Shown: positions 1-64,000 of the stretch, one piece after another
Layout: each line of letters opens with the position of its first letter
How positions within the stretch are numbered: position 1 is the first letter of the stretch
NCBI GenBank assembly: GCA_021775355.1
Contig: JAJFHZ010000025.1
Location: 6,698-70,697 of the forward strand
DNA from: Amylibacter sp.
Lineage (GTDB): Bacteria; Pseudomonadota; Alphaproteobacteria; Rhodobacterales; Rhodobacteraceae
Direction of reading: 5' to 3'
Length of the DNA: 64,000 nucleotides
The notes under the pieces: generated by a model
Databases searched by the model: none
Told to the model about the DNA's origin: nothing
Seen by the model: the letters and a program-made list of their open reading frames with translations, nothing else
Program-made: the position numbers and the translations under genes

Positions 1-101
1 TAAATTTTCTGTAAAAATCAACCTTGAATGTATTTATAATGCGTGAGTGTTGACACGCTTTCAATACCGTGATAAGTCTCACGCAATAATGTGAGTGCAA
101 A

Positions 102-671
102 ATGAAATATAACATAAATACGATAAGTCATGAATTCTCACCCAAAGAAGCAGCAAGAGTATCTGACGTTTCTACTGCTCTTCAACGAGATTGGCGTCGA
201 CGCGGCATATTACCAAAACGGCAAGGCGGTACGTGGTCAACCTTCAGTTTGGATGATGTTATCGAAATGACAGCTATGCGAGCATTTTCGAAAAGCGGCC
301 TATCCTTAGAAGCTTCAGAAAATATCGCTGGATTGGCTGTATTGCCAGTCATCGCAACACTTAGTCGTTGGGATGATACGGCTGTATTTGAAGGTGATAA
401 ATTGAATGAAGATCAAATGGCAAGAGTGCGTTCTAGTGCTGTTGTTGGTGCTTCAGAAGATGATCAATTCAGTTTTGTTGCTCTCCCTGAAAAGGTACAT
501 GGGTCAAGTGCAGCTAGATTAAAAAATCTAGCCGATGGTGAAATGATCATGAGCCGTAACAAAAGCTTTCATGCAATTGTACTAGACCATGTCGGGTTAG
601 CCCACCACATTGCAAATAACTCACCGCTTCCACTAATTCGCTATATCGTTGAGGTCACAGAAGATGGCTAG
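102..671 (+). CDS. Hypothetical island protein with an N-terminal MerR/excisionase-like helix-turn-helix
   Basis: 189-aa ORF. The N-terminus FSPKEAARVSDVSTALQRDWRRRGILP resembles a MerR-superfamily HTH. GTGAG-type repeats lie at 41-49, 77-84 (inverted) and 91-98 just upstream. Confidence 0.5.
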   Translation: MKYNINTISHEFSPKEAARVSDVSTALQRDWRRRGILPKRQGGTWSTFSLDDVIEMTAMRAFSKSGLSLEASENIAGLAVLPVIATLSRWDDTAVFEGDKLNEDQMARVRSSAVVGASEDDQFSFVALPEKVHGSSAARLKNLADGEMIMSRNKSFHAIVLDHVGLAHHIANNSPLPLIRYIVEVTEDG

Positions 672-837
672 TCCTAGAGCAACAGTAACCCAAGCAGAAT
701 TGACCCGGTACCTAAAAGCGTACCGTGATGCTGGTATTCCTGTGGCTCGCACCGAGATTGGCAGGGATGGCAAGGTAATTATTTTCACCATTGATAATCA
801 AAAAGATACTACAAAAAATGAATGGGATACACCATGA
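664..837 (+). CDS. Small hypothetical island protein (possible directionality factor)
   Basis: In-frame ATG at 664 follows a GAGG motif. The ORF overlaps the upstream gene end and the integrase start. No family was recognised. Confidence 0.4.
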   Translation: MASPRATVTQAELTRYLKAYRDAGIPVARTEIGRDGKVIIFTIDNQKDTTKNEWDTP

Positions 838-1949
838 AACATAAACGGCAATTTCCCAATACATCATCATACAACGACAGGCACGGCAAACGCCGCTGGC
901 GTTATCGCAAAGGTGCCTTTTCCGCGGAGTTAGGTTCTGCATATGGTTCACAAGAATTTATTGAACGCTATGAAGCCGCTAAAGAAGGCCACCGTACGCG
1001 CGGATTAATTGGCGCGGATCGTACAATACCGAGATCATTCTCTGCACTTGTTGCAAGCTACTATAAGTCAGCAGAATTTCTGGCATTGGAAAGCAGCACC
1101 AAGAAGAACTATCGTGGGATCATAGAGCGTCTTAGGCGTGAACACGGGAACAAACGTGTTAGCCATCTTGAACGCCGCCATATTGCAAATATGATGGCTG
1201 ATCGCTCTGACACACCAAATGCTGCAAACAATATGCGTAAGCGGCTTGCACAGTTATTGGATCACGCCATTCTATTAGATTGGCGCATAGATAACCCCGC
1301 AAAAAATGTGAAGCCGTACAAAATTGACAACAAAGGCTTCCACACTTGGGATGAAGGCGAAATCAAACAGTTCTTTGGCTATCATGGGCCTGAAACGATA
1401 CCGCACCGAGCGGTTGGCCTTATGCTTTACACAGGCGCGGCGCGCGCCGATGTAGTGAAAATGGGTTGGGGAAACATAAAAAACGGCAGGATTGAATACA
1501 GACGGCAGAAAACAATCAAAAGCAGTGGCGTCCCGATTAGTAGTCCCATCCATCCAGATTTGCAGGTGATTTTAGAAAATTGCCCGAAAGATATTTTCAC
1601 TTTTTTGGAAACATCACACGGCAAATCAAGGACAGCCGAAGGCTTTGGAAATGCGATGCGCGGCTGGTGCAATGAAGCTGGTTTAAAAAACTGTACGGCA
1701 CACGGGCTACGCAAGGCTTGTGCGCGGCGTCTGGCCGAAGCTGGTGCAACCCCGCATGAAATTCAGTCAATCACAGGACACAAAACGCTGTCAGAGGTCG
1801 ACAGATACACCAAAGAAGCAAACCGTGAAAACCTTGCTAATTCAGCATCAATGAAACTGGAAAACAGCCTAAACCAAGAACAAACCTTGGTGAACCTTTC
1901 AAATAGGTTCGCCAACAAGCCGCCTAAGCAGCTGAAAAGGAGTGATTAA
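822..1949 (+). CDS. Tyrosine-type site-specific integrase
   Basis: 375 aa. The C-terminal catalytic region reads HGLRKACARRLAEAGATPHEIQSITGHKTLSEVDRYT (H-x-x-R ... H ... Y). The gene is adjacent to a tRNA. Confidence 0.9.
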   Translation: MGYTMKHKRQFPNTSSYNDRHGKRRWRYRKGAFSAELGSAYGSQEFIERYEAAKEGHRTRGLIGADRTIPRSFSALVASYYKSAEFLALESSTKKNYRGIIERLRREHGNKRVSHLERRHIANMMADRSDTPNAANNMRKRLAQLLDHAILLDWRIDNPAKNVKPYKIDNKGFHTWDEGEIKQFFGYHGPETIPHRAVGLMLYTGAARADVVKMGWGNIKNGRIEYRRQKTIKSSGVPISSPIHPDLQVILENCPKDIFTFLETSHGKSRTAEGFGNAMRGWCNEAGLKNCTAHGLRKACARRLAEAGATPHEIQSITGHKTLSEVDRYTKEANRENLANSASMKLENSLNQEQTLVNLSNRFANKPPKQLKRSD

Positions 1950-1959
1950 ATTATGGTAG

Positions 1960-2036
<77 letters not shown>

Positions 2037-2041
2037 TTTTA

Positions 2042-2353
2042 TCAATGTGTCCAAACACCACGTCTGTTGGTCGCAAAGTTTTCGCCGTATCCGCCCATAC
2101 GCACATTCGCTTTGCGTTTATGGGGTTCAGCCACCGTATAAGCAATACCTTTGCCCGTAGCATAGTCAATCGCCGCATCCTTACTGTCAAAACTCAGCTT
2201 CACTTGTGCATTCATGTCACCTGACCCGGTCCAACCCATCAACGGGTCAACTTCACGGGCCTCTGACGGAGCAAACTCCAAAATCCAAGTCTTGGTTTTG
2301 GCCTGGCCGGATTGCATTGCATTACGTGCAGGTTGATAAATACGGGCGAGCAT
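2042..2353 (-). CDS. ETC complex I subunit conserved-region protein (NDUFS4-like)
   Basis: MLARIYQPARNAMQSGQAKTKTWILEF...DPLMGWTGSGD is the characteristic alphaproteobacterial NDUFS4-like sequence. The start is set at the internal Met. Confidence 0.8.
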   Translation of the reverse strand: MLARIYQPARNAMQSGQAKTKTWILEFAPSEAREVDPLMGWTGSGDMNAQVKLSFDSKDAAIDYATGKGIAYTVAEPHKRKANVRMGGYGENFATNRRGVWTH

Positions 2354-2690
2354 GGGTGTAACCTCAAACAAATAGCTTACCCGCTTATCGCCAAAACTGA
2401 CGAAAGGCGCAAGCCTCTCTCCACATTAACCGCCGATTTTTTGGAAAATATGGTTGCCAACCGGGTATGTAAGAGCGAGGGGTGGGTGGTCTACATATCC
2501 GGTTGGCAACCAATCTTGCTGCTTGCCCATCAATCTTAATATAGTGTTCAGAGGGAATGCAATGCAAATATTCGTTAAAGTTGCATAAAATATATTTAAT
2601 CAACTTTAATAACATTTGCTTTACTTTCAAACCAGCCTTGAACTTTTCTTAAAACGCTTCATGTTCTAATCAAAGGAACCGTGCCATAAA

Positions 2691-4877
2691 ATGCCTCAAA
2701 CCTCACCGCCTCTGCTGAACACACCAGACCGCCATGCCAAAGCCAAACTGGAAGGCGGGCAAAAATTTGTTATGCATACGGAATTTGACCCCGCAGGCGA
2801 TCAACCCACTGCGATTGCGGAACTTGTCGGGGCCATCAATGAAGGTGAACGCAATCAAGTGCTATTGGGGGCCACAGGCACGGGCAAAACCTTCACCATG
2901 GCAAAAGTGATAGCAGAAACTCAGTGCCCCGCAATTATTCTTGCCCCAAACAAAACTCTGGCGGCCCAGCTCTACGCCGAATTCCTAAATTTCTTCCCTG
3001 AAAACGCGGTCGAATATTTCGTCAGCTATTACGATTATTACCAACCCGAAGCTTACGTTGCCCGTTCCGACACTTACATCGAAAAAGAAAGCCAAATTAA
3101 CGAACAGATCGACCGCATGCGCCATTCCGCCACCCGCGCACTGCTGGAACGCGATGACGTCATCATCGTGGCATCGGTATCGTGTATTTACGGTATCGGC
3201 TCTGTGGAAACCTATACCGCGATGACCCAAGACCTGATTGCTGGGCAAGAATACGACCAGCGCAAAATTATCGCAGATCTGGTTACGCAACAATACCGCC
3301 GGAACGATCAGGCGTTTCAGCGCGGCTCATTCCGCGTGCGCGGCGACACGCTAGAGGTTTGGCCCGCTCACCTTGATGATCGCGGCTGGCGGTTTTCATT
3401 CTTTGGCGAAGATCTGGAAAATATCACCGAATTTGACACACTTACAGGTGCCAAAACCGATATGCTGGAAAAGGTACGCATTTATGCCAATTCCCACTAC
3501 GTCACCCCCCGCCCGACTATGCAGCAAGCAATCAAAGGCATCAAAGCCGAATTGGAAGTCCGCACCAAACAGTTCCGCAACGAAGGCAAGTTGCTGGAAG
3601 CCCAACGCATTGAACAACGCACCCGGTTCGATCTGGAAATGTTAGAGGCCACAGGCGTATGCAGCGGCATCGAAAATTACTCGCGTTACCTGACGGGCCG
3701 TGCCCCCGGCGAGCCACCGCCCACCCTATTTGAATACATCCCCGACAATGCCATCGTGTTCGCGGACGAAAGCCACGTTTCCATCCCACAGATAGGCGGC
3801 ATGTATAAAGGTGACTACAGACGCAAATCCACACTCGCAGAACACGGGTTCCGCTTGCCGTCCTGCACAGATAACCGACCGTTGAAATTCGAAGAATGGG
3901 ATGCGATGCGCCCGCGATCCATATTTGTTTCCGCCACCCCGCAAAAATGGGAGCTGGAACAGGCGGGCGGCGTTTTTGCAGAGCAAGTCATCCGCCCCAC
4001 AGGGCTGTTGGACCCCCCCGTAGAAATCCGCCCCGTCACCACACAAGTGGACGACCTGCTGGATGAAATCCGCAAAGTCGCCGCACAGGGCAATCGTGTA
4101 CTTGTCACCACGCTTACCAAACGCATGGCCGAAGACCTAACCGAATACCTGCACGAGCAGGGTATCCGCGTGCGCTACATGCATTCCGACATCGATACGA
4201 TTGAGCGCATCGAAATTCTGCGCGACTTACGACTTGGTGCGTTTGATGTCTTGATCGGTATCAACCTGTTGCGCGAGGGTCTGGACATCCCCGAATGTTC
4301 GCTTGTCGCCATATTGGATGCCGACAAAGAGGGCTTCTTGCGCTCTGAAACCTCACTTGTACAAACCATCGGCCGTGCCGCCCGCAACGCGGACGGCCGC
4401 GTGATCATGTATGCTGATCGCATCACCGGCAGCATGGAACGCGCATTGGGCGAAACCAATCGCCGCCGTGAAAAGCAACACGCCTATAATGTGGAACACG
4501 GCATCACCCCGACCACGATCAAAAAGAACGTCGAAGACGTGCTGGAAGGTGTATTCAAAGCCGATACCGACCAATCCCGTGTCACCGCCAAGATCGACAA
4601 AAAACCGTTGGCAGGCGCCAACCTGCAAGCACATTTAAACGGCTTGCGTAAAGATATGTTCAAGGCCGCCGAAAATCTGGAATTCGAAGAAGCCGCCCGT
4701 ATCCGCGACGAAGTCAAACGCCTTGAAACCGTAGAATTGACCATCGCCAATGACCCGCTAGCACGTCAATACGTGGTCGACGCTGCCGTCGAAGACGCCA
4801 AGAAAAGGGGCGGTCGCAGTACGGGTGGTAAGGGTGGAACACGAGCTTGGCGGGGGAAGAGTACGCGGAAGTTTTAA
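2691..4877 (+). CDS. uvrB: Excinuclease ABC subunit B
   Basis: 728 aa. Walker [10 protein letters not shown], helicase motifs, and a C-terminal UVR domain [11 protein letters not shown]. Confidence 0.97.
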
Positions 4878-5015
4878 GAAACAACCCCTCCCCCTTCCAA
4901 ATGGTCCCAAATATCCTTCGCCTTTGGCACCCCGCCTTCACACCACCACCTTGATCTCGATCAAAGCTGAAAGCATCCTTTTCGATATAGGCTTCCATGA
5001 AAGAAGGAGAATAAA

Positions 5016-5339
5016 ATGACAGACTGGACCGCGCAAAAACAGATTCTAGAAGCCCGCCTTCAAGAGTTGGATAAAAACCTGCACAAAATCGAAGACAGGT
5101 TGGAAGAGCCACACACCAAAGATTTGGAAGACTTTTCAATCGAAACAGAAGATACCGAAGTGATGGAAAGTCTTGGCAATGCCGGTCTGAAAGAGATTGA
5201 AATGATCAATGCTGCCCTACAGCGCATTAAAGACGGTACTTACGGTGAATGCCAGAAATGCGGTGATGACATCCTGCCTGAACGGCTGGCCGTCGTTCCT
5301 TTCACGCCATTGTGTCGAAACTGCGCCAGAGAGGTTTGA
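5016..5339 (+). CDS. DksA/TraR family C4-type zinc-finger protein
   Basis: 107 aa with CQKCGDDI...PLCRNC four-Cys finger after a coiled-coil-like N-terminus. Confidence 0.8.
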   Translation: MTDWTAQKQILEARLQELDKNLHKIEDRLEEPHTKDLEDFSIETEDTEVMESLGNAGLKEIEMINAALQRIKDGTYGECQKCGDDILPERLAVVPFTPLCRNCAREV

Positions 5340-5343
5340 TCCA

Positions 5344-5541
5344 ATGTCCTTTGAAGACCTGAAAGCGTCTATTTACCTGCTGCTAGAAGAAATGACTGAA
5401 CAACCCGAAGACATGCACCAGTTGCAAGAACAGTTAAGGGAAAAAATTGCCGAATTCCGGGCCCTCGGTCTGCCCGTCCCTGAAGATTTCATTCAGGCCG
5501 AGCAGGATTTACGCAATGATTTAAATCCGCCTAAAACGTAG
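5344..5541 (+). CDS. Small acidic hypothetical protein
   Basis: ATG at 5344 lies 5 nt after the dksA-like stop, in frame with track ORF 5209..5541. No family was recognised. Confidence 0.4.
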   Translation: MSFEDLKASIYLLLEEMTEQPEDMHQLQEQLREKIAEFRALGLPVPEDFIQAEQDLRNDLNPPKT

Positions 5542-5848
5542 CGGCAACCTCGTACATCACAGGTTCGAAACCTTTGCACATTTCATTGATGATGCGGTTG
5601 CGTTTGCGCATCTCATCCGTGCGCAACATAGCTTGAAAATCCTTGCGATCTTGCCATTGGGAATAGTTTGCAATCCGGGTTTGCGCGTCATTCACATGCA
5701 GCCCAGCCGCAATAAACCCCGGCTGTTTGCTGATCACATCGCGATACGCATCCGTCAACGCATCCAACATATCCTGACAGGTCCCCGGCGTTACCTCAAA
5801 GGTTGTCAAAACGGTTTGCGATGTCGTGTCTGTAGAAATATGTAGCAT
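5531..5848 (-). CDS. Antibiotic-biosynthesis-monooxygenase (ABM)-like small protein
   Basis: 105 aa. The pattern TFEV...FIAAGLHVNDAQTRIANYSQWQDRKDF matches the ferredoxin-like ABM fold. Confidence 0.6.
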   Translation of the reverse strand: MLHISTDTTSQTVLTTFEVTPGTCQDMLDALTDAYRDVISKQPGFIAAGLHVNDAQTRIANYSQWQDRKDFQAMLRTDEMRKRNRIINEMCKGFEPVMYEVAATF

Positions 5849-5902
5849 AGGGCAGCCTCCTGCATCACAGTCTAGCAGCCCAATACCAATCCCGAAAGAC
5901 GT

Positions 5903-6310
5903 TTAACGCAAAACATGCACAGCGCAAGTCGCATGGCGTACAACGCGTGCAGCGGTTGAGCCTAAAAAGTAATCCTGATACCCGGGGCGGTGAGATGCTA
6001 CAATGATGCAGTCGATTTCATTCTTTTCCGCATAATCCAGAATACTGTTCGCAGAATGGCCCACGATCACGTCAATATTCGTATTTCTATGCCCATCGGC
6101 GTCTTCTTGCAGTTTAACCTTGGCATCGACCACATTCTTGGTCATCTGGTCGTCGGGCAGTTGTTGCGCAATATAAGGCGGTATAAATTCCACAATAGAC
6201 AATAATGTAATCTTACTGTCTTTGTCGCGAATGACTTCAGCCAGATCAATAGCCGCTTTCGTATCGCGCTGATGGTCCGGTGCAATCGGGATGAGAATTG
6301 ATTTATACAT
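5903..6310 (-). CDS. Universal stress protein
   Basis: 135 aa, YKSILIPI...IDCIIVASHRPG...LGSTAARVVRHATCAVHVLR, a typical UspA domain. Confidence 0.85.
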   Translation of the reverse strand: MYKSILIPIAPDHQRDTKAAIDLAEVIRDKDSKITLLSIVEFIPPYIAQQLPDDQMTKNVVDAKVKLQEDADGHRNTNIDVIVGHSANSILDYAEKNEIDCIIVASHRPGYQDYFLGSTAARVVRHATCAVHVLR

Positions 6311-6361
6311 AAGATCCTCCTTTTCATTGATTTTAATATAAAGGGCCAGAAACAGTGCGCT

Positions 6362-6375
6362 TTGATCTAAATCAT
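6362..6375. promoter_or_regulatory. FNR/FixK-like box TTGATCTAAATCAT upstream of the USP gene
   Basis: One mismatch to TTGAT-N4-ATCAA. Centred about 58 nt upstream of the USP start codon at 6310. Confidence 0.4.
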
Positions 6376-6514
6376 ATTTTGCACATGCAGGTTTTAATAT
6401 TGACTGTCAGGCCCATTCGCTAGAAACTGCGTCCAAGGGGACGCGCGAACACCCCGTGAGGCGACAGCCCAAGTTTCGTATCCATGAACCTCTGATACAA
6501 AGGAAGGATGCGCT

Positions 6515-7330
6515 ATGCCTGCACCAACTGAAATTACCCCTCAACAACTTTCCCGCCTTATCGGCACACCTGAATGCCCGATCCTGGTCGATGTCTGTAT
6601 CGACGAAGATTTCAACCAAGATCCGCGTATAATTCCCGGCGCACGCCGCTATCCATTCGACAGGATCGCAGATTTAGCGCCAGAACTTTTGGGCGCGAAA
6701 GTTATCGTAATGTGTCACAGGGGCTTGAAGCTTTCCCAAGGGGCAGCCGCATTATTACGTCACCACGGGATTGCATGCGAAACTGTTCAGGGCGGCATTG
6801 TTGCTTGGCGCAAAGCGGGCCTGTCGATGGTTCCCGCCGATAAAATCCCGATGCAAAAGGACGGTAGCACCCTTTGGGTCACGCGCCACCGTCCTAAAAT
6901 TGATCGCATCGCCTGCCCTTGGCTGATCCGCCGCTTTGTCGACCCGCGCGCTAAATTCCTTTTTGTATCTTCCTCACAAGTCATTAACGTGGCTGAAAAA
7001 TTCAACGCCACACCGTTTGATGTCGAAGATTGTTTTTGGACACACCGCAATGACCAATGTACCTTTGACACAATGATCGACGAATTCGGATTAAACACCG
7101 AACCTCTTCATAGGCTTGCCGCCATAGTACGCGGTGCAGACACAGACAGGCATGATCTTGCCCCCGAAGCCGCGGGTTTATTGGCCGTGTCACTCGGCTT
7201 GTCACGTATATACCGTGATGATCTCGCACAACTTAAAGCGGGGATTGGCGTTTATGACGCTTTTTACCGCTGGGCGCGAGATGCATCGGATGAAAGTCAT
7301 AACTGGCCCGCAACAAGTGCAAAAGGATAG
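6515..7330 (+). CDS. Rhodanese domain fused to a ChrB C-terminal (chromate resistance) domain
   Basis: N-terminal rhodanese-like region with CHRGLKLS active-site loop. C-terminal WVTRHRPKIDRIACPWLIRRFVDPRAKFLFV is typical of ChrB-C. Directly precedes chrA. Confidence 0.75.
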   Translation: MPAPTEITPQQLSRLIGTPECPILVDVCIDEDFNQDPRIIPGARRYPFDRIADLAPELLGAKVIVMCHRGLKLSQGAAALLRHHGIACETVQGGIVAWRKAGLSMVPADKIPMQKDGSTLWVTRHRPKIDRIACPWLIRRFVDPRAKFLFVSSSQVINVAEKFNATPFDVEDCFWTHRNDQCTFDTMIDEFGLNTEPLHRLAAIVRGADTDRHDLAPEAAGLLAVSLGLSRIYRDDLAQLKAGIGVYDAFYRWARDASDESHNWPATSAKG

Positions 7331-8604
7331 TGACCATGTCCGATACAAAACCAACACTTTCCCAAGCCTTTCGCGTCTGGGCCAAAATAGGCATCTTATC
7401 ATTCGGCGGCCCCGCTGCCCAAATCGCTATGATGCACCGCGAAGTTGTCGACGATAAAAAATGGCTTAGTGAAAAACAATTCCTGAATGCCCTTAGCTTT
7501 TGCATGTTACTGCCGGGGCCAGAGGCCATGCAGCTTGCCACCTACACAGGCTGGCGCCTGAACGGCACAATCGGGGGGCTGATTGCAGGCCTTTTGTTTG
7601 TCATTCCCGGTGCCATTGTCATCCTGGCACTTGCCACACTCTACGTTTACCTTGGTAAGGTCCCCATCGTCTCAGCCCTATTCCTAGGCGTCAAAGCAAC
7701 CGTTGTCGTGATCGTTATCGAGGCCCTGTTACGGGTCTCTGCAAAAGCCCTGAAACGCACGGATCATTGGGTTATCGCAGCCCTTGCTTTCATCGGTATC
7801 TTCTTTCTTGGTATCCCCTACCCGCTGATAGTTCTGATTGCCGCTATTTATGGTCTGTTCTTCAACGATACATCCCTAGAAACAGGTGCCGCAGTCAAAC
7901 ACCATCAACCTTTCACTAAAACCCTTACAACCATCTTTCTGTGGTTGGCAATCTGGTGGCTGCCTATCCTGATCCTTGATATGGTCACAGAACACAGCAT
8001 TCTAAAGGAAATTGCCGCTTTCTTTTCAAAACTGGCCGTCGTCACCTTCGGCGGGGCTTATGCAGTCCTTGCTTATATGGCGCAAGACGTAGTCATTCTC
8101 AAAGGCTGGCTTAGTGCCGACCAAATGATGGATGGCTTGGGGTTGGCCGAAACCACCCCCGGCCCGCTGATCCTTGTGACCCAGTTCGTCGGCTTCCTTG
8201 CAGGTTTCGCCAGCGGTGGTTGGTGGCTTGGCCTAACCGCCGCCATCGTCACACTTTGGGTTACATTCACACCTTGTTTCCTGTGGATATTTGCAGGCGC
8301 GCCCTACATCGACTGGATCGGCACCCAACCACGCCTGCGCGGGGCATTAAACGCGATCACCGCCGCCGTTGTCGGCGTTATACTTAACCTGTCGATCTGG
8401 TTTGCATTGCATGTTTTTTTTGACATTGTAGAACCCATAAAACATGGCCCTTTAACCCTTTGGCAGCCTGCACTGGCATCCATCAACCCAACTGTAGTCG
8501 CCCTTGCCATTCTGTCTGGATACCTTCTGCTGAAACGTCACTGGAATATAGTGCTGGTACTGTTTTTATCCGCTTTACTGGCGTTGGGAATTGCACAAAT
8601 TTAA
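7330..8604 (+). CDS. chrA: Chromate ion transporter (CHR family)
   Basis: 424 aa polytopic protein. SFGGPAAQIAMMH...LPGPEAMQLATYTG is repeated in the second half (VTFGGAYAV...TPGPLILV). The start is either GTG at 7330 or ATG at 7336. Confidence 0.9.
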   Translation: MTMSDTKPTLSQAFRVWAKIGILSFGGPAAQIAMMHREVVDDKKWLSEKQFLNALSFCMLLPGPEAMQLATYTGWRLNGTIGGLIAGLLFVIPGAIVILALATLYVYLGKVPIVSALFLGVKATVVVIVIEALLRVSAKALKRTDHWVIAALAFIGIFFLGIPYPLIVLIAAIYGLFFNDTSLETGAAVKHHQPFTKTLTTIFLWLAIWWLPILILDMVTEHSILKEIAAFFSKLAVVTFGGAYAVLAYMAQDVVILKGWLSADQMMDGLGLAETTPGPLILVTQFVGFLAGFASGGWWLGLTAAIVTLWVTFTPCFLWIFAGAPYIDWIGTQPRLRGALNAITAAVVGVILNLSIWFALHVFFDIVEPIKHGPLTLWQPALASINPTVVALAILSGYLLLKRHWNIVLVLFLSALLALGIAQI

Positions 8605-8643
8605 CAATTTGGCCAAATGGGGCTTTGCAGTTACATTTCAGAC

Positions 8644-9135
8644 ATGTCCAAAGAAACCCCGCTTATACGCCCTACTAATGACGAAGCCCGCCACATTGCC
8701 CGCGGCCTGATCCAACACGCGCATTTCGGCGCGCTCGCGGTTTTGCATCCCAATACGGGCCTACCCCATGTCACTCGCATCGCAGTCGGTACGAACTCGG
8801 AAAATATACCCCTAACACTGATCTCAAACCTGTCATTCCATACCACCGCACTACACAATAACCCGTATTGTTCCCTGCTTTTAGGTGAACCAACAATCAA
8901 AGGCGACCCGCTGACACATCCGCGCATCACCTTAACATGCAAAGCCGGTTTTGTGCCGCGCAATACGCCAGAACACACCCAAATCCGCAAACATTACTTA
9001 AGCCATCAACCAAAAGCCAAACTCTATATAGATTTTGCAGATTTCAATTTTGTGCTACTCAATATCCAAACCGCCAACCTGAACGGCGGTTTTGGCAAAG
9101 CATATGATCTGTCAGCCGAAGATTGCAAACCATAA
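8644..9135 (+). CDS. Pyridoxamine 5'-phosphate oxidase-related / HugZ-like FMN-binding family protein
   Basis: ARHIARGLIQHAHFGALAVLHP...PHVTRIAV matches the split-barrel family pattern. The start is set at Met 8644. Confidence 0.6.
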   Translation: MSKETPLIRPTNDEARHIARGLIQHAHFGALAVLHPNTGLPHVTRIAVGTNSENIPLTLISNLSFHTTALHNNPYCSLLLGEPTIKGDPLTHPRITLTCKAGFVPRNTPEHTQIRKHYLSHQPKAKLYIDFADFNFVLLNIQTANLNGGFGKAYDLSAEDCKP

Positions 9136-9148
9136 AGGAAACAGGCCA

Positions 9149-9826
9149 ATGAAACTTATCACAGCAATCCTGATATCCCTCATGTTATTCCCGACACTCG
9201 GCCTAGCTCAAAATCCGATTGCCTGGCCTGCCGATGAAGCGACAAAAGATCCGTCCTTTCTAACTTATCGCAACGCCATGCTTGAAACCATCAAAACGCA
9301 GGATACCGAAGCTCTCTTGAAGTTTGTCGATCCCAATGTTCATCTCAGTTTTGGCGGTGACGTCGGCCACGATGCCATGCGCAGAAGCCTGAACCTTTCA
9401 GAGGATGACCTGTCCGAAGAATATAAATCACAAGCCACTGAATTGCGCCAAGCTTATTGGAATGAATTGGAAACGGTTCTCAGACTTGGCGGGCGTTTCA
9501 GGGATCGTGCTTTCGTTGCCCCATACACATGGATGGCAAAAACACCAGAAGGCGCGGATGCCTATAAAACCTATTTCGTAACAGGCTCAAACGTTTTATT
9601 GCGCAGTGCAGGAAATGCAGACGCACCTATCATCACCCGCCTGTCCTATAATATTGTCTATAACGACGACTGGGATCCAGACGCTGATTATCAAGCCATT
9701 CGCCTACCCGACGGTCAGACAGGTTACCTGAGCAGTCAATATCTGCGCTCGCAAATCGATTACCGCGCGATTTTTTCAAAAGTAAGCGGTAAATGGGAAA
9801 TGACAATGTTCATTGCCGGTGATTAA
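9149..9826 (+). CDS. Secreted hypothetical protein with an SH3b-like segment
   Basis: Signal peptide MKLITAILISLMLFPTLGLAQ. The internal segment VTGSNVLLRSAGNADAPIITRL resembles bacterial SH3. Confidence 0.55.
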   Translation: MKLITAILISLMLFPTLGLAQNPIAWPADEATKDPSFLTYRNAMLETIKTQDTEALLKFVDPNVHLSFGGDVGHDAMRRSLNLSEDDLSEEYKSQATELRQAYWNELETVLRLGGRFRDRAFVAPYTWMAKTPEGADAYKTYFVTGSNVLLRSAGNADAPIITRLSYNIVYNDDWDPDADYQAIRLPDGQTGYLSSQYLRSQIDYRAIFSKVSGKWEMTMFIAGD

Positions 9827-9922
9827 AGCATTTCGGGGTAGCTTGAATTGTTATAGGTCTGTACACATTGCTGAAATATTTTGTACAAACCTGTAAACCT
9901 TTCAAACGAGTTCCAAATATAT

Positions 9923-11851
9923 ATGGCCCTTTCCGTCGACCAATTATTGTCAAAAGCAAAATCTCTTGCGCGCAAAGGTGACATCAACACCGCCGCGCAA
10001 ATATATAAATCTGTATTGCAACGTTTTCCGCAGAACAAACGGGCCATTGACGGCCTTCAGACACTGCAACGGCATCACCCAAGACCTTCAACAACAAATA
10101 ACCAACCACCACAAAACCAAATCAACGCCTTGATTGCACAATTACAGCAGGGGCAATTAAAACAGGTTGTTCAAAATGCAACTGCTATGACGCACAACTT
10201 TCCAAATGCAATCGCCCTTTATGATCTACTTGGCATTGCGCATATGGGGCTACAGAACTACGACCAGTGCATTGCATGCTATCAAAAAGCCGTGCAAATC
10301 AAACCGGATTTCATCGAAGCTTATAATAATGTAGGTGCCGCATTAAAGGCACAAGGGCATTTCGATCTCGCTATTGAATATTACCAAAAAGCCCTGCAAG
10401 CTAGACCAAACTATGCTGAAGCACATAACAATCTGGGGATTGTACAACAGGGAAAAGGCAATTTTGACGCTGCCACTGAAAGCTTCAAAGATGCGCTGCA
10501 AATCAAACCGGATTATGCCGATGCACATCTTAATTTAGGCAGTGCCTTGAAGGAAATGGGCCTTTTGTCCGAGGCTATCGCAAGTTTCAAAAAAGGTCTT
10601 TCGATCACACCTGACAATGCAGAGGCACAAAACCATCTTGGGAATGCACAACAAATGCACGGGTCTTTAGAAGACGCCACCAAAAGCTATAAGAAAGCCT
10701 TGCAGATCAAACCGGATCTTGCCGAAGCATATCTTAATTTTGGCAGTGTGTTGCTGGCACAAGGGCATTCGGATGATGCACTCACAAACTATAAAACGGC
10801 CCTGAAATTCAAGCCCGACTACGCCCAAGCATACAGGCATTACACATCAATCACGAAACTCAAAGCAGAAGATGAATATACCGCCCGCCTGCCTGAACTT
10901 CTAAAATCAAAGGCAATATCACAAAATGACCGGATGCATTTAAGTTATGCTTTAAGTAAAGTGAAACTCGATCTGGGCCAACATGAAGAAGCCGTAAAAC
11001 TTCTACAAACAGCAAATGCACTGCGTAAAGACGAATTAAACTACGATATTTCTATTGATGAAGACCTTTTCAAAGACATCAAAAATGTATTTTCCACAAA
11101 AAATGCCCCAGTACCTGTCAGTTCTTTTGAAGATAAACCAAAAACCATACCGATTTTTATATTGGGAATGCCTAGGTCGGGAACTACATTAGTCGAACAG
11201 ATTATCTCCAGCCATTCAGATGTATATGGCGCAGGCGAATTAAGGTTTATGGATCGGATCATGGACAATCTTGATTGGAGAGGCGGCCATCTTAACCCCG
11301 ATGCCATAAACAATATTAGGGCCGAGTATTACGATAGTATTTCGGCTTTAAACATAGATAAGCCCTTTGTAACAGATAAAATGCCCGCAAACTTCAGATG
11401 GCTTGGCTTCATTTCCCAGGCTTTCCCCGAAGCAAAGATCGTTCACGTAGACCGCAACCCAGCGGCGGTTTGTTGGTCCAACTACAAACTTTATTTTCCG
11501 GCCAACGGTATGCGATTTAGTTTCGATATGGAAGATGTTGCTCACTATTATGGCCTATACCAAGACCTTATGCAGTTTTGGCGTGGGATTTTTCCAAACA
11601 GAATTTACGATCTTACGTATGAAAAACTTACCGAAAACCAACTTGAAGAAACCCAAAAACTTTTGACCTACCTGGAGCTGGATTGGCAAGATACGGTTAT
11701 AGATTTCCACAAAAATACTCGCAGTGTAGCAACCGCTTCAAGCCAACAGGTGCGCAGCAAAATGTATAAAGGTAGTTCTCAAGAGTGGGAACGTTATAAA
11801 AAACATCTTGGCCCGATGCTGAAGGTTTTGAATAATCTTCCAAAAAGTTAG
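9923..11851 (+). CDS. TPR-repeat protein with a C-terminal sulfotransferase domain
   Basis: Seven or more 34-aa TPR units (AYNNVGAALKAQGHFDLAIEYYQKALQARPNYAEA...). The C-terminal PAPS-binding-like loop reads ILGMPRSGTTLVEQIISSH. The track start is TTG at 9881; ATG at 9923 is preferred. Confidence 0.8.
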   Translation: MALSVDQLLSKAKSLARKGDINTAAQIYKSVLQRFPQNKRAIDGLQTLQRHHPRPSTTNNQPPQNQINALIAQLQQGQLKQVVQNATAMTHNFPNAIALYDLLGIAHMGLQNYDQCIACYQKAVQIKPDFIEAYNNVGAALKAQGHFDLAIEYYQKALQARPNYAEAHNNLGIVQQGKGNFDAATESFKDALQIKPDYADAHLNLGSALKEMGLLSEAIASFKKGLSITPDNAEAQNHLGNAQQMHGSLEDATKSYKKALQIKPDLAEAYLNFGSVLLAQGHSDDALTNYKTALKFKPDYAQAYRHYTSITKLKAEDEYTARLPELLKSKAISQNDRMHLSYALSKVKLDLGQHEEAVKLLQTANALRKDELNYDISIDEDLFKDIKNVFSTKNAPVPVSSFEDKPKTIPIFILGMPRSGTTLVEQIISSHSDVYGAGELRFMDRIMDNLDWRGGHLNPDAINNIRAEYYDSISALNIDKPFVTDKMPANFRWLGFISQAFPEAKIVHVDRNPAAVCWSNYKLYFPANGMRFSFDMEDVAHYYGLYQDLMQFWRGIFPNRIYDLTYEKLTENQLEETQKLLTYLELDWQDTVIDFHKNTRSVATASSQQVRSKMYKGSSQEWERYKKHLGPMLKVLNNLPKS

Positions 11852-11857
11852 ATTGTT

Positions 11858-13516
11858 TTAACCCAGCTCCCCTGCCAACCCGCTTTCAATCAGCGCTACC
11901 GTTTCATCGACCCCGTAAAGTGCGATAAACCCGCCAAACCGCGGCCCTTGGGATGCGCCCAGCAGAACCTCGTAAATCGCTTGAAACCAGTCGCGCAGAT
12001 TGCCAAATCCGTGGTTCTTGCCAACCGCGAAAACCAGAGCCTGCAAATCATCGGGAGAAGACAGCGCATAATCGCTTAAATCCGCATCCTTACCCATATC
12101 CGCATTCTTCTTCTCGATCATCGTTTTAGCCACATCGACATTGCGCAAACCCATCGCCAGATCAGTCAAAGCGGCGCGTTCCTGATCGTTCGGCGCACGG
12201 TACTTTTTCGTTGGCTTAACAAAATCGTGGTAATAGCTCACGGCAAAACCCGCCGCTGCATCCAATTGTGGGTTCTTTTCCGGTGAAGCATCAGGTGCGT
12301 ATTTGTTGATAGACCCCCACATGACTTCTTTGGTTTCGGCACTTGAAACCGATGCCACATTCAACAGCATCGCAAACGGTACAACCATATCGGACAAAGG
12401 TACATCACCGCCATGAATGTGAAACACAGGATTATTCAAACGCTGCGCCGTATCCTGTTCCACATAGGCCCGTAACTGTTGATGATATTCGTCCACCGCT
12501 TTCGGGATCACATCGAAATGCAATCGTTTCGCCGTACGCGGTTTTTGATACATGAAATACGACAAGCTTTCGGCAGAGGCATAGGTCAACCACTCATCAA
12601 TGGAAATTCCGTTGCCTTTGGACTTGGAAATCTTTTCACCGTTTTCATCCAGAAACATCTCATAAACATAATGCTCAGGCGCAGGAACACCCAAGATACG
12701 GCAAATCTTGTCGTAGATATGCGTGTTGGTGGAATGGTCTTTGCCGTACATCTCAAAGTCCACACCCAGTGCCGCCCAACGCGCCCCGAAGTCGGGTTTC
12801 CACTGCAACTTCACATTACCACCCGTCACAGGCAGCGATAGTTCCGTGCCATCCTCGTCATCAAAGGTGATCGTCCCGTCGGCTGCGTTCACTTCTTTCA
12901 TCGGCACATACAACACCCGTCCCGTGGTCGGGGAAATCGGCAGGAACAAACTATATGTCTGTTGCCGTTCTTCACGCAAAGACGCCAACATTACTTCCAT
13001 GATCGCGTCGTATTTCTTGACACAACGCAACAGCACTTCGTCGAATGCACCGGAACGGTAAAACTCGGTCGAACTGTAGAAATCATATTCAAACCCGAAC
13101 GTATCCAGAAACCGCAATAACATCGCGTTATTGTGGGCACCAAAGCTATCATATTTTTCAAACGGGTCAGGCACATCCGTTAAGGGCCGTTGCAGATACA
13201 CATCTAGGCCGCGCGGGTTCGGCACATTGTCTGGCACTTTGCGCATCCCGTCCAGATCATCCGAAAAACAAATCAACTTGGTCGGAATATCCGAGATCAC
13301 CTCAAAAGCACGACGGATCATTGTTGTCCGTGCCACTTCACCAAAGGTTCCAATATGTGGCAAACCGGATGGCCCGTAACCGGTTTCAAACAACACATAA
13401 CCCTTTTCAGGCGCACCGTTCTTGAATCGCGTCAACAGCTTTCGCGCTTCTTCAAAAGGCCAAGCTTTGGATTTCATCGCAAGTGCGCGTGTCTCGGACA
13501 TCGGTTTTTCCATCAA
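11858..13516 (-). CDS. lysK: Lysine--tRNA ligase, class I
   Basis: 552 aa. [20 protein letters not shown] (HIGH-type) and KISKSKG (KMSKS-type) motifs. Confidence 0.95.
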
Positions 13517-13595
13517 GTTTATTTCGCCCCTTCCCTATTGCCCCAAACGTGCAGGGTCAATATTGTAGGCTGAAATACAGGAAAAGAGTCGCAAG

Positions 13596-14018
13596 ATGAC
13601 ACAAACCCCCACACCATGGAGCCCCGAGGACGCACTTGTCGCGATGATGGTTGCCATGTCCGTATCGGATGAAGCGATGAAAACGCTGGAACTTCTATCC
13701 ATTGAACGCATCGTCAATAACCTGCCGATTTTTGCAAGCTATGACATAGACCGTCTGAGAACCACCTCACAAACCGTGTTTGACCTTATCGAAGAAGAGG
13801 ACGGTCTTGACGCCCTCTTTGGCCTAGTCCGTGCAGCTCTGCCCGAAAAACTGTATGAAACCGCCTACGCTTTATGCTGCGATGTTGCGGCATCAGATGG
13901 CCGCCTGCGCGAAGAAGAGCTGCGCTTCTTGCAGGAAACTCGGTATGAACTGAACATAGACCGCCTTCGCACCGCAGCCATTGAACGGGGTGCCAGGGCG
14001 CGTCACATGACGCTTTAG
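13596..14018 (+). CDS. TerB-like (tellurite-resistance family) protein
   Basis: 140 aa. ...CCDVAASDGRLREEELRFLQE is typical of the TerB fold. Confidence 0.6.
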   Translation: MTQTPTPWSPEDALVAMMVAMSVSDEAMKTLELLSIERIVNNLPIFASYDIDRLRTTSQTVFDLIEEEDGLDALFGLVRAALPEKLYETAYALCCDVAASDGRLREEELRFLQETRYELNIDRLRTAAIERGARARHMTL

Positions 14019-14485
14019 CCTTTCATTGGTATCAAATCATCTTCTTTTACAGTCTCCATAACTGCAAAAGAATGCGTCTGCATGACACCGGGCAACTTAC
14101 CGATTTGCTCTCCAAGGACTTCGCGAAAATGCGAAATATCACGGGTACGCACCTTAAGCATGTAATCAAATTGCCCCGCAATCAGCAGGCAACTTTGAAT
14201 CTCTGCTATGTCTTTTACCGCTTCGTTGAAATCATCAAGTGAATTTTCACTGGTCTTCATTAAACTGATGTGTACGATCGTCACGTGTCCCATTCCAATT
14301 AAACTCGGATTAAGAACCGCACGATAGTGACTGATAACACCAGTCCTTTCCAACCGTTTCACGCGTTCTGAACACGGTGTTTTGGTCAAATGAACCCTGT
14401 TTGCCAATTCAACTATCGATAATCTTCCATTGCTTTGAAGCTCATCCAAAATCCGTTGATCAATTGCATCTAATTGCCTTCTCAT
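14015..14485 (-). CDS. Lrp/AsnC family transcriptional regulator
   Basis: LDAIDQRILDELQSNGRLSIVELANRVHLTKTPCSERVKRLE HTH plus a RAM domain. Confidence 0.92.
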   Translation of the reverse strand: MRRQLDAIDQRILDELQSNGRLSIVELANRVHLTKTPCSERVKRLERTGVISHYRAVLNPSLIGMGHVTIVHISLMKTSENSLDDFNEAVKDIAEIQSCLLIAGQFDYMLKVRTRDISHFREVLGEQIGKLPGVMQTHSFAVMETVKEDDLIPMKG

Positions 14486-14502
14486 TAGTCTTTTTTCCTA
14501 TT

Positions 14503-14575
14503 TTATACCTATAAAAAGTGCAAAAACCCAAAATTAAACTATTTATAGGCCCTATTACCAGCCATTATACCTATA
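14503..14575. promoter_or_regulatory. AT-rich divergent control region with a duplicated 11-mer TTATACCTATA
   Basis: Identical 11-mers at 14503-14513 and 14565-14575, with near-palindrome ATAGGCCCTAT between them. Located between the lrp-like and USP/symporter genes. Confidence 0.4.
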
Positions 14576-14699
14576 CTAATAGTGGAAAGGCAAATTTTTT
14601 TAGCAATAACTCTGTGATCAGAACCGCCCTTGATTTTATTAAAAGGGGCCTTTCTCGGGTTCGGATCATTCATATGAGAATCCAGTAGGAGGAACGGAA

Positions 14700-15137
14700 A
14701 TGACTGCAACATTAGTAGTAGGATTAGATGGGCATGGGTCTGGGGAGCGTGCCGTTGCGTATGCTAAGCGCATGGCTGAACTTATCGGCGACTGTAATCT
14801 GTTGATTGTTTATATCATCGAATGGTCACCATATACATTCCAAACACCTGAAGAAAATGCCGAACGCCATAAACGGCGTGAAGAAGAAATTGAAACGGCC
14901 CTAAAACGCGTCGTTGATCCAACAGTTAAGGCGTTAGAAAAAGACGGCATCACGGCTAAGGGCATCGTTCGCCATGGCCATGTCGCAGATGCATTGAACG
15001 CGATTTCTTTAGAAGAAAAGGCCGAACAAATCATCGTTGGTCGATCTACTGCAAGCGGTATTGCCGAACGCATCTTTGGTAGCTCAACAGCTAAACTTGT
15101 GATGAGTGCAAGCATACCTGTCACAGTCGTTGGATAA
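14700..15137 (+). CDS. Universal stress protein
   Basis: 145 aa, LVVGLDGHGSGERAVAYA...IIVGRSTASGIAERIFGSSTAKLV. Confidence 0.85.
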   Translation: MTATLVVGLDGHGSGERAVAYAKRMAELIGDCNLLIVYIIEWSPYTFQTPEENAERHKRREEEIETALKRVVDPTVKALEKDGITAKGIVRHGHVADALNAISLEEKAEQIIVGRSTASGIAERIFGSSTAKLVMSASIPVTVVG

Positions 15138-15154
15138 AAATAAAGGGGAAAATA

Positions 15155-16702
15155 ATGACAAATCTAAATAAATTTTCATTAGCAATGGGGGTGCTCGCAA
15201 TGTCGGCAGTGCCTGCCATCGCACAAGAAGCGCAAACCATGGATGAAAAAATCAACGCAGGCTTTGCTTCGGCAACAGGCTGGTTTGTGAATTTCATCTT
15301 TGCACCACTTCCAGGAACCAGCTTTCCTTGGATCGTGATGTGGCTGGTAATAGCCGCAACGGTTTTCACTTTTTACTTTTCATTCGTACAATTAAAGTTT
15401 TTCAAACACGCCATATCACTTGTGAAGGGTGATTATTCCGACCCGAACGATGCCGGTGAGGTTAGTCACTTCCAGGCATTGGCGACAGCACTTTCAGGAA
15501 CAGTGGGCTTGGGTAACATTGCAGGTGTCGCTGTTGCTGTCGGTATAGGCGGGCCGGGTGCTACATTCTGGATGATCCTTGCAGGCCTGATGGGCATGGC
15601 ATCGAAATTCACCGAATGTACCTTAGGTGTGAAATATAGAAATGAGTATGAAGACGGCACCGTTTCCGGTGGCCCGATGTACTACATCTCAAAAGGCTTC
15701 AACGAACTTGGCTTGCCGGGCGGTAAAATTCTTGCTGTACTTTTCTCGATCTTTTGTATCCTTGGTGCATTGGGCGGCGGCAACATGTTCCAAGCCAATC
15801 AGGCACATGCTCAAATCGCAGGTATCCTCGGGGATTATCCGGGCTGGATTACAGGTATCGTCTTTGCCGTTGTTGTTTATGCGGTTATTGTTGGCGGCGT
15901 AAAATCAATCGCCCGCGTCACAGAAAAAGTGGTTCCATTCATGGGTATCCTTTATTGTGTAGCGGCTCTGATCATCATTTTGGTGAATTACGATAAAATC
16001 GGTTGGGCTTTCGGCCAAATTTTTGACGGTGCGTTTACAGGTCTGGGCGTAGCAGGCGGTTTTGTGGGTGCATTGATCCAAGGCTTTAAAAGGGCAGCGT
16101 TCTCAAACGAAGCCGGTGTCGGTTCGGCAGCCATCGCACACTCTGCGGTGAAAACCAAAGAACCTATTACAGAAGGTTTCGTATCATTATTGGAGCCATT
16201 CATCGACACGGTTGTGATTTGTACAATGACAGCATTGGTCATCACTATATCCGGCCAACTTATCATTGATCCCGCATCTGGAAACTATGTTGTTGAAGGT
16301 GGTAAAATTGCGACCGTTGGCGGCACATCAGGTGTGTCACTGACATCCGCTGCATTTGCCAGCGCATTCAGCTGGTTCCCATATGTTCTGGCCATAGCCG
16401 TGATCCTGTTCGCGTTTTCAACAATGATTTCTTGGTCTTACTACGGTCTGAAAGCATGGACATATCTGTTCGGCGAAGGCAAAACAACAGAACTGATTTT
16501 CAAGATTATCTTCTGTGTTTTCATCGTTATCGGTGCAGCCGCAAGTCTTGGCCCGGTTATCGATTTCTCAGACGCCGCGATCTTTGCAATGGCTGTTGTG
16601 AATATCACAGGTCTATACTTCCTGATGTCGGTCGTGAAAAAAGAATTCAATTCTTACAAATCACGCTTGGACTCAGGTGAGATTAAGAAGTTTGAACACT
16701 AA
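15155..16702 (+). CDS. Sodium:alanine (amino acid) symporter family (AGCS) protein
   Basis: 515 aa. SHFQALATALSGTVGLGNIAGVAVAVGIGGPGATFWM is the AGCS signature. Confidence 0.92.
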   Translation: MTNLNKFSLAMGVLAMSAVPAIAQEAQTMDEKINAGFASATGWFVNFIFAPLPGTSFPWIVMWLVIAATVFTFYFSFVQLKFFKHAISLVKGDYSDPNDAGEVSHFQALATALSGTVGLGNIAGVAVAVGIGGPGATFWMILAGLMGMASKFTECTLGVKYRNEYEDGTVSGGPMYYISKGFNELGLPGGKILAVLFSIFCILGALGGGNMFQANQAHAQIAGILGDYPGWITGIVFAVVVYAVIVGGVKSIARVTEKVVPFMGILYCVAALIIILVNYDKIGWAFGQIFDGAFTGLGVAGGFVGALIQGFKRAAFSNEAGVGSAAIAHSAVKTKEPITEGFVSLLEPFIDTVVICTMTALVITISGQLIIDPASGNYVVEGGKIATVGGTSGVSLTSAAFASAFSWFPYVLAIAVILFAFSTMISWSYYGLKAWTYLFGEGKTTELIFKIIFCVFIVIGAAASLGPVIDFSDAAIFAMAVVNITGLYFLMSVVKKEFNSYKSRLDSGEIKKFEH

Positions 16703-16708
16703 AATATT

Positions 16709-16750
16709 GGTAAGAGGCAGTTATAATGTTGCCTCTTACCCCCCCCTTTT
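16709..16750 (+). terminator. Rho-independent terminator after the symporter gene
   Basis: Perfect 11-bp stem GGTAAGAGGCA/TGCCTCTTACC, 10-nt loop, followed by CCCCCCTTTT. Confidence 0.7.
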
Positions 16751-16843
16751 CAGAACATGAACAGCAAGACATTAGGTGGTACCCACAATGTCAACACCGC
16801 CCTTTTATCAAACGGTAAATTGCATCTGGTCGCACATATAACC

Positions 16844-18160
16844 TTATAGAACATAGCACAAAGACCTAAACTCACCTCTAAGTTTTTGCACCTCATCCGC
16901 AACACTTTCAGGATTGTTTGAGCGCAACGCGCGTGCCACCAGTGCCGCAATCTCGCCCACGTGGTCAGCCGTCACCCCCCAGCGTACCAATTCAGGCGTA
17001 CCAAACCGTAACCCATTCATATCGCCCGCAACCGGATCAATCGGCAAGCCGATCCCACACGCCAGAAATCCAGCTTTACGCAGTTTCTTCGAAGCCGTTT
17101 GCCCGCCGCCAAAACCTGCAGCTTCCAGTGCAAACTGATGTGATTGTGTAAACCCTTGCCCCTTGGCAAACACTGGCAAACCTTCCGCATCTAACGCTGA
17201 CGCAAAAGCTTTCGCCACCACAATCATCTCGGCAGCATAAGCCGCACCATATTCGCGCCAATCCAGCATACCAACCGCAAGTGCCGCCGATTTCGCAGCG
17301 TCGAAATTTGCCGTCATGCCCGGAAACGCAATCGCATCCAGACGTGCAGCAATATCGGCATCATTTGAAACGATAATCCCGCCCGCAGGCCCGCCAAGGC
17401 TTTTGTAAGTGCTCATAGTCATAAAATGCGCGCCTTCTTTCAATGGACTTTTCCATGCGCGTCCCGCTATAATCCCACATTGGTGGGCCGCATCGAACAT
17501 CACCTTTGCCCCCACCTCATCGGCAATGGCACGCACTTCGCACACGGGGTGCTCAAACAGGTTCAGACTGCTGCCGATGGTGATCAACTTCGGCCGAACC
17601 TTCTGTGCCAATGCCCGCAGCCCTTCTACATCCACCGTATACCCGTCCGCATTCACAGGTGCATGAACAGTATTCAGCCCGTATAGCCCCGCACAGCCAT
17701 CGACATGATGGGTGACATGTCCGCCCACACTGGCAGGTGGTGCAATGATTGTGTCACCGGGCTTACAGGTCGCCATAAAGCCGTAAAGGTTGGCAATCGC
17801 ACCTGACGGCACACGGATTTCAGCAAATTCCGCATCGAAAACTTCGGCACAAAGCTCCGCCGCAATCACTTCAATCTCTTCAATCGCTTCCAATCCCATC
17901 TCATACTTATCGCCGGGATACCCAAGCGATGGGCGCGAGCCGATACCGCAAGACAATATAGCTTCCGCCTTAGGATTCATTACATTGGTCGCGGGATTCA
18001 GATTGAAACATTCCACTTCGTGTATATTGCGGTTGCGATCTGCTAACCCATCAATAACAGCGGCAATTTCCACTGACGATTGCTTTGCCGTGCGCGCGGC
18101 AATGGTTTGTATAAGCGTTTCACAATGGGCAGGAACCCACTTTCTGGATGTAAGTGACAT
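16844..18160 (-). CDS. Divergent serine hydroxymethyltransferase-family PLP enzyme
   Basis: 438 aa. MSTYKSLGGPAGG corresponds to the SHMT PLP-lysine motif THKTLRGPRGG. The sequence is otherwise clearly diverged from canonical GlyA. Confidence 0.75.
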   Translation of the reverse strand: MSLTSRKWVPAHCETLIQTIAARTAKQSSVEIAAVIDGLADRNRNIHEVECFNLNPATNVMNPKAEAILSCGIGSRPSLGYPGDKYEMGLEAIEEIEVIAAELCAEVFDAEFAEIRVPSGAIANLYGFMATCKPGDTIIAPPASVGGHVTHHVDGCAGLYGLNTVHAPVNADGYTVDVEGLRALAQKVRPKLITIGSSLNLFEHPVCEVRAIADEVGAKVMFDAAHQCGIIAGRAWKSPLKEGAHFMTMSTYKSLGGPAGGIIVSNDADIAARLDAIAFPGMTANFDAAKSAALAVGMLDWREYGAAYAAEMIVVAKAFASALDAEGLPVFAKGQGFTQSHQFALEAAGFGGGQTASKKLRKAGFLACGIGLPIDPVAGDMNGLRFGTPELVRWGVTADHVGEIAALVARALRSNNPESVADEVQKLRGEFRSLCYVL

Positions 18161-18205
18161 TTCAAACTCCTATTTTGAACCGATCTTGCCATCCATCCCT
18201 TGTCC

Positions 18206-18224
18206 TAGCAAACCAGATTTGCTA
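18206..18224. promoter_or_regulatory. Candidate LysR-type operator TAGCAAA-N5-TTTGCTA
   Basis: Perfect 7-bp inverted repeat in the divergent SHMT-like/LysR intergenic region. It fits the T-N11-A architecture. Confidence 0.5.
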
Positions 18225-18256
18225 AATATTGGCGTAGAAAAACTAGGCCTATATTT

Positions 18257-19135
18257 ATGTCGATATCGCCACCCTGCCCAAAAGGTCCACCACTAAACGC
18301 TCTTCGCGCGTTCGAAGCCGCTGCCCGCTTGGGTGGTTTCACCCCTGCTGCCGACGAACTATGTGTCACACCGGGCGCCATATCCCAACACATAAAATCA
18401 CTGGAAGATTGGGCAGGTGCACCCCTGTTTGAACGTCGCTCACAGGGTGTCTCACTGACTGAACTTGGTCAAAGCGTTGCTACGGAATTTACCACGGCTT
18501 TCGATGCTATTGGTGATGCAGTACGCAGCTTGCGCACGGGGGCCGCACAATCAACCATCAATATCGCCGCCCTGCCCAGTATTGCACAACTTTGGCTTTC
18601 GCCCAAATTACCCGCAATCCGTACGGCATTATCGGGCCACAGCATCTCCGTTACCGCACTGGAAACACCCCCCAACCTGACCCGTGAAATGTTCGATATA
18701 AGTATCTTTTTTGGGGCCCCTACGGACCACAGTACGAAAAATGTTCCAAAAAGCGATGTAATATACCCCGTGTGTTCCCCGGAAATTGCCCAGCGCCTGA
18801 AAACGCTGGCCGACCTACAGCATGAAACTTGGCTTTATGATGCTCTCTGGGCCGATGATTGGACGCTTTGGATAAACCAAACTGCCCCAAACCAGATTGC
18901 CCCTAGAAACGGCCCTCGGTTTTCGCTTTACAGCATTGCCATCGAAGAAGCTAAAAATGGTGCAGGCGTTTTGATCGGCCATGAAATCCTTATCGAACCC
19001 CTGTTGAAAAGTGGTGCATTAGTCGCACCGTTCAAGCCAAAAGCCGAAACCGGGAAATCATTGATTTTGGAATGTGCGGAAAATACCCCAACATCAAATC
19101 GGCTAAAACAGGTCGTAAGAATGCTTAAAGCCTAA
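18257..19135 (+). CDS. LysR family transcriptional regulator (GcvA-like)
   Basis: PPLNALRAFEAAARLGGFTPAADELCVTPGAISQHIKSLE HTH. Confidence 0.9.
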   Translation: MSISPPCPKGPPLNALRAFEAAARLGGFTPAADELCVTPGAISQHIKSLEDWAGAPLFERRSQGVSLTELGQSVATEFTTAFDAIGDAVRSLRTGAAQSTINIAALPSIAQLWLSPKLPAIRTALSGHSISVTALETPPNLTREMFDISIFFGAPTDHSTKNVPKSDVIYPVCSPEIAQRLKTLADLQHETWLYDALWADDWTLWINQTAPNQIAPRNGPRFSLYSIAIEEAKNGAGVLIGHEILIEPLLKSGALVAPFKPKAETGKSLILECAENTPTSNRLKQVVRMLKA

Positions 19136-19140
19136 ACGGC

Positions 19141-20610
19141 TCATACGCCATAAGTCCTAATCCAGTGCCGTACCAACTGATGTTGCATCACCCGTGATTT
19201 CCGCGCCCATGCCTTAGCACCCGCAGGTCGTTCACGGTCTTTCTTTGCAATCGATGCCCGTTTCGGCATATCGGCTGTGAAAATCGCGAAAGCCAATTTG
19301 CGGCCATTGGGACACGTCACATAACCCGCCAGAGCACTGGCAAAATTCAAGGTCCCGGTTTTTACGACCAGCCTAGCCCCCGCAATCGGTGCCTTTTCCC
19401 TTTTTCTATTGCGCAAGGTTATCTCTTTCATAAGCGGGCGCAGCGGCCCATCCCATTTGGCATTAACCAACAAACGCGCCATCTCATGGGCCGATATGCG
19501 ACTATCCGACCCCAGCCCCGAATGATCCACAAACTTGGCCCCCCGCACCCCGTAAGTTGCCTCTAACCATTTGGTCATCATCTGTCCTGATGCGCGTAAA
19601 CTACCGGCGGATTTTCCGCTTTTAATCGTCGCATTCAATCCCAGTGCTTCAGCCGTCATGTTCGTTGAATACTTAATCATAGACTTTGTCAAAGCCCGAA
19701 TATTACCACTTTCCCAAACCGCCACAGAATAGCCCGAAACAGGTTTTTCCGTCACCTTATGCTTGGGAATACGAATACCGTTCAAAGCCGCCACAGTCCG
19801 AAAAACTTCGCCGGCATATTCTGCGGGTTTGCGTACAGGCAACCACCGGCTGCCCCCCTTCCCCAAAGCCGTTTTAGCAACCACCCAATTATCTTTACCG
19901 TTCACAGAGCGATAGGAAAATACGGGTAACCCACGGTTTTTTGTAGATATTTTTATTCCAAGTACCTCTGGTGAATATTTTCTGGCCTGCGCTAACATGG
20001 ATAACCCATAACCCTCTGTCCCGCGCCTCCATTGAAAAAACACACGGTTGAAATTCAAATTTATACCGTGGATTGTCGGATTATAACCCACATGATCAGG
20101 TTGTTCTTTGTCTATTTCCCGCTGATATGGCAGGGCCCCTGCATAAACGTAAAACTTGCCGCGCACCGCCCTGACACCTTGTGCCTTTAACTGCTCTGCC
20201 AATGCGCCCAGCGCATCCGTGTCCAGTCTTGGATCACCTGATCCTTCCAAAATCAAATCGCCCGTTAAGACCCCGTTACTGATCGGCCCGGTGGCCAAAA
20301 GCCGTGTCTTGAATGTCGTACCCGCCCCCAGCGTAGACAGTGCATAAAGCGTTGTTGCTATTTTGGCGACACTGGCAGGCGGCAAGGTTTTTGATCCATT
20401 GTAATTTTCCAAAACGGCACCCGTCACAGCATCCATAACGACAATGCTTTTGCTCCCTGACAAACCCGCCGTTTCGGTAATGGTTTTCAAGGACTGCTTG
20501 ATCTGCAAATCCTGTGCTGCCAGTGGTGCCGCGCAAACAATAAGACCCGTCAACACGGTTTTTAGAAACAAACGTCTGTTTGGCTTATTAAAGAAATCGA
20601 AGGCTGACAT
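19141..20610 (-). CDS. dacB: D-alanyl-D-alanine carboxypeptidase/endopeptidase (PBP4 family)
   Basis: 489 aa. Signal peptide, SxxK as PASVAKI, and a KTGT-like box VKTGTLNF. Confidence 0.9.
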   Translation of the reverse strand: MSAFDFFNKPNRRLFLKTVLTGLIVCAAPLAAQDLQIKQSLKTITETAGLSGSKSIVVMDAVTGAVLENYNGSKTLPPASVAKIATTLYALSTLGAGTTFKTRLLATGPISNGVLTGDLILEGSGDPRLDTDALGALAEQLKAQGVRAVRGKFYVYAGALPYQREIDKEQPDHVGYNPTIHGINLNFNRVFFQWRRGTEGYGLSMLAQARKYSPEVLGIKISTKNRGLPVFSYRSVNGKDNWVVAKTALGKGGSRWLPVRKPAEYAGEVFRTVAALNGIRIPKHKVTEKPVSGYSVAVWESGNIRALTKSMIKYSTNMTAEALGLNATIKSGKSAGSLRASGQMMTKWLEATYGVRGAKFVDHSGLGSDSRISAHEMARLLVNAKWDGPLRPLMKEITLRNRKREKAPIAGARLVVKTGTLNFASALAGYVTCPNGRKLAFAIFTADMPKRASIAKKDRERPAGAKAWARKSRVMQHQLVRHWIRTYGV

Positions 20611-20653
20611 AGCAAGAGTAAATCAAAGCTTGTGGCGTTAATCAACCATCCCT

Positions 20654-21247
20654 TTACCACTCACCACGGTTTCTGATGTCGGTTGATGAAATATCCATCA
20701 TCGGCCCGTTCAACAAGCTCCAGCATGGGGCCCTACGAAACGGCAGTGCCGTAGACCTGCGTGCCGACAAACGGTAGCGCGCGTATCGCCGCGCCGCGGG
20801 TGAACATCCGGCCGTGATCTGCTCTTCAGGTCGCGCCAAAACCCCGATCGGCACCATCTCCATAATATCACTCCAGCGTTCCCACTTATGAAAAGACACC
20901 AGATTGTCCGCCCCCATCAGCCAGACAAATCGAACACCCGTATAAAGCTCAAGCAGCTTTTCCAAAGTTTCAGCCGTGTAACGCGTTCCCAACTTACATT
21001 CCAAATCCGTTACTTTTATACGCGGATGCTGCACCATCGTACGACAAGCCGCCATACGCTTATCCAGTGGGGCAGGCCCGCGCACCTTCAATGGGTTTCC
21101 GGGGGACACCAGCCACCAGACCTGATCCAGACCAAATTCTTTCAACGCCCAAGTTGAGATATGCAAATGCCCAGCATGTGGCGGATCAAAAGAACCGCCC
21201 AACAATCCTATCCGTAAACCTTGGGGCGCATATGGCATCTGTCGCAT
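20654..21247 (-). CDS. nadD: Nicotinate-nucleotide adenylyltransferase
   Basis: GLLGGSFDPPHAGHLHIS nucleotidyltransferase motif, 197 aa. Confidence 0.92.
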   Translation of the reverse strand: MRQMPYAPQGLRIGLLGGSFDPPHAGHLHISTWALKEFGLDQVWWLVSPGNPLKVRGPAPLDKRMAACRTMVQHPRIKVTDLECKLGTRYTAETLEKLLELYTGVRFVWLMGADNLVSFHKWERWSDIMEMVPIGVLARPEEQITAGCSPAARRYARYRLSARRSTALPFRRAPCWSLLNGPMMDISSTDIRNRGEW

Positions 21248-21375
21248 CTGAGGTTCCTAGGTTAACGCATAGGTGGATGTAGTCACAGTTATATAATCTT
21301 ACAAACGCTATACAAGACAGCACTTCAAAAACACAAGACTGGAACAAAAGCTTCATGGGCATGGGCTTGCCTTGA

Positions 21376-21404
21376 TGTAACAAGAATGTAACAATAGCGT
21401 AACA
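21376..21404 (+). promoter_or_regulatory. Three 11-bp-phased direct repeats (T/C)GTAACA; candidate PhoB-type (Pho box-like) site
   Basis: TGTAACA at 21376 and 21387 and CGTAACA at 21398, immediately upstream of the DUF47-PiT phosphate operon. Confidence 0.5.
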
Positions 21405-21437
21405 ACAATAAACTTGGCAAACGGCAGTAAACTAAAA

Positions 21438-22088
21438 ATGACTTTAAATCTTTTCCGCAGAACAAAACAGCTTGAGCAACAAATTGACAGCTTCTTCGAC
21501 AAATTATCAGAATCTTCGGTCGTTTATCGCCTAGCAGTGCGGCTTTATCTGCGTGAAGGGCTGACCGACGAATTTCAAGAACGGCTGGAACGCATCAATA
21601 CATTAGAGTCCGAAGCTGATGTTTTACGCCGCAGCATCGAACAGCAACTTTATACGGAAACGCTTATTCCGGACAGTCGCGGCGATGTATTGGGTCTGAT
21701 CGAAACCGTTGACCAGTTGTTGTCACAATTCGAAGGCTCGCTTTGGGCACTTTCCATTGAAAAACCTGATATTCCGGATGAGTTTCGCAACGGGTACAGA
21801 AAATTGACCAACATGGTGGTCAGAGCTGCGGATGAGCTGGCCTTAAGTGGCCGCGCCTTTTTCCGTTCACCCCATGATGTGCCTGCACATAATCACAAAG
21901 TCATGCTTTACGAAAAAGAGGCCGACGCCATCAGCACCAAATTGAAAATGGCAATCTTCGCATCTGATCTGGAACTGTCACATAAAATTCACCTGCGCGA
22001 ATTCGTTGAACAGATCGACAGCGTCGCTGACCTTGCTGAAGACGTCACCGACAGGCTGGCGATCTACGCCATCAAGCGACTCGTTTAA
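21438..22088 (+). CDS. DUF47 / PhoU-related phosphate transport regulator-like protein
   Basis: Helical protein preceding PiT in the usual DUF47-PiT pair. The track start is TTG at 21414; ATG at 21438 is preferred. Confidence 0.8.
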   Translation: MTLNLFRRTKQLEQQIDSFFDKLSESSVVYRLAVRLYLREGLTDEFQERLERINTLESEADVLRRSIEQQLYTETLIPDSRGDVLGLIETVDQLLSQFEGSLWALSIEKPDIPDEFRNGYRKLTNMVVRAADELALSGRAFFRSPHDVPAHNHKVMLYEKEADAISTKLKMAIFASDLELSHKIHLREFVEQIDSVADLAEDVTDRLAIYAIKRLV

Positions 22089-22093
22089 ACATC

Positions 22094-23140
22094 ATGGATC
22101 CACTTATACTGATATTCCTGTCCAGCGGGCTATTCCTTGGTTGGGCACTTGGTGCAAATGATGCCGCAAACGTGTTCGGAACCGCGGTCGGCACCAAGAT
22201 GGTCAAGTTTCGCACCGCGGCCATCATCTGTTCCATCTTCATCATCCTCGGTGCATTGGTTTCAGGTGGCGGGACAACCCATACTCTTGGTAAACTCGGC
22301 GCAATTTCGGCTTTGCCGGGCGCATTCATGACAGCCCTTTCCGCCGCTTTAGCCGTGTATTCCATGACGAAATCAGGCCTGCCCGTTTCCACATCACAAG
22401 CGATTGTCGGGGCTATTATCGGCTGGAACCTGTTTTCAGGTAGCCCGACGGACGCATCAACTTTGACCAAAATCCTAAGCACATGGATCATCTGCCCGGT
22501 TCTATCGGCTTTTATCGCTATCATTCTATTCAAAATGCATAAATTCACCAGCAAGCGTATTCCGATCCATATGATCATGGCCGACGCCTATACCAGATTT
22601 GCACTGATTATCGCGGGTGCCTTGGGGGCTTATTCACTTGGTGCCAACAATATCGCCAACGTCATTGGTGTGTTTATTCCGGGCGAACCCTTACCCGCAC
22701 TTCAGGTTGGCGCCTTCATATTCTCTTCCACCCAGCAGTTGTTTTTACTAGGCGGGGTCGCCATAGCAGTTGGTGTCTGGACATATTCAAAACGCGTGAT
22801 GATGACCGTGGGCAACAATCTGGGACGACTTTCCGCAAATTCAGCCCTAATCTCGGTTATATCGCACTCCATCGTCTTGTTCATGTTCGCGTCACGCGGG
22901 TTAGAGGCATGGCTTGCAGGCCACGGTCTGCCCACCATCCCGCTGGTACCCGTATCAAGTTCACAAGCCGTGGTCGGTGCCGTAGTCGGCATATCCATTC
23001 TACAAGGCACCGCTGGCATTCGCTGGTCTGTACTGGGAAGAATAGTTATCGGTTGGATCGTCACCCCCATAGCTGCGTGTTTCATCTGCTTTATCGGCCT
23101 GTTCTTTTTGCAAAACGTCTTTAGGCTGACAGTTCAATAG
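22094..23140 (+). CDS. Inorganic phosphate transporter, PiT family
   Basis: 348 aa. GANDAANVFGTAVGT near the N-terminus and GANNIANVIG in the second half, the duplicated PHO4 signature. Confidence 0.92.
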   Translation: MDPLILIFLSSGLFLGWALGANDAANVFGTAVGTKMVKFRTAAIICSIFIILGALVSGGGTTHTLGKLGAISALPGAFMTALSAALAVYSMTKSGLPVSTSQAIVGAIIGWNLFSGSPTDASTLTKILSTWIICPVLSAFIAIILFKMHKFTSKRIPIHMIMADAYTRFALIIAGALGAYSLGANNIANVIGVFIPGEPLPALQVGAFIFSSTQQLFLLGGVAIAVGVWTYSKRVMMTVGNNLGRLSANSALISVISHSIVLFMFASRGLEAWLAGHGLPTIPLVPVSSSQAVVGAVVGISILQGTAGIRWSVLGRIVIGWIVTPIAACFICFIGLFFLQNVFRLTVQ

Positions 23141-23197
23141 GCTTGATCCTGGATCATTTTGGCTTGCCATCATTTAAACCCTATGATGTGGTGCCCC

Positions 23198-23968
23198 ATG
23201 TTCGATCTTGGAATTGGGATAACGCTGCTTCTTTTCGGTGCCGGGGTCTTAGCCGGCGCATTGAACGCCGTGGCAGGGGGCGCTACATTCTTCACTTTCC
23301 CGGCTCTCATTTTGGCAGGTCTTTCACCGCTTGTGGCCAATGCAACCAATTTCGTCGCGTTGGTTCCCAGCAATATTGCAGCGTTGCCGGCATTTCGAAC
23401 AGAATTAAAATCACTGGGTAGAAAACTTATTGCACCGCTTATTGTTGGTGCAACGGGTGGCCTTATCGGTGCACTCGCCCTCATCAACCTTGGTGGTGAT
23501 CTGTTTGCATCCGCGGTTCCCTATCTGATGGGGTTTGCAACACTATTGTTTGCAACAGCGCCCCACATACGAAAAATAGTCGAACAGCGGCGCGAAGGCC
23601 CGACAAGGCAAGTATCAATTCTGCCAATGCTTCTTCTATTCGTTTTCTCGCTATATGGTGGTTACTTTGGGGCGGGTCTCGGCCAGATAATCTTAGCCGC
23701 TCTGATTTTAAATGGTCACGATGATTTTCATATTAGCAATGCACTAAAAAACGCCGTCATCGCTGCAATCAGCCTTCTGTCTGTTGCAGTTTACGGCTTC
23801 AGCGGTGCCGTTTCAGTTCCCCACGCCGTCGTTATGATGCTTGGTGCCACAGTGGGCGGTTACCTGGGCGGCACTTTTTCCAAACGCGTTCCACAACAAG
23901 CCCTTCGAAACGGTGTGATCATTTTTGGAACACTTCTAACTATCTACTATTTTATCTCGAACCAGTAA
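23198..23968 (+). CDS. TauE/SafE family sulfite/anion exporter
   Basis: Polytopic protein, LNAVAGGATFFTFPALILAGLSPLVANATN typical of TauE. The start is set at Met 23198. Confidence 0.8.
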   Translation: MFDLGIGITLLLFGAGVLAGALNAVAGGATFFTFPALILAGLSPLVANATNFVALVPSNIAALPAFRTELKSLGRKLIAPLIVGATGGLIGALALINLGGDLFASAVPYLMGFATLLFATAPHIRKIVEQRREGPTRQVSILPMLLLFVFSLYGGYFGAGLGQIILAALILNGHDDFHISNALKNAVIAAISLLSVAVYGFSGAVSVPHAVVMMLGATVGGYLGGTFSKRVPQQALRNGVIIFGTLLTIYYFISNQ

Positions 23969-24156
23969 GTTTTGACCGATAAGATACACTTTTGGATTGA
24001 CTGTTCAATATAGGTCTCAGCTAAGCCTGAAATCTGGTCACACGTAATTGTCCGCTTTCCTTGGTTATATTACTAAGCAACACAACGTCAGCTTTGTCCG
24101 GTGGTCATTCGCATTTATCAAACCAAGATGTAGGATAAATGCCAACCAGTCCTACC

Positions 24157-25005
24157 CTAAAAATCCAACCCCAGATCAAGGTTCGTCACAGTATGGGTCA
24201 AGGCGCCTACGGAAATAAAGTCAACACCTGTTGACGCCACGCCGGCAATCCTTTCCAGCCGCATATTCCCGCTAGCCTCAACCACCATAGCACCGTTGAT
24301 CATGCCAACGGCGGTCGTCATATCGGCATTGTTCATATTATCCAAAAGCACGCAATCAGCTACGCCGACTGCCAGCACTTCTTCCAGTTGCGCCAGCGTA
24401 TCCACTTCTATTTCAATCCTGCGCATGTGTGATGCGAAGTCCCGTGCACGTTCCAAAACGTCGCGCACGGAACCTGCCGCGGCAATATGATTATCCTTGA
24501 TCATAATTGCATCATTCAGCCCAAAGCGGTGGTTTGACCCGCCACCGTGTCGCACGGCTTCCTTTTCTACCAAACGCAACCCCGGTGTGGTCTTACGTGT
24601 GCAGGTAATCTTGGCCTTTGTCCCCCTAGTTTCCGCCACGAACGCCGCTGTCATCGTAGCAATGCCGGACAAACGGCCTGCCAAGTTCAACGCGACACGT
24701 TCGCCCATCAGGATCGACTTGGCATCGCCCTTGATAGTCATACAAACATCGCCTGCTTTCGCTATCCCACCATCGCCGATCAGCGTTTCAACCTGCAAAG
24801 TCGGGTCAACTGTATAAAAAGACAGTCGCGCCAGTTGCATGCCCGAAATCACGCCTGCATCGCGCGTATTCAAACGCGCAGCATAAACTGTACCGTCAGG
24901 AATAACCGCACGGCTTGTCACATCTCCCGCACCACCCAGATCTTCGTCCAAAGAGCGGGTGATCAGATCTTGCAACAGAAAATCAGCAAGTGGGGAATGG
25001 GTCAT
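24157..25005 (-). CDS. nadC: Nicotinate-nucleotide diphosphorylase (carboxylating)
   Basis: QPRTase pattern TRKTTPGLR...HRFGLNDAIMIKDNH. AAGGAGG lies 7 nt upstream of ATG 25005, so the track start at 25020 is probably the RBS region. Confidence 0.93.
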   Translation of the reverse strand: MTHSPLADFLLQDLITRSLDEDLGGAGDVTSRAVIPDGTVYAARLNTRDAGVISGMQLARLSFYTVDPTLQVETLIGDGGIAKAGDVCMTIKGDAKSILMGERVALNLAGRLSGIATMTAAFVAETRGTKAKITCTRKTTPGLRLVEKEAVRHGGGSNHRFGLNDAIMIKDNHIAAAGSVRDVLERARDFASHMRRIEIEVDTLAQLEEVLAVGVADCVLLDNMNNADMTTAVGMINGAMVVEASGNMRLERIAGVASTGVDFISVGALTHTVTNLDLGLDF

Positions 25006-25023
25006 ATCAGCCTCCTTCAAGTG

Positions 25024-25263
25024 TTAACGCCGCCGCCAATGCGTTGGCACGATTATCAGTGAGCCGACAGAGGAGATTATCGCATTCACCCCATGAGTGC
25101 CGAAGCTGAAACCGAACAATGCGCGTATCCAGAAAAACACCACGGCACCACCAACACATACGATGATCGAAATCAGATAACCGTTGCGGGTAAACCCGGT
25201 TTTTTCGCTGAAATAGCCAATGATAATGGCTATGAATATTGTTCCGGGCAAGGCGATGAACAT
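25024..25263 (-). CDS. GlsB/YeaQ/YmgE family small membrane (transglycosylase-associated) protein
   Basis: 79 aa with three hydrophobic helices, IIGYFSEK...GYLISIIVCVGGAVV. Sits between nadB and nadC. Confidence 0.7.
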   Translation of the reverse strand: MFIALPGTIFIAIIIGYFSEKTGFTRNGYLISIIVCVGGAVVFFWIRALFGFSFGTHGVNAIISSVGSLIIVPTHWRRR

Positions 25264-25275
25264 CGGTTATTCCTT

Positions 25276-26823
25276 TCACAAACTATCCCGCAAAGCCAAG
25301 GCTTGCGCATAGGTGATTTCAGTGCGGTGCTTTAGCTTATCATCCTTTTCAGGATAATCGGTACGGTAATGTCCACCGCGCGATTCGTGCCGATTATAAG
25401 CCGCCGCCGCGATCAAAGTAGCGGCCACCAGCATATTGTCAAAATTCGTCGACACCCCGCCAAACCGCACGTCCAAGTCATGTAAATCCCGCAATGCCTG
25501 CGCCAAGCCAACCCCATCTCGGATTACACCCACCTTATCCGACATAATCGTGCGCAACTCCATCACGGCTGCATCATTCACACCTTGATAGCCAAGATCA
25601 GGCGTTACCAGATCGGTCACAAATTCCTGCCCTTGCCCCGCTTCAATCGTCTGCATCATCCCGCCCGCACAGGTGGCGGCATAAACCAACGCTTCCAGCA
25701 AACCGTTTGACGCCAGCCGATTGGCCCCATGCAAACCGGTTGAGGCCGCTTCGCCTGAAACCCAAAGACCCTTGATGGATGACCGCCCATTCCTATCCGT
25801 GGCCACCCCACCCATATGATAGTGTGCCGCAGGCACAATCGGAATTGTTTCTGTCACAGGATCGATACCTGCCTGTTGGCAATAGCGATAAACCGATATG
25901 AACTCGTCCTTGATATGCGCCCCAATCGCTTCACGCGTATCCAGCACGGGCACATTACCTGCCTGATGCTGATGAAAATTCGCACGCGCCACAATATCGC
26001 GCGGTGCCAATTCGGCGTCCGGATGCACACCTAGCATATAACGCTCGCCATGCTTGTTAAATAGGATCGCACCTTCGCCGCGCAACGCTTCAGTTGCCAG
26101 CGGATTGGGATCAATCCCAACATCCATTGCAGTGGGATGAAACTGCACAAATTCCGCATCCGCTATCACAGCCCCCGCGCGTGCAGCCATGCCCAGTGCC
26201 AATCCGCGCACGGACGGCGGATTTGTGGTTTTCAGATAAAGACTGCCTGCGCCACCAGCTGCCAGCAAATAAGCTTTGGCCTGAATGACATAAGGAGGTG
26301 TATTGTTTTCAGACACCACGACACCTTGCATCGCATTGTCTTTCACAATGAAATCCAGTGCGGTGGCCCCTTCAATAACCGTGATCGATGGTGTATTCTG
26401 CACCTCTTCAATCAGGGTTTTCATAATCGCAGCTCCCGCTTGATCACCCTTCACACGCACCACTCGGGCAAACCCGTGGGCGGCTTCCTTTGACATCACA
26501 AAATCGCCTTTGGGCGTGCGATCAAAAGGTGTGCCAACTTCGGCCAGTTCCAATACATGTTCCTTGGCTGCTTGGGTCACAAAAGCGGCAATGTCCGCGT
26601 CCACAATCCCGTCACCTGCATTGATCGTATCCAACGCATGCGCTTCAGGCGTATCTTTCTTATCCATAGCAGCCGCAACACCGCCCTGCGCCCATGCACT
26701 TGACGCGCCATACCCCAACGCCATCGGGGACAACACCGTTACGGGACGCGGTGCCAAGGTCAGGGCGGTGTAAAGCCCGGCCAAACCGGCACCTATAATC
26801 AGAATATTGTGTTGCTCCGACAA
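25276..26823 (-). CDS. nadB: L-aspartate oxidase
   Basis: ILIIGAGLAGL FAD fold, HYHMGGV, RGGHYRTDYP. Confidence 0.95.
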   Translation of the reverse strand: MSEQHNILIIGAGLAGLYTALTLAPRPVTVLSPMALGYGASSAWAQGGVAAAMDKKDTPEAHALDTINAGDGIVDADIAAFVTQAAKEHVLELAEVGTPFDRTPKGDFVMSKEAAHGFARVVRVKGDQAGAAIMKTLIEEVQNTPSITVIEGATALDFIVKDNAMQGVVVSENNTPPYVIQAKAYLLAAGGAGSLYLKTTNPPSVRGLALGMAARAGAVIADAEFVQFHPTAMDVGIDPNPLATEALRGEGAILFNKHGERYMLGVHPDAELAPRDIVARANFHQHQAGNVPVLDTREAIGAHIKDEFISVYRYCQQAGIDPVTETIPIVPAAHYHMGGVATDRNGRSSIKGLWVSGEAASTGLHGANRLASNGLLEALVYAATCAGGMMQTIEAGQGQEFVTDLVTPDLGYQGVNDAAVMELRTIMSDKVGVIRDGVGLAQALRDLHDLDVRFGGVSTNFDNMLVAATLIAAAAYNRHESRGGHYRTDYPEKDDKLKHRTEITYAQALALRDSL

Positions 26824-26827
26824 AAGC

Positions 26828-27871
26828 CTACTTCTTCAAGTTGATCATGCGTTCCACCGCCAGACGGGCCTTATCCGCCAAAGCTGGATCGACAGTGACC
26901 TCTTCTGTCATCGTATGCAAGGACCATAGAATTTTTTCCAACGTAATACGCTGCATATGCGGGCACAGATTGCACGGGCCCAGAAAATTTACCTCCGGCA
27001 CCTCATCGGCAATGTTTGACCCCATTGAACATTCGGTGATCAGCAATACCTTTTCAGGTTTGTTTTCGCGTACATAGTTGATCATACCCGCGGTCGAGCC
27101 ACTGAAATCGGCCTCATCCACCACATCCGTCGGGCATTCGGGATGCGCTATAATGACTGCGTCAGGCTCGTATTTGCGATACTCGCGCAATTCATCCGCT
27201 TTGAACTCGATATGCACCATGCACGAGCCTTCCCAATAAACGATCTTTTTCTTGGTCTGTTTGGCCACGTTTTGTGCCAAATGTCCGTCCGGGGTCATGA
27301 TCACCACATCACTGTCCATTGAATTGATGATTTCAACCGCATTGCCGGATGTACAACAAATATCGGATGCAGCCTTCACCTCTGCCGTGGTGTTCACATA
27401 CGATACGACTGGTGCCCCCGGATTATCGCGGCGCATCTGTTCAATATCCTTAGCGGTAATGCTTTCTGCCAATGAACAACCAGCACGGCTATCAGGGATC
27501 AGCACGGTTTTTTCTGGTGATAAAATCTTGGATGTTTCTGCCATAAAATGCACACCGCACTGCACTATCACGCTTTCCTTAACTTTGGTCGCTTCAATAG
27601 CCAATTGCAGACTATCGCCAACAATATCGGCCACCCCGTGATAAATATCGGGTGTCATATAATTATGCGCCAAAATAACAGCGTCTTTTTCACGTTTCAA
27701 TTTATTGATCGCCAACACATATGGCGCATGGCGCGCCCAATCCGCTTCAGGGATCACACGATCAACGCGGTCATATATGGCTTGCGTATCTTTTACTAAA
27801 GCCAAGGACGGCTGTAGATCAAAAGCCGCTTCCAGTTGCGATTTCATTTCAGGGCTGCCGGGAAGTATCAT
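26828..27871 (-). CDS. nadA: Quinolinate synthase
   Basis: [19 protein letters not shown], three conserved Cys regions. The true start is uncertain among 27958, 27871 and 27847. Confidence 0.9.
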
Positions 27872-27966
27872 AAAGAAACCCTTCGGTTTTATCTTCGGTT
27901 CGTTAATAAATAAGGGCTTCTTTATGGAAATAGAAGGCCAAAACGTATGATCGCGCAATAATTACC

Positions 27967-28890
27967 TTATGCCGCCTTATCGCTGCTTTTCGCTTTTGCC
28001 ATAAAAACCTCGCTCATGAAGGTCAAAAACAACCGTGTCAGGCTGCGGCTACCGGCATTTCTCGGCCAAACCGCATATACACTTATCAATTCACTGGTCC
28101 AATCAGGCAACACCCGTACCAATTTACCGGCCGATAGCTCCTGTTCAACATACATCTCCGGCAACCATGTCAAACCACGCCCCAAAAGTGCCATTTGTTT
28201 TTTCGCTTCACCGTTATCACACCAAAACCTGCTGTTCTTAACCTGCCCCCTGAATATCTCTCCGCTGCCATCGGTTTTATGCAAAACCATATCGCTCCAA
28301 CCAATTTCACAGATAAATGGATAATCCAGATCAAGCATATCCTGCGGGACCTTGATTGCCCCGTGTTTTTCAATCAGTTCAGGTGATGCAAACAGACACC
28401 CATAACCTTCTGTCAATTTGCGTACCATAAAATTACTATCGGAAAGATCACCCGCCTGTATCGCAAGATCATAACCGCTTTCATTTAAATTATGGCGATC
28501 AATAGAATATGAAATCTCCAAATCAATATCAGGATATTTATCCAGGAAAGCCGTTAAAATAGCCGTGAACTTGGGTGATGCTAAAAAACTGGGTACCGCA
28601 ATTGACAGTTTACCACACGGGCTTTCCATCACATTTTGCAGCTCTTCCAAACCGGTTTCCGCCGCATCCAGCATATTATTGGCATGCATGGACAGACGCT
28701 GCCCTGCTTCTGTCAACGTCAAAGACCGCGTTGATCTATAGACCAGCGCTGTATCAAGCGTCTTTTCCAGCTGCGAAATATGTTGGCTGACAACCGGGGC
28801 GGAAATCCCCAGCACATTTGCCGCAGCCGAGAATGACCCGGTTTCGGCAACTTTGGCGAAGACCGCCAGTGATTTAAGTTTTGGTAACAT
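27967..28890 (-). CDS. LysR family transcriptional regulator
   Basis: LKSLAVFAKVAETGSFSAAANVLGISAPVVSQHISQLE HTH. Co-directional with and immediately upstream of nadA. Confidence 0.9.
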   Translation of the reverse strand: MLPKLKSLAVFAKVAETGSFSAAANVLGISAPVVSQHISQLEKTLDTALVYRSTRSLTLTEAGQRLSMHANNMLDAAETGLEELQNVMESPCGKLSIAVPSFLASPKFTAILTAFLDKYPDIDLEISYSIDRHNLNESGYDLAIQAGDLSDSNFMVRKLTEGYGCLFASPELIEKHGAIKVPQDMLDLDYPFICEIGWSDMVLHKTDGSGEIFRGQVKNSRFWCDNGEAKKQMALLGRGLTWLPEMYVEQELSAGKLVRVLPDWTSELISVYAVWPRNAGSRSLTRLFLTFMSEVFMAKAKSSDKAA

Positions 28891-29046
28891 AGAATCTTAT
28901 TGCACGATTTTTCAAAACAATGAAATAGTTTTATTTGGTATACTCACCCAATGAAACTTGTCCTACATTCTTTTCAACAGCGATCAACACTTCAAATCGC
29001 AACAAATTCAAACGCGCACCTCCCGCGCAAAAAAAGGGCCAAAACA

Positions 29047-29244
29047 ATGAAAAAGATCATCATCACAGCCGCCGCAGCCGTAGCAATTATAGCGCCAAGC
29101 GCATCATTCGCTTCGGATAATCTCAACATCCCTACATTCAACTTTGGCAATGTCGAAAAAGCGGTGCAACCCGTTACCAAATTGAACATCCAAACTGCAA
29201 GTGAAGCCGTTAGAGTCCCCGTCGAAGCAAACGAACAAAAATAA
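29047..29244 (+). CDS. Small secreted hypothetical protein
   Basis: MKKIIITAAAAVAIIAPSASFA signal peptide. The start is set at the internal ATG of track ORF 28951..29244. Confidence 0.5.
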   Translation: MKKIIITAAAAVAIIAPSASFASDNLNIPTFNFGNVEKAVQPVTKLNIQTASEAVRVPVEANEQK

Positions 29245-29304
29245 CGTCTGCTTTGGCTGCCCCGGCGAACGCTCCCATTTTCCCAGTTTGCCGGGGCCTA
29301 AAAC

Positions 29305-29430
29305 CTACTCGGTATCTTCAAAGAATTCTTCATTGCTTTGATATGTCGGCAGATCAGTGTCGGATTTACTGACAGACGATTGCGCACATCCCGCCAAAAC
29401 GACCAAAATCACCATAAATCGTACCAACAT
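29305..29430 (-). CDS. 41-aa putative lipoprotein
   Basis: My own translation of the minus strand gives MLVRFMVILVVLAGCAQSSV..., with lipobox LAGC. It is below the track length cutoff. Confidence 0.4.
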   Translation of the reverse strand: MLVRFMVILVVLAGCAQSSVSKSDTDLPTYQSNEEFFEDTE

Positions 29431-29606
29431 TTCCATTCCTACCTTAAATCACTTCATTTAAGCACCTGTTTTGCACCATTCCCTGCCTGATGCAACAGAC
29501 CGTGCGTTCAATATTTCGTAAGACAAGATCGCATTTCCTGTTTGCGCATTGCGCCGATAAAAAATACAACCCCTTTTAGAAAATGCGATCAAAAGGGCCT
29601 TAGAAA

Positions 29607-31262
29607 ATGTCATCAAACAAATACGTCTACTTTATGGAAGGTGTTTCAAAGACCTACCCCGGCGGTAAAAAATGTTTTGAGAACATCCACTTGTCATTCC
29701 TACCGGGCGTCAAAATCGGTGTGGTCGGCGTAAACGGCACCGGTAAATCCACCCTGATGCGCATCATGGCGGGTATGGATAAGGATTTTCAGGGTGAAGC
29801 ATGGGCTGCCAAAGGCGCCACCGTGGGCTATCTGCCGCAGGAACCGAAACTGGATGAGGCCCTGAATGTACGCGAAAACGTCATGTTGGCGGTTGCCGCC
29901 CAAAAGGCGATTCTGGACAAATACAACGATCTGGCAATGAACTATTCCGATGAAACCGCAGATGAGATGGGCAAATTGCAAGACCAGATCGACGCCGAAG
30001 ATCTGTGGAACCTTGACGCCAGCATCGACATTGCGATGGAAGCCCTGCGCTGCCCGCCCGATGACGCGGATGTTAAAACCCTGTCGGGCGGTGAAGCCCG
30101 CCGTGTGGCGCTTTGCAAACTGCTGTTGGAAAAACCCGACATGCTGCTGTTGGACGAACCCACCAACCATCTGGATGCCGAAACCATCGCATGGTTGCAA
30201 AACCACCTGATCGACTACAAAGGCACCATCCTGATCGTCACCCATGATCGCTATTTTCTGGATGATATCACCGGTTGGATCTTGGAACTCGACCGTGGTC
30301 GCGGCATTCCATACGAAGGCAACTATTCCGCATGGGTCGAACAAAAAGCCAAACGCATGGCGCAAGAAGCCCGCGAAGACAAATCCAAATCCAAAACGCT
30401 GGAACGTGAACTGGAATGGATGCGTCAGGGCCAAAAAGCCCGCCAAGCCAAACAAAAAGCCCGCGTCAATGCTTATAACGAACTGGCGGGTCAGTCTGAA
30501 CGCGATAAAGTCGGCAAAGCCCAGATCATCATCCCCAGCGGGCCACGCTTGGGGGCCAAAGTGATTGAAGTAGAAAACATGTCGAAAGCTTATGGCAACA
30601 ACCTGTTGATCGATGATCTTTCGTTCAGCCTGCCGCCGGGTGGTATTGTCGGTGTGATCGGCCCCAACGGGGCGGGTAAATCAACGCTGTTTCGGATGCT
30701 GACGGGGCAGGAACAGCCCGATAGCGGTACGGTTGAATTTGGCGACACGGTGAAACTTAGCTACGTCGATCAGTCGCGTGATGCGCTGGACGACAAGAAA
30801 ACCGTCTGGGATGAAATTTCAGGCGGCAATGATATTATCCAACTGGGGGACGCGGAAGTGAATTCACGCGCCTATTGTTCCAGCTTCAACTTCAAGGGTG
30901 GTGACCAGCAAAAACCGCTGGGGCTGCTTTCTGGTGGCGAACGCAACCGCGTTCATATGGCGAAGCTTTTGAAGGATGGCGGCAACGTGCTGCTGCTGGA
31001 TGAGCCGACAAACGATCTGGATATCGAAACCCTGCGGGCATTGGAAGATGCGCTGACGGATTTCGCGGGCTGTGCGGTGGTGATCAGCCACGACCGTTTC
31101 TTTCTGGACCGTATCTGTACCCACATGCTGGCGTTCGAGGGGGACAGCCACGTGGAATGGTTTGAAGGCAACTTTGAGGACTATGAAGAAGACAAAAAAC
31201 GCCGTCTGGGGCCGGACGCCTGCGAGCCGAAACGGGTGAAATACAAGAAGTTCACACGATAA
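29607..31262 (+). CDS. ettA: Energy-dependent translational throttle protein (ABC-F)
   Basis: 551 aa with two ABC cassettes (GVNGTGKST, GPNGAGKST; LSGGE x2) and the EttA-type N-terminus VYFMEGVSKTYP. Confidence 0.95.
   Translation: MSSNKYVYFMEGVSKTYPGGKKCFENIHLSFLPGVKIGVVGVNGTGKSTLMRIMAGMDKDFQGEAWAAKGATVGYLPQEPKLDEALNVRENVMLAVAAQKAILDKYNDLAMNYSDETADEMGKLQDQIDAEDLWNLDASIDIAMEALRCPPDDADVKTLSGGEARRVALCKLLLEKPDMLLLDEPTNHLDAETIAWLQNHLIDYKGTILIVTHDRYFLDDITGWILELDRGRGIPYEGNYSAWVEQKAKRMAQEAREDKSKSKTLERELEWMRQGQKARQAKQKARVNAYNELAGQSERDKVGKAQIIIPSGPRLGAKVIEVENMSKAYGNNLLIDDLSFSLPPGGIVGVIGPNGAGKSTLFRMLTGQEQPDSGTVEFGDTVKLSYVDQSRDALDDKKTVWDEISGGNDIIQLGDAEVNSRAYCSSFNFKGGDQQKPLGLLSGGERNRVHMAKLLKDGGNVLLLDEPTNDLDIETLRALEDALTDFAGCAVVISHDRFFLDRICTHMLAFEGDSHVEWFEGNFEDYEEDKKRRLGPDACEPKRVKYKKFTR
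31237..31262 (+). repeat. Copy 1 of the 26-nt ettA-tail repeat (functional 3' end of ettA)
   Basis: TGAAATACAAGAAGTTCACACGATAA encodes ...KYKKFTR-stop. Confidence 0.85.
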
Positions 31263-31358
31263 TCTGCGCCCTCTGTCCTAGATGGGACATAGGGTTAATG
31301 CTTTGATTTTATTAACTTACTTGATAAACACTCATAGATTATTGTAAATTAAAGTTGA

Positions 31359-31384
31359 TGAAATACAAGAAGTTTACGCGGTAG
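31359..31384 (+). repeat. Copy 2 of the ettA-tail repeat (orphan)
   Basis: TGAAATACAAGAAGTTTACGCGGTAG matches copy 1 at 22 of 26 nt. It encodes the same KYKKFTR-stop, and all four differences are at synonymous third positions or the stop codon. Confidence 0.85.
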
Positions 31385-32281
31385 GATTTCGAGATTAAGA
31401 AACGGACACTCTTTAATAATGGCGAAAGATACGCAACTGCGCTTGGTTTCGTAAACAGTGGGTATCCATGCCCTATTTGTGCTCGCGTCTATTATCTAGA
31501 GCATTTAGAATCAGGCGAGTTAACTGAAGAACATGTCCCTCCCAAAGCAATAGGAGGCAAAGCTATTATTTTAACATGTCGAGAATGTAATAATAATGCT
31601 GGAACTTGGTTCGAAGAAGACCTCATAAAGCGAAAACATCTAATAACACAGGCCAAAGGCATTCTAGGAAGCCAAACTGGAAATTTCGGTCATGTGAAAA
31701 TTGAGATTGGTGGGAACGTTATTAATGCCAATCTCAATAGAAACGATAATCATACTACATTCTTAATCTCAGAGCATAACAACCCTAAAGCAGTAAATCA
31801 GCTTAGACATAGTTTAAAAAATATGGGAGAAGGTGATGAGGTCAAAGTTCATTCAACTAAAGCTTTCATTAAAAATAATATTCGTAAATCTGATTTGAAA
31901 ACCTTATTTCTAACCATGGCAGCAAAATTTGGATATACTATTGCTTTTAATCAGAGGTTAGACATTGTTAGGGAGATTTTGGCTGAAAAAGAAACAAACT
32001 TAAGAATACCGTTATTATATTTGGATACAAATACACAATTGAACGACAAAATTATTATTGATGAAAAGGCTGGAATATTTGGGATGCAAATTGATGACAG
32101 GCTTGCTTTTTGCCCATGGCCTTCACATCCAATTAAGAGATTTACCAATCACATCAAAAGAAATAATCTTAATATTGAATTCACTATAAAAGGCAGTGCT
32201 TTTGACATGCCCGAGTCATTTGAAGCATTGCTAGACACAAAAGCTATGGGTGATAAAAAGCATCCCAGCCCTCGTCCCTAG
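31385..32281 (+). pseudogene. HNH-type (HNH_5-like) nuclease reading frame with no canonical start codon; possibly frameshifted or decayed
   Basis: The frame is open from 31385. It encodes CPICARVYYLEHLESGELTEEHVPPKAIGGKAIILTCRECNNNAG (CxxC...EH...CxxCN). The first ATG/GTG/TTG in frame is GTG at 31694, which lies after the nuclease motif. The region is AT-rich. Confidence 0.55.
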
Positions 32282-32345
32282 ACGAGGGCCGCGCCCGATC
32301 CTCCCCCACGGGAGGGCGCACTGCGCCCACCCTCGTCTCGGGCGC
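32268..32345. repeat. GC-rich multi-hairpin element between convergent AT-rich genes
   Basis: GCCCTCGTC/GACGAGGGC spans the stop codon. Other pairings are CCTCCC-CCAC-GGGAGG, GCGC-ACT-GCGC and GCGCCC/GGGCGC. GACGAGGG (32281) also pairs with CCCTCGTC (32330). Confidence 0.5.
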
Positions 32346-32351
32346 TACGTG

Positions 32352-32519
32352 TTAATTATTTAGAGCTTGGTAAGCCGTGATTAGATCACTCGAACTAAAG
32401 CTAAAAATCAAGCACAATACTATAACAGTGAGTAAAACTGCACCAAGACCAGTACCACGAAATGTACCCATCTTAATATCAGCATCGGCTATTAATTTTA
32501 TAAGATTTTTCAACCCCAT
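32352..32519 (-). CDS. 55-aa small membrane protein
   Basis: GAGGAG lies 7 nt upstream of the ATG at 32519. MGLKNLIKLIADADIKMGTFRGTGLGAVLLTVIVLCLIFSF has one C-terminal TM helix. AT-rich. Confidence 0.55.
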   Translation of the reverse strand: MGLKNLIKLIADADIKMGTFRGTGLGAVLLTVIVLCLIFSFSSSDLITAYQALNN

Positions 32520-32593
32520 GATCGGACTCCTCGCTTTAGTTCGAAAATCATTGGGTTTAGAACTCGATATTAGCGGTTTGCGAAAAGCCTTGT

Positions 32594-32615
32594 AAAGATG
32601 AATCAAAGATGAATC
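32594..32615. repeat. Perfect tandem duplication of the 11-mer AAAGATGAATC
   Basis: Units at 32594-32604 and 32605-32615, about 75-95 nt upstream of the small membrane protein start. Confidence 0.6.
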
Positions 32616-32979
32616 GCGACATTTAAAGTAAATACCCTCATATAAAACCACATTTTGTGGGTAAAACAACCAAAACCACTAGATTAAGGAACCATTCAAG
32701 CTACAGAATGCATTTATGCATTGTTCTCAAGCCAACATATCTAAGGCACTTGCATAACACACACTGCAATTCCCCTCTTCCCCTCCCCCGCATCCTCCAT
32801 TACCCTGCGCTTAGGGTTGGCGTATGCCAGCCTCGGGGCGTTGTAACCCCTCACGGAGCGGCTGACATCAGCCGTTATTGTTGTCTCTTCGATTTCAAGG
32901 TCGGGGAGGCTATGACGCATGTCCAGGGCTTCGGCCTAAAGGTCATGGCGGTCGTCTTCGTGCGGCTTACAAACTCCCC

Positions 32980-33010
32980 GGCTGTCGGTGATCCGACAGC
33001 CGTTTCATTT
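32980..33010 (+). terminator. Terminator-like hairpin GGCTGTCGG-TGAT-CCGACAGCC plus GTTTCATTT
   Basis: Perfect 9-bp stem with a T-rich tail, ending 15 nt before the ATG at 33025. Confidence 0.5.
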
Positions 33011-33024
33011 GGAACAACGGGAGC

Positions 33025-33237
33025 ATGATAATGTCTGACATCGACATCAAAGATATTCGGGTCACGGCCAGCCAGCGCACATGGATTGTGGCCTACTTGC
33101 AGATCGGCGCACCGCACAACCCGAACGATCTGTTTTGCCGATTGCTGGTTGAATTGCTGGGCCAACCGATGGTGAATGAACCCCAAGCGGGGATTATGCT
33201 GCATTTGGTGGATAAGCCCGATCCAAAGGTAAAGTAA
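33025..33237 (+). CDS. 70-aa hypothetical protein
   Basis: GGGAG precedes the ATG. Codon third positions look host-like. No family was recognised. Confidence 0.35.
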   Translation: MIMSDIDIKDIRVTASQRTWIVAYLQIGAPHNPNDLFCRLLVELLGQPMVNEPQAGIMLHLVDKPDPKVK

Positions 33238-33264
33238 TCACGCCAGATTGCCCCACGGCCCCTA

Positions 33265-33278
33265 TTGACCCATATCAA
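33265..33278. promoter_or_regulatory. FixK/FNR-type box TTGACCCATATCAA
   Basis: Perfect TTGA-N6-TCAA about 60 nt upstream of the first gene of the USP pair. Confidence 0.5.
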
Positions 33279-33338
33279 AGCACGTTGTCAGCGGTTGCTT
33301 TAACCTGAAAGCAACTTAACCAAACAGGAGGATTGATT

Positions 33339-33785
33339 ATGTTCAAGAAAATCGTTGTGGGTCTAGACGGTTCCGACCATGCCGAAAACGCATTGCGCGT
33401 TGCTTGCGATATCGGTCAGAAATACAATTCTGAAATTCATCTGGTATACACGGCACACCCCGAAACCGTTGGTTTCGCAGTGGGGGCCGTTGCAGGATTT
33501 CATGCCGCATCAACCATGCCAACAGCGGCAGAGGTTAAGGCGGCAGGTGAAAAAGTTTTGGCAGCCGGTGCAGCCATTGCCAAGGAATGCGGTCAAAAGA
33601 CCACTGAAAGCCATATGGAAACCGGCAATGCCGCCGATCAGATACTGGCCTGTGCAGATGCCTGCGGTGCCGATCTGATTATAACAGGTCGCCGGGGCAT
33701 GGGTGCCATTGGCAGTCTTTTGTTGGGCAGCACATCCCAACGCGTGGCACATTTGGCAAAATGCGCCTGCCTGTCCGTGATCTAA
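33339..33785 (+). CDS. Universal stress protein (paralogue 1)
   Basis: MFKKIVVGLDGS...DLIITGRRGMGAIGSLLLGSTSQRVAHLAKC, with AGGAGG RBS. Confidence 0.9.
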   Translation: MFKKIVVGLDGSDHAENALRVACDIGQKYNSEIHLVYTAHPETVGFAVGAVAGFHAASTMPTAAEVKAAGEKVLAAGAAIAKECGQKTTESHMETGNAADQILACADACGADLIITGRRGMGAIGSLLLGSTSQRVAHLAKCACLSVI

Positions 33786-33851
33786 CTTTCAATTGGTTCG
33801 GGATGAAGGCCCGATAAACAGTTTCAAACTCATCTGATAGGAGGTTTTATT

Positions 33852-34289
33852 ATGTTCAAGAAAATCGTTGTTGGCCTAGACGGTTCCGAAGCGTCTGAAA
33901 AAGCACTGCGCATTGCCTGTGATCTGGCGCAGAAATACGGCGCGAAGATGCATATCGTACACACCCCGCAGGTGGAAACGCTGGCGGTTTACATGGGTGC
34001 GGGCGGTGCGGTTTCGGTCACCCCCAGCCAGAATGAACTGGATGCGGTCGGTGCGCAGGTTATCGAAAACGGTTGCGCCATCGCCAAGGAATGCGGGCAA
34101 AAGGTTGCCAAAACCCATTTGATCCACGGCAACCCCGCCGATCAGGTTTTGCAATGCGCCGAAGATTGCGGGGCCGATCTGATTGTCACGGGCAGGCGCG
34201 GTTTGGGCAGTATTTCGGGCCTGCTTCAGGGCAGCACATCCCAGCGCGTCAGTCATTTGGCAAAATGCGCCTATCTGTCTGTTGCCTGA
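33852..34289 (+). CDS. Universal stress protein (paralogue 2)
   Basis: MFKKIVVGLDGS...DLIVTGRRGLGSISGLLQGSTSQRVSHLAKC. Clearly paralogous to the upstream gene. Confidence 0.9.
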   Translation: MFKKIVVGLDGSEASEKALRIACDLAQKYGAKMHIVHTPQVETLAVYMGAGGAVSVTPSQNELDAVGAQVIENGCAIAKECGQKVAKTHLIHGNPADQVLQCAEDCGADLIVTGRRGLGSISGLLQGSTSQRVSHLAKCAYLSVA

Positions 34290-34422
34290 CTGTGGTTTTC
34301 GCAAGACACCCGTATACCTGCCTTAATTGCCCGTAAATGGCCCTGAAAACGCCACATTTCAGACCTTTGAATTCCATGTTTTGTTGACAGTAAGGAAACA
34401 GTAACCAGTAAGGAGACGTGTC

Positions 34423-34635
34423 ATGAAACCGTTCAAATTAGAAGCCAAACACCTGATCCCCCTAAATGAGACCGCCTATAAGAAAAGCGCCATAACGCAG
34501 CTTTTGCGCGATCTGATCAAACAACCCGACGCGGTTGTTGAAGCAATAGAAAAAACGTCTTTGCGTTTCTCGCGTATCCCGCAGAAACCTTGCACTGTTC
34601 ATACAGGCATTAGACCTTACCTAGCAGCGGTTTAA
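34423..34635 (+). CDS. 70-aa hypothetical protein
   Basis: GGAGA RBS, followed by a strong terminator. No family was recognised. Confidence 0.4.
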   Translation: MKPFKLEAKHLIPLNETAYKKSAITQLLRDLIKQPDAVVEAIEKTSLRFSRIPQKPCTVHTGIRPYLAAV

Positions 34636-34642
34636 TGACCGG

Positions 34643-34683
34643 GCACCCTATTCATTTCTCCCGTGAATAGGGTGCATTTTATT
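34643..34683 (+). terminator. Rho-independent terminator
   Basis: 12-bp perfect stem GCACCCTATTCA/TGAATAGGGTGC, then ATTTTATT. Confidence 0.8.
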
Positions 34684-34786
34684 CAAAATATCGAAACCCC
34701 GACTTGGCCGTGAAAGGCCAATAAGGCTTGCGTTTAAGCCATATCCCTTGCAAAACTTTGTTAAATTAACGCACAGAGGTAAATAT

Positions 34787-35800
34787 ATGCGCAAGGTTCT
34801 GATCACGGGTACCGCAGGTTTTATCGGGTATCACCTTGCCACCCATATGCTGGAAGAAGGCTTTCAGGTCATCGGTTTCGACGGGATGACAGATTACTAC
34901 GATGTCACCCTAAAGCAGCGTCGACACCAAATGCTATTGCAAAATCAGAACTTTACCTGTGTCGAAGCCATGCTGGAAGATTTTGAAACATTGCATAAGC
35001 TGGTTGAACAGACCCGTCCCGACATTATCATTCATTTGGCCGCCCAAGCGGGTGTGCGTTATTCACTGGAAAATCCGCGTGCCTATATCGAAACCAACAT
35101 CGTCGGCACATTCAACGTGATGGAATGCGCACGCGAATTCGGTGTGGAACATCTGTTGATGGCCAGCACATCATCCGTTTATGGTGCCAACACAGACATG
35201 CCGTTTGCGGAAACCGATCAAACCGACACCCAACTAACAATTTATGCCGCCACCAAGAAAGCCAATGAAAATATGGCACATTCTTATGCGCATTTATGGA
35301 AAATCCCGACCACGATGTTTCGGTTCTTTACGGTTTACGGGTCGTGGGGTCGTCCCGATATGGCGCTGTTCAAATTCGTCGATGCCGCCCTGAAAGGCCA
35401 ACCTATAGACGTCTATAACAACGGTGATATGGCGCGTGATTTCACCTATGTGACCGACCTTGTGCACGGTATCTGCCTGCTGTGCGATACGCCACCGGTA
35501 GAGCCAGCCAATCCAGATGATATTGCACCCGGCGATAGCCTAAGCCCGGCGGCCCCCTACCGCACTGTGAACATCGGTAACAACGACAAGGTGCAATTGC
35601 TGGATTTCATAGATCAGATCGAAGCAGCCATTGGCCAACCGATTGAACGCAATTACATGGAAATGCAACAGGGCGATGTGCCAGCCACTTGGGCCAATAC
35701 GGAACTGCTGCAAAGCCTGACAGGTTACAAGCCGCAAACGTCCGTGCGCGAGGGTATAGGCAAATTCGTAGCTTGGTACAGAGATTATTATCAGGTTTAA
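34787..35800 (+). CDS. NAD-dependent nucleotide-sugar epimerase (UDP-glucuronate 4-epimerase-like)
   Basis: VLITGTAGFIGYHL Rossmann motif and YAATKKANE (YxxxK). The start is set at ATG 34787 after AGAGG. Confidence 0.88.
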   Translation: MRKVLITGTAGFIGYHLATHMLEEGFQVIGFDGMTDYYDVTLKQRRHQMLLQNQNFTCVEAMLEDFETLHKLVEQTRPDIIIHLAAQAGVRYSLENPRAYIETNIVGTFNVMECAREFGVEHLLMASTSSVYGANTDMPFAETDQTDTQLTIYAATKKANENMAHSYAHLWKIPTTMFRFFTVYGSWGRPDMALFKFVDAALKGQPIDVYNNGDMARDFTYVTDLVHGICLLCDTPPVEPANPDDIAPGDSLSPAAPYRTVNIGNNDKVQLLDFIDQIEAAIGQPIERNYMEMQQGDVPATWANTELLQSLTGYKPQTSVREGIGKFVAWYRDYYQV

Positions 35801-35803
35801 AGT

Positions 35804-36739
35804 TTAGACTTGCCGACGGTATGTTGCAGGGGCCGTTTGGTGGTATTTCTTGAACACCCGACCAAAAGCGGCTTCAGATTGATATCCCACATCCTCGGCT
35901 ATCTTGATAATCGGGTCATCGGTTTTCAGCAATTTCTGGCTGGCAATTTGCATGCGCCAGTTGGTGATATAAGCCATCGGTGTGACCAGCATGGATTTTA
36001 CAAATAGCATCGCAAAAGACGTACGCGACATACCGGCAATTTTAGCCATATGTCCCAGTGTCCACGGGTATGACGGGTCTTTGTGAATGGCCGTAAGCAC
36101 GCGCGCAATTTGCGGGTTTGTAAAGCCGGACATGACGGGTTTATCTGCACCTTTTTCGTTCAGATAATCCCGCAAAGCCTGTGCAAAGATGATCTCAGAC
36201 ATCTTCAAACCAATCAGATCACCCCCCATCTGTGCGTGCCCAACTTCATTCCCGATCACCCGCAATGTATTTTCCATCCAGCGGCCAGAGTTCTCCCCAT
36301 AATTGCGAATATGGATATAAGACGGCAGGGCATCTATCAGCATATGGTTAGCCTGATCGGCAAATGAAAAATGTCCGCATACCAATTGGGTTTCATGATG
36401 TGTGCCCGGCTCTCCGCCATAAACCAATGCACCCTTTCCTGTATAACCCGACTGTTCCACCACCCGATCCAACTGAACCGCTTGCGCTTCGGTTATCGGG
36501 TCGCAAAAAAGTGTGTGCGTTTCACCGCGTGTGATAATGACCAAATCACCTTGTTCCAACGACACAGGTTTTTTACCATCACCAACCCGCACCAGACACC
36601 GGCCCTTATGGGCGTAATGAAACCGCGCCACGCTTTTATAGGCCGGCACTTTTATGCTCCATGGTGATGTAAAAGATGTCCGAAAGTACAAGGTTCCTGA
36701 CAACTGCAGATGGGATAAAATATCGCTTAATAAGTCCAT
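35804..36739 (-). CDS. AraC family regulator with an N-terminal cupin domain
   Basis: C-terminal IAEDVGYQSEAAFGRVFKKYHQTAPATYRR. Confidence 0.9.
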   Translation of the reverse strand: MDLLSDILSHLQLSGTLYFRTSFTSPWSIKVPAYKSVARFHYAHKGRCLVRVGDGKKPVSLEQGDLVIITRGETHTLFCDPITEAQAVQLDRVVEQSGYTGKGALVYGGEPGTHHETQLVCGHFSFADQANHMLIDALPSYIHIRNYGENSGRWMENTLRVIGNEVGHAQMGGDLIGLKMSEIIFAQALRDYLNEKGADKPVMSGFTNPQIARVLTAIHKDPSYPWTLGHMAKIAGMSRTSFAMLFVKSMLVTPMAYITNWRMQIASQKLLKTDDPIIKIAEDVGYQSEAAFGRVFKKYHQTAPATYRRQV

Positions 36740-36914
36740 AAGGCCTCCGATGTGTACCTATTTCTATGACGGCTTAGCCTATATTTGTAAAGTATCCGTA
36801 CGATCGATCAAGTTATTTGAACTTTTAATCATTAATCTAACGATAATTTTATCTTATCAGTAAGGCATCAATCAAAGATATCACATACCATTTCATCAAT
36901 TAAAGGATAGCCCA

Positions 36915-37442
36915 ATGAAAATCAAAGCAGCCCTTCTGACCGCAGGCATAATCGCATCATTTGCAGGTTCTGTTCAAGCAAACGACCCTGCAAAACTGAA
37001 TGATCTGGAAATCGCGCATGTGGCATATGTTGCTGATAACATCGATATACGTTATGCACATCTGGCCTTGGCTATTTCAAGCAATCCTGCCATTCACACA
37101 TTTGCAAAAACCATGATCCGCGATCATACGGCCGTAAACGAACAGGCGCTTGCACTATTGGCAAAATTGAATGCGCAACCACAGGATAATTTTCTAAGTC
37201 AATCCCTGCAAGAAAATGCAGAAAAGCTGATTACTGAAATGAGTGCGCTTCGCGGTGCCGCATTTGATAAATTTTATGCAGAAAACGAATTGGCATACCA
37301 CAAAGCCGTGAATGACCTGGTTGGTAACGCGTTTATTCCAAACATCGAGAATGCGGAAGTGAAATCACTTTTCGAAGCGGGTCTGGAAATTTTTCGCGCC
37401 CATGAGCATCACGCTGAAAAGATGGTAAGCGAAGTCAACTGA
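36915..37442 (+). CDS. DUF4142 domain periplasmic protein
   Basis: Signal peptide. HVAYVADNIDIRYAHLALA...FAKTMIRDHTAVNEQ is the characteristic duplicated helix pattern. Confidence 0.75.
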   Translation: MKIKAALLTAGIIASFAGSVQANDPAKLNDLEIAHVAYVADNIDIRYAHLALAISSNPAIHTFAKTMIRDHTAVNEQALALLAKLNAQPQDNFLSQSLQENAEKLITEMSALRGAAFDKFYAENELAYHKAVNDLVGNAFIPNIENAEVKSLFEAGLEIFRAHEHHAEKMVSEVN

Positions 37443-37783
37443 TGCAAAAGATCAACAGACGCGATGTTCTGATATGTTCCGTGGCAGCCTATGCTGTCAC
37501 GGGACTTAACGCTGCACAGGCCCATGCAACCCCTGCGACATACACGATAACCATTCACAAGTTCAAATTCGAACCCGACCATATAGACGTTCATGTCGGC
37601 GATACAATCACATGGATCAATCAGGATCTGGCACCGCACACTGCAACCGCCGATACATATGACTGGGACACAGAGATGCTTGAAAAAGGCCAAAGCAAAT
37701 CTTTTCTGGTGAGCGAACGAATGGCAGGCGACTACTTCTGTCAGTTTCATCCAAACATGAAAGGAACGATTACCATAAAGTAA
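37442..37783 (+). CDS. Cupredoxin (plastocyanin/amicyanin-like) copper protein with a Tat-like signal
   Basis: INRRDVL signal. H...CQFHPNMKG is a type 1 copper ligand pattern. One-nt stop/start overlap with the upstream gene. Confidence 0.75.
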   Translation: MQKINRRDVLICSVAAYAVTGLNAAQAHATPATYTITIHKFKFEPDHIDVHVGDTITWINQDLAPHTATADTYDWDTEMLEKGQSKSFLVSERMAGDYFCQFHPNMKGTITIK

Positions 37784-37796
37784 ATTGTTTGATATG

Positions 37797-37881
37797 TGGT
37801 ACCCGCGGCCGGACTCGAACCGGCACGGCCTAAGGCCCAGAGATTTTAAGTCTCTTATGTCTACCATTCCATCACGCGGGC
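37797..37881 (-). tRNA. tRNA-Leu (anticodon TAA)
   Basis: The reverse complement reads GCCCGCG...AGAGA-CTTAAAA-TCTCT, with a long variable arm, T arm CCGG-TTCGAGT-CCGG, and encoded CCA. Confidence 0.9.
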
Positions 37882-38034
37882 ATGCCTGACTTCGGCGCAC
37901 ATTCGCTTTTTCAGGCCGGTTTGTAAACTCAGCAAATGCCGAATATGCAAAATTTTTATTGTACCAATTTTCGCCTATCCCGTTGCCAATATCAAATCGT
38001 GTGTCTACCACTTGGGTAAACAGAGATATGTGCA

Positions 38035-38997
38035 ATGCCCACCCCACACGACACCCCGTTAGACAGTATTAAGGACATTGGCCAACCGATTGAGGAACGC
38101 GACAACCTGCGCGGTATCCTTTGGATGCTGGTTTCGGTTGTCGTGGCAAGCATCATGACGATTGCCGTGCGGTTGGTTTCATTGGAAATGGGCAGCACAC
38201 AAGTGGTTCTATACCGTTCTGTCATTGCAATTGTTATGGTTGGTGCAGCCGTAATAATTGCGTCCCCTCTGCGCAGAAAACTGTCATTCACCAAGCCTTA
38301 TCAACATCTAATTCGCGGCGCACTGGTGGCTGTTGCGACCCATTTCGGGTTTTACACCATTGCCACGATCCCGCTGGCAACTGCTACGGTTCTGTTCTTT
38401 ACCGCCCCTATATTTGCCACCCTTTTAGCACTGTTCATTCACGGCGAAACGATAGGTATGCGCCGTATTCTGGCGATTGTTGCGGGCTTTATCGGCGCAC
38501 TTGTCGTCTTACGCCCAGGATTTGGCGATCCAAACCTTGGCATGTTGACCGCTATCGGCAGTTCGTTATGCTTTGCTAGTGCGTTGACTATGTCACGCAA
38601 TCTGGCACAGGCGGATGGCCCCTTAAGTACCTATTTTTCATCCATCGTGATCACAACACTGTTAACCATCCCGATTGTCGGCACGGATTTGACCGTTCCC
38701 CAATTAAGCATTTCATGGATTGCAATTATTCTGGTGGCCATCACCAGTATGGTACGCGGCATTGCCGATATTGAAGCTTACCGTCATGCCGAAGCGGGGA
38801 TATTGGCACCTGTTGCTTACCTGCGACTGGTGTTCATTGGCATCTCTGCTTATTTAATGTTTGGTGAAAGACCCGATTGGCAAACGCTTTTGGGGGCTGT
38901 CATCATCATCGGCTCTACACTTTATATTGCCCAGCGCGAGGCCGCTTTGAAGAAAAAAGCTAAAGCGCTTTCCGTGCGGCAAGGGCTGCCGTTATAG
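38035..38997 (+). CDS. DMT superfamily (EamA) transporter
   Basis: 320 aa, ten hydrophobic segments in two EamA-like halves. Confidence 0.8.
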
Positions 38998-39559
38998 TGC
39001 CGTCATCCAGATAATCCAACTCGCCGCCGATTGGCACGCCTTGCGCAAGCAAGCTAAGTTCAACATCCATGTCTTCCAGCTGATCTGCTATATAATGCGC
39101 CGTGGTTTGGCCATCGACAGTGGCATTCAGGGCCAGCACAACCTCTTGCACACCTTCATTTTTGACCCGCTCAATAAGCAGTGGAATGCGCAGTTCTTCC
39201 GGCCCGACACCATCAAGTGCCGACAGTGAACCGCCCAAAACATGATAGCGCCCCTTGAAAGCAGACGCACGTTCCATCGCCCACAGATCAGCCACATCTT
39301 CAACCACGCAAATTTGCCCATTCTGGCGTTTGCCATTGGTGCAAATCTCACACAGATCATTGGTGCCGATATTACCGCACAGTGTACATTCTCGGGCGGT
39401 TTGGGCCACATTGAACAGCGCGTCCGCCAAGGGATTTAGCAAGATGGATCGTTTCTTGATCAGATGCAAAACCGCACGGCGCGCAGACCGCGGCCCCAGC
39501 CCCGGCAACTTCGCCATTAGCGCAATCAGATTGTCTATATCGGTGTTTTTACTGCTCAC
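38960..39559 (-). CDS. recR: Recombination protein RecR
   Basis: [16 protein letters not shown]hH, a C4 finger CTLCGNI...CEIC, and a Toprim domain. Confidence 0.95.
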
Positions 39560-39567
39560 AAGTGCCC

Positions 39568-39912
39568 CTAAAATGGCAATTCCATACCCGCAGGCAGGTT
39601 CAAACCTTCGGTCACTTTCGCCATTTCTTCTTTGGCAGCAACAGCCGCTTTATCTTGTGCGTCCTTGATTGCGGCTATGATCAGGTCTTCGACAACCTCT
39701 TTTTCACTTGGCACAAGGATAGAAGGGTCAATATCAAGCCCCCGCAATGTGCCCTTGGCGGTAACAGTTGCGCGGACCAGTCCGGCGCCAGCATCGCCCG
39801 AAACCTCAGTCTCTTCCAGTTTCGCCTGCGCATCGGCCATTTTGCCCTGCATTTCCTGCGCTTGTTTCATCAGCTTTGCCATATCGCCCAACTGACCAAT
39901 TCCTTTTAGCAT
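39568..39912 (-). CDS. ybaB: YbaB/EbfC nucleoid-associated protein
   Basis: [24 protein letters not shown]... Confidence 0.93.
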
Positions 39913-39933
39913 TTCGCGTTCCTTTTAAACTGC

Positions 39934-41703
39934 TTAATCATCTTCAAACGGGTCCCAATCGTCCGCTTCTTCTTCCAGATATTGTACCGAGGCATCACTA
40001 TCCGCGTCCAATTCCGCAAGGGTTTTCACATCCCTTATTTCAGCCCCCGGAAAGGCCAGCAATACCGATTGTACCATCGCATGTTGCATCGCTTGGCCCT
40101 GCAAATCATCACGGTGGGCTGCACGTTCTTCGGCAATAGTGGCACCTCCACCGTCGGAAACGACCGTGACCCCCCATCGCACACCTGTCCAGCTTTGCAA
40201 GCGGTTTGCAAGCCGAGTGGTGAAATCGCGTGGCGCATCTTCGGTAAGCTGAAACTCGATACGACCGGGTGCGTATTTTACCAGTCGCAGGAAGTTTTCC
40301 ACCTCGACTAGCAACTTCACATCACGACGTGACTTGATCAGGTCAATCACATGGTTGAACACTGTAAATCGCGCCAAGGCCGTTTCAGATTGTTCTTGTG
40401 CTTGGATTGCCTGCCCACCACCTGCAATCATTGCGGTTGGACCGGATGATAACGTACCTGCAACAGGCACGGATGCCGTGGCTTGTGTGCCATTTCCGGT
40501 GGGCGCCACACCGCCACCACCTGTAGGCGGCGCGGGCGGCATATCTTGCAATTTGCGCACCAATTCTTCTGGGCTGGGCAGTTCAGCCACATGGGTCAGA
40601 CGGATGATCGCCATTTCGGCGGCCATCATCGCATTGGGGGCAGCCCCCACCTCTTCCAGCGCTTTCAACAACATCTGCCACATACGGGTCAAAGCCCGCA
40701 TCGGCAGATCGCTTGCCGCCTGTTTGCCGCGTTCCCGTTCATCGGGGGAAACGGTTGGGTCGTCTGCCGCATCCGGCGACAGTTTTATCACGGATACCCA
40801 ATGGGTAATCTCAGCCATATCACGCAGCACGGCCATCGGGTCTGCCCCTTCGGCATATTGAGATGAGAGTTCGTTTAGCGCACCTGCGGCATCGCCCTTC
40901 ATAATCAGATCGAACAGATCCAATACCCGCCCCCGATCAGCAAGGCCCAGCATTGCACGCACCTGATCGACGGTGGTTTCGCCCGCACCGTGCGCGATAG
41001 CCTGATCCAGCAAAGACAGCGCATCGCGCACCGACCCTTCGGCCGCACGCGTGATCAGGGCAAGCGCATCTTCGGCCACATCCGCCTTTTCCAGCCCTGC
41101 GATTTTCTGCAAATGCGCCATCATCACCTCTGGCTCGATACGGCGCAAATCAAAGCGTTGACAGCGCGATAGAACCGTAACCGGGATTTTGCGAATTTCC
41201 GTGGTGGCAAAGATGAATTTGACATGTTCCGGTGGCTCTTCCAGCGTTTTCAACAACGCGTTGAACGCGCTTGTCGACAGCATATGAACCTCGTCGATAA
41301 TATAAATCTTGTAGCGGGCAGAGGCCGCACGGTAGTGCACACTGTCTATCAGTTCACGAATGTCGCCCACACCCGTGCGCGAAGCCGCATCCATTTCCAT
41401 CACGTCAACATGGCGGCCATCCGCAATGCTGATACAGTTTTCACAAACCCCGCAAGGTTCAATCGTCGGTCCGCCGGTCCCGTCGGCCCCAACACAATTC
41501 ATCCCCTTGGCAATAATTCGCGCCGTTGTGGTTTTACCTACACCGCGCACACCTGTCATTACAAAGGCATGGGCTATGCGGTCCGCCTCAAACGCGTTTT
41601 TCAGGGTTTGCACCATCGCATCCTGACCGATCAGATCCTTAAAGGTTGCCGGGCGATATTTACGCGCCAGCACCTGATAGGCGGTATCGGTTTTCTCGGA
41701 CAT
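39934..41703 (-). CDS. dnaX: DNA polymerase III subunits gamma/tau
   Basis: YRPATFKDLIGQD, GVRGVGKTTTARI, and a zinc module CGVCENC. Confidence 0.95.
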   Translation of the reverse strand: MSEKTDTAYQVLARKYRPATFKDLIGQDAMVQTLKNAFEADRIAHAFVMTGVRGVGKTTTARIIAKGMNCVGADGTGGPTIEPCGVCENCISIADGRHVDVMEMDAASRTGVGDIRELIDSVHYRAASARYKIYIIDEVHMLSTSAFNALLKTLEEPPEHVKFIFATTEIRKIPVTVLSRCQRFDLRRIEPEVMMAHLQKIAGLEKADVAEDALALITRAAEGSVRDALSLLDQAIAHGAGETTVDQVRAMLGLADRGRVLDLFDLIMKGDAAGALNELSSQYAEGADPMAVLRDMAEITHWVSVIKLSPDAADDPTVSPDERERGKQAASDLPMRALTRMWQMLLKALEEVGAAPNAMMAAEMAIIRLTHVAELPSPEELVRKLQDMPPAPPTGGGGVAPTGNGTQATASVPVAGTLSSGPTAMIAGGGQAIQAQEQSETALARFTVFNHVIDLIKSRRDVKLLVEVENFLRLVKYAPGRIEFQLTEDAPRDFTTRLANRLQSWTGVRWGVTVVSDGGGATIAEERAAHRDDLQGQAMQHAMVQSVLLAFPGAEIRDVKTLAELDADSDASVQYLEEEADDWDPFEDD

Positions 41704-41784
41704 TGTGGGTTCTGCTCCTTGATCGAAACGACACTACCCATGATAGATACAAATTGCCAGTTCTACATCCGCAGTTTTTTGGAA

Positions 41785-41886
41785 AAGTGAGAGGCTGGAC
41801 AGCGACCCAAACGGGGCTCGTTGCGGCTGCTTCCTTCCGGACCTGACCGGGTTGGCGAGGCGTTCACCCGCGCCAACCTCTCACCT
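41785..41886 (-). ncRNA. ffs: Signal recognition particle RNA (4.5S type)
   Basis: The minus strand contains CCGGTCAGGTCCGGAAGGAAGCAGCC. The helix is closed by GTGAGAGG...CCTCTCAC. Canonical position upstream of dnaX. Ends are approximate. Confidence 0.85.
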
Positions 41887-41965
41887 TTCTATTTACAGGC
41901 TTCTCATCCCCGCTTCAAGATGTTCTAAGATAAAAAATACATATGATAAAACAGGGTTAAAACTT

Positions 41966-42919
41966 ATGCGAAACGCCGAAAACGTCACATTTGGGGCTGC
42001 TACCCTTGATCGGGCTGCCAATTTGCGCGCATCTGCCCCCAAATTGGCCAAAGACCCGTCTGCCACAACCATAGTGCTTTGGCGTGGCAAACCACTTGTA
42101 GACACAAAAACCACCAAAATTACGCGCGTTTCACTGGACCACCCGATTCTAAAGAATGCTGACACACAAATTTTTCTGGGAATAAGTGCAAATGCACCCA
42201 TTTTTGCATTCGATATTTCCAATTGGGAACCCGACCCGGAACAACAAGCCGATGAAGCGTCATTCTTTGACCAAACGCTGCAACACCACCCCAAAGCCCC
42301 CAAGGGCAGCGCATTTCAGGAAACCCGTGCAATAATGTCGCTGTTATCACGCGATGACGCCGAGCTGGCAGCAGCGGCCAAAGGTGTTTTCGGTTGGCAT
42401 CTTAGCCACCCGTTTTGCGCCAAATGCGGAGCAGCAACCGAAATGGCGGATGCAGGCTGGCAACGCAACTGCCCGACATGCGGCACCCCGCATTTTCCCC
42501 GCACCGACCCTGTGGTCATTATGTTGATTACGCATGGTAACAAAGTTCTATTGGGCCGCTCGCCCGCATGGCCCGATAAAATGTATTCGTTATTGGCTGG
42601 CTTTATGGAACCCGGCGAAACGGTCGAGGCTGCCGTGCGCCGCGAAGTGTTTGAAGAAAGTGGCATCACTGTGGGAAAAGTCGGCTACATGACCAGCCAA
42701 CCGTGGCCTTTCCCATCATCGCTGATGATCGGGTGTTACGGCACGGCCACATCCACAGCGATAGATCTGGACGAAAACGAACTGGAAGATGCGTTATGGG
42801 TATCCAAAGAAGAAATCATCGATGTGCTTTGCGGTAACAATGACAATCTTCTTCCATCACGAAAAGGTTCGATTGCACAGTTTTTGATAGAAAACTGGAT
42901 AAAAGACAGTATAGCGTAG
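41966..42919 (+). CDS. nudC: NAD+ diphosphatase (NADH pyrophosphatase)
   Basis: Zinc ribbon CAKCGA...CPTCG. Nudix box LAGFMEPGETVEAAVRREVFEESGI, then SQPWPFPSSLM. The track N-terminal extension overlaps ffs and is rejected. Confidence 0.9.
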   Translation: MRNAENVTFGAATLDRAANLRASAPKLAKDPSATTIVLWRGKPLVDTKTTKITRVSLDHPILKNADTQIFLGISANAPIFAFDISNWEPDPEQQADEASFFDQTLQHHPKAPKGSAFQETRAIMSLLSRDDAELAAAAKGVFGWHLSHPFCAKCGAATEMADAGWQRNCPTCGTPHFPRTDPVVIMLITHGNKVLLGRSPAWPDKMYSLLAGFMEPGETVEAAVRREVFEESGITVGKVGYMTSQPWPFPSSLMIGCYGTATSTAIDLDENELEDALWVSKEEIIDVLCGNNDNLLPSRKGSIAQFLIENWIKDSIA

Positions 42920-42945
42920 CTAAAACAAATCAAAACAGGCAACAA

Positions 42946-43407
42946 ATGATCTTCGTAAGCAAGCAAAATATCAATGCGCCAGCAGCCCATGTTTTTCAAC
43001 AGCTGACCGATTTCGAATTTTACGAGTCCTACGCGATGCGTGTCGGGGCGCAGGTGGAACGCATGGATACGTTTGCTAATCTGCAGCCCGGAATGTGTTG
43101 GAACATCTCAGGGCATTTTCGCGGCAAAGACCGTAATCTGGAACTGACGCTGGACAGCTATTATCCAACCGATGCACTATCATATATCTGCACGACAAAA
43201 TCTCTTAATGCTGCGATCAACTTTGACGTTATTCCCCTAAGTCACACCGAAACCCGTTTAAAGGTTACAGTCGATATTCAGGCCAAAGGGCTGTCTGCAC
43301 GTGTTGCCTTGCAATCTGCAAAGCTTGCCAAGAAAACACTTGATCGAAAGTTCAATGCACGGATGCACGATTTTGCCAATAACATCGGCGAAAAATATCG
43401 CGGGTAA
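42946..43407 (+). CDS. SRPBCC (START/polyketide-cyclase-like) family protein
   Basis: 153 aa with an N-terminus of the type ...INAPAAHVFQQLTDFEFYE. Confidence 0.55.
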   Translation: MIFVSKQNINAPAAHVFQQLTDFEFYESYAMRVGAQVERMDTFANLQPGMCWNISGHFRGKDRNLELTLDSYYPTDALSYICTTKSLNAAINFDVIPLSHTETRLKVTVDIQAKGLSARVALQSAKLAKKTLDRKFNARMHDFANNIGEKYRG

Positions 43408-43641
43408 TATAACATATTCTCGTATCGCCCATTTCAAACCGTACAATACACGCCGTATTTTTATGCCAGTTTGTAATGAAAACCCATCACAAATAATCGA
43501 AAAAGCAAGCGCCTTGGTCAAATTGTGGCCACAATTCTCGCCAAAATGTAGACATAATGCTAAAATACAACTTAAAGAAGATGCGGTAATATTGCCCGAC
43601 CAGAGGCATTTCGTTCTACAGGTTGATAAGAGGGCAGAAAA

Positions 43642-44643
43642 ATGAAAATACTAGCAGTAGATGACGACGTAATTGGACTAGAAATCGTAGCGAAGACCCT
43701 TAAGGCAGTTGGCTATAATGATCTGACTGTCGTAAGTTCAGGCGCCGAAGCACTGGAACAAATCGACTTGTCGCCGCAGCCCTTTGATTGCTTTCTTCTG
43801 GACATACAAATGCCCGAAATGGACGGGATTGAGCTGTGTACAAAAATTCGTCAATTTGACGAATACAAATCATCACCGATCCTGATGATTACTGCCATGA
43901 CCGAGCGCAAGCATATTGAAGGTGCATTCATTGCCGGCGCAAACGACTATATAAACAAACCGTTTGACCCCTTGGAATTGACTGTGCGTGTTCGGTTGGC
44001 TGAAAAACTGGTTAACAGCCAAAAGGCTTCTGCTAGCAAGGAACTGTTGGTAGACTCTATGAACACCGACATAGACAACATACTGCAGTTTACAGTCCGC
44101 GAAACAATCGAGATCAAGAACGTGCCGAGTATGGTTGAAAAACTGGCTCTGGAAAATTATCTTTTACAGCTCTCACATAAAAAAACCTTACAAACCAAAA
44201 TTGCGGCTTTCGCCATTAAGGATTTCGAAAAAATATTTGAACGCACTTCACCATCAAGCATGTATTGCTTATTGTCCGATGTCGCCGATGCAATCGCAAA
44301 AAACATCGATATAATCAATTATTTGATGTCATATTGTGGTTCAGGTATATTCACATGCGTAACAACATCAGATGATAATGAATATCCTGTCGATCTGGAA
44401 CAATCCATCCAATCAACCCTTGATGAGATGAAGACATCATATAATGATGATGCTTTCTGTGATGTTACATTGCTTTTGGGTTTTCCATCGAAATCAACAT
44501 CATTATGGTCGTCCGGCCCTTCCCTGGAACCAATGCATTCTGCCCTTGAAGCAGTGGACAACATACGTTCCCGGTTAGCGCGGAAAGAACAGAATAAAGT
44601 ATCTTATGACCTGCTGAAATATAACCGACAGGCAGCCGGTTAA
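43642..44643 (+). CDS. Response regulator: REC domain plus a degenerate GGDEF-like domain
   Basis: MKILAVDDD...LLDIQMPEMDG...KPF receiver. In the C-terminal domain, SYCGSGIFTCV occupies the place of RYGGDEFAVL. Confidence 0.75.
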   Translation: MKILAVDDDVIGLEIVAKTLKAVGYNDLTVVSSGAEALEQIDLSPQPFDCFLLDIQMPEMDGIELCTKIRQFDEYKSSPILMITAMTERKHIEGAFIAGANDYINKPFDPLELTVRVRLAEKLVNSQKASASKELLVDSMNTDIDNILQFTVRETIEIKNVPSMVEKLALENYLLQLSHKKTLQTKIAAFAIKDFEKIFERTSPSSMYCLLSDVADAIAKNIDIINYLMSYCGSGIFTCVTTSDDNEYPVDLEQSIQSTLDEMKTSYNDDAFCDVTLLLGFPSKSTSLWSSGPSLEPMHSALEAVDNIRSRLARKEQNKVSYDLLKYNRQAAG

Positions 44644-45488
44644 GCCGTCTGCCTGAATACATCCGTTTTATAAACGCCCAGTATATCCAGATTATCGGTA
44701 AAATATTCCAACTCTTCCAGTGCGCGTTTAAGGGCGGGGTCTTCTGGATGTCCAATAACATCCGCATAAAATTGCGTTGCAGTGAACGACCCTTCGATCA
44801 TATAGCTTTCCAGCTTGACCATATTCACCCCATTGGTGGCAAACCCACCCATTGCTTTATATAAAGCCGCCGGAATGTTGCGCACACGAAACACGAATGT
44901 GGTTATAAATTCGTCATTACCATTATCGGGGAAGTTTTGTTCAGGCGACATCACCAAAAACCGGGTGGTGTTGTGGTGATTGTCTTCAATGTGATACGCC
45001 AACACTTCTAACCCGTAAATATCTGCGGCCATTTCGGACGCAAGGGCCCCCATGTCAGTTGTGCCAGACGCTGCGACCGCTTGTGCAGAGCCCGCAGTAT
45101 CTGCCCCTGTGATGGGTGCGATATCATGATCTTTCAGGAACTTGCGGCATTGGCCTAGTAAAACAGTATGGCTCATCGCGGTTTTGATTTCGTCCAGCTT
45201 CACACCTTTTTTGGCCATCAAATTGATATGTACACGTACAAAATGCTCACCCACAATATGTAAACCCGACTCCGGCAACAGGCTATGGATATCGGCAACC
45301 CGCCCATAAGTGGAATTTTCAACGGGCAACATCGCGATATCGGCCTTGCCGTTTCTGACCGCAGCGATCACCGCTTCAAAGGTATTACATGCGATTGCTT
45401 TGGCGTCAGGAAAGGCTTCCCGACACGCCTGATGCGAATAGGCCCCCAGAACTCCTTGGAATGCGACGGTAGTTGGTGATGTGTTCAT
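44640..45488 (-). CDS. pheA: Prephenate dehydratase
   Basis: VAFQGVLGAYSHQA, TRFLV, and a C-terminal ACT domain. Confidence 0.92.
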   Translation of the reverse strand: MNTSPTTVAFQGVLGAYSHQACREAFPDAKAIACNTFEAVIAAVRNGKADIAMLPVENSTYGRVADIHSLLPESGLHIVGEHFVRVHINLMAKKGVKLDEIKTAMSHTVLLGQCRKFLKDHDIAPITGADTAGSAQAVAASGTTDMGALASEMAADIYGLEVLAYHIEDNHHNTTRFLVMSPEQNFPDNGNDEFITTFVFRVRNIPAALYKAMGGFATNGVNMVKLESYMIEGSFTATQFYADVIGHPEDPALKRALEELEYFTDNLDILGVYKTDVFRQTA

Positions 45489-45614
45489 TTTTCTGATTTC
45501 CTGTCAGTGTGAGCATTTCGTGCGATTCTACACCTTGATTGCGATCATGGGAAGGCTTAGAAGGTCTGCAATGAATCGCGTTATATGACGCCCTGCAATG
45601 AAGGTGAACAAGCC

Positions 45615-46130
45615 ATGGATACAATGAAGCTAACAAAAATAGTCGGCGGCGTCTGTGGCGCGCTTTTGGTATACCTGCTGATCAACTGGGGTGCGGAAAG
45701 CATGTACCACATGGGTGGCGGCCACGCAGAAGGTGAACATAAAGCCGGTTACGAGATCGAAGTTGCCGAAGCTTCATCCACCGAAACAGCTGAAGAAGGC
45801 CCTTCATTCGAAGATATGATGGCCTCTGCCGATGCGGAGAAAGGCAAAAAAGTTTTCTCCAAGTGTAAAGCTTGCCATAAAACAGACGATGGCGTGAACA
45901 GCACCGGCCCGTATTTGTTCGATGTCGTTGACCGCGAAATCGGCAAAATTGCAGGGTACAAATATTCCGCGGGTATGGCCGGTATTGGCGGCAACTGGGA
46001 TGCGGCAACCTTGGACACATTTCTGAAGAAACCGAAAGATATGATTGCGGATACAAAAATGAGCTTTTCCGGTCTGAAAAAAGCCACCGATCGTGTAAAC
46101 TTGATCGCTTACTTGCAAACCATCAAGTAA
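45615..46130 (+). CDS. Membrane-anchored c-type cytochrome (CycM-like)
   Basis: N-terminal TM helix, heme motif CKACH, distal Met region. Confidence 0.85.
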   Translation: MDTMKLTKIVGGVCGALLVYLLINWGAESMYHMGGGHAEGEHKAGYEIEVAEASSTETAEEGPSFEDMMASADAEKGKKVFSKCKACHKTDDGVNSTGPYLFDVVDREIGKIAGYKYSAGMAGIGGNWDAATLDTFLKKPKDMIADTKMSFSGLKKATDRVNLIAYLQTIK

Positions 46131-46154
46131 CGCATCTTTACTAAATTTCTAAAA

Positions 46155-46181
46155 GGCCGCTCATTTCGGGCGGCTTTTTTG
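46155..46181 (+). terminator. Rho-independent terminator
   Basis: GGCCGCTC-ATTTC-GGGCGGCT stem-loop followed by TTTTTT. Confidence 0.7.
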
Positions 46182-46277
46182 TTTGAAATGCTTCAATTCG
46201 CTCACACAATCGCGTATTGCGGTTTACCCCAAGCTTGTTTTAGCTGAATATCAGTGAAAACAATCAGGGTAAAAAAC

Positions 46278-48119
46278 ATGCAAAGATCCGTGAAACTGAT
46301 CCTTATCCTTTTCAGCGCACTGTGGTTGGCCCATACCAGTGCAACAGCACAGGAAAAAATCATCAAATCACACGGCATTTCTACCTTTGGCGACCTGAAG
46401 TATGGCGCGGATTTCAAACATTTCGATTATGTGAACCCTGACGCCCCTAAAGGCGGAGAGTTTTCAACCGCCGGTTTCGGGACGTTCGACAGCATGTCAC
46501 CCTATATCCTGAAAGGGCAAGCGGCCGCCCTTTCAAGTGTTTTCTTTGAAAGCTTGATGTCCGGCAGCGCAGATGAACCTGACAGCATGTACGGCCTGTT
46601 GGCGGAAACCATTGAATATCCCGAAAACCGCCAATGGGTGATTTTCAATATGCGCCCTGAAGCGCGGTTTTCAGACGGTACCGAAATAACCGCCAAGGAT
46701 GTAGTTTTTTCATTCAACATTTTATATGAAAAGGGCCGCCCGGTCTTCAAATCATTATTACGCGATGTGAAATCGGTAGAGGCACTGGATGCTAAATCTG
46801 TAAAGTTCACGTTCAAAGAAGGTGCCAATACCCGCGAACTGCCGTCCCTTGTTGCCGGCTTGCCCATATTTTCAAAAGCCTATTATGCAACGCGAGATTT
46901 CGCCACAAGCACGCTGGAGCCGCCCCTTGGGTCAGGCCAGTACGTTTTGGATAAGGTCGTTCCGGGCAAAACCGTATCTTATATCAGGCGTGATGATTAC
47001 TGGGGTAAAGACTTACCTATCAACATCGGGCACAACAATTTTGACCGCCTGACGATAGAATATTACACCGATACCACCGCCGCTTTTGAGGGCTTCAAGG
47101 GCGGCGTTTACAACTTTCGCGCCGAGAATTATTCAAAGCTTTGGGCCACCGCCTATAATTTTCCGTCACTGGAAAAGGGCTGGGTCGTGAAAACCACATT
47201 GCCCGATGGAAATCCATCCGGCACCCAAGGCTATTGGATAAACACACGCAAAGAACAATTCCAAGATATTCGCGTACGCGAAGCCATTGGGTTAATGTTC
47301 AATTTTGAGTGGTCGAACAAAACGCTTTTTTATGACCAGTATACCCGCACGACCAGTTTTTGGGGAAATTCGCCCATGCAGGCTGAAGGTCTGCCAAGTG
47401 CCGCCGAATTAAGTTTGCTGGAACCGTTAAAAGAACATTTACCGGCATCGGTTTTCACGGATGAAGTGTTCAACCCCAATACATCAAAACCCAAACAACT
47501 TGACCGTTCCGCTTTGCGCAAAGCAGGCAAACTGCTGGATGCGGCTGGCTGGAAAATCGTCAACGGTAAACGCACCAATGCCAAGGGCGCGGTTTTATCG
47601 ATCAAGTTTCTGAACGACAGCCCTGCGTTTGAGCGCATCACGAACCCTTATATCGCCAACCTAAAACGGCTAGGCATCGATGCCAGGCTGGAAACCGTTG
47701 ATACGGCACAAGCTACCGAGCGGCAGAAATCTTTTGATTATGATATCGTCATTCAACGTTTCGTTATGCAAAAAACCCCCGGCATTGAACTACGCGGTAT
47801 GTTCAACAGTATATCCGCCACAACGCATGGGTCAAACAATCTAAGCGGTTTGAACAACCCTGCAATTGATGCGCTGATAGAAAGAGTTGAGCAGGCAAAA
47901 AGCCGCGATGAATTGAATACCGCGGTACGCGCTTTGGATCGCAGTTTGCGCGCTTTGCATATCTGGGTGCCGCAATGGTTCAATGCCGCCTATCGGGTGG
48001 CCTATCTGGATGTCTTTGAACACCCCGAAAATATGCCACCCTATGCACTGGGCGAAATGGATTTCTGGTGGTACAACGCCGACAAAGCAAAGAAACTACA
48101 GGCCGAGGGCGCATTCTAA
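46278..48119 (+). CDS. yejA: ABC transporter substrate-binding protein, family 5 (YejA-like)
   Basis: About 610 aa with a signal peptide. First gene of the yejABEF-type operon. Confidence 0.85.
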   Translation: MQRSVKLILILFSALWLAHTSATAQEKIIKSHGISTFGDLKYGADFKHFDYVNPDAPKGGEFSTAGFGTFDSMSPYILKGQAAALSSVFFESLMSGSADEPDSMYGLLAETIEYPENRQWVIFNMRPEARFSDGTEITAKDVVFSFNILYEKGRPVFKSLLRDVKSVEALDAKSVKFTFKEGANTRELPSLVAGLPIFSKAYYATRDFATSTLEPPLGSGQYVLDKVVPGKTVSYIRRDDYWGKDLPINIGHNNFDRLTIEYYTDTTAAFEGFKGGVYNFRAENYSKLWATAYNFPSLEKGWVVKTTLPDGNPSGTQGYWINTRKEQFQDIRVREAIGLMFNFEWSNKTLFYDQYTRTTSFWGNSPMQAEGLPSAAELSLLEPLKEHLPASVFTDEVFNPNTSKPKQLDRSALRKAGKLLDAAGWKIVNGKRTNAKGAVLSIKFLNDSPAFERITNPYIANLKRLGIDARLETVDTAQATERQKSFDYDIVIQRFVMQKTPGIELRGMFNSISATTHGSNNLSGLNNPAIDALIERVEQAKSRDELNTAVRALDRSLRALHIWVPQWFNAAYRVAYLDVFEHPENMPPYALGEMDFWWYNADKAKKLQAEGAF

Positions 48120-48122
48120 AAT

Positions 48123-49202
48123 ATGGGAGCCTATATTCTAAGACGGTTGTTGCTGATGATCCCGACATTGTTGGGGATCATGCTGATCAATTTTGTCCTG
48201 ATCCAGTTCGTACCGGGCGGCCCGATTGAAACGATTATCGCCCAAATTGAAAGCGAATCCAGTGCTACAGACCGCATATCGGGTGGCGGCAGCGAGGTTA
48301 ACGGCAGCGGGTCAGACAGCCAATATCAAGGCGCGCGCGGCCTGCCCGAAGATTTCATCAAAGACCTTGAAAAGCAGTTCGGTTTCGACAAACCCGCCTA
48401 TCAACGCTTCTACATCATGATGACCAATTACCTACAGTTTGACTTTGGTGAAAGTTACTTCCGCTCAATCAGTGTCAAAGACCTGATCATAGAAAAAATG
48501 CCCGTATCCATAACCCTGGGCCTGTGGTCGACGTTGCTTGCCTACATGATTTCAATCCCGCTTGGCATCCGCAAAGCGGTCAAGGACGGCAGCAAGTTCG
48601 ATACATGGTCGTCAGGTGTCATCATTGCCGCCTATGCGGTTCCAGGCTTCTTGTTTGCTATTATGTTGATGGTGTTTTTCGCGGGCGGCTCTTACTGGAA
48701 GATATTCCCATTACGCGGTCTAACCTCGGAAGGGTTTGCGGATTTCAGCACTTTGGGGCAGATCAAAGATTACCTTTGGCATATTGTGTTACCCGTGACC
48801 GCCGCCACGATCGGGGCTTTTGCCACGCTTACACTGCTGACAAAAAATTCGTTTCTGGATGAAATCAACAAACAATATGTCACCACGGCGCGCGCCAAGG
48901 GACTGACCGAAAACGCAGTTTTTTACGGCCATGTTTTTCGCAATGCGATGTTGATTGTGATCGCCGGTTTTCCCAGTGCTTTTGTCGGTGTGTTTTTCGG
49001 CTCGTCCCTGATCATCGAAATCGTGTTTTCATTGGATGGTCTTGGCCGTCTTGGGTTTGAAGCCGCCGTCAACCGTGATTATCCGGTGTTTTTCGGAACG
49101 CTTTACGTGTTTGGATTAATTTCACTAGTCATCGGTCTGGTATCCGATTTGATGTATGTCTGGATTGACCCGCGCATTGATTTCGAAAGCAGGGAAACCT
49201 GA
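48123..49202 (+). CDS. yejB: ABC transporter permease (YejB-like)
   Basis: MGAYILRRLLLMIPTLLGIMLINFVLIQFVPGGP is typical of DppB/YejB. Confidence 0.9.
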   Translation: MGAYILRRLLLMIPTLLGIMLINFVLIQFVPGGPIETIIAQIESESSATDRISGGGSEVNGSGSDSQYQGARGLPEDFIKDLEKQFGFDKPAYQRFYIMMTNYLQFDFGESYFRSISVKDLIIEKMPVSITLGLWSTLLAYMISIPLGIRKAVKDGSKFDTWSSGVIIAAYAVPGFLFAIMLMVFFAGGSYWKIFPLRGLTSEGFADFSTLGQIKDYLWHIVLPVTAATIGAFATLTLLTKNSFLDEINKQYVTTARAKGLTENAVFYGHVFRNAMLIVIAGFPSAFVGVFFGSSLIIEIVFSLDGLGRLGFEAAVNRDYPVFFGTLYVFGLISLVIGLVSDLMYVWIDPRIDFESRET

Positions 49203-50314
49203 TGGCCCTGTTCACGTCCCCACTTGCGAAACGCAGATGGTCAAATTTCAAGGCCAACCGCCGCGCCTATTGGTCTTTGATGATTTTCGGCATCCTGTTT
49301 GTCGTTTGTCTGTTTGCCGAGCTGGTTGCAAACGACAAGCCCCTGTTGGTCAGCTACAAAGGGTCGCTTTATACACCTGCATTCAGCTTTTACACAGAAG
49401 TCGAATTCGGTGGCGAGTTCGAAACCGAAGCGGAATACCCGTCCCCCGAAGTGCAATGTTTAATTCGTTCCGGTGGGTTGGAAGCCTGTCTGGACGACCC
49501 CGAAAGCACATCGGCCGATATTGCAGACGGCACGTTTGAAGGGGCTGATATACAGGCGGGTTGGATAATCTGGGCCCCTGTGCCCTACAGTTTCAACACG
49601 ATCAACTATGATGTACAAACCGCCCCATCCCCGCCCGACGCCAAACACATACTTGGTACCGATGATCAAACCCGTGATGTGCTAGCGCGGATCATTTACG
49701 GCTTTCGCATTTCCATCATATTCGCCATGATCGTTGTCGGCATTTCATCCACACTGGGCATTATGGCAGGGGCAGCGCAGGGTTACTTCGGCGGTATGGT
49801 CGATCTGTTATTCCAACGCTTTGTTGAAATATGGTCAAGTATGCCGCTGTTATATGTGATCATCATTCTGTCGGCTATTTTCTCGATGAATTTTATTATT
49901 CTAACCTTCATCGTCATTCTATTTGCGTGGACAGGTTTGGTGGGTTTGGTGCGTGCAGAATTTCTGCGCGCGCGGAATTTCGAATATGTTCGCGCTGCCC
50001 GCGCGATGGGCGTGCCTGATCGTGTCATCATGTGGCGACATCTATTACCCAACGCCATGGTCGCCACCCTGACGTTTCTGCCTTTTGCCGTGACTGGGGC
50101 CATCGGCACGTTGACCTCACTTGATTTTCTGGGCTTTGGTTTGCCACCATCCTACCCGTCATTGGGCGAACTGGCCCTGCAAGCCAAAAACAACCTGCAA
50201 GCCCCGTGGCTGGCCTTTGCCGCCTTCCTGACCATTTCTACCATGCTGTCCCTTCTTGTCTTCGTCTTTGAAGGTGTCCGTGATGCTTTTGATCCACGGA
50301 AAACCTTTCGATGA
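49202..50314 (+). CDS. yejE: ABC transporter permease (YejE-like)
   Basis: HILGTDDQTRDVLARIIYG is a DppC/YejE-type motif. Overlapping start. Confidence 0.9.
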   Translation: MALFTSPLAKRRWSNFKANRRAYWSLMIFGILFVVCLFAELVANDKPLLVSYKGSLYTPAFSFYTEVEFGGEFETEAEYPSPEVQCLIRSGGLEACLDDPESTSADIADGTFEGADIQAGWIIWAPVPYSFNTINYDVQTAPSPPDAKHILGTDDQTRDVLARIIYGFRISIIFAMIVVGISSTLGIMAGAAQGYFGGMVDLLFQRFVEIWSSMPLLYVIIILSAIFSMNFIILTFIVILFAWTGLVGLVRAEFLRARNFEYVRAARAMGVPDRVIMWRHLLPNAMVATLTFLPFAVTGAIGTLTSLDFLGFGLPPSYPSLGELALQAKNNLQAPWLAFAAFLTISTMLSLLVFVFEGVRDAFDPRKTFR

Positions 50315-51915
50315 ACGAACCTGTACTGGATATTTCTGGCCTGACCATTCGCTTTGGTGATGGCCCCAATGCAATCGAAAATGTCAGCCTAACGATAATG
50401 CCCGGTGAAACCGTTGCCTTGGTGGGCGAAAGCGGATCCGGCAAATCTATCACGGCGCTGGCCACGATTGATTTGCTGCCAGACAGTGCCACAGTCACAG
50501 GTTCGGCCAAATATCGCGGCACTGAGATGATTGACGCGGATCAGACAACCTTGCGACAGGTGCGTGGCAACGACATCAGCTTTATCTTTCAGGAACCGAT
50601 GACATCGCTAAACCCGCTGCACACTATTGAGCGACAATTGGGCGAAAGCCTTGCCCTGCATCAGGGCATCAGCAGCAAAGATGCCCGCGGACATATTTTG
50701 GAACTGCTGCACAAGGTTGGCATACGCGACCCTGAAACACGACTGAACGATTACCCGCACACCCTGTCGGGCGGTCAACGCCAGCGCGTCATTATAGCTA
50801 TGGCTTTGGCCAATAAGCCTGACCTGCTGATCGCGGATGAACCGACAACTGCACTGGATGTCACTATTCAGGCCCAAATTCTGGAACTGCTAGCGGAACT
50901 GCAAAAATCAGAAGGCATGGCCCTTTTATTCATCACCCACGATCTGGGCGTTGTGCATAAAATTTCTGATCGTGTCTGCGTTATGCAGGGTGGTCATATC
51001 GTAGAGGCAGGGCCGACCAAGGACATCTTCGACAACCCGCAGAACGACTACACAAAAATGCTATTGTCAGCCGAACCAACAGGTGAGCCGATCCCTGTCA
51101 AGAAGGACGCATCCGTCATCGTCAGTGCGGAAAATCTGCGCGTTTGGTTTCCGATCAAACGCGGATTGATGCGCAAGGTTGTGGGACACATTAAAGCGGT
51201 AAACGACGCGACATTCACAATCCGTGCAGGTGAAACCCTTGGGCTTGTCGGCGAAAGCGGATCGGGTAAAACCACCCTTGCACTGGCCGTCATGCGCCTG
51301 ATTTCATCCACCGGCCCGATTGTATTTCTGGGCAATCGTATTGACGGGCTGCAATCCAAAGACTTGCAACCCCTGCGCCGCGATATGCAAATGGTGTTTC
51401 AAGACCCATATGGATCACTTAGTCCGCGCATGACAATAGAACAGATTATTGCCGAAGGCCTGGGTGTTCACGGGCTGGAACCCGGCCAAGACCAGCACGA
51501 ACTGGTCAAAGACATCATGCGTGAGGTCGATCTTGAGCCCGGCATGATCAACCGCTATCCACACGAATTTTCGGGCGGCCAACGGCAACGTATTGCGATT
51601 GCACGCGCGATGATCCTAAAGCCAAAACTGGTGATATTGGATGAACCGACATCGGCATTGGATATGACTGTGCAGGTGCAAATAGTAGAATTGCTGCGTG
51701 ATCTGCAACAAAAATACGGACTGGCATTTTTGTTTATCAGTCACGATCTGAAAGTCGTGCGCACGGTCAGCCACAAGGTTATCGTGATGCGCCAAGGTGA
51801 TGTTGTGGAAATCGGCACGGGCGAACAGATTTTCAATGCACCCACCACAGATTACACCCGCGCTTTGATCGCGGCCGCCATTGATCTGGAAGTTAAATCG
51901 GGGGCTTCCGAATAG
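50311..51915 (+). CDS. yejF: Fused double ATPase of the peptide/microcin C-type ABC transporter (YejF-like)
   Basis: Two cassettes, GESGSGKS x2 and LSGGQRQR x2. Confidence 0.92.
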
Positions 51916-51976
51916 TTGGGATCGGATGCAATTGCCCCTTGCCAAACGGCAGGATGCAGAGTAAATCCCCCTTCGT

Positions 51977-52053
51977 GCACCGATAGCTCAGCTGGATAGA
52001 GTACCTGACTACGAATCAGGGGGCCAGGGGTTCGAATCCCTTTCGGTGCACCA
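51977..52053 (+). tRNA. tRNA-Arg (anticodon ACG)
   Basis: GCACCGA acceptor, GCTCAGCTGGATAGAGT D arm, CCTGA-CTACGAA-TCAGG anticodon arm, GGTTCGAATCC T arm, encoded CCA. Confidence 0.93.
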
Positions 52054-52269
52054 CCACACTTAACACTTTGATATTACATGTTTTTCTTGCGTAATTAACC
52101 CGTACTTCCGGACGTTAAGAAGGTGTAATATTACCCCAGACCCAAAACATGCAGTTATTTGGCCAGAATCTATCAAAAGTCTGGGAACGGCTTTTGCACG
52201 GTCGCCGTTTGCGGGGTCGTGATGCAGTGCTGAAGGTAATGTAGAGGTTTTTAAAATAACACTGTTCTC

Positions 52270-53934
52270 TTACAGAGGGCGGAACATCTCACGCTGATCA
52301 TGCCAGATGGTTGGAAAGGCATGACGCAACAGCCATCCGGTTGTCAGTCCTAGTGGCTGGCTGCCTTCATAAACGTCGCGAATGACGTCCGGTGCCAGAA
52401 AAGCCAGTTCAATCAATTTCTTAATCCGGTCCTTTGAAACACCTTCCACTGTGGCAATCTCCGTATATGTCCGGCCAGCCCGAACCATGGCAAAGTAGCG
52501 ATGCGCTCTGGCGATGTTTTTGAACAGAACCTCATCGCGCGGAGATATGGCATCGGCGAGAATAATTTTGGTTTCAACACCGCGCTTACGATGTTGGAAC
52601 TCTGAGCTGAACACCAGGATTTCGCTGTTAATGCGCTCTGGTGTTACGCTCAGGTGCACAGCAACGGCTTTTACACAAAGCGCAATCGTGATCTTGCCCG
52701 GAGTGATATCAACACGGTTGACCAAGGTATGGGGGTCTGGACCTGTTACCTCACGACACTTATTTTGTGGCGAAAGGCGCTCACTAGAACCCGCAAGTTC
52801 ATCGGTTGTAGCGTCCTGTATAATGTTAGCAACGTTTTCAGCTTTACTTAGATGCCCTACGACCAGTTCAGCAATCGCAGCTTCAAGCGGCGGCCCGGGC
52901 AACCGCCATCCACCCGGGTCTTTCTTATCTGTACTGCGGATCAGACGATGCGACACATAATACCGAAGCCTGCGACCCTTTGCTGTTTTGGTATGGCTGG
53001 GCGTCAACCTGTCACCGGTTTCGTCAAACACTTTGCCGATCAGCAGAGATAACTGCTTTTTCCCACGCACATCACTTTGTCCTTTCCCTGTGCGCGGCTT
53101 GACTGCACCTGCCTTCAGTTGTTCCTGCAATTGATCCCAGATATCAGGATTGATGATCGCCTCATGCTGGCCGGGGTAGACCTTTGTCTTGTGACGGATC
53201 CTGCCCGCGTAGATCGGATTGGTCAGGATATGATAGATGTGGCCAAAGCTGAAGCGTGCGCCACCCTTCATCCGGCCTGAAGGCAAAGTTCGTACAGCTG
53301 TTCTTAATCCCTGCTGGTCGGCTTTTTGTTTGGTCATTCTGACAGTCCCGTGTTGGTGGTAAAGATCATAGATGGTCCGAATGATCTGCGCATCCGGTTC
53401 ACTGATTTTTAAGGTTCGCCCATCGGATTCATAACCGATGGGCACATTACCTCCCATCCAGAGCCCCTTTTTCTTGGATGCCGCTATTTTGTCGCGAATA
53501 CGTTCTGCTGTAACCTCGCGTTCAAACTGTGCAAATGACAGCAGCATATTCAGCGTCAGGCGGCCCATGCTGGTAGCCGTGTTGAAGGATTGTGTGACAG
53601 ATACAAATGAAGCTCCCGCATCATCCAGAATATCAACGATCTTCACAAAATCCGCCAGCGAGCGGGTCAGACGGTCAATCTTATAGACGATGACCCGATC
53701 GACCTTTCCTGATCTGATGTCTGCAAGCAAGTGCTGCAAACCAGGTCGTTCCAGCGTTCCACCTGACAGGCCACCATCATCGTAAGCTCCCGGCACCAGC
53801 ACCCAACCTTCATTCTTCTGGCTCACAATATAAGCCGCACAAGCCTCACGCTGTGCATCAAGTGAATTAAAGTCCTGTTCCAGACCGTCTTCGGTGCTCT
53901 TTCGCGTATATATGGCGCAGCGGATCTTTTTCAT
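52270..53934 (-). CDS. Large serine recombinase
   Basis: 554 aa. N-terminal resolvase domain AIYTRKSTEDGLEQDFNSLDAQREAC...YKIDRLTRS, followed by a recombinase domain. Confidence 0.92.
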   Translation of the reverse strand: MKKIRCAIYTRKSTEDGLEQDFNSLDAQREACAAYIVSQKNEGWVLVPGAYDDGGLSGGTLERPGLQHLLADIRSGKVDRVIVYKIDRLTRSLADFVKIVDILDDAGASFVSVTQSFNTATSMGRLTLNMLLSFAQFEREVTAERIRDKIAASKKKGLWMGGNVPIGYESDGRTLKISEPDAQIIRTIYDLYHQHGTVRMTKQKADQQGLRTAVRTLPSGRMKGGARFSFGHIYHILTNPIYAGRIRHKTKVYPGQHEAIINPDIWDQLQEQLKAGAVKPRTGKGQSDVRGKKQLSLLIGKVFDETGDRLTPSHTKTAKGRRLRYYVSHRLIRSTDKKDPGGWRLPGPPLEAAIAELVVGHLSKAENVANIIQDATTDELAGSSERLSPQNKCREVTGPDPHTLVNRVDITPGKITIALCVKAVAVHLSVTPERINSEILVFSSEFQHRKRGVETKIILADAISPRDEVLFKNIARAHRYFAMVRAGRTYTEIATVEGVSKDRIKKLIELAFLAPDVIRDVYEGSQPLGLTTGWLLRHAFPTIWHDQREMFRPL

Positions 53935-54371
53935 TGGCCTGCCCCTGCCCCGCCCGTCAGGTCAAAGAAACGCGGTCCTGACCAGTTTGTGCCGGTAATA
54001 TGAAGCGCGATGGCAGACAGTGATTTGAAGCGTTCCTCGCCCAACATATAACAGTCTTCCCTCACCTCAACGCTGTAACATCGCCCGTTCCATTCGCGGA
54101 TCAATTGTGTTCCCGGCTTGGCGGCAGCTGCCGCCGGCATGCTTGGAGATTTGCCATCCGCAGTAGCCTTCAGTGCCCGCTTCAAGGCAGGCGAAAGCCC
54201 GCCAAAGCGACGGCATTGTTCATCCCAAATCAGTGCCTTACGCATAAACATCATCGATATATGATGCGGAGATGCCATCTCGAACGCTTTTACCCAGGCG
54301 ACACGAAGGTCGGAACGATCCAGATTGCTCAATTCAGACATCCGCGCATGAATGTCATTATCGCCGGCCAT
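53931..54371 (-). CDS. DUF2924 domain protein
   Basis: Pattern LDRSDLRVAWVKAF...FGGLSPALKRALK...REWNGRCYSVEV...FKSLSAIALHITGTNWSGPRFF. Four-nt overlap with the recombinase. Confidence 0.75.
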   Translation of the reverse strand: MAGDNDIHARMSELSNLDRSDLRVAWVKAFEMASPHHISMMFMRKALIWDEQCRRFGGLSPALKRALKATADGKSPSMPAAAAAKPGTQLIREWNGRCYSVEVREDCYMLGEERFKSLSAIALHITGTNWSGPRFFDLTGGAGAGQ

Positions 54372-54676
54372 CAGGCGTCCTGCTGCGCAGGCAGACTTGT
54401 GATACGGTAGTGGGTAAGCTTACAGTTTCCCGACTTCACGGACGTAATCACGTAGCCCGTTTTACGTAGTTTGCTCAGGGCCGAACGGGTCGTATGCGGT
54501 AGCCAGCCCAACCTCTTGCTGAGACTGCCGACATCAGCCCCGCGGTCTTTACTCAGAAAGCCGATCAGTCTTGCCCTCTTGGTTACCCTAGGGCGCCGTG
54601 AAACCCGTGCCACTTTGCCAGGATTTATCTGTGCCGTGGTCATCTCGGGTATCTTTTTGATAGATATATTGGTCAT
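54371..54676 (-). CDS. DUF3489 domain protein
   Basis: KRARLIGFLSKDRGADVGSLSKRLGWLPHTTRSALSKLRKTGY winged-helix-like pattern. The start is set at MTNIS after GAAGGA. Confidence 0.7.
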   Translation of the reverse strand: MTNISIKKIPEMTTAQINPGKVARVSRRPRVTKRARLIGFLSKDRGADVGSLSKRLGWLPHTTRSALSKLRKTGYVITSVKSGNCKLTHYRITSLPAQQDA

Positions 54677-54952
54677 AATTATTCCTTCTGTATCAGGCAA
54701 AGCCATCCCGGCTCTGCTACTGATCAAAGCCCGGAGTGTTCGGGCGAAGGGTGCAACACAATTCCTAATGCGTCGGTGGTGACAGTACCGCTCTGTAAGC
54801 CTCCGAAGTCCAGTGGTTTATGGCTTAAGGGCCAAAAGCTGACATGGTAACTATGGGCGGAAAGCGGACATCTGAGTGTTTGACTCAGGATAATAGCCAA
54901 ATTCCCAAGAGCCGACATTCTAATCTCCGACCGATTGTAAATCTGTAGCCGA

Positions 54953-55534
54953 TTATTTGTAGGTCAGCCGAGGGCCTACAGCGTCTATGCCGATGGAAGC
55001 GATAAGTTCGTAGTAGCCGAATAGCACCAGCAAGAAGAAAGCAAAGAGGATCAGCTCATGCTTGAAGTGATGAGAATGGAAGTATGATCTGTCGCGATGG
55101 TGAATAACATCCATCAGTTCGTCGCCAAAGCGGATCGACAGGAACGTGCCCAAGCCTGACAGAACAATTACCCCCCAATAGGGATATGGAGTCAGTAATA
55201 TCTTATGCAACAGTTCGGTCAGGATGGTGGTTTTGTAGTAAGTTGGGGCATAAAATAGCGTCACAGCGTTTAGGGCAATGGCGACGCCCCAGACAGCAAC
55301 TTCGGAAACCACCATACGAATGCCAAAAAGCAATCGGAGGGGGAAATCCAATAGAAACCCCGCGTCGGCAACTGGAGTACATAAGACGAAGAAACTCCAT
55401 GTTAACATTGCTGCAATGCCACCGGTCGCAACGCCATACTCGTAACTGAGATACCCAAAATAACCGACCAAAATAGCGCACAGAAGAACGAACTTGATGA
55501 AAATCTGTATACTCGGTTTTGCTTTCATATCCAT
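54953..55534 (-). CDS. Polytopic membrane protein of unknown function with a His-rich loop
   Basis: 193 aa, five or six hydrophobic segments, loop HHRDRSYFHSHHFKH. Divergent from the two-component operon. Confidence 0.6.
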   Translation of the reverse strand: MDMKAKPSIQIFIKFVLLCAILVGYFGYLSYEYGVATGGIAAMLTWSFFVLCTPVADAGFLLDFPLRLLFGIRMVVSEVAVWGVAIALNAVTLFYAPTYYKTTILTELLHKILLTPYPYWGVIVLSGLGTFLSIRFGDELMDVIHHRDRSYFHSHHFKHELILFAFFLLVLFGYYELIASIGIDAVGPRLTYK

Positions 55535-55683
55535 GCCCAGTATTCAATAGTCTTTGCGATGTATCGAATACCGTTGCGGTAGTCCAGCCCGCGATCTGGG
55601 ATGCTGCGTGTGGAGCGTGGGGTTTTCACTTGTGGCTGGTTAAAGCCCAAAGTGTAAGTAAGCCTATATGTATCATCAACTTC

Positions 55684-55700
55684 GTAAGTCTTCTGTAAGC
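55684..55700 (+). promoter_or_regulatory. GTAAGTCTTCTGTAAGC (GTAAG-N6-GTAAG); candidate OmpR-family binding site, copy 1
   Basis: Identical to 58407-58423, with 11-bp half-site phasing. About 50 nt upstream of the DUF6134-like/RR/HK operon. A related TGTAAGTAAGCC lies at 55653-55664. Confidence 0.6.
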
Positions 55701-55752
55701 TAACTCCGCCAGTGCATATCTCAATGTACCTCTCATTTACATGGAGTATGAT

Positions 55753-56346
55753 ATGAGACTTTCAATTTTGACTATGGGATTGGCCGTATGTCTTGCCGCC
55801 CCCATTAACGCGGCATCATTACCGCAATCTGGCAGCTTAAAATTCGATGTGATCCGAAAAGGTAAAGACATTGGCGATCACAGTTACAAGTTTTCTGGAA
55901 CAAAAAATTCTTACTCCGTTAAAGTGTCCACGAATGTTATAGTCAAAGTGCCACTTATAAAATTAACAGCGTATAACTTTCAGCATGATAGTGTTGAGAC
56001 TTGGAAAAATGGCAAGCTACAAAAGCTATGGTCAACCACAAATGATGACGGTACGCCACACAAGGTGAACTCAGGTGCCAGTTCTATTTTGCCAGCCAGC
56101 CTGTGGAATGAGGACATTGTTAAAAGAAAAACACTGTTGAACACCGTGAATGGTAAGAAAATGTCTATCCGTGCGGCTGATTTTGGGAGTGAATCTATCA
56201 CCACAAAAAAAGGTACAGTCAGCGCGAGACACTACCGCATCTCTGGTGGGTTGGAGCGCGATCTTTGGTATGATGCAAATGGCGATCTTGCGCGTGTCTC
56301 ATTTAAAGCAGATGATGGCTCTGTAGTGATATACGTACGAAATTAG
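55753..56346 (+). CDS. Secreted beta-rich protein (DUF6134/DUF3108-like)
   Basis: Signal peptide MRLSILTMGLAVCLAAPINA, then LKFDVIRKGKDIGDHSYKF... The family assignment is from memory and is tentative. Confidence 0.6.
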   Translation: MRLSILTMGLAVCLAAPINAASLPQSGSLKFDVIRKGKDIGDHSYKFSGTKNSYSVKVSTNVIVKVPLIKLTAYNFQHDSVETWKNGKLQKLWSTTNDDGTPHKVNSGASSILPASLWNEDIVKRKTLLNTVNGKKMSIRAADFGSESITTKKGTVSARHYRISGGLERDLWYDANGDLARVSFKADDGSVVIYVRN

Positions 56347-56356
56347 GATGTAGCCG

Positions 56357-57034
56357 ATGCGGCTTCTATATGTGGAAGACAATGTGAAGTTGGCGCAAAA
56401 TACATGCGCCAGCTTACAAAAGAATAGCTTTACGGTTGATGTAGTACATACAGGTGAAGATGCAATTCACGCTGCAAAATCCTATGACTATGACGCAATT
56501 GTTTTGGATTTAGGCCTGCCGGATATGGATGGTCTTAGCGTTTTAAGTGACATCAAAAGCGTAAAGCCTGAAGTCCCTGTCATAATTTGTACAGCCCGGG
56601 ATGCACTTGATGATCGTTTGAAAGGGTTAAACTCTGGTTCGGATGATTATCTTGTAAAGCCATTTAATGTGTCCGAATTGATTGCAAGGATAAAAGCCGT
56701 GTTGCGTCGTCCGGGTGGAGCGTTGGGTTTGGTTTTACAGGCAGGCAACATTAATTTTCATACGGTGGACCGATCCGTTAAAATTTCTGACAAGCCTGCA
56801 AAATTATCAAAACGTGAGCTAGATCTTTTAGAATTATTCATGCGGCGCAAAGGACGTATCCAATCAAAAGATGCCATTGAGAATGCTTTGTATGGCTTTG
56901 ATGAGCCCCCGACGCCGAATGCAATTGAGGTTGCAGCGCATCGCTTGCGTAAAAAGTTGGTGGATTTAGGGGCAACATCAAAAATTCAAACGCTGCGCGG
57001 TATAGGCTACATCTTGGAAGATGATGGGCAATGA
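56357..57034 (+). CDS. OmpR/PhoB-family response regulator
   Basis: MRLLYVEDN...VLDLGLPDMDG...KPF receiver, plus a winged-helix output ending IQTLRGIGYIL. Confidence 0.93.
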   Translation: MRLLYVEDNVKLAQNTCASLQKNSFTVDVVHTGEDAIHAAKSYDYDAIVLDLGLPDMDGLSVLSDIKSVKPEVPVIICTARDALDDRLKGLNSGSDDYLVKPFNVSELIARIKAVLRRPGGALGLVLQAGNINFHTVDRSVKISDKPAKLSKRELDLLELFMRRKGRIQSKDAIENALYGFDEPPTPNAIEVAAHRLRKKLVDLGATSKIQTLRGIGYILEDDGQ

Positions 57035-58401
57035 AAGTGTTCAACATTCTTTTTGGCGAACGATACTCTCTTCGCCGCAGCTTAATCATCAATATCATCA
57101 TTGCATTAAGCATATGTATTGCCCTGGCCATGATTGTACTGGTTCGGGAATTCTATGAGCATTTGGCAGAAAATGTTGAAGATGCACTTTATGAAGAAGC
57201 CAAGGAAGTTGTCAGGCAGATTGACCCCAGTTTAGATACATATGGCCTGCAGTCTGATGCTAGACGTTTTGAAGGAGTAACTGGACTGTATAGATATACA
57301 GTGTTCGACACCGCAGGCACGCCGATTGCAGGCACTGAAACATCACCAGAAATTCAATCACAGATGCAAGGGTTGGAACTCGACCAGCCAAGAAAAATAT
57401 CGCTGTTAGGTGAACGATTGGGGATTGGTTTACGTGCAAAGATAGATAATCAGAATTTTTTTGTTTTAGCTTCGACCTATCCAAAGGGCACCGAGAAGAC
57501 GAAGTTTCAAAAGCTTGTTTACGAAATTCAAGAGGAAATCATTTGGGTGGCTCTTGGGGTCATAACGATTTTAACCGCGGCCATATTTGCAACCAGAAGA
57601 GCGTTGCGCCCGTTGAGGTCTATACAAAAACAAGCGCAACTTATTGGCCCATCTGCCACGACCAAACGATTATCGATCGAACGCCTGCCAGCGGAGTTGG
57701 CACCGTTGATTACTTCCGTGAATGGTGCTTTTGAACGCCTTGAAAAAGGTTACCAGGCACAACGCGATTTTTCTTCTAATGTCGCTCATGAAATCAGAAC
57801 ACCATTGGCGGTGCTTCGATCCAGTATCGATATGATTGATAATCCAGAAGTCAAAGAAACCATCTATGAAGACGTTCTACGCTTAGACCGAATGTTCGAA
57901 CAGATGATTGATTTATCGCGTGCGGATGCATTGGCAAAAACGACCCATGAGCCAATAGATTTACACCAGCTTGTCGTAGATTTGGCAATGGATATGAGTG
58001 CAGGAGCATTGAAAGACGGGAAGTCTTTGGCTGTCACAGGTGTTGAAAATTGTACTGTTGTTGGGAATAAAGGGTTACTGACCGTTGCTGTTGGAAATCT
58101 GGTGCGCAATGCGTTGAATTACTCTCCGATTGGCACGGAAGTCGAAATAGACGTTACGGTAAATCCGTCCGGTATCCGTGTCTTGGATCGTGGTGACGGG
58201 GTCAGTGACGCACAAAAGCAAACATTGTTTGAACGTTTTCAAAGGGGGGCTCCGACGAATGATAACGTCTCTGGGTCCGGTATTGGATTGGCAATTGTTA
58301 AGTCTGTAGCGGATGCGCATAATGCCAATATCGAGGTTCACGACCGACACGGTGGTGGCAGCGTTTTCGAACTTATTTTCCAATCGGACAAAAAATCATA
58401 A
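57031..58401 (+). CDS. Sensor histidine kinase with two TM helices and a periplasmic loop
   Basis: H box SSNVAHEIRTPLAVL, N box NLVRNALNYS, G box GSGIGLAIV. ATGA overlap with the RR gene. Confidence 0.92.
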   Translation: MKVFNILFGERYSLRRSLIINIIIALSICIALAMIVLVREFYEHLAENVEDALYEEAKEVVRQIDPSLDTYGLQSDARRFEGVTGLYRYTVFDTAGTPIAGTETSPEIQSQMQGLELDQPRKISLLGERLGIGLRAKIDNQNFFVLASTYPKGTEKTKFQKLVYEIQEEIIWVALGVITILTAAIFATRRALRPLRSIQKQAQLIGPSATTKRLSIERLPAELAPLITSVNGAFERLEKGYQAQRDFSSNVAHEIRTPLAVLRSSIDMIDNPEVKETIYEDVLRLDRMFEQMIDLSRADALAKTTHEPIDLHQLVVDLAMDMSAGALKDGKSLAVTGVENCTVVGNKGLLTVAVGNLVRNALNYSPIGTEVEIDVTVNPSGIRVLDRGDGVSDAQKQTLFERFQRGAPTNDNVSGSGIGLAIVKSVADAHNANIEVHDRHGGGSVFELIFQSDKKS

Positions 58402-58406
58402 CTCTT

Positions 58407-58423
58407 GTAAGTCTTCTGTAAGC
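58407..58423 (+). promoter_or_regulatory. GTAAGTCTTCTGTAAGC, copy 2
   Basis: Begins 6 nt after the kinase stop and about 55 nt before the ATG at 58478. As in copy 1, it is followed by a CCGCC...CATAT segment. Confidence 0.6.
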
Positions 58424-58477
58424 CGAGCCGCCCCATATGCATGTTGAAAGCATATGAAAGCATGCCTGAGGCACGAT

Positions 58478-64000: not shown

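Follow-up and report, generated by a model that had tools for sequence, protein, structure and literature searches.

This locus raises the question of how the last codons of ettA, a conserved translation-factor gene, come to be present twice, the second time directly in front of an endonuclease gene. In the window (the whole 64 kb stretch of DNA that was analysed), the final 26 nt of ettA (TGAAATACAAGAAGTTCACACGATAA, 31237–31262) recur 122 nt downstream (TGAAATACAAGAAGTTTACGCGGTAG, 31359–31384) with 22 of 26 positions identical, and both copies encode KYKKFTR followed by a stop codon, as had been described in an earlier note. The features of the locus, numbered by position in the window, are the following.

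29607–31262, plus strand: ettA, 551 codons, energy-dependent translational throttle ABC-F ATPase (TIGR03719, NF008775, synteny)
31236–31262, plus strand: copy 1 of the repeat, GTG AAA TAC AAG AAG TTC ACA CGA TAA (continuous with the ettA ORF)
31270–31293, plus strand: 10-bp hairpin just past the ettA stop codon (RNAalifold, covariation)
31312–31357, plus strand: very AT-rich junction zone between the native flank of ettA and the insert of putative relic and HNH gene (decay of the alignment)
31358–31384, plus strand: copy 2, probable relic of an ettA end, ATG AAA TAC AAG AAG TTT ACG CGG TAG (in frame with the HNH ORF)
31385–32281, plus strand: HNH_5-family endonuclease ORF, 298 sense codons and TAG (PF14279, open frame, N-termini of homologues)
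31469–31603, plus strand: zinc-finger/HNH core, CPIC...EHVPPK..GG....LTCRECNN (alignment columns, Pfam match)
32262–32352, plus strand: GC-rich REP-like element with three small hairpins (same element in the HNH-less relative L127)
32353–32770, no strand: strain-variable AT-rich block with a small minus-strand ORF at 32352–32522 (L124 and L125 differ)

The repeat and the native end of ettA

The EttA protein gives a full-length match to the equivalog model TIGR03719 (941.7 bits; cut-off 806.75) and scores 939.9 bits against NF008775 (cut-off 599), and the gene order LysR-ettA-...-Usp-epimerase is common to the window and the relatives L127, L128, L129 and L139. Relatives were reached via Usp and near-identical EttA proteins; the exact EttA protein of the window matched nothing. 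The closest relative, L131 (ettA 92% identical at the nucleotide level), was retrieved as a single contig from a metagenome scan with the hairpin pattern.

The sequence repeat at the end of ettA is real, and its unit is 27 nt (31236–31262 and 31358–31384). The earlier note had claimed that the copies differ at synonymous positions only. This holds for the four differences in the 26-nt core, but five transitions separate the 27-nt copies, the fifth changing the codon ahead of the core from GTG (Val) in ettA to ATG in copy 2. The probability that four random substitutions in 24 nt spare both the peptide and the stop is ~5e-4, or ~0.01 if only transitions are considered. The silence of the changes within the codons and the stop agrees with the further proposal that both copies are genuine ettA ends that diverged under coding constraint. 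Exactly two copies are present in the 64 kb window even with three mismatches permitted, none of 100 shuffles contained two (mean chance matches per shuffle, 0.00), and a local-alignment scan of 31262–36000 found no third.

These results bear on the simplest explanation, a local tandem duplication or slippage whose copies have since diverged, or else a chance or REP-like motif. The short distance of 122 nt between the copies would suit a duplication, but the similarity is limited to 27 nt with a sharp edge and does not extend over a 122-nt unit: upstream of 31358, similarity at offset 122 drops suddenly to random (0–4 of 9 positions per block), and a 122-nt tandem duplication was rejected on this ground. 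Differences that are all silent in codons and stop would also be rare under neutral drift (P ~0.0005–0.01). The earlier note had named two observations that would speak against its interpretation, namely the same tandem arrangement in relatives without the insert and a REP-type motif at many loci. The former is absent from such relatives, and the two copies in 64 kb, which no shuffle equalled, argue against the latter. Consequently, local duplication or chance is extremely unlikely. An assembly chimera is also unlikely: exact identity between the copies extends over no more than 16 nt, and the identical arrangement recurs in an independent Logan assembly (L001).

Copy 1 is the working end of ettA: the ettA ORF runs into it without a break, and the hairpin behind it also follows ettA in relatives that lack the HNH gene (L128, L129, L131 and L139). 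An RNAalifold analysis of the window with L128, L129 and L131 gives 10 pairs, two of them kept by two-sided compensatory changes. The hairpin is probably the ettA terminator; the tail behind it, GTTAATGCTTTGATTTTATT, is only moderately T-rich, and a consensus terminator scan made no call. The native flank common to the HNH-less relatives extends to TTTGATTTTA, ending at 31311, and at least 49 nt of the 95-nt spacer (31263–31311) are thus native. Past this point the alignment with L128, L129 and L131 decays. The abrupt AT-richness previously reported beyond copy 1 needs qualification, as the GC-rich conserved hairpin comes first and the conserved 78-nt flank that includes it (31263–31340) is 37% GC, but the 17 nt ahead of copy 2 (31341–31357) are indeed only 18% GC. 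Within the junction zone, GAT TAT TGT AAA has ~50% identity to GAT GCC TGT AAG of L129; a possible extension of ettA homology into this zone would be post hoc and marginal. No mosaic structure betraying a crossover is visible in ettA in 150-nt windows, and the only match to known RNA families in 31000–33400 is a sub-threshold one to sRNA-Xcc1 at 32900–32990.

The HNH gene and its linkage to ettA

Copy 2 lies inside an AT-rich insert of ~0.9 kb and is 0 nt from the HNH ORF, its TAG being the sole separator. The HNH ORF belongs to the PF14279 family (32.9 bits; cut-off 27.5; E = 6e-8; residues 43–83). Its frame contains no stops, whereas the two others hold 21 and 37, and none of 5000 shuffles left this frame open. 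The GC content is 35–36%, versus 54% in ettA. No ATG, GTG or TTG occurs upstream of the GTG at 31694; the start is likely the ATT at 31394–31396, otherwise the start codon has been lost, and given the lack of a canonical start codon the ORF could by now be a pseudogene. Alignment of 39 homologues matches their N-termini to IKKRTLF and places the native start within ~10 nt of the copy 2 TAG. At the other end, the last six sense codons (HPSPRP) and the TAG are read from the REP-like element. An AlphaFold2 model of the protein has a pLDDT of 92.5, with residues 293–298 below 50.

In the alignment of the HNH proteins, C65, C68 and N69 are invariant and C29, C32 and E49 are nearly so. The protein in the window retains CxxC...CxxC and, within the motif, its first His (EH) and its Asn (CNN); after CNNxAG it has Thr in place of the His found in many homologues. 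In the ettA-linked homologues L002, L082, L048 and L026, Asp (ED) replaces the first His of the motif, a loss that casts doubt on a nuclease activity predicted for the whole clade. The C-terminal domain has no solved relative by sequence, and the structural model, including the C-terminal ~200 residues, gave no Foldseek match in PDB or BFVD and no structural match to known homing endonucleases. PADLOC returned no match for the protein, and the PHROGs collection only weak matches to the HNH motif. The family motif was also unmatched in 2.9 million viral contigs, and a phage origin of the family was rejected on that basis.

Members of the HNH family were located by a degenerate DNA motif scan. 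In all nine context-resolved members of the clade (the window and those listed here), ettA lies immediately 5' on the same strand, and four of them have an HNH start that overlaps the stop codon of ettA.

L026: ettA stop and HNH start overlap in TTGA
L132: overlap in GTGA
L133-135: overlap in ATGA
L136-138: overlap in TAATG
L082 and L002-4: HNH ~50–60 nt downstream of ettA, with a hairpin between
L048: HNH 117 nt downstream of ettA
L130: HNH 361 nt downstream of ettA

The HNH proteins at these loci are divergent, with pairwise identities of 32–58% among eight ettA-linked loci (the degraded HNH of L026 is excluded), and the nearest homologue of the protein in the window is only 45% identical. 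At each of the five loci measured, the HNH gene has a GC content 10–15 points lower than the ettA of its host. L127, L128, L129, L131 and L139 lack the gene; the first four of these share 83–92% nucleotide identity with the window in ettA. The clade therefore occupies the same site beside a conserved sequence in divergent hosts and combines patchy presence in close relatives with foreign composition, as is expected of homing endonucleases. The ettA association could also result from vertical descent and losses instead of mobility. More distant family members are not adjacent to ettA; their neighbours include PLD, Schlafen/AlbA_2, Eco57I-type methylase, patatin and DAC-sensor genes. A tight coupling to upstream genes across the whole family was rejected, as gaps range from −7 to >1000 nt and the neighbours are diverse.

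Origin of the second copy

The best reading of this evidence is a recombination footprint at an ettA-anchored hotspot that holds a homing-endonuclease-like HNH gene. Copy 2 is probably what is left of a true ettA 3' end to which the HNH gene was formerly joined directly, in this lineage or in a donor. Copy 2 together with the HNH ORF is thus taken to be an old ettA-HNH junction, since all nine members placed lie 3' of ettA and four overlap it. Of the possibilities raised in the earlier note, the two that fit best are that one copy belongs to the HNH islet and that a homing nuclease left a co-conversion tract: copy 2 and the HNH ORF are contiguous and in frame, and each of the close HNH homologues is found at a real ettA stop codon. 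The TTT...TAG of copy 2 is common to the real ettA tail of the HNH-less L127, and its 16-mer AAGAAGTTTACGCGGT recurs unchanged in the real ettA tail of L132, beside the HNH homologue. Among the homologues retrieved, no allele joining a window-type HNH gene to a functional ettA was found.

The following course of events is proposed. The usual insertion point of HNH genes in this clade is the ettA stop codon itself, frequently with an overlap of start and stop, and a gene linked in this way would travel with, and be expressed from, the ettA end. In an ancestor of the window, an HNH-bearing allele may have recombined with an HNH-less, terminator-type allele, most likely through one homologous crossover in ettA and an illegitimate join ~27 nt before the old stop. 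In a possible mirror route, a donor fragment starting 27 nt inside ettA would have been inserted behind the resident terminator. Either product would start with ettA and its new tail (copy 1), followed by the native hairpin, a short AT-rich joint, the old tail (copy 2) with the HNH gene behind it and, last, the native REP-like element, the old ettA-HNH junction having been pushed downstream on arrival of the new tail and terminator. The direction and mechanism of the event are not readable from a single genome.

A second relic is found in L131, where ~80 nt of ettA sequence, ~72% identical and frameshifted, lie 710 nt downstream of the gene. This relic has CTT at the Phe codon and terminates in TAG|GATT as does the window, and a TcmP/DUF5131 gene pair begins within 3 nt of it. 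A downstream copy of the tail above the shuffle maximum occurs in the window and L131 only. Copy 2 has no non-silent changes in 8 codons, whereas the L131 relic carries ~9 changes over the same 27 nt. Because the one relic is pristine and the other decayed, either the two are independent events or the relic in the window is under selection.

Such selection forms part of a different explanation, in which copy 2 would be maintained as an 8-codon leader ORF (MKYKKFTR-stop) on a leaderless transcript starting at A31358; ribosomes that terminate at its TAG would be passed on to the weak ATT start, 9 nt further along, in imitation of the translational coupling to ettA in homologues. The G-to-A change places an ATG exactly at the first codon of the repeat, a promoter-like TTGATA-18-TAAATT (31321–31350; 9 of 12 matches) ends 7 nt before the ATG at 31358, and AGGA (31383–31386) overlaps the TAG 7 nt ahead of the ATT at 31394; the intact codons of copy 2 beside the decayed L131 relic and the start/stop overlap with ettA in four homologues point the same way. 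However, promoter-like sites are no commoner than in shuffles (4 found, 4.8 expected), coupling would not need conservation of the peptide, and the arrangement is known from one lineage only, L001 being the same sequence. Taken together, a selected leader ORF appears improbable.

The earlier note had favoured an element that integrates into the 3' end of ettA and carries a replacement end. Integrative elements that insert in a gene end and supply its replacement include the tRNA and tmRNA islands and SXT/R391 in prfC. The locus resembles the integration sites in tRNA, tmRNA and prfC genes in that the host gene is kept intact through a new end, the old end is displaced as a direct repeat, and the target is a translation-related gene; tandem accretion would be one way to read the second relic in L131. 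In this case the copies would represent attL and attR, or a lone att site. In contrast to such elements, no integrase, recombinase or transposase is present within ~10 kb of the repeat. All ORFs of at least 150 aa between 20 and 44 kb of the window have housekeeping Pfam matches or are otherwise accounted for, none being an integrase or transposase, and the 2.8 kb downstream of ettA in L131 contain no integrase, recombinase or transposase either. Furthermore, no repeat matching the copies was found at the right HNH border (32262) or elsewhere in the window, and the repeats do not bound the insert. A fixed att core is not supported, as the relic measures 27 nt in the window and ~80 nt in L131, at distances of 122 and 710 nt, respectively. 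At least 49 of the 95 nt between the copies are native terminator sequence. An integrase-type island is consequently very unlikely. The suggestion that the copies flank a decayed remnant is likewise unlikely, because the copies do not flank the insert and at least the first 49 nt of the spacer are native.

The 3' flank of ettA is a hotspot. Five different cargos lie immediately behind the terminator in five relatives, and L127 has none; the alleles at the site are a DUF6161 gene, the TcmP/DUF5131 pair, an IS66 transposase, tRNA-Trp with small ORFs, the HNH gene, and nothing. The REP-like element, which is 75% GC and forms the right border of the HNH insert, is native: in the HNH-less L127 it is likewise found between ettA and Usp. 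An integron attC site was rejected on reading this sequence, which consists of three short GC hairpins and has an adjacent GTTAAT that misfits GTTRRRY. The AT-rich block beyond it (36% GC) is part of the same hotspot but separate from the repeat; L124 and L125 carry other sequence here, and the block with its minus-strand ORF gave no family match.

The variety of alleles suggests that the HNH gene could be passive cargo. Cargo at a general hotspot would then spread by ettA-anchored homologous recombination, possibly through gene transfer agents, relic tails would be by-products of occasional illegitimate joins, and the nuclease would have no role in its own spread but may serve in defence or another function. 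Six alleles from close relatives with different cargo or none, the position of the L131 relic in front of a non-HNH cargo, and the association of the broader family with PLD, Schlafen/AlbA_2, methylase, patatin and DAC-sensor genes are all consistent with this. Passive spread alone leaves unexplained why nine HNH lineages (32–58% identity) all lie at ettA, four of them overlapping it, whereas other cargo types vary from genome to genome, and a defence role receives no match from PADLOC. This account is possible, though on the doubtful side.

Alternatively, a free-standing HNH endonuclease may actively home by cutting HNH-less ettA 3' junctions, with imprecise repair from a donor copying the HNH gene and 27 nt of ettA end (co-conversion) behind the resident terminator. 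Exact insertion, in nine divergent lineages, at the end of a conserved coding sequence, absence of the gene from the closest relatives of the window, low GC relative to each host measured and degradation of the HNH copy in L026 would all be expected. Additionally, Logan contigs of ~1 kb (L002, L132) have their starts exactly 30 nt ahead of a position that lies 4 nt beyond the ettA stop, and the L002-4 contigs end 30–32 nt past the HNH stop, as might result from a k=31 presence/absence bubble. The tails also point this way, as the identity of AAGAAGTTTACGCGGT extends to an HNH-linked ettA in L132 and the last Phe codon is the minority TTT in L082, L048 and L130 (3–5 of 16–18 Phe codons per gene). 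The HNH-less L139, whose tail reads TTT ACG AGG, weakens the TTT signal; as this hairpin allele ends TTT ACG AGG TAA, a dichotomy between old-type tails (TTT...TAG) and hairpin-type tails (TTC...TAA) is weakened as well. Other evidence against active homing includes the variable catalytic His (ED in L002, L082, L048 and L026, and no His after CNNxAG in the window), a structural model that resembles no known homing endonuclease, the empty search of 2.9 million viral contigs and the defence-island-like contexts of other family members. Moreover, precise homing should replace the tail instead of duplicating it. Judged from these sequences, active homing is possible but, like passive spread, on the doubtful side. 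It is rather doubtful that the full set of its implications holds, namely that the ~290-aa Rhodobacterales HNH clade is a chromosomal homing endonuclease at the ettA stop and coupled to ettA, that the relic is a co-conversion footprint, and that the ATG mini-ORF keeps the coupling.

Comparison with known systems

Free-standing homing endonuclease genes of phages include the T4 seg and mob genes (MobE) and comprise HNH and GIY-YIG classes (PMC2790892). The window resembles these in holding a small nuclease ORF that brings almost no further cargo, sits at a fixed spot beside a conserved gene, is patchy in close relatives, is AT-richer than its host, is degraded in some lineages and carries along flanking host-gene sequence in a co-conversion-like manner. 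Unlike the phage genes, it resides in Rhodobacterales chromosomes, and the motif scan of viral contigs was empty; it can be fused to the ettA stop through ATGA, GTGA, TTGA or TAATG overlaps; and the protein, known here from its sequence, has a variable catalytic His and ~200 C-terminal residues without a fold match in PDB or BFVD.

The proposed recombination route has a precedent in homology-facilitated illegitimate recombination, which combines one homologous anchor with one illegitimate join and has been described for natural transformation of Acinetobacter and pneumococcus. This process predicts a product of the form A-B'-X-(part of B)-Y, as found here, and the locus shares with it a conserved anchor gene, a sharp non-homologous joint and a relic length that varies between events. 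The difference is that the mechanism is here deduced from the end product only. The site also resembles hotspots for horizontal gene transfer and defence genes that are flanked by core genes, as each relative has its own cargo (DUF6161, TcmP/DUF5131, IS66, tRNA-Trp or HNH) and the site is bounded by conserved ettA, Usp and REP-like repeats. In contrast to such hotspots, the HNH clade is bound to the ettA stop across genera at nucleotide precision.

It is this linkage of a nuclease gene to the stop codon of a translation-factor gene, at nucleotide precision and in many divergent lineages, that makes the locus of interest. To our knowledge, phages and organelles provide many well-documented free-standing homing endonuclease genes, and bacterial chromosomes hardly any. 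If the HNH gene homes, it would offer a clean, testable bacterial example and could potentially yield a new sequence-specific nuclease, with a fold that has no match in PDB or BFVD. Regardless of homing, the locus provides a worked example of how 'pseudo gene ends' may arise, without an integrase, by recombination between alleles at a hotspot anchored in a core gene, and tools that call genomic islands from duplicated gene ends should allow for such an integrase-free origin. A separate observation concerns the annotation of the HNH gene, which has been called in error as a 195-aa protein from an internal GTG, with loss of the catalytic domain.

The two ettA ends and the probable terminator

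The last 26 nt of ettA are found again at 31359-31384 with 22 of 26 positions identical, which confirms in the window sequence the repeat described in an earlier note on this DNA. The features concerned are:

29607-31262, ettA (TIGR03719, 941.7 bits, over the curated cut-off)
31236-31262, copy 1, the 3' end of ettA itself
31270-31293, 10-bp hairpin 3' of copy 1, followed by ...GTTAATGCTTTGATTTTA
31358-31384, copy 2, a relic ettA 3' end embedded in AT-rich DNA
31385-32281, 298-codon HNH ORF, in frame with the TAG of copy 2 (31382-31384) with no gap between

The true length of the repeat is 27 nt, as the preceding codon reads GTG in ettA and ATG in copy 2, and in-register similarity at an offset of 122 drops to random level directly upstream of 31358. 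All five differences between the copies are transitions, and the four that lie within the eight codons and stop are silent; the probability that four random substitutions keep the peptide and stop is ~5e-4, or ~0.01 for transitions only. Neither the 64 kb window nor a local-alignment scan contains a third copy. An assembly chimera is unlikely because the arrangement is identical in an independent Logan assembly (L001) and the longest exact match between the copies is 16 nt.

This hairpin is also found directly 3' of ettA in the syntenic relatives L128, L129, L131, and L139, all four of which lack an HNH gene. Furthermore, comparison of the window with L128, L129, and L131 reveals two stem pairs that are retained via changes on both sides. 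Together these comparisons indicate that copy 1 and the hairpin, probably the ettA terminator, are the native, working end of the gene. Variable DNA starts after TTTGATTTTA, at ~31312. In a predicted RNA fold of 31255-31400 (MFE -34.2 kcal/mol, z = -3.25), the T-rich tail 3' of the ettA hairpin (31303-31320) pairs with the start of copy 2 (31352-31370), which may merely set a T-run against A-rich lysine codons.

The HNH gene and its place at the ettA stop codon

The HNH ORF contains a Pfam HNH_5 domain (32.9 bits; cut-off 27.5), and its frame is free of stops, whereas the other frames contain 21 and 37. The public annotation (P0001, 195 aa; 31694-32281) begins at an internal GTG and loses the whole HNH/zinc-finger domain. 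The gene was probably mis-annotated owing to the missing canonical start codon, as the ORF has no ATG, GTG, or TTG ahead of GTG 31694. Alignment of 39 homologues maps the family N-terminus (M-x2-5-[KR][KR]xxLF) to IKKRTLF in the window, which suggests that ATT 31394 is the only plausible start or, alternatively, that the start codon has been lost. This ATT sits 7 nt past an AGGA that overlaps the relic TAG. At its 3' end, the ORF extends ~20 nt into a REP-like element. The structural model of the protein (m65c21f3a5b5a; 31385-32281) is of high confidence (mean pLDDT 92.5, pTM 0.89), with pLDDT <50 for the residues encoded by the REP-like element. A whole-chain Foldseek search against the PDB and BFVD returned no match at E < 0.08, and the ~200 residues beyond the HNH core appear in the model to adopt a fold not described before.

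The HNH family comprises 1715 cluster representatives (E <= 1e-3), and the searched databases hold no homologue more than 45% identical to the window protein. Context was obtained for every close member that could be reached, and each of them directly follows ettA in the same orientation, with these junctions:

L026 (Rhodobacter MAG), TTG start overlapping the TGA stop of ettA (cgTTGAgg); HNH gene degraded
L132 (protein P0004), cgGTGAgc
L133-135 (P0005), cgATGAcg
L136-138 (P0006), cggTAATGttg
L082 (Aliisedimentitalea scapharcae) and L002-4 (P0002), hairpin, then a TTG start ~50-60 nt downstream of ettA
L048, gap of 117 nt
L130 (P0003), gap of 361 nt with REP-like elements within

Pairwise identities of the ettA-linked HNH proteins are 32-58% (eight loci, leaving out the degraded L026 copy). 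The host EttA proteins are ~82-85% identical to window EttA. The GC content of the HNH gene is 10-15 points under that of the adjacent ettA in all five loci measured. Distant family members (24-30% identity) do not adjoin ettA and have unrelated neighbors, namely a PLD nuclease, ribonucleotide reductase, Schlafen/AlbA_2, an Eco57I-type methylase, patatin, and a DAC-sensor protein. One distant member, on the minus strand of a Longimicrobiales MAG (L010), starts 9 nt past the ribonucleotide reductase gene (5898-7958); ribonucleotide reductase genes are classic targets of homing endonucleases and inteins.

Given the linkage of this clade to the ettA stop, the window order of copy 2, TAG, 9 nt, and HNH has the layout of a normal ettA-HNH junction, and this likeness indicates that copy 2 is a former real ettA end. 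The earlier suggestion that one copy belongs to the HNH islet is thus borne out, as copy 2 abuts the HNH gene in frame. The association of an HNH clade with the ettA stop across divergent lineages (mostly Rhodobacterales), in a cargo-swapping hotspot, appears to be undescribed in the searched literature.

Hotspot variation and the origin of the arrangement

The DNA right after the probable ettA terminator differs among syntenic relatives:

L127, no cargo, hairpin also absent
L128, two small ORFs and a tRNA-Trp (6651-6726, minus strand)
L129, a DUF6161 gene
L139, two 83-aa ORFs and an IS66-family transposase, DDE_Tnp_IS66 (6041-7477, minus strand)
L131, a 154-aa ORF with no family match, between terminator and relic

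The closest relative, L131 (ettA 92% identical to the window at the nucleotide level), carries an additional, ~80-nt ettA 3' end 710 nt downstream of the real one. This relic is ~72% identical, frameshifted, and contains in-frame stops; its terminus, TAG followed directly by GATT, is the same as that of copy 2. On the minus strand of L131 (393-2656), a TcmP gene (TIGR04474, E = 3e-45) has its TTG start 3 nt past the relic and is followed by a DUF5131 gene, a pair regarded as mobile by NCBIfam. Among nine loci tested, a downstream tail copy exceeds the shuffle maximum only in the window and L131. The relics are unlike each other in length, in distance from the real ettA end, and in extent of decay (~9 changes in the last 27 nt in L131 versus one in the window, silent allelic differences aside), which makes a fixed att core unlikely. 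This comparison suggests that they arose through separate joins that were not site-specific.

The earlier note took the duplication chiefly as the footprint of an element integrated into the 3' end of ettA. Its view of both copies as genuine ettA ends holds; they come from different alleles and differ only silently within the eight codons and stop. The integrase-att reading is not supported because no integrase, recombinase, or transposase is present within 10 kb, the insert is not bounded by the two copies, and the native terminator and shared flank lie in the spacer. The insert is ~0.9 kb, from roughly 31312-31357 to ~32261, and contains little besides the relic tail and HNH ORF. The resulting order reads ettA with its new tail, the native terminator, a sharp joint, a portion of the old tail, and then the old downstream gene. 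One homologous crossover within ettA and one illegitimate join, a process termed homology-facilitated illegitimate recombination, would yield this order. The mirror image, in which a donor fragment that begins 27 nt within ettA was placed downstream of the resident terminator, is equally possible.

Breaks made by the HNH protein may drive these events, in which case they would represent true homing. In favor of homing, the insertion site of the HNH genes is precise and conserved, close relatives lack the gene, its GC content falls below that of each host, and one copy is degraded. Also in favor, contig ends of L002 and L132 resemble k=31 presence/absence bubbles, which would place one border 4 nt past the ettA stop and, in L002-4, the other at the HNH stop. 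Copy 2 has the 16-mer AAGAAGTTTACGCGGT in common with the ettA tail that is joined to the HNH gene in L132, and the final Phe is a rare TTT codon in the GC-rich ettA genes of HNH-bearing L082, L048, and L130, although L139 blurs this signal. Against homing, the first HNH-motif His, retained as EH in the window (31529-31534) and P0003-P0006, is replaced by Asp (ED) in ettA-linked L002 (~250-255), L082, L048, and L026. After CNNxAG, the window protein also lacks a His common in many members (AGT versus AGH). From these substitutions, nuclease competence across the ettA-linked clade is uncertain. Also against homing, no known homing endonuclease resembles the protein in fold, a search of 2.9 million viral contigs for the motif gave nothing, and other family members occupy defence-like neighborhoods. 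We rate the ettA-linked HNH system as a free-standing, homing-endonuclease-like gene in a core-gene-anchored hotspot.

The G-to-A change turns copy 2 into an ATG-initiated 8-codon ORF. A speculative and improbable reading is that this mini-ORF recreates, in portable form, the termination-reinitiation coupling with ettA seen in the homologues. Such coupling would account for the undecayed state of the window relic and fits the overlap of its TAG with the AGGA ahead of the ATT. A promoter-like TTGATA-18-TAAATT ends 7 nt upstream of the copy 2 ATG, although sites of this kind are no more frequent than in shuffled sequence.

The right border and downstream elements

Beyond the HNH gene, the window contains:

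32262-32352, REP-like element (75% GC) made up of three short hairpins, separating the HNH gene from a further AT-rich block
32353-32770, second AT-rich block (36% GC), strain-variable
32352-32522, minus strand, 56-aa ORF in this block, without family match
32771-33030, GC-rich leader conserved in L124 and L125, 5' of a 68-70 aa ORF (33025-33237)
33333-33785 and 33852-34289, tandem pair of paralogous universal stress protein (Usp) genes downstream of the hotspot

The REP-like element is single-copy in the 64 kb window. It also lies between ettA and Usp of HNH-less L127 (5737-5842), and its core CCTCCCCCACGGGAGGGCG is found 3' of the HNH gene in L130 (GCA_052670005.1; 4035-4053). L124 and L125 have unrelated AT-rich sequence in place of the second block. 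Two hairpins in the leader resemble terminators (32857-32876 and 32979-33002), and an sRNA-Xcc1 match at 32900-32990 falls below threshold (24 bits versus a gathering score of 53); the leader is a candidate regulatory RNA. Just one Usp gene occupies the equivalent place in L127, L129, and L139, versus two in the window.

Follow-up and report, generated by a model that had tools for sequence, protein, structure and literature searches.

The direct repeat GTAAG-N6-GTAAG, found in front of the operons of a seven-gene sensor and biosynthesis cassette in Amylibacter sp., is quite probably the operator of the PmrA-like response regulator (RR) encoded at 56357-57034, as judged from sequence comparison. 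A control element of this kind is ordinary; here it is cleanly defined for an uncharacterised two-component system.

In the window, the whole 64-kb stretch of DNA that was analysed, an exact search found GTAAGTCTTCTGTAAGC on the + strand at 55684-55700 and 58407-58423, two copies against 0.07 expected. As the original prediction had it, the identical 17-mer stands before both operons, and it occurs nowhere else in the 64 kb. When up to three mismatches in GTAAGTCTTCTGTAAGC were allowed, there were still just two matches, and a copy number of 2 was reached in 0 of 100 shuffles. The two copies are identical including the spacer, the gapless repeat reaches 29 nt at 83% identity, and the reported CCGCC...CATAT likeness downstream of both copies is present in the sequence. 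The perfect GTAAG-N6-GTAAG occurs three times in the window, all inside the cluster; with at most one mismatch it occurs five times, a number reached in 0 of 100 shuffles. The motif set first described held as far as its two identical copies went, but it had overlooked the third perfect site at 61290-61305. The predicted sites and the cassette genes, in order, are as follows.

55684-55699, + strand: operator site 1 (predicted), GTAAG-TCTTCT-GTAAG, ending 53 nt upstream of the DUF6134 start (55753)
55753-56346, + strand: DUF6134 protein (Pfam PF19630, E 4e-42), first gene of the sensor operon
56357-57034, + strand: response regulator (RR), PmrA-like, with Response_reg and Trans_reg_C domains; best PDB match PmrA/BasR, E 2e-43
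57031-58401, + strand: sensor histidine kinase (HK) with HAMP, HisKA and HATPase_c domains; its start overlaps the RR stop codon
58407-58422, + strand: operator site 2 (predicted), GTAAG-TCTTCT-GTAAG, beginning about 5-6 nt past the kinase stop (58399-58401)
58478-59077, + strand: T_hemolysin-family protein (PF12261, E 3e-35)
59077-60522, + strand: AMP-binding (acyl-CoA ligase-like) enzyme, from domain matches
60522-61304, + strand: short-chain dehydrogenase/reductase (SDR), from domain matches
61290-61305, + strand: operator site 3 (predicted), GTAAG-CTCCCC-GTAAG (GTAAGCTCCCCGTAAG), overlapping the SDR stop codon
61351-62211, + strand: TauD/TfdA-family Fe(II)/2-oxoglutarate dioxygenase, from domain matches

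The T_hemolysin-family ATG at 58478, confirmed by homologues as the real start, follows the end of site 2 by 55 nt, and site 3 lies 45 nt upstream of the TauD-like ATG. In the sensor operon, the gap between the DUF6134 and RR genes is 10 nt, and the RR and HK genes overlap. The DUF6134 protein appears to be secreted, with a predicted signal peptide, and the histidine kinase is predicted to have two transmembrane segments. The structure model of the DUF6134 protein (pLDDT 90) is beta-barrel-like, with DUF1849 (6NTR, TM 0.61) as the best PDB match and weak LolA/LprG-like matches. The cassette is carried by Amylibacter, Roseovarius, Sulfitobacter, Pseudophaeobacter, Tateyamaria and Rhodovulum, and in a variant form by Paracoccus. 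Culturable carriers include Pseudophaeobacter profundi, Roseovarius sp. ZX-A-9 and Roseovarius nitratireducens, and the cassette is also present in the complete genomes of Sulfitobacter sp. SK012, Roseovarius faecimaris, Litoreibacter janthinus and Phaeobacter gallaeciensis JL2886. A literature search brought up no work on DUF6134 and none on this cassette in roseobacters.

Phylogenetic footprinting was carried out on the window and 40 related Rhodobacteraceae loci (714,299 nt), the locus search being run with a 10-sequence alignment. We found 71 perfect GTAAG-N6-GTAAG motifs in this sample against 0.83 expected, and GTAAG pairs with spacers of 0-5 or 7-15 nt numbered 0-1 for each length in the 714 kb. 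All 71 motifs lay in or beside the cassette, with no off-system match. In 65 of them the distance to a downstream start codon was 44-63 nt, the gene concerned being DUF6134 in 28 cases, the T_hemolysin gene in 26 and TauD in 11. The remaining six were also tied to the system, two of them preceding an accessory flavin monooxygenase whose place and orientation differ between two of the loci (L001 and L002). A perfect motif equivalent to site 1 was present 45-62 nt before the DUF6134 start codon in 28 of 28 genomes, and one equivalent to site 2 preceded the T_hemolysin gene in 25 of 25 genomes with the same gene order and also in L032. In L032 the genes are arranged as a single operon with one site, at the front, giving one operator per transcription unit. 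The equivalent of site 3 was found 44-47 nt before TauD in 12 genomes belonging to two clades; it was absent in 11 genomes and degenerate in one.

Across the 70 distinct sites, the ten core positions were invariant and the information in the flanks was close to zero. The motif accompanies the cassette through three gene orders and is kept, with variable spacers and diverged flanks, over at least ten genera, being letter-perfect in about 30 marine Rhodobacteraceae genomes. Its half-sites (GTAAG at positions 1-5 and 12-16) form a direct repeat with the 10-11 bp spacing of OmpR/PhoB-family operators, and the site is retained before orthologous targets while its surroundings diverge, as is expected of such an operator.

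We also analyzed the regulator itself. The RR contains the receiver and winged-helix domains of a cognate regulator (PF00072, E 2e-26; PF00486, E 1e-18), and a regulator lies within the cassette in 30 of the 36 loci that have cassette genes besides DUF6134. Its closest solved relative is PmrA/BasR (E 2e-43). The PmrA base contacts T187, N188, V192 and H195 correspond to Pro, Asn, Val and His in the RR, with three of the four residues that read 'TAA' retained. Of the 30 regulators at least 56% identical to that of the window, all have the Asn, Val and His and 27 have the Pro; the 28 at least 64% identical share the recognition-helix core NAIEVxxHR(L/V)R without exception, and 25 of them have the preceding Pro. 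The same core also occurs in the two L030/L032-type regulators. In five of six Paracoccus loci, the regulator encoded beside the cluster is 37% identical and the recognition-helix His is replaced by Ser, and in all six the T_hemolysin gene is preceded by GTAAG-N6-GCAAG, a form that also stands before a PepSY/cytochrome b pair. At the level of sequence, regulator and motif change together in this variant. The NCBIfam models do not place the RR among PmrA orthologues: it reached 187.7 bits, where the PmrA equivalog model (NF007928) has its cut-off at 330 bits. Its top match, the Rhodobacterales CtrA model, was far below the cut-off (188 against 350 bits), as was the PhoB model (146 against 296 bits), and the match to CpxR was weak (96 bits).

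The view that the repeat is a putative operator of the adjacent OmpR-family regulator is strongly supported, because perfect sites are kept in 28 of 28 and 25 of 25 genomes while the flanks are unconserved, off-system matches are missing from the sample, and the regulator is PmrA-like with TAA-reading residues; we infer that this regulator is the binder. The operator would consist of two half-sites with an 11-bp period, to which a phosphorylated RR dimer may bind head-to-tail, next to or over the -35 region. The sequences 11 bp upstream and downstream of the repeats carry no information that would point to a third half-site, so the site fits a dimer. The copy before DUF6134-RR-HK would provide autoregulation, the copy before the T_hemolysin/ligase/SDR operon would control the biosynthetic operon, and in this lineage TauD may have an internal promoter of its own, served by site 3. 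The kinase signal would then switch the whole 6.6-kb module on together. The isolated half-sites of the original prediction (55653-55664 and 54792-54801) do occur at the stated positions, but TGTAAGC is unenriched in the window (8 found against 6.3 expected), and the half-sites are unconserved and out of 11-bp phase with site 1. They were rejected as functional elements.

The footprinting bore out the idea of one sensor-controlled module, but with limits of about 55678-62295 (6.6 kb) rather than 55.0-62.2 kb, because the divergent membrane-protein gene at 54953-55534 lacks both a homologue and a motif and because homology to the closest relative (L001) begins just 6 nt upstream of site 1. This gene, proposed earlier as a further target, had no homologue in the 40 loci and no motif in its own orientation and was ruled out, with the same homology boundary in support. 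As to the description of the genes as island cargo, the cassette is conserved across Rhodobacteraceae, but its carriage on an island here is only plausible; a tRNA-Arg and a serine recombinase are nearby and the GC content is lower. A search for the tRNA-Arg 3' end as an island end found no repeat of it within the window, and the plasmid search returned just the Paracoccus-type variant, on a 472-kb replicon.

The proposed operator resembles several known boxes. PmrA binds XTTAAY-N5-XTTAAY, with an 11-bp period and a TAA core, in a box that replaces the -35 element (PMC10570014). The PmrA box (PmrA/BasR of Klebsiella, Salmonella and E. coli; PDB 4S04/4S05, 8JO2) shares with the motif the direct repeat, the period and the TAA core; it lies at -35 and is bound by an OmpR/PhoB-family dimer, as predicted here (PMC10570014). 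However, the half-site here is (T)GTAAG instead of XTTAAY, with an invariant G where PmrA has T, and it falls outside the PmrA half-site definition; T187 of PmrA is Pro in the cassette regulator. The PmrA targets are LPS-modification genes, whereas here they would be the DUF6134/kinase and acyltransferase/ligase/SDR/TauD operons, and the host is an alphaproteobacterium, unlike those of the PmrA/BasR systems.

The pho box also consists of tandem 11-bp direct repeats that replace the -35 element for a class-II-like activator, and PhoB has its own operon in its regulon. The PhoB repeat is CTGTCAT, compared with GTAAG here, and the cassette regulator is not PhoB. CtrA, the alphaproteobacterial master regulator, recognizes the box TTAA-N7-TTAA(C), also with an 11-bp period. 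Period, xTAA core and an OmpR-family binder are thus held in common, but the first base of the half-site is T in the CtrA box and G in 70 of 70 sites here, so the motif is not a CtrA box; its sites are confined to one cassette, and the regulator is not CtrA. CpxR, an autoregulating OmpR-family protein, has the box GTAAA-N5-GTAAA, likewise a direct repeat of a GTAA-type pentamer. Its period is 10 bp and its last base A, compared with 11 bp and G in the cassette motif.

A consensus promoter scan found nothing beside the sites, and with an E. coli-type -10 matrix the offsets were broadly scattered, no hexamer keeping a constant distance to the motif; a fixed -10 element was dropped after these results. 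The sole conserved downstream feature was 'CA(T)', 11-13 nt past the motif, and start codons follow the end of the motif at 44-63 nt. The PhoB box lies at -41 to -25 (PMC10570014). If 'CA(T)' marks the -10 region, the predicted operator would be at about -38 to -23, nearly the PhoB geometry by analogy.

We consider it reasonably likely that the regulator activates rather than represses. The opposite reading, in which the cassette regulator binds the motif as a repressor through promoter occlusion or a roadblock, with sites 2 and 3 damping read-through, seems improbable, although several observations agree with it. Neither a terminator nor a clear sigma-70 promoter was found between the HK and T_hemolysin genes or between SDR and TauD, the spacing to a -10 element is not fixed, and the second half-site with its preceding T's (TTGTAA) is like a weak -35 element, so that binding could occlude RNA polymerase. 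However, the closest characterised relatives, PmrA and PhoB, work as activators from boxes standing in for the -35 element (PMC10570014), and the promoter-like distance of 44-63 nt to start codons, which is kept even at the heads of divergent units (the monooxygenase in L001), would be needless for a roadblock.

It is very unlikely that the motif is the target of another DNA-binding protein encoded elsewhere, such as CtrA, with its place beside the two-component genes incidental. Written as GTAA-N7-GTAA, it differs from the CtrA box solely in the first base of each half-site, and the top NCBIfam match of the RR was the CtrA model, albeit far below the cut-off. Moreover, one locus (L003) in which the regulator gene is deleted still has its sites, and another (L035) keeps the variant motif with no regulator within 6 kb, so the motif can persist after a neighbouring regulator is lost, or exist independently of one. 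Against such a binder, the position-1 G of both half-sites is invariant in 70 of 70 sites and never T, all 71 motifs in the 714 kb belong to the cassette, and the motif tracks the cassette over three gene orders and is altered where the neighbouring regulator differs.

Least credible of all is that the motif works at the RNA level, for instance as a polycistronic-mRNA site for processing or protein binding, or is a non-regulatory scar (a recently duplicated or gene-converted segment, or a mobile-element end). In favour of this, sites 2 and 3 do lie inside a co-directional array that would be transcribed by read-through, the window copies are identical including the spacer with further similarity on both sides, and the left homology boundary with L001 is 6 nt from site 1. 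However, recent duplication is ruled out by retention over at least ten genera, in which the flanks have diverged and the spacers vary; RNA structure offers no rationale for a strict 11-bp direct repeat; and sites heading divergent units are located upstream of where any transcript could plausibly begin. An RNA element was rejected because no Rfam family was found in 54700-62700 and RNAalifold, applied to T_hemolysin leaders aligned with MAFFT, gave zero consensus pairs, although single-sequence folding does show structure.

The gene downstream of site 2 was further characterized by structure modeling. The T_hemolysin protein model (pLDDT 89) had TofI, MesI, FeeM, LasI and RpaI as its top PDB matches (TM 0.51-0.60, E about 5e-7), a GNAT-type fold nearest to the AHL and N-acyl amino acid synthases. 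By sequence the protein falls outside the autoinducer synthase families, with PF12261 T_hemolysin as its sole Pfam match and none in NCBIfam, and its identity to LuxI-type/CoA-dependent AHL synthases and FeeM, the best fold matches, is just 9-16%. On the model, the protein is a probable LuxI/FeeM-like acyltransferase. The adjacent acyl-CoA-ligase-like gene parallels the CoA-dependent synthases. Unlike LuxI systems, the cassette has no LuxR-type receptor, and the histidine kinase would do the sensing; feedback similar to LuxI autoinduction would follow from the sharing of one operator by the sensor and synthase operons.

These results define an exact cis-element, together with a minimal regulon, for an uncharacterised two-component system accompanying DUF6134 and a 'thermostable hemolysin'-family gene across many marine Rhodobacteraceae. 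The motif has the specificity needed to annotate the regulon in any genome, where its position matrix is expected to give about 4-5 chance matches per 4 Mb, and it permits the design of reporters that could reveal the kinase signal. A gene annotated as a hemolysin is recast, from its model, as a probable LuxI/FeeM-like acyltransferase under sensor control. Since the T_hemolysin protein models in this way, it is possible, though rather unlikely, that the cassette is a self-contained, self-amplifying signal circuit without a described counterpart in roseobacters so far. In such a circuit, an acylated small molecule would be the product of the acyltransferase, ligase, SDR and TauD hydroxylase, joined in some genomes by the flavin monooxygenase. 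Sensing of this product, or of a related lipid from a host or alga, would fall to the histidine kinase and the secreted, beta-barrel DUF6134 protein. With operators ahead of both the sensor and the synthase operons, the loop would close as positive feedback (autoinduction), a quorum-sensing-like logic in which a two-component system takes the place of LuxR.

The original prediction placed an identical 17-mer, GTAAGTCTTCTGTAAGC, at two positions in the window, and we found both copies on the plus strand, at 55684-55700 and 58407-58423. No further match was found within the 64-kb window at up to three mismatches (0.07 expected). The likeness of the two copies reaches 29 nt upstream, and the CCGCC..CATAT stretch described 3' of both was likewise found downstream. 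A third perfect copy of GTAAG-N6-GTAAG, at 61290-61305 (GTAAGCTCCCCGTAAG), had not been listed. The isolated half-sites described at 55653-55664 and 54792-54801 are present, but with 8 occurrences of TGTAAGC in the window versus 6.3 expected there is no enrichment. The genes of the region are as follows.

Genes around the motif copies in the window
51977-52053, tRNA-Arg(ACG)
52270-53934, minus, large serine recombinase, 554 aa
following the recombinase, minus, two small ORFs (tRNA-to-ORF region, 51977-54727)
54953-55534, minus, membrane protein, 193 aa, without family match
55753-56346, plus, DUF6134
56357-57034, plus, OmpR-type response regulator
57031-58401, plus, HAMP/HisKA histidine kinase, overlapping the regulator stop
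58478-59077, plus, T_hemolysin-family protein (PF12261)
59077-60522, plus, AMP-binding ligase
60522-61304, plus, SDR
61351-62211, plus, TauD-family dioxygenase

The motif ends 53 nt before the start codon of DUF6134, 55 nt before that of the T_hemolysin gene and 45 nt before that of TauD. These distances were computed from starts 55753 and 58478 for the first two genes, where the homologues begin (MRLSIL and MKIEFL, respectively). The longest-ORF starts, 55741 and 58454, are probably wrong.

Homologues of DUF6134 were found nearly all in Rhodobacteraceae, and a profile-guided scan with one genome per species gave 40 loci. The order DUF6134-RR-HK-T_hemolysin-ligase-SDR-TauD, where RR and HK are the regulator and kinase, was found in 27 of the 40, either whole or truncated where a contig ends, in genera including Amylibacter, Roseovarius, Sulfitobacter, Pseudophaeobacter, Phycobacter, Tateyamaria and Rhodovulum. 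In loci L030 and L032 the biosynthetic genes come first, followed by DUF6134-RR-HK; in the Paracoccus order the RR-HK pair is divergent and its relationship to the others distant. A perfect motif precedes DUF6134 in 28 of 28 genomes (45-62 nt from the gene) and the T_hemolysin gene in all 25 main-order genomes (45-57 nt away). The window and the 40 loci (714,299 nt) hold 71 motifs, against 0.83 expected from composition; with the same two pentamers set at any other spacing between 0 and 15, each spacing yields at most one occurrence. Frequent copies away from the system would speak against an operator; in the same 714,299 nt there were none. In anchored alignments of 70 distinct sites the ten core positions are invariant, with weaker preferences for c-T ahead of the first repeat, for T at the third and sixth spacer positions, and for yC behind the second repeat; the 30 nt upstream carry essentially zero information. 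The conservation of the motif makes a textbook case of phylogenetic footprinting.

The sites follow a pattern of one putative operator for each transcription unit. Twelve genomes have a perfect TauD site, in each case 44-47 nt ahead of the ATG. They fall into two separate clades, one being the Amylibacter group, to which the window belongs, and the other a Roseovarius/Rhodovulum group with GTAAGCAAGGCGTAAG. Another 11 genomes lack the TauD site, and one has a degenerate form of it. Six motifs lie off the three standard positions, and two of these precede a Baeyer-Villiger-type flavin monooxygenase (500-515 aa), an accessory cassette member in two Amylibacter-clade genomes.

Flavin monooxygenase genes and their motifs
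L001, 367-1914, minus; motif 1969-1984, minus
L002, 12733-14232, plus; motif 12654-12669

A separate GTAAG-N6-GTAAG lies 55-63 nt upstream of each of these two genes. In L001 the monooxygenase gene points away from DUF6134, with an inverted motif copy of its own; in L002 it sits between the kinase and T_hemolysin genes, which accounts for the consecutive sites there. The window lacks this gene, and an unrelated membrane-protein gene fills the divergent position. That gene (54953-55534) had been suggested as a further target, a suggestion that found no support, as no homologue of it was found in any related locus. In L032, where the genes form one long operon, a single motif stands at the head. 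In L003 (Amylibacter sp. NORP268, 9989-12140) the regulator gene is deleted, leaving 150 nt from DUF6134 to the kinase, and the biosynthetic operon has been lost as well, yet both operator copies are still perfect. L003 is a decaying cassette copy with two sites kept as relics.

Comparison with the closest relative, L001, showed similarity from AACTTC/GTAAG (~55678) to ~62295, so the conserved module begins at the operator itself. Its GC content is 0.43-0.47, versus 0.50-0.53 in the surroundings, and a tRNA and a recombinase are close by. The window contains no second copy of the tRNA 3' end that would close an island and mark its boundary. An imperfect direct repeat of ~55 nt (~79% identity; 54826-54885 and 62342-62395) flanks the membrane gene and the seven-gene module (7.5 kb). 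The window has no further copy of it and 41 related loci have none at all; the pair may represent the scar of an insertion or an att-like duplication.

Among solved structures, PmrA/BasR of Klebsiella and of E. coli are the best relatives of the window regulator (E 2e-43). Its scores fall well under the NCBIfam equivalog thresholds for PmrA, CtrA, TctD and QseB, so none of the named regulators is its orthologue. The site bound by PmrA consists of two XTTAAY hexamers with five bases between them, which take the place of the -35 element; its TAA bases are read by T187, N188, V192 and H195 (PMC10570014). In our HMMER alignment these residues correspond to P/N/V/H in the window regulator. The recognition-helix core NAIEVxxHR(L/V)R shows no variation among the 28 regulators that share 64% identity or more with that of the window, nor in the two L030/L032-type regulators, and the Pro ahead of it is kept in all regulators except three.

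The six Paracoccus loci (L029, L031, L033, L034, L036 and L041, the last being plasmid pAK1 of Paracoccus sp. AK26) carry a variant of the system. There the divergent RR-HK pair adjoins T_hemolysin-ligase-SDR-TauD-DUF6134; in five of the six the adjacent regulator is 37% identical to the window's, with Ser replacing the recognition-helix His. The second half-site before the T_hemolysin gene is altered to GTAAG-N6-GCAAG (GAAAG on one plasmid), and the GCAAG form is found upstream of a PepSY/cytochrome b561 gene pair as well. One strain carries the system on a 472-kb non-mobilizable replicon. The period and TAA core shared with PmrA sites, the retained TAA-reading residues, co-location and co-variation lead us to infer that the cassette's own regulator is the probable binder of the motif.

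The sole conserved feature 3' of the motif is 'CA(T)', 11-13 nt after it. If this starts a weak -10 element, the box would lie at about -38 to -23, near the PhoB and PmrA layouts. A consensus promoter scan at the motif sites found none, and the best hexamers of an E. coli-type -10 matrix spread broadly around +22 to +27. The analogy with PmrA/PhoB and the promoter-like distance to the start codon make it fairly probable that the motif acts in activation; that the same site works as a repressor site is less favoured. Binding by another protein is disfavoured: CtrA has a similar box, but with T where the motif has an invariant G. An RNA-level element or scar is also disfavoured, and the exclusive association with the cassette, strict spacing, sites heading divergent units and invariant G argue against both of these alternatives.

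The T_hemolysin leader (58440-58480 in the window; equivalents in L001-L027) folds into a stem-loop that takes up the Shine-Dalgarno region and, in the window's case, the start codon too. Its arms vary by clade with complementarity kept (CCTCAAC/GTTGAGG, CCTCATGA/TCATGAGG, GCCTCG/CGAGGC, GGGCC/GGCCC). The mean MFE z-score is -1.8 (26 loci), compared with +0.2 for DUF6134 and +0.6 for TauD leaders. Neither an Rfam match nor an RNAalifold signal on the leader alignment was found. The stem-loop may be a translational control element.

The T_hemolysin-family protein gave a confident model (pLDDT 89), which best matched the AHL synthases TofI, MesI, LasI, RpaI and BjaI and the N-acyl amino acid synthase FeeM (TM 0.51-0.60), ranking above generic GNATs. 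This predicted LuxI/FeeM-like GNAT acyltransferase fold of the annotated "thermostable hemolysin" (58478-59077) suggests that PF12261 bears a misleading name as far as its alphaproteobacterial members here are concerned. The DUF6134 model (pLDDT 90) is that of a secreted, beta-barrel-like protein; it came closest to DUF1849 (TM 0.61), and its LolA/LprG-like matches were only weak. No mention of DUF6134 or this cassette was found in the literature searched.

The motif is, judged from its sequence, of a well-known kind, the direct-repeat box of an OmpR/PhoB-family regulator, and is a new and unusually clearly defined example of such a putative operator. The acyltransferase-like protein, ligase, SDR and dioxygenase together suggest sensor-controlled synthesis of a modified acylated small molecule, and the same operator before the sensor operon suggests positive feedback. 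We hypothesize that the module has a signalling role.
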